From the NCBI RefSeq assembly GCF_000143415.4, contig NW_003314672.1, positions 1 to 7,095 on the forward strand: a stretch of 7,095 nucleotides of DNA. The letters are read 5' to 3'. The translations under genes were made by a program, and so were the position numbers. Positions 1 through 7,095 of this stretch are shown here, in pieces (within the stretch, counting starts at the first letter, position 1; each line of letters starts with the position of its first letter). Source of the stretch: Selaginella moellendorffii. Taxonomy: Eukaryota > Plantae > Lycopodiophyta. The notes under the pieces were generated by a model that was not told where the DNA came from, did no database searches, and saw nothing but the letters and a program-made list of their open reading frames with translations.

Positions 1-779
1 TTTCGGCTCCACTTTAGGGCCTGTCTCACATTAGCCTTTCCGGAAGCCTAATATTATTTAAACTCAAGGACATTTAACCCTAAATATTTTAATACTATTA
101 ACCAATTAAAAAAAAGGATGCACTTTTATTCATAGACCTTTTCTTTTTATATTTGAACCTGATCAATTATCTTTCAAGTTGTTCTTATTAATTGCTTACA
201 TACCTTTGTTATTAAGTGGAATGCAATCTCCAAGATTTAACATCTATACTACTATAGCCTTAAAAGAAAGCAATGGTGAAAGTGATAGTACTTGATAAAC
301 TAAAAGTGGAGTGACTCATAGTTATACTTTAACATTCCTTTATAGCTTAGCATGGTAAAGCACATGATTCTATTATCACTCTAAACCTTAAGAATTCTAC
401 TTTTATCCATGCCCAATATAGAAGCATTTGTCTGGCATTAGATGCAATCTAATGGTAGTGAAGCCCATCCATTACCTCCACGACTATCCTTTCAAGCTGG
501 GTGAACGTGTTATAGCCTCTTGGTCTTCTAACAAAATTGCAACCTCTCTATAGAACACCATAACAACCTCTCCATAGCATTATATTCTCACCTCTTGTTC
601 TTGTTGGGCATGGCAAAAGAACCAAATTGCACATTATCACTCTTGAATGGCTTGAAATTCTGCCCATGACATCGGCCATTGCTATGGGCATGAAGCCCCA
701 TCCCTGGCATACAGTTCGTGAAATATCCAATGCTTGTGTTTTTCTCATACTACTATTCTATATGTACCAATAAGACACC

Positions 780-980
780 GACACGTGTCCTCTAAATGTC
801 TTTTCTACCCTTTTTTTCTAGTGCACGCCATATTGTCTTGAAGTAACAAAAGTGACAAACCACCAGAGATCTGCAAAAGCCTATCGAACGCATCCGCCCA
901 CCAAACCTTTTGTTCTGTGAGTTGATGAAAAGAAGTTACGACCTTCTCCCTGCCATAGCATTAAAAGTTACACATGCATG
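780..980 (+). promoter_or_regulatory. Candidate cis-elements upstream of BAHD-A: palindromic G-box/ABRE GACACGTGTC (780-789), AC/MYB-like ACCAAAC (900-906) and RY motif CATGCATG (973-980)
   Basis: Motif matches only. The G-box and RY motif are also present at 6338-6347 and 6531-6538. Confidence 0.35.
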
Positions 981-1056
981 CGAACTTTTAGACCAGACAA
1001 GTCCTCTTGTGTGTTTCTAGGCTACTCTCTTCAAATCATGCGCTAGAAGAACAATC

Positions 1057-2469
1057 ATGTCCAATGTGGTTCATATAGCCTCCGTCTGCACGATCGTCCC
1101 AGCGATTCCAACGCGCCAGCCTTGTACTCTCTGGCTTTGCAACTCTCAGATCCAGCTCCTGTCCGAGAACTATCTCAAGCAAGTCTACTATTTCCCAGAA
1201 GCAGTGGATTCGTCACCAGGCTCCTTCGATCGATTGGTGACGAGCTTAAAAGTATCCTTGTCTCAGGTTCTCGTTCCATACTACCCAATAGCGGGGAGGC
1301 CCCGGATCGCCGGTCTCGACCGCCCGGTTCTCGAGTGCAACAACCAAGGCGTCGAATTTGTGGTGGCATTTGCCAATGCGAGCTTCCACGACTGGGGCGA
1401 TTCCATGAAGCACTGCTCAATCGAGCATGAGCTCAACCAGGCACAGACCGAGATCACGGATCACGAGAACTTCCCACAGCTCAAAGTCCAGGCAAGTCCG
1501 GAGACTTTACGTTGACCTGTTCTGACCGTGTTTGCAGGTCACCAAGTTCCGGTGTGGCGGGATCGCCCTCGGCCTCGTCACCACCCACATTGTCACCGAC
1601 GGCTCGTCCATCTTTGCGTTCTTCAAGGCCTGGTCGGATATCCATCAGGGATTGCCACCGCCGAATCCACCGCCATCATTCGACTCCAGCATCCTCAGGG
1701 CCCGAGATCCCCCCAGCATCAAGATGCCCATCCGGGACTACGTCGCGGTGGCACCGTCCCTGGCCCAGGATCACACTGGAAAGTCCGGGGAGGATATCTC
1801 TCCCAAATACCACGTCCGGGAATTCCACATGAGCGAGCTCCAGCTCTCGCATCTCAGGCACGAGATCGCATCCGGCCCGTTCTCCTACGGCAGCTTCCCG
1901 ACATCCTTCGAGGCCGCCGCGGCGCTCGTCTGGAAATCCATCACCGAGGCGCGGGATCTCGTCGACACCGCCATCGCCACATTCGTCTACTCGGGCTCCG
2001 CCAAGGCCGGCAAGAACCGGCGGCATCCCCCAATCCCGGACGAGTACTGCGGCACCTCCGCCATGACCCTCGTCCTCCCGTGTCCGGCGCGCGACCTCAA
2101 GAATAAGCACATCTCCTTGGCCGTTCGCCTCGTCCACGACGACATCCGGGCCATCACCCACGAGCGATTCCAATCCACCATTGACTGGATGGAGCTGGAA
2201 GGAATCGGCGGCCCCGGGCGCAAGGAGATCGCGGTCAACATGAGGGCCGAGATGGCGGTCTACTTCGTTGACCTGGTCACCTTCCCCGTCTACGGCGTTG
2301 ACTTTGGGACCCACTTCTCGCTGGTGCTAGAGCCGTGGTATGGCAACGGGGTGGTGGTGTTTCTTCCCACTGCCCAGGGAGGGACGCGAGAGTGGTCATG
2401 CTCCTCGAGGATGAAATGAAGAGGTTGCTGCAAAGCGAGCTCCTCGCCAAGTTCGCCACCTTGGAATGA
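1057..2469 (+). pseudogene. BAHD acyltransferase-family gene A, two exons (1057-1491, 1538-2419 as read; ancestral stop at 2467-2469); probably degenerating
   Basis: Exon 1 has BAHD N-terminal motifs (SLSQVLVPYYPIAGR, ECNNQGVEFVVA, PQLKVQ). Exon 2 begins VTKFRCGGIALG and has HIVTDG (HXXXD, 1586-1600). DFGWG is reduced to DFG-T (2300-2311), a 12-nt deletion relative to gene B. A frameshift near 2390 moves the homologous tail VVMLLEDEMKRLLQSELLAKFATLE* (cf. gene B AIRLPENQMKKLLEHQFFLKFATPV*) into another frame. Spliced product as read is 438 aa. Confidence 0.85.
1492..1537 (+). other. 46-nt GC-AG spliceosomal intron of BAHD-A
   Basis: CAG|GCAAGT donor, CTGAC branch-like motif at 1522-1526 and TTTGCAG| acceptor. 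Removal joins ...LKVQ to VTKF... in phase 0. Confidence 0.9.
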
Positions 2470-2508
2470 AAGGGATTTGAGGCACGAGAGACTAGAGCAA
2501 GTAAATTG

Positions 2509-2532
2509 GTTTCATCGATCGTTTCATCGATC
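2509..2532. repeat. Perfect 12-bp tandem duplication GTTTCATCGATC x2 in the A/X1 convergent gap
   Basis: Read directly from the sequence. Confidence 0.8.
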
Positions 2533-2609
2533 GGAAGAGAGCAAAACAAAACGCGATCCGAGAGGGAGAGAGAAACGAAGAACGAGGGTCGATCCGTCCG
2601 TGACCATCG

Positions 2610-3121
2610 TCAAGGAGAGTCGGAGGATTTGGTGGCACGAGCGGTGCACATCCTGGCACAAGACAACTTTATGGTGCCTCGGCTCGGCGGGGAAGGCACC
2701 TCCTTTCCCTTGCCGAGCCCTGGCAGCGAGAGCTTGGGCTTGGATCGATGAGCATCGATGCCGGTGGGCGCTCCAGATCTTGGCACCGGTCTCGAAGCCT
2801 GATCAAAGAATTGGATCAAAGAATTGGATGGATCGAAGGGAAAAGAATCTCATTTTCGTTTCATACCTCGGATATGCGAGGGAACCTCCGTGCGAACCAC
2901 GCCGCTGGAAACCACGCCCACGCGATCTGCGTCGCCGTCTCTCGGATCAGACCATAGACCAGCTCCGTGACCGGTCCCTCGATCGTCCCAGTGATCACCC
3001 TGCTGACCGGTCCCTCGATCATCCCCGTGAGCATCTTATCGAGCGGGCCCTCGATCAACCCCGTGAAGCTAAGTTTGATCACCAGCGGCGCTACCATCGA
3101 GATGAGCAGGGACTTGGCCAT
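2610..3121 (-). CDS. Unknown small repeat-containing protein X1, two exons (3121-2867 and 2798-2610), about 147 aa
   Basis: Exon 1 reads MAKSLLISMVAPLVIKLSFTGLIEGPLDKMLTGMIEGPVSRVITGTIEGPVTELVYGLIRETATQIAWAWFPAAWFARRFPRISE and ends at GAG|GTATGA. A 68-nt intron (2866-2799) ends TTTGATCAG|. Exon 2 reads ASRPVPRSGAPTGIDAHRSKPKLSLPGLGKGKEVPSP...DSP*. Peptide sequence, donor and intron phase are conserved in paralog X2. Confidence 0.65.
2957..3088. repeat. Degenerate 12-bp tandem array (11 units, GA-initial, mostly GATC/GACC) with 36-bp higher-order period, coding in X1
   Basis: gaccagctccgt gaccggtccctc gatcgtcccagt gatcaccctgct gaccggtccctc gatcatccccgt gagcatcttatc gagcgggccctc gatcaaccccgt gaagctaagttt gatcaccagcgg. 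Confidence 0.85.
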
Positions 3122-3326
3122 GAGCCCCAGCCCATCGCTCCGCCCGCAAGCTTCCTCCCCTCCAAGAAGAAAAACTAGGGCTGCGAAATGGCCAAGGGGG
3201 AGGGATTCATGATTGCGCTGGATGGTTCATGCTCCACGGTCCTTGTCAGAAGAAGAATTTCTTGCATAGCCAAATATCTTCTTTCTACGCGCTTGTAACG
3301 ATCTTTATCAGTTCATATTGTCAAGT

Positions 3327-3450
3327 TTGGTCAACATAGTCGATGGAAGTCCTAGGTCGTGAGCTCACTTCGAGTGCTTAGATTGACATGGTGGCCTCCA
3401 CAAGATTAGTGTCCATGTCGACTGTCGTGGCGATCTCCAACGGTAGCTAG
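3327..3450 (+). pseudogene. Remnant of a BAHD-B-like 5' end (B'): upstream region plus a 20-codon relic ORF at 3388-3450
   Basis: ttggtcaacata..aggtcgtgagctc..cgagt..gacATGgtggcctcca..agtgtccatgtcgactgtcgt..gcgatctccaac matches 4528-4705 (ttggtcaacata..aggtcgtgagctccgagt..gacATGgtagcgtcca..agtgtccgtgtcgactgtagt..gcgctctccaac). Translation MVASTRLVSMSTVVAISNGS* vs B MVASISSVRSVSVSTVV..ALSN. Confidence 0.75.
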
Positions 3451-3828
3451 GTAAAAGTCAAGTCATTCGTTTCTGTCGTTCGCAGCTATGGCATCTCAAC
3501 AGTGGAAGATATCTTCAAAATCGCGTACTACGGCAGAGGACATGTCTGTAAGAATCCATTCCATAGAAGAAGATGAGAAGAAGCTCAGCTAACAGGGCTG
3601 CAAACCTCGAGGTCAATGCACATTTGCAAGCCGATTTAATGACCAAGAAATTCCAGCTTTTGCCAAGTGTATCGGCGGCTTATAAGAGAATATATATAAA
3701 AATTACTATCATTGTTACTGCTTCCAATTGTTTCACACATAATAATGTTGCTTCATGCTTGATTGAGCGCATAGATCAATCCCAGGACTTTCAAGCAATT
3801 ACATGTTTATAGGCCTAGCTTCAAAGCT

Positions 3829-4271
3829 TTAAAACTTCGAGCTAGAATTCTTTCCCTTGCGGAGCTCCGGCAGCGGGATCTTGGGTTTGGATCGATGACC
3901 ATCGTTGCGGGTGGGAGCGGGCTCTCCAGATCTTGGCACCTAAAGAATTAGATGGTTCGAAGGAAAAGAATCACATTTCCGTTTCATACCTTTGTGATGC
4001 GAGGAAACATCTGTGCGAACCACGCCGCTGTCAGCCACGCCCACAGGATCTGGGCCGCCGTCTCTCGGATCGGGCCATAGACCAGCTCCGTGACCGGTCT
4101 TTGTGATCATCCTGTTGATCGGCCCCTCGATCATCCCTGTGATCGTCCTGTCGACCGGCCCCTCGATCATCCTGGTGATCGGTCCCTCGAACTAAATTTG
4201 ATCACCATCCCCGCCAGCATCGATACGAGCAGGGACTTCGCCAAGAACTTCGTCGCGTCCCCCCAGCCCAT
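3829..4271 (-). pseudogene. Paralog X2 of the unknown repeat protein, two exons (4271-3990 and 3939-3829), with two compensating 1-nt frameshifts and a premature stop
   Basis: ATG at 4271 gives MGWGDATKFLAKSLLVSMLAGMVIKFS. A 1-nt deletion near 4191 leads to TGA at 4169-4167. The shifted frame reads FEGPITRMIEGPVDRTITGMIEGPINRMIT, and an extra base near 4100 restores the frame to PVTELVYGPIRETAAQILWAWLTAAWFAQMFPRITK. Then AAG|GTATGA, a 50-nt intron (3989-3940) ending TTCTTTAG|, and exon 2 VPRSGEPAPTRNDGHRSKPKIPLPELRKGKNSSSKF*. Confidence 0.65.
4080..4211. repeat. Degenerate 12-bp tandem array (11 units, including one 13-mer and one 11-mer) in X2
   Basis: gaccagctccgt gaccggtctttgt gatcatcctgtt gatcggcccctc gatcatccctgt gatcgtcctgtc gaccggcccctc gatcatcctggt gatcggtccctc gaactaaattt gatcaccatccc. 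Confidence 0.85.
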
Positions 4272-4327
4272 CGTTCCGCCCGCGCGTTTGCTCCCTTCCA
4301 AGAAGGAAAACTAGGGCCGTAACCGGC

Positions 4328-4371
4328 AATTTTGTGAAATTCATTTTGTGAAATTTTGTGATATTCATTTT
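4328..4371. repeat. Short AT-rich tandem repeat (ATTTTGTGA x3) between the X2 and BAHD-B starts
   Basis: aattttgtgaaattcattttgtgaaattttgtgatattcatttt. Confidence 0.7.
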
Positions 4372-4609
4372 CCTCAGAAATGGAAAGGAGAAAGATTGCT
4401 ACCCGGTCGAGGGTTTTCTTGTTAAATATTAGAATTCGATCGCCACCTTTGAGTTCCCTCGACCAGTCCAGTGAACGTAAATCGCCAGTCGCCAGTGGAA
4501 GACAAGTCTCGAACGTGGTCAACTTTATTGGTCAACATAAGCGATTGGTTCTAAAGCACGAGGAGCTCGTGGGCAAGGTCGTGAGCTCCGAGTAGATTGG
4601 ATCAACGAC

Positions 4610-6154
4610 ATGGTAGCGTCCATAAGCTCGGTAAGGTCAGTGTCCGTGTCGACTGTAGTTCCCCAGATCCCGACCCGGCAGCCCTGCGTTCTCGCGCTCT
4701 CCAACTTCCAGAGCTACTTTTCGTTTGAGCGCTACATCAAACAAGTGTTCTACTTCTCCGCCCCGGGATCTTCAGCTCTCAAGCAGCACGATGACCAGGA
4801 AGAAGAAGAAGAAGATCAAGAACAGAAGAGCCCTCGGATCGATAACCACGACGAAGAGGAGTTCCAGCGCCTGGTTTGCAGCATGAGAGAGTCTCTGTCG
4901 CGGTTGCTCGTTCCATACTACCCTCTGGCGGGGAGAATGCGGCGGCGAGAGCGGCTAACAACGATCCAGGAGCTCCACTGCAACGACGCGGGCGTCATGG
5001 TGGTGGCCGCGATGGCTAACACAGCCTTGGGCGACGCCCGGCAGTGCCCCATCGAGCACGAGCTCTACCCGGAACCCAGGGTCAGGGATCCCGCCAACGC
5101 GCCGCTGCTAAAAATCCAGGCAAGTAGCTCCGTTGACTCTGTTGACTAAAAGAGTGTTGACTGGCTGTAAGCGTTGACTGGCATTGTGTGTTCACAGGTG
5201 ACAAAGTTCCAGTGTGCCGGGATTGCTGTGGGAGTGCTCACCTGCGAGAACATCCTCGACGCCTCCTCCTCCTTCCCGTTCCTCCGGGCGTGGGGGGAGA
5301 TCCACCGGGGCCTCGCACTGGCGGTGGCTCCATCGTTTGATTCCAGCGTGCTCAAGCCCCGCGATCCTCCGCAGGTCAATCTCCCCGTCCGCGACTACGT
5401 CGTCGCCCCACCGCCAGCAAGCACGGTGGAAGCCATGGCCAAATCCTCCCACGACGCCATCCCCGACCGCCAGAGGCTCTTCCACATCGCCCCCGATCGA
5501 GTCCGCGAGCTCGTTGCCGAGGTCCAGCGCGGGAGATTCTTCTCCTCTCGTGACGAGCCGCCGCCGAGCTCGTTCGAGGCCATCTCCGCCATGATCTGGA
5601 AGTGCGTCGCGGACGTCAAAGACCTGGACGATTCGGAGAGCATGACTTACATCTACGCGCTCTCCACCAAAGGACCCAAGCGCTGGAGCCCCGAGATCCC
5701 GAGCCACTACTGCGGCAGCTCCGCTCACATCCCCTGCCTGGCTGCTCCCGTGGGCGAGATACGCAAGAACCACATCTCCCACGCCGCCAAGCTCCTCCGC
5801 GACGATATCCATTCCGCCACCCAGGAGCGCATCCAGTCCGCCATCGACTGGATGGAGCTCCACCTCCGGGCCGGGATCTTCGTGGACGACAACTTCCCGC
5901 TGCCAAGGTGGTCGGGGAGAGCGATCAACAGCAACAGCCTCACGGCATTCCCGATCTACGAGCTCGACTTTGGATGGGGGAGGCCGCGACACTTCTCCTT
6001 CGTCTTGGATGCCGAGCCGGGCAGTGGAGCCGCCATTCTTCTTCCCACTCGAGATGGCGGACGAGACCGGCATCTGGCGATTCGGCTGCCCGAGAACCAG
6101 ATGAAGAAGTTACTCGAGCACCAGTTCTTCCTCAAGTTCGCCACCCCGGTGTAG
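4610..6154 (+). CDS. BAHD acyltransferase-family protein B, two exons (4610-5119, 5198-6154), 488 aa; catalytic His replaced (ENILD), DFGWG intact
   Basis: SLSRLLVPYYPLAGR, CNDAGV, PLLKIQ|VTKFQCAGIAVG, PSFDSSVL and FPIYELDFGWGRP (DFGWG at 5966-5980). Both exons are uninterrupted and the stop TAG is at 6152-6154. Confidence 0.9.
4799..4813 (+). repeat. (GAA)5 coding microsatellite in an acidic loop of BAHD-B
   Basis: Encodes EEEEE within QHDDQEEEEEDQEQ. Confidence 0.8.
5120..5197 (+). other. 78-nt GC-AG intron of BAHD-B
   Basis: CAG|GCAAGT donor and TTCACAG| acceptor. Same position and phase as in gene A. Confidence 0.9.
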
Positions 6155-6168
6155 CAAACAAGTTGTAG

Positions 6169-7095
6169 ACAAAATTGCTCTCCATAGCACTATGTTCTCA
6201 CCCCTTGTTCTTGTTGGGCATGGCAAAAGAACCAAATTGCACATTATCACCATTCTGCCCATGACATCGGCCATTGCTATGGGCATGAAGCCCGATCCCT
6301 TCTCATACTGTTATCCTATATGTACCAATAAGACACTGACACGTGTCCTCTTTTTCTACTACTACCCTTTTTCTTCTAGTGCACGCCATATTGTCTTGAA
6401 GTAACAAAAGTGACAAACCACCAGAGATCTGCAAAAGCCTATCGAACGCATCCGCCCACCAAATCTTTTGTTCTGTGAGTTGATGAAAAGAAGTTACGAC
6501 CTTCTCCCTGCCATAGCATTAAAAGTTACACATGCATGCGAACTTTTAGACCAGACAAGTCCTCTTGTGTGTTTCTAGGCTACTCTCTTCAAATCATGCG
6601 CTAGAAGAACAATCATGTCCAATGTGGTTCATATAGCCTCCGTCTGCACGATCGTCCCAGCGATTCCAACGCGCCAGCCTTGTACTCTCTGGCTTTGCAA
6701 CTTTCAGATCCAGCTCCTGTCCGAGAACTATCTCAAGCAAGTCTACTATTTCCCAGAAGCAGTGGATTCGTCACCAGGCTCCTTCGATCGATTGGTGACG
6801 AGCTTAAAAGTATCCTTGTCTCAGGTTCTCGTTCCATACTACCCAATAGCGGGGAGGCCCCGGATCGCCGGTCTCGACCGCCCGGTTCTCGAGTGCAACG
6901 ACCAAGGCGTCGAATTTGTGGTGGCATTTGCCAATGCGAGCTTCCACGACTGGGGCGATTCCATGAAGCACTGCTCAATCGAGCATGAGCTCAACCCGGC
7001 ACAGACCGAGATCACGGATCACGAGAACTTCCCACAGCTCAAAGTCCAGGCAAGTCCGGAGACTTTACGTTGACCTGTTCTGACCGTGTTGCAGT
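6169..7095 (+). repeat. Copy 2 of the direct duplication, beginning 14 nt after the BAHD-B stop codon and running off the window
   Basis: acaaaattgc...tccatagca...gggcatggcaaaagaaccaaattgcacattatcac etc., shared with 531 onward. Confidence 0.95.
6615..7095 (+). CDS. BAHD gene C (recent duplicate of A): exon 1 at 6615-7049, GC-AG intron from 7050 to about 7094, truncated by window end
   Basis: 432 of 435 nt identical to exon 1 of A by eye comparison, with the same CAG|GCAAGT donor. Confidence 0.85.

What the first reader, a model, noticed from the sequence alone, without database searches (positions are those of the whole stretch)
2610..4271. Hidden two-exon gene family (X1/X2) encoding an unrecognised small protein with 4-aa modular EGP repeats, embedded in a BAHD cluster
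Seen: two minus-strand paralogs conserve the N-terminal AKSLL(I/V)SM..(L/M)VIK, the repeat core and the Trp-rich PVTELVYG(L/P)IRETA(T/A)QI.WAW..AAWFA..FPRI. They also share a phase-0 GTATGA donor, a short intron, and a basic Pro-rich exon 2 (VPRSG..AP....HRSKPK..LP.L.KGK). In the core, every fourth residue is I/L/V: TGLI EGPL DKML TGMI EGPV SRVI TGTI EGPV TELV YGLI. I do not recognise a family. Inference: this could be (a) an amphipathic lipid- or membrane-binding partner or scaffold for BAHD-dependent polyester, wax or spore-wall chemistry, or (b) a repeated-core peptide precursor that the neighbouring acyltransferases modify. Both options are speculative.
Basis: partly seen in the sequence, partly recalled or inferred. 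Interest (0 to 1): 0.8.

Follow-up and report, generated by a model that had tools for sequence, protein, structure and literature searches.

The report
Spikemoss orphan small gene, decaying copies
The two stretches are damaged duplicates of a small, spikemoss-only gene of unknown function that public annotation already lists as an uncharacterised protein; they were copied along with neighbouring acyltransferase genes, and nothing links them to those enzymes.

Summary
The window is a copy-number-variable BAHD acyltransferase array of Selaginella moellendorffii. X1 and X2 are real minus-strand, transcribed, GT-AG-spliced paralogues. The family is not hidden. One locus in the same array is already annotated with exactly this two-exon structure: SELMODRAFT_431284 (179 aa) and LOC112344375 (149 aa), probably two alleles. 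These are the only true relatives found among billions of proteins.

Both window copies are damaged.
- **X2** has a 1-nt and an 11-nt deletion and a stop after 34 codons. The other haplotype shares the 1-nt deletion and the stop.
- **X1** keeps an 85-codon exon 1. A 16-nt deletion put the ancestral ATG out of frame, and the ancestral splice acceptor is lost. The only junction seen (2867/2778, not the predicted 2798) shifts exon 2 out of the conserved frame.
- X1 is also missing from the reference haplotype.

Exon 1 looks coding: its GC3 is 0.80-0.84, like the BAHD genes, and it has a modest excess of synonymous changes (dN/dS 0.35-0.5). Exon 2 shows no constraint.

The every-fourth-residue pattern comes from a 36-nt minisatellite built of three 12-nt units. 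No fold could be predicted (pLDDT 46), and nothing supports a BAHD partner or a peptide precursor.

My best reading is a young, species-restricted, probably membrane-associated repeat microprotein gene that was duplicated with the BAHD array and is decaying here.

The parts
2867..3121 (-). X1 exon 1: an intact 85-codon ORF starting from a derived ATG at 3121. It has an N-terminal hydrophobic segment, three IEGP-type 12-residue units and a Trp-rich segment.
   Evidence: ORF list and sequence. It is 72% identical to the exon 1 of each of the two annotated proteins. GC1/2/3 is 0.54/0.48/0.82, like the BAHD coding sequence.
3091..3135 (-). Ancestral start codon of X1 (3135-3133). A 16-nt deletion has put it out of frame, so it now opens a 14-codon upstream ORF that overlaps the new ATG.
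   Evidence: Alignment A2 columns 70-85, frame f1, and sequence. Transcript contig 2864-3202 includes it.
2779..2866 (-). X1 intron as observed: 88 nt, GT..AG on the minus strand. The acceptor lies 20 nt downstream of the predicted one.
   Evidence: Joint 2778/2867 with CT..AC ends on the + strand, run X3. The exon-2 contig 2578-2780 ends at the same branch point.
2610..2798 (-). X1 exon 2 region. The ancestral acceptor AG is now CG (2788-2787). The observed splice enters at 2778, in a different frame.
   Evidence: There is no detectable constraint: position differences are 9/8/9 and dN/dS is about 0.8.
2969..3066 (-). 36-nt minisatellite (2.7 copies) that encodes the 12-residue repeat core of X1.
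   Evidence: TRF and repeat family D3.
3990..4271 (-). X2 exon 1 remnant, a pseudogene. It has a 1-nt deletion near 4190 and an 11-nt deletion near 4098-4101. The frame from ATG 4271 stops at TGA 4169-4167.
   Evidence: The allele in L001 3655-4150 shares the 1-nt deletion and the stop, and no gene is called there.
3940..3989 (-).
   Evidence: Joint 3937/3988, cut +2, CT..AC ends, run X1, depth 9.
3829..3939 (-). X2 exon 2: a 36-codon basic, Pro-rich tail plus stop. Homology to the other copies ends after the KGK motif.
   Evidence: Translation and alignment A2.
4102..4181 (-). 36-nt / 12-nt minisatellite of X2.
   Evidence: TRF.
1057..2419 (+). BAHD-A (exons 1057-1488 and 1535-2419), convergent with X1. 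This is context, not part of the X gene.
   Evidence: Pfam PF02458. The spliced contigs skip 1489-1534.
4610..6154 (+). BAHD-B (exons 4610-5116 and 5195-6154), head-to-head with X2. The two ATGs are 339 nt apart. This is context, not part of the X gene.
   Evidence: Pfam PF02458. It is 99% identical to P0001 of S. moellendorffii. The spliced contigs skip 5117-5194.

Best explanation
X1 and X2 are duplicates of a young gene restricted to Selaginella moellendorffii. Its intact locus in the same BAHD array is already annotated as an uncharacterised protein of 149 or 179 aa.

The gene has two exons. Exon 1 encodes a hydrophobic N-terminal segment, a variable number of 8- and 12-residue IEGP-type units, and a Trp-rich segment. 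The units are written by a 36-nt minisatellite made of three 12-nt sub-units, each ending in GATC. Exon 2 encodes a basic, Pro-rich and probably disordered tail.

The gene was carried along when the BAHD-A/BAHD-B unit duplicated in tandem, and most of its copies are decaying. X2 is a transcribed, spliced pseudogene driven from the promoter region it shares with BAHD-B. X1 keeps an open exon 1 but has lost its ancestral start frame and splice acceptor, and it is absent from one haplotype.

Inferred, not shown: the intact protein is a small membrane-associated repeat microprotein. It would have an N-terminal signal-anchor or signal peptide, an extended repeat region with an aliphatic residue at every fourth position, and an interfacial Trp-rich helix. 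I see no demonstrated functional tie to the BAHD enzymes.
For: **Organism and public annotation**
- BAHD-B exon 2 is 99% identical to an S. moellendorffii protein.
- Public gene calls of 149 aa (L001 8049-8533, minus strand) and 179 aa (L002 7358-7942, minus strand) have no Pfam family. Read by hand, they match the two-exon frame exactly.

**Relatives**
- The word search returns only these two proteins.
- The exhaustive HMMER search finds only P0006 as a true relative.

**Transcription and splicing**
- Both X1 and X2 show minus-strand GT-AG joints.

**Coding signal in exon 1**
- GC3 is 0.80-0.84 in the proposed frame, against 0.79 in the BAHD genes.
- Substitutions by codon position are 19/7/19, and dN/dS is 0.35-0.49.
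- Synonymous changes number 19 against 11.5 expected, the best of six frames (p 0.007 in one direction, 0.056 in the other).

**Decay of copies**
- X2 frameshifts and stop.
- X1's 16-nt deletion and lost acceptor.
- Further fragments at L001 9130-9330 and 9805-9826, and at L002 8762-9165 and 9664-9850.
- X1 is absent from L001. The deletion junction 1930/3344 also appears in an independent run.

**Repeat origin and membrane hint**
- TRF periods of 36 and 12 nt.
- Kyte-Doolittle 19-residue maximum of 1.69 at residues 7-25.
Against: - The selection signal is weak. One neighbouring frame scores nearly as well (dN/dS 0.47-0.62, p 0.04-0.09), and it rests essentially on one long branch.
- Exon 2 shows no constraint and no coding-like composition.
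- Only one intact locus is known, apparently as two alleles. One allele lacks 10 residues of the Trp-rich segment.
- Decayed fragments are also transcribed, so transcription is not evidence of function.
- There is no peptide evidence and no orthologue in another species.
- The AlphaFold2 model is unusable (pLDDT 46, pTM 0.18), so the membrane-protein reading rests on hydropathy alone.
- The X1 junction rests on one low-depth contig.
Confidence: 0.6

Rival explanations
1. The locus makes no functional protein. X transcripts are spliced non-coding by-products of the BAHD-B bidirectional promoter and of convergent transcription at the BAHD-A 3' end. The ORFs stay open only because a GC-rich 36-nt minisatellite has few stops in several frames, and the public gene models are over-predictions.
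For: - The + strand carries a 233-aa ORF across the same region, which shows that long chance ORFs occur here.
- Decayed fragments and the X2 pseudogene are transcribed and spliced just like X1.
- Exon 2 evolves neutrally.
- There are no relatives outside the species.
- The fold prediction has low confidence.
- X1 is dispensable on one haplotype.
Against: - Exon 1 has the gene-like GC3 of 0.80-0.84 in exactly the open frame, and I counted this by hand in its non-repeat parts as well (plus the sequence).
- Second codon positions are spared (7 changes against 19 and 19), and synonymous changes are in excess in that frame.
- The exon 2 stop codon is at the same position in X1 and in both annotated alleles.
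Confidence: 0.3
2. One reading: X is an amphipathic membrane- or lipid-binding partner or scaffold of the neighbouring BAHD acyltransferases, kept next to them for co-function.
For: - X sits next to BAHD genes and is head-to-head with BAHD-B.
- It has a hydrophobic N-terminus and a Trp-rich segment.
- X and BAHD transcripts occur in the same runs.
Against: - Adjacency is explained by co-duplication within one tandem array.
- Every X copy beside a BAHD-B is dead (X2 and the fragments) while the BAHD-B genes stay intact.
- There is no X-like sequence near a more distant BAHD gene.
- No complex prediction was run, because neighbourhood alone does not justify one.
Confidence: 0.05
3. One reading: X is a repeated-core peptide precursor, and its IEGP units are released and acylated by the BAHD enzymes.
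For: - The number of core-like units varies between copies and alleles.
- The N-terminal segment could be a signal peptide.
Against: - The units have no flanking processing sites and are contiguous parts of one 12-nt/36-nt DNA repeat.
- From general knowledge, BAHD enzymes act on small-molecule alcohols and amines in the cytosol, and none is known to modify ribosomal peptides.
- No known precursor family matches.
Confidence: 0.03

Closest known systems
SELMODRAFT_431284 (179 aa) and LOC112344375 (149 aa), uncharacterised proteins of Selaginella moellendorffii
   Same: They share the two-exon minus-strand structure, the donor and the reading frames. X1 exon 1 is 72% identical to each. The tail and its stop position are homologous. 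They lie in the same BAHD array.
   Different: X1 has a derived start codon, a lost ancestral acceptor and fewer repeat units. X2 is frameshifted and its tail is truncated. Neither annotated protein has any described function, and no paper mentions SELMODRAFT_431284.
Alveolin / articulin-type 12-residue repeats (Pfam IMCp, PF12314), and bacterial N-terminally anchored proteins with EKIV-DRPV-DRIV repeats
   Same: The periodicity is 12 residues made of three 4-residue sub-units, each ending in Val or Ile, with a Pro in the middle sub-unit. Several of the bacterial-type hits also begin with a hydrophobic N-terminal segment. The 12-residue periodicity of alveolins is documented in PMC4303705.
   Different: The X proteins do not match PF12314 even at E up to 10. 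The X units are Gly- and Thr/Met-rich and nearly uncharged, not the charged Glu/Lys/Val type. The HMMER hits come from repeated low-complexity matches, so this is a resemblance in pattern, not homology.
Phage T4 gp5 C-terminal triple-stranded beta-helix (8-residue repeats)
   Same: The X repeat core (residues 29-83) aligns weakly with the gp5 beta-helix repeats.
   Different: At E 0.4 the match is not significant. No reliable fold model exists to test it.

Membership tests
S. moellendorffii uncharacterised protein family (SELMODRAFT_431284 / LOC112344375) | Significant sequence similarity over exon 1 | tested here: met
   X1 exon 1 against P0006 gives E 6e-20 at 72% identity. Alignment A3 shows 72% identity to both proteins.
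S. moellendorffii uncharacterised protein family (SELMODRAFT_431284 / LOC112344375) | Same two-exon structure, with a phase-0 donor and exon 2 read in the conserved VPRSG... frame | tested here: not met
   The donor is conserved in X1 and X2. X2's junction is the homologous one, but its exon 1 is frameshifted. X1's ancestral acceptor is lost, and the only observed junction (2867/2778) shifts the exon 2 frame.
S. moellendorffii uncharacterised protein family (SELMODRAFT_431284 / LOC112344375) | Uninterrupted ORF from the ancestral ATG | tested here: not met
   In X1 the ancestral ATG 3135 is out of frame after a 16-nt deletion. In X2 there is a stop at 4169-4167.
Alveolin / IMCp repeat proteins (PF12314) | Match to the Pfam IMCp profile | tested here: not met
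   hmmscan of P0005, P0006 and the X1 and X2 pieces found no family, even at E 1-10.
Alveolin / IMCp repeat proteins (PF12314) | Tandem repeats with a 12-residue period rich in Val/Ile and Pro | tested here: met
   36-nt TRF period. The 4+4+4 register was printed. The literature definition is in PMC4303705.
Plant repeated-core peptide precursors (RiPP-like) | A recognised precursor or processing domain, or flanking cleavage motifs around each core | tested here: not met
   No Pfam domain was found. The units are contiguous, with no spacers.
Plant repeated-core peptide precursors (RiPP-like) | Detected mature peptides | not testable with these tools
   This needs peptidomics.

The most novel reading that the evidence does not exclude
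The intact locus is a recently born protein-coding gene that grew out of a 12-nt/36-nt minisatellite inside a BAHD array. It has been caught with alleles that differ in repeat number and with a trail of dead duplicates. It encodes a new kind of membrane-associated repeat microprotein, with an aliphatic residue at every fourth position that resembles alveolin or beta-solenoid repeats by convergence.
Probability: 0.2. Interest if true: 0.5.

Novelty: new member of a known kind. Interest (0 to 1): 0.25.

Why it matters
This finding corrects a tempting story of a hidden gene family tied to BAHD chemistry. What is actually here is one species-restricted, already annotated but unstudied small gene and its decaying duplicates. 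They hitch-hiked in a tandem array whose copy number varies between haplotypes.

Its modest value is as a worked example of the birth and death of an orphan, minisatellite-encoded ORF in a lycophyte. It also warns that transcription and splicing alone, which the dead copies show too, do not demonstrate function. If the intact locus proves to be translated, it would be a tractable case for studying how repeat expansion builds a new protein.

Tried and rejected
**Searches that found no known family**
- Pfam on all X pieces and on both annotated proteins: nothing.
- ESM Atlas by features: no usable hit.
- PDB by sequence: only E 0.4 to the T4 gp5 beta-helix.
- Rfam on the whole window: nothing.
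- First word search with the 86-aa X1 ORF: no candidates. A later search with the longer paralogue exon found the two annotated proteins.
- The 13 remote HMMER hits were inspected and rejected as homologues. They are long, unrelated repeat proteins matched through period-4/12 low complexity.

**Structure**
- AlphaFold2 on a 9-row family alignment gave pLDDT 46 and pTM 0.18. I therefore ran no fold search.

**Origin and linkage tests**
- X derived from BAHD sequence: blastn and tblastx gave only noise.
- X-like sequence near another Selaginella BAHD gene (L003): none.
- The antisense 233-aa + strand ORF was rejected as the product, because the introns are GT-AG on the minus strand only and that frame has GC3 of about 0.5.

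**Steps not run**
- Complex prediction of X with BAHD-B, because I do not claim binding and adjacency alone is not a reason.
- Exons were handled separately by reference, and the public full-length proteins P0005 and P0006 were used instead.

**Earlier notes of this scan**
- Look-ups by sequence and by relatives returned nothing.

Full report
**Setting**

The window holds two BAHD acyltransferase genes on the + strand. BAHD-A has exons 1057-1488 and 1535-2419. BAHD-B has exons 4610-5116 and 5195-6154. Both match Pfam PF02458. A second copy of BAHD-A starts at 6615, which gives a 5558-nt tandem unit.

BAHD-B exon 2 is 99% identical to a Selaginella moellendorffii protein. The public assembly GCA_000143415.2 holds two related versions of the locus: L001 on scaffold GL377569.1 and L002 on GL377714.1. 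The window is identical to neither.
- L002 has a single BAHD-A/BAHD-B unit.
- L001 has two units, and one of them lacks window 1940-3343, that is, the 3' half of BAHD-A plus X1.
- That deletion junction (1930/3344) also appears in a contig of an independent run.

So the array varies in copy number between haplotypes.

**The observation**

X1 is as described. It has a minus-strand ORF from 3121 to 2867 that ends at a GAG|GTATGA donor. X2 is a DNA paralogue at about 80-87% identity.

- Against the intact copies it has a 1-nt deletion right after the VIKFS codons.
- It has an 11-nt deletion just before PVTELV.
- The frame from its ATG (4271) ends at TGA 4169-4167, after 34 codons.
- The L001 allele of X2 shares the 1-nt deletion and the stop, and has an 8-nt deletion at the second site. 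No gene is called there.

The aliphatic residue at every fourth position is real. It is a direct consequence of the DNA: a 36-nt tandem repeat (2969-3066 and 4102-4181) with a 12-nt sub-period. Each 12-nt sub-unit ends in GATC, so each group of four codons ends in an ATC, GTC or CTC codon.

**Transcripts**

The four runs laid on the window are spliced transcriptome assemblies, because the BAHD introns are skipped.

Both X copies show joints with CT..AC ends on the + strand, which is GT..AG on the minus strand.
- For X2 the joint is 3990/3939, exactly as predicted (run X1, depth 9).
- For X1 the donor is as predicted, but the acceptor is at 2779/2778, not 2799/2798 (run X3, depth 3, 28 nt on the shorter side). 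An exon-2 contig ending at 2780 marks the same branch point.
- Entering exon 2 at 2778 reads a different frame, which gives an unrelated 84-residue tail.
- Unspliced contigs also cover 2441-2877, 2864-3202 and 2649-2838.

A loose end at 3123 in two runs matches the decayed X fragment of L001 near 9805-9826. Dead copies are therefore transcribed as well.

**The family is already annotated**

The public annotation calls a 149-aa gene at L001 8049-8533 (minus strand) and a 179-aa gene at L002 7358-7942 (minus strand). Neither has a Pfam family.

They are P0006 (LOC112344375) and P0005 (SELMODRAFT_431284). They occupy the same position in the two haplotypes and differ by only 2 substitutions across the 60 codons of exon 2, so they are probably alleles of one locus. 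They differ in repeat number and by a 10-residue deletion in the Trp-rich segment.

More fragments lie at L001 9130-9330 and 9805-9826, and at L002 8762-9165 and 9664-9850. Every copy that sits head-to-head with a BAHD-B gene is dead.

**X1 is also damaged**

Relative to all the other copies, X1 has three marks of decay.
- A 16-nt deletion puts the ancestral ATG (3135) out of frame. That ATG now opens a 14-codon upstream ORF overlapping a new ATG at 3121.
- An insertion with a 13-nt tandem duplication destroyed the ancestral acceptor, which is now CG at 2788-2787.
- X1 is absent from the L001 haplotype.

**Is it coding?**

For exon 1 the evidence is moderately positive.
- GC1/2/3 in the proposed frame is 0.50-0.54 / 0.48 / 0.80-0.84, against 0.60 / 0.44 / 0.79 for the BAHD coding sequence. 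By hand count on the sequence, the non-repeat N- and C-terminal parts of exon 1 also have GC3 of about 0.8.
- Between X1 and the annotated copies, substitutions by codon position are 19/7/19, and Nei-Gojobori dN/dS is 0.35-0.42. One other frame gives 0.49-0.62.
- A shuffle test that keeps the number of changes and the transition/transversion mix gives 19 synonymous changes against 11.5 expected. This is the best of the six frames, with p 0.007 in one direction and 0.056 in the other.

For exon 2 there is no signal. Position differences are 9/8/9, dN/dS is about 0.8, p is 0.3-0.7 and the GC profile is flat. The stop codon is nevertheless at the same place in X1 and in both annotated alleles.

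The in-frame repeat-number differences say little, because a 12-nt or 36-nt unit is always a multiple of three.

**Relatives and fold**
- The word search finds only the two Selaginella proteins.
- The exhaustive HMMER search of 1.84 billion representatives finds only P0006 as a true relative.
- The other 13 hits are long repeat proteins matched through several period-4/12 stretches. They include EKIV-DRPV-DRIV repeats, some of which hit Pfam IMCp, as well as TGVIEDSGNQTL and VTGNVSGN repeats. I read these as convergent low-complexity matches.
- Alveolins are known for a 12-residue periodicity (PMC4303705), but the X proteins do not match the IMCp profile.
- The ESM Atlas gave no usable hit, Rfam gave nothing, and PDB gave only E 0.4.
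- AlphaFold2 gives pLDDT 46, so nothing can be said about the fold.
- Hydropathy peaks at 1.69 over residues 7-25, which fits a signal-anchor or a signal peptide. The tail of the 179-aa protein carries a net charge of +6.

**Link to the BAHD genes**

X shows no sequence relation to the BAHD genes. No X-like sequence lies within 10 kb of a more distant Selaginella BAHD gene. Co-duplication within one array explains the adjacency. I did not run a complex prediction, because I make no claim that the proteins bind.

**Verdict**

The family is real but already annotated. It is restricted to this species and is probably protein-coding at its one intact locus. In this window it is represented by one pseudogene (X2) and one damaged copy (X1).

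The most likely product of the intact locus is a small membrane-associated repeat protein. That step is inferred from hydropathy and repeat pattern only. The main rival, at about 0.3, is that none of these transcripts is translated to any purpose.

The joined X1 model was not built or searched.

Noticed in passing
window 5174-5260 (BAHD-B exon 2 start) and 1532-1620 (BAHD-A exon 2 start): BAHD-B reads C-E-N-I-L-D-A where BAHD enzymes carry the catalytic HXXXDG, so it has Glu in place of His. It keeps DFGWG. BAHD-A keeps H-I-V-T-D-G, but its DFGWG region reads DFGTHF. Earlier notes of this scan describe a Glu-for-His BAHD family in this genome.
   Followed up: partly
window 1940-3343; L001 about 3176-3184: Presence/absence polymorphism. 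The reference scaffold GL377569.1 lacks the 3' half of BAHD-A plus X1. The same junction (1930/3344) is found in a transcript contig of run X2, so the truncated BAHD-A is transcribed into the spacer.
   Followed up: partly
window 5596-5650: Run X3 shows a 55-nt skip inside BAHD-B exon 2 with CT..AC ends, which is GT..AG on the minus strand. It could be an antisense spliced transcript or a 55-nt deletion allele. Either would break the BAHD-B frame.
   Followed up: no
window 2427 / 2914: One run X3 contig (depth 6.7) joins 2427, just past the BAHD-A stop, to 2914 on the opposite strand. It may be an assembly chimera of convergent overlapping transcripts or an inversion allele. It remains unexplained.
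   Followed up: no
window 2477-3178 (+): A 233-aa ORF runs antisense to X1. It is open because it sits in the mirror frame of a GC3-rich ORF. It has no Pfam match and the wrong GC3, so I take it to be a chance ORF.
   Followed up: yes
window 568-793 and 6178-6351: The spacer upstream of each BAHD-A copy is duplicated at 92-98% identity as part of the 5558-nt tandem unit. BAHD-A and BAHD-A' are 99-100% identical over 808-1298 and 6366-6856, which points to a very recent duplication or gene conversion.
   Followed up: no
window 1-2535 vs L002 4548-7102; window 2604-3181 vs L002 7352-7785: Identity to the other haplotype drops sharply from 98.3% across BAHD-A to about 84% in the X copy just downstream. 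That suggests a recombination or conversion breakpoint near 2535-2600.
   Followed up: no

What the first reader, a model, noticed from the sequence alone, without database searches (positions are those of the whole stretch)
5243..5260. Intact BAHD with catalytic His replaced by Glu (HXXXD to ENILD)
Seen: gene A has TT-HIVTD-GSS, while the aligned position in B is TC-ENILD-ASS (GAG at 5246-5248). Going from His (CAY) to GAG needs at least two substitutions, yet the 488-aa ORF, splice sites and DFGWG are intact. Established: this His is the general base of BAHD acyl transfer, and CER2-like BAHD proteins work without needing it. Inference: B is a selectively retained pseudo-enzyme, a scaffold, or a neofunctionalised enzyme with a different (for example acid-catalysed) chemistry.
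Basis: partly seen in the sequence, partly recalled or inferred. Interest (0 to 1): 0.75.

Follow-up and report, generated by a model that had tools for sequence, protein, structure and literature searches.

The report
Old glutamate-type BAHD acyltransferase clade
A spikemoss (Selaginella) enzyme gene really does carry glutamate where its family's catalytic histidine should be; the swap is old, shared by several expressed and conserved sister genes, and looks like a working variant, not damage.

Summary
Gene B (4610-6154, one GC-AG intron, 488 aa) is a Selaginella moellendorffii BAHD protein with GAG (Glu) at 5246-5248, aligned to the catalytic His153 of HCT. DFGWG is intact.

GAG is not an error. 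It is present in four genomic copies and in RNA contigs from four studies, three of which show the intron spliced out.

B copies evolve under purifying selection (dN/dS 0.08-0.14).
- Glu also occurs in at least four other S. moellendorffii BAHD lineages (P0003, P0007, P0017, P0024) and in one fern protein.
- These proteins form one well-supported clade.
- The His-bearing neighbour A and its relative P0009 are nested inside that clade, and an AU test rejects the alternative.
- So Glu is most simply the ancestral state and A's His a reversion.
- A is a broken pseudogene in this window, and A copies evolve nearly neutrally (dN/dS about 0.7).

The site takes only Glu or His, with both GAG and GAA codons. 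I therefore favour a working enzyme that uses the carboxylate as proton shuttle, though this is untested. I found no paper describing such a plant clade.

The scan found this before on other DNA: two first-reader notes on other pieces of the same genome report the same swap.

The parts
4610..5119 (+). Gene B exon 1 (170 aa), N-terminal part of the BAHD domain. It includes an acidic low-complexity insert at about 4778-4861.
   Evidence: ORF and translation. PF02458 match at 5e-14. 98-100% identical to exon 1 of three public B copies. The insert has pLDDT 58-72 in the model of P0001.
5120..5197 (+). Gene B intron, 78 nt, GC-AG (donor GCAAGT).
   Evidence: Sequence. Contigs of runs X4, X8 and X13 skip 78 nt at 5116->5195 with 4 nt of ambiguity, which fits 5120-5197. 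The X1 contig retains the intron.
5198..6154 (+). Gene B exon 2 (318 aa plus stop), holding the motif region and the C-terminal domain.
   Evidence: Translation. PF02458 match at 1.6e-35 over profile positions 139-431 of 434. HCT structures are the best PDB match.
5243..5263 (+). Motif C-ENILD-A in place of x-HXXXD-G. The Glu codon GAG is at 5246-5248, and Ala replaces the usual Gly after Asp.
   Evidence: aligned to His153 of HCT. No variant in four RNA runs or in three other genomic copies.
5216..5218 (+). GCC (Ala) in the near-invariant F-x-C-G-G motif. This change is specific to the window copy.
   Evidence: All other genomic copies have G at 5217. All four RNA runs read G at full depth. 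G177 is 90% or more conserved in alignment A1.
5939..5941 (+). Leu at the column of the oxyanion-stabilising Trp (AtHCT Trp371). Asn at 5933-5935 sits at the Thr369 column.
   Evidence: Column tally: Trp is the commonest residue outside the clade, Phe/Trp in the Lycopodiaceae sisters, and Leu/Met throughout the Glu clade. The roles of Thr369 and Trp371 are taken from PMC13119808.
5966..5980 (+). Intact DFGWG motif.
1057..2470 (+). Gene A, the His-bearing neighbour, a pseudogene in this window. Exon 1 is 1057-1491, the GC-AG intron is 1492-1537 and exon 2 starts at 1538. The His codon CAC is at 1586-1588. A 12-bp deletion lies after 2308 and a 10-bp deletion after 2391.
   Evidence: Alignment to the intact A copies in L001 and L003. 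PF02458 matches. dN/dS of 0.70-0.78 among A copies.
6615..7049 (+). Exon 1 of the next A copy (A'). This shows the A-B unit is tandemly repeated with a period of about 5.56 kb.
   Evidence: ORF, PF02458 match, 99.3% identical to A exon 1.

Best explanation
Gene B is a functional, expressed member of an old subclade of BAHD acyltransferase-fold proteins. In this subclade the general-base His of HXXXD has been replaced by Glu, and the oxyanion-stabilising Trp by Leu or Met. So far the subclade is seen in Selaginella and one fern.

Shown here:
- Glu is real, shared by descent among paralogues and maintained under purifying selection.
- The rest of the BAHD scaffold is kept, including the F-x-C-G-G, D-G/A, W202, W304, Y-x-G-N/S and DFGWG landmarks.
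- The protein is confidently predicted to fold like HCT.
- The neighbouring His-bearing gene A belongs to a lineage nested inside this Glu clade.

Inferred:
- The Glu carboxylate does the proton-shuttling job of the imidazole in an acyl-CoA-dependent reaction, so B is still an enzyme, with a remodelled catalytic centre and an unknown substrate.
- The only other state seen at the site in this clade is His, the canonical base. This toggling between two residues that can both shuttle protons is the main argument that the site is catalytic and not merely tolerated.
- B is not a shikimate HCT, despite its automatic name.
For: - Family and fold: PF02458 matches on both exons. The AlphaFold model of the 98%-identical public protein P0001 has pLDDT 90.8 and pTM 0.90, and its best structural matches are HCTs with TM 0.84-0.88.
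- Glu at the His153 column.
- GAG is present in four genomic copies and four RNA runs, with the intron spliced in three studies.
- Purifying selection: dN/dS is 0.075-0.14 among B copies, for example 16 synonymous versus 4 non-synonymous differences, binomial p = 2e-7 against neutrality. Two P0007-type copies give dN/dS 0.21, p = 4e-5.
- Other Glu bearers: P0003 (AELIVDG, codon GAG), P0007 and its neighbour (AEVVLDG and AELVLDG, codon GAA), P0017, P0024 and Adiantum P0019.
- P0003 transcripts appear in the same runs at higher contig depth than B.
- Tree: the Glu clade has 99/99 support, B+(A,P0009) has 100/98, and the minimum is 2 state changes. Glu monophyly is rejected by AU at p = 0.00016, at 9e-7 without the motif columns, and in both halves of the protein.
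- Hallmark BAHD columns are conserved in the Glu clade.
- Precedents for BAHDs without the His: the active Taxus BAPT with His->Gly (PMC11600153), and EPS1.
Against: - No activity, substrate or structure has been measured.
- In several BAHDs, mutating the His abolishes activity (PMC5489795; H153A in PMC13119808).
- The Trp that stabilises the tetrahedral intermediate is also lost. A canonical acyl-transfer centre is therefore doubly impaired, which also fits a non-catalytic or different-chemistry role.
- The RNA evidence comes from assembled contigs whose 3' flank belongs to the terminal B copy, and they read G at 5217. Expression of this particular window copy is therefore not shown.
- One public allele (L003) carries a 1-bp insertion in exon 2.
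- Sampling outside S. moellendorffii is thin: one fern protein and no other Selaginella species.
- B sits on a long branch (0.70), so its exact position within the Selaginella clade could be affected by branch-length artefacts.
Confidence: 0.5

Rival explanations
1. B is an enzyme with a different chemistry. The Glu clade would have left acyl transfer for another reaction in the same pocket, such as thioester hydrolysis, a lyase reaction or an isomerisation/lactonisation. EPS1 and COSY made this kind of move in angiosperms.
For: Both the general base and the oxyanion-stabilising Trp are replaced across the clade. The Arg handle and Thr of HCT are also absent in B. B has a long stem branch of 0.70 followed by strong constraint. 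There are BAHD-fold precedents: EPS1 as a lyase and COSY. The structures of both are recovered as fold matches.
Against: DFGWG and the other CoA-channel landmarks are kept. The site reverts to His, the canonical acyl-transfer base, in the A/P0009 lineage. That is easier to explain if the reaction type stayed the same.
Confidence: 0.22
2. B is a non-catalytic partner or scaffold (a pseudo-enzyme) that works by binding another protein or a ligand, as CER2-LIKE proteins do with KCS condensing enzymes.
For: CER2-LIKE proteins work without the His, and two of them lack it naturally (PMC5489795). That review also reports a large Selaginella-specific BAHD expansion near CER2-LIKEs. In B two catalytic residues are replaced.
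Against: B keeps DFGWG, which CER2-LIKEs lack. It matches CER2 and CER26-like structures far worse (1e-11 to 1e-13) than HCTs (4e-41). A merely tolerated site should drift, yet the clade shows only Glu (two synonymous codons) or His.
Confidence: 0.2
3. B is a young duplicate on its way to becoming a pseudogene. On this reading Glu is a disabling lesion that has not yet been followed by frame disruption.
For: The array is unstable. It holds broken A copies, a truncated A copy and a public B allele with a 1-bp insertion. The window copy also has Ala in the conserved C-G-G motif.
Against: dN/dS is 0.08-0.14 with p around 1e-7. Spliced transcripts exist. Glu is shared with paralogues only 47% identical and with a fern protein.
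Confidence: 0.04
4. The GAG codon is an assembly or sequencing error.
For: None was found. The only window-specific letter nearby is C at 5217.
Against: The same codon is present in three other genomic copies from the public assembly. Contigs from four independent studies show no alternative letter at 5246-5248.
Confidence: 0.01

Closest known systems
Hydroxycinnamoyl-CoA:shikimate/quinate hydroxycinnamoyltransferase (HCT, BAHD clade V; for example 4g22, 5kjt and S. moellendorffii HCT 6dd2)
   Same: HCTs are the best sequence match (4e-41) and the best fold match (TM 0.84-0.88). B shares the two-domain BAHD fold, the F-x-C-G-G, D(G/A) and DFGWG landmarks, and NCBI's automatic name.
   Different: The four residues called indispensable for HCT catalysis are all different in B. 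His153 is Glu, Thr369 is Asn, Trp371 is Leu, and the aligned Arg356 position is Phe, although the alignment in that loop is uncertain. B also sits in a separate lycophyte/fern clade, not among HCTs.
PtACT-1-type BAHD O-acetyltransferase of Phlegmariurus tetrastichus (P0016, WOJ51791.1, named 'acetyl transferase 1')
   Same: It is the nearest relative that belongs to a characterised pathway. It lies in the same 100%-supported lycophyte/fern clade and is 39% identical to B. A BAHD O-acetyltransferase called PtACT-1 acts in Lycopodium alkaloid biosynthesis (PMC10700139).
   Different: It keeps the His and falls outside the Glu subclade. That P0016 is the published PtACT-1 is inferred from the name only.
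CER2-LIKE proteins (BAHD-fold cofactors of KCS in wax elongation)
   Same: They are BAHD-fold proteins whose function does not need the HXXXD His. CER2-LIKE1 and CER2-LIKE4 lack it naturally.
   Different: They lack DFGWG and are associated with the ER. Their sequence match to B is distant, at 1e-11 to 1e-13.
Taxus BAPT (baccatin III 13-O-aminoacyltransferase)
   Same: It is a natural BAHD without the catalytic His that is still an active acyltransferase.
   Different: Its replacement is Gly, not Glu. It depends on Mg2+ and substrate-assisted catalysis, is a single enzyme and not a clade, and belongs to clade 6 in a gymnosperm.
Arabidopsis EPS1 and COSY
   Same: Both are BAHD-fold proteins recruited to non-acyl-transfer chemistry. 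EPS1 lacks the canonical His mechanism, and both are recovered as fold matches.
   Different: They lie in different clades. EPS1 is a young Brassicaceae-specific gene. Neither has Glu at the site, as far as I know from memory; this was not tested here.
Hanseniaspora guilliermondii HgAat1 (yeast alcohol acetyltransferase homologue)
   Same: It carries EXXXDA in place of HXXXDG, the same pair of changes as B's ENILD-A (PMC10070066).
   Different: It is a fungal Atf-type protein only distantly related to plant BAHDs. The motif was noted in silico only, and no activity has been assigned to it.

Membership tests
BAHD acyltransferase superfamily (Pfam PF02458 Transferase) | Significant match to the family profile over the whole domain | tested here: met
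   Exon 1 scores 52 bits and exon 2 scores 123 bits against a cut-off of 22.7. Together they cover profile positions 54-431 of 434.
BAHD acyltransferase superfamily (Pfam PF02458 Transferase) | Two-domain CAT-like fold | tested here: met
   This rests on a predicted model only. The model of P0001 (98% identical to B) has pLDDT 90.8 and pTM 0.90, and Foldseek finds HCT structures with TM 0.84-0.88.
BAHD acyltransferase superfamily (Pfam PF02458 Transferase) | HXXXD motif with the catalytic His | tested here: not met
   The motif is ENILD. Glu lies at the His153 column, and Asp is kept.
BAHD acyltransferase superfamily (Pfam PF02458 Transferase) | DFGWG motif | tested here: met
   DFGWG is at 5966-5980.
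BAHD acyltransferase superfamily (Pfam PF02458 Transferase) | Acyl-CoA-dependent acyl transfer | not testable with these tools
   This needs recombinant protein assays.
Shikimate O-hydroxycinnamoyltransferase (HCT), the automatic NCBI name of P0001 | Catalytic set of His153, Thr369, Trp371 and Arg356 (AtHCT numbering) | tested here: not met
   The aligned positions hold Glu, Asn, Leu and Phe. The Arg position lies in a poorly aligned loop.
Shikimate O-hydroxycinnamoyltransferase (HCT), the automatic NCBI name of P0001 | Placement inside the HCT clade | tested here: not met
   B falls in a separate lycophyte/fern clade with 100% support and a stem of 0.88. The HCT-named representatives lie in the other half of the tree.
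CER2-LIKE clade | Absence of DFGWG and close sequence kinship to CER2/CER26 | tested here: not met
   DFGWG is present. CER2-type chains score 1e-11 to 1e-13, against 4e-41 for HCT.
CER2-LIKE clade | Physical and functional partnership with a KCS condensing enzyme | not testable with these tools
   This needs interaction and elongation assays.
Glu-type (EXXXD) lycophyte/fern BAHD subclade, proposed here | Glu at the His column plus Leu or Met at the Trp371 column, and placement in the 99/99-supported clade | tested here: met
   B, P0003, P0007, P0017, P0024 and Adiantum P0019 carry Glu. The five full-length ones carry Leu or Met at the Trp column.

The most novel reading that the evidence does not exclude
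Plants hold an old and so far undescribed class of BAHD enzymes in which a glutamate carboxylate has replaced the histidine imidazole as the catalytic base. The class has persisted through many duplications in Selaginella and survives in at least one fern. In one lineage (A/P0009) the site switched back to His. If so, the base residue of this fold is interchangeable in nature in both directions. It would also mean that routine filtering of sequences that lack HXXXD has hidden a whole active subfamily.
Probability: 0.4. Interest if true: 0.72.

Novelty: new variant of a known kind. Interest (0 to 1): 0.6.

Why it matters
The HXXXD histidine is treated as the defining catalytic residue of BAHD acyltransferases. 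Large surveys remove sequences that lack it; the 218-species study says so explicitly. A conserved, expressed clade under purifying selection that carries Glu, with an apparent reversion to His, gives a natural experiment on whether a carboxylate can serve as the base in this fold. It offers ready-made wild-type pairs for enzymology: B against A, and P0003/P0007 against P0009. It shows that automatic names such as 'shikimate O-hydroxycinnamoyltransferase' are wrong for these genes. It also points to unexplored specialised metabolism in lycophytes, where the nearest pathway-linked relative is an alkaloid O-acetyltransferase.

Tried and rejected
- Assembly error: rejected. Four genomic copies and four RNA runs agree on GAG.
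- Recent disabling lesion or neutral decay: rejected by the dN/dS values and by the depth of the Glu clade.
- Single gain of Glu with A outside the Glu clade: rejected by the AU test. This holds with the motif columns removed and for each half of the protein separately, which also argues against partial gene conversion between the tandem neighbours as the cause.
- CER2-LIKE membership: rejected on DFGWG and on sequence distance.
- Orthologues in other species: three word searches (B exon 2, P0003, Adiantum P0019) found no other Selaginella species and no further ferns. This is a limit of the collections, not evidence of absence.
- P0017 genomic locus: not on record, so its codon was not read.
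- Naming the nearest outgroups returned only uncharacterised Diphasiastrum, Taxus, Ginkgo, Psilotum and Riccia proteins.
Only the parsimony count offered by treekit was used (2 changes).
- Literature: no paper with both 'BAHD' and 'EXXXD' concerns plants. The one hit is a yeast Atf homologue.
- My first exon 1 end for gene A (1489) was wrong by two bases. The correct end is 1491.

Full report
**What is in the window**

The window is a stretch of a tandem BAHD gene array of Selaginella moellendorffii. The public protein P0001 ('shikimate O-hydroxycinnamoyltransferase [Selaginella moellendorffii]', 488 aa) is 98% identical to gene B's exon 2.
- Gene A lies at 1057-2470.
- Two small minus-strand ORF regions lie at about 2610-4271.
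- Gene B lies at 4610-6154.
- Exon 1 of a further A copy starts at 6615.
- The window aligns at 93-97% to GL377569.1 (locus L001) with a different copy arrangement. On the alternative-haplotype scaffold GL377714.1 (L003) there is only one A and one B.

**The observation**

- Positions 5243-5260 read C-E-N-I-L-D, with GAG at 5246-5248.
- In the phmmer alignment to coffee HCT, the Glu lies opposite the first His of HHAAD, the catalytic His153.
- Gene model: exon 1 is 4610-5119, a 78-nt intron is 5120-5197, and exon 2 is 5198-6154, giving 488 aa. DFGWG is at 5966-5980.
- The donor is GC, not GT. A has the same GC donor at the same position.
- Contigs from four studies were laid on 4400-6400. None shows another letter at the Glu codon. 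Contigs of three studies skip exactly the 78-nt intron, which shows they derive from spliced mRNA.
- The three other genomic B copies have the same codon.

**Limits of the expression evidence**

- All transcripts read G at 5217, giving Gly in the near-invariant F-x-C-G-G motif. The window has C there, giving Ala.
- All transcripts leave the window after 6166 into the 3' flank of the terminal B copy.
- So a B gene almost identical to this one is expressed, but transcription of this internal copy is not shown.
- The 1-bp insertion of the public L003 B allele is not seen in RNA.

**Selection**

Nei-Gojobori counts were made exon by exon, without joining exons.
- B copies give dN/dS of 0.075-0.14 at dS of 0.04-0.05. 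One example is 16 synonymous versus 4 non-synonymous differences, p = 2e-7 against neutrality.
- The His-bearing A copies give 0.70-0.78, not different from neutral. They differ significantly from B (Fisher p = 0.004).
- A is visibly decaying. In this window it has lost WGRP of DFGWGRP through a 12-bp deletion and is frameshifted by a 10-bp deletion. L001 also holds a truncated, frameshifted A copy.

**Glu is not peculiar to B**

- P0003 is 47% identical to B and lies on another scaffold. It has AELIVDG with codon GAG, and the intron is at the same position.
- P0007 and a neighbouring copy have AEVVLDG and AELVLDG with codon GAA. Their mutual dN/dS is 0.21.
- P0017 and the partial P0024, both from S. 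moellendorffii, also have Glu. So does a protein of the fern Adiantum capillus-veneris, P0019, with SEMVVDA.
- P0003 transcripts appear in the same RNA runs at higher contig depth than B.
- Two first-reader notes on other pieces of this genome (s1-421649, s1-398962) report the same swap. I verified it independently for P0003 and the P0007 pair.

**Phylogeny**

- In a 58-row tree of the closest representatives, all lycophyte and fern relatives form one clade with 100% support and a stem of 0.88.
- In a careful 26-row tree, the Lycopodiaceae sequences all carry His and lie outside. These include P0016, named 'acetyl transferase 1' of Phlegmariurus tetrastichus.
- A 99/99-supported clade holds every Glu protein plus the His pair A and P0009. 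The grouping B+(A,P0009) has 100/98 support.
- The fewest state changes on this tree is two: one gain of Glu and one reversion to His. The alternative is four parallel gains.
- A tree with the Glu proteins held as one group is rejected by the AU test (p = 0.00016). It is still rejected with the motif columns removed (p = 9e-7) and for the N- and C-terminal halves separately (p = 0.006 and 0.0006).
- Caveats: B has a long branch (0.70), sampling outside one species is thin, and a likelihood reconstruction of the site was not available.

**What the protein looks like**

- Landmark BAHD columns are conserved in the Glu clade: L96, G108, R109, G128, Q170, T172, F174, C-G-G, D191, F198, W202, W304, P335, G343, D387 and DFGWG.
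- The model of P0001 is confident (pLDDT 90.8, pTM 0.90). The exception is an acidic insert at residues of about 57-84.
- The model superposes best on HCT structures.
- The column of the Trp that hydrogen-bonds the tetrahedral intermediate (AtHCT Trp371; PMC13119808) is Leu or Met throughout the Glu clade and in the revertant P0009. It is Phe or Trp in the Lycopodiaceae sisters.
- B also has Asn at the Thr369 column and no Arg at the aligned Arg356 position. The HCT name is therefore not supported.

**Mechanism**

Shown: the Glu is real, old and selected, and it sits in an otherwise well-kept BAHD scaffold.

Inferred: the site is still catalytic.
- In this clade the site takes only Glu (two synonymous codons) or His. 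Both residues can shuttle protons, whereas a merely tolerated site should drift.
- I therefore favour an acyl-CoA-dependent enzyme that uses the carboxylate as general base, with a remodelled oxyanion site and an unknown substrate (about 0.5, including uncertainty on reaction type).
- The rivals are a changed chemistry in the manner of EPS1 or COSY (about 0.2), a non-catalytic CER2-like partner (about 0.2), decay (0.04) and assembly error (0.01).
- Precedents that loss of the His need not kill function: CER2-LIKEs (PMC5489795), Taxus BAPT with a natural His-to-Gly change (PMC11600153) and EPS1 (PMC11605079).
- From memory and untested here: NRPS heterocyclisation domains of the same superfamily replace HHxxxDG by DxxxxD and still condense.

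**Novelty**

- The full-text search found no plant paper describing an EXXXD BAHD. The only hit is a yeast Atf homologue with EXXXDA, noted in silico.
- A 218-species BAHD survey states that it removed sequences lacking HxxxD, which would hide this clade.
- I rate this a new variant of a known kind, of moderate to good interest, and directly testable by ordinary enzymology.

- The spliced protein of the window's own B gene was never assembled. Its exons were searched and counted separately by reference.
- The public protein P0001 served as the full-length proxy for the wide search, the PDB search and the fold.

Noticed in passing
window 1057-2470: In this window gene A, the His-bearing BAHD, is a pseudogene. 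A 12-bp deletion after 2308 removes WGRP of DFGWGRP, and a 10-bp deletion after 2391 shifts the frame. The A copies in L001 (6426-7861) and L003 (5604-7039) are intact. A copies evolve at dN/dS of about 0.7.
   Followed up: yes
window 1492-1537 and 5120-5197: Both paralogues use a very short GC-AG intron (46 and 78 nt, donor GCAAGT) at the same codon position. B's intron is confirmed by spliced contigs.
   Followed up: partly
window 5217: C in the window gives Ala in the near-invariant F-x-C-G-G motif. Every other genomic copy and all four RNA runs have G (Gly). The window copy may be a silent or slightly impaired array member, or an individual variant.
   Followed up: partly
L003 about 11264 (exon 2 alignment column 676): The public alternative-haplotype B copy carries one extra G that shifts the frame. 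The deposited protein P0002 is a patched model around it. The insertion is absent from RNA contigs.
   Followed up: partly
window 4778-4861: There is an acidic low-complexity insert (HDDQEEEEEDQEQKSPRIDNHDEEE) in B exon 1. It is absent from the paralogues and is predicted disordered (pLDDT 58-72).
   Followed up: no
window 541-1056 versus 6170-6614: The upstream region of A is repeated before the next A copy, with indels. The A-B unit is a tandem repeat of about 5.56 kb. Copy number and order differ between this window and the two public scaffolds, which suggests unequal crossing-over or gene conversion.
   Followed up: partly
window 2610-4271, minus strand: There are two related small ORF regions with short repeats of the I/V-E-G-P type, for example the 86-aa ORF at 2861-3121. 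They correspond to called genes without Pfam hits in L001 (8049-8533) and L003 (7358-7942). Other first-reader notes cover them (s1-421267, s1-421300).
   Followed up: no
L004 (GL377603.1:1023803-1045219) and L002: A second cluster holds only Glu-type BAHD genes: P0007, two further 451-452-aa copies and P0003, spread over about 40 kb. A class I glutamine amidotransferase / peptidase C26 gene lies among them.
   Followed up: partly
L005 (Logan SRR25391575 contig, 294-1655): P0047 is a 453-aa BAHD with NEILADG that sits in an HCT-like clade far from the lycophyte clade, so it is an independent His-to-Glu case in an unidentified organism. P0043 (Rhamnella rubrinervis) and P0144 have Arg at the same column.
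   Followed up: no
L001 11681-21202: Downstream of the array lie a calmodulin-binding (CBP60-like) gene, a CbiX-domain gene, a protein kinase and a microbial-type terpene synthase (PF19086).
   Followed up: no
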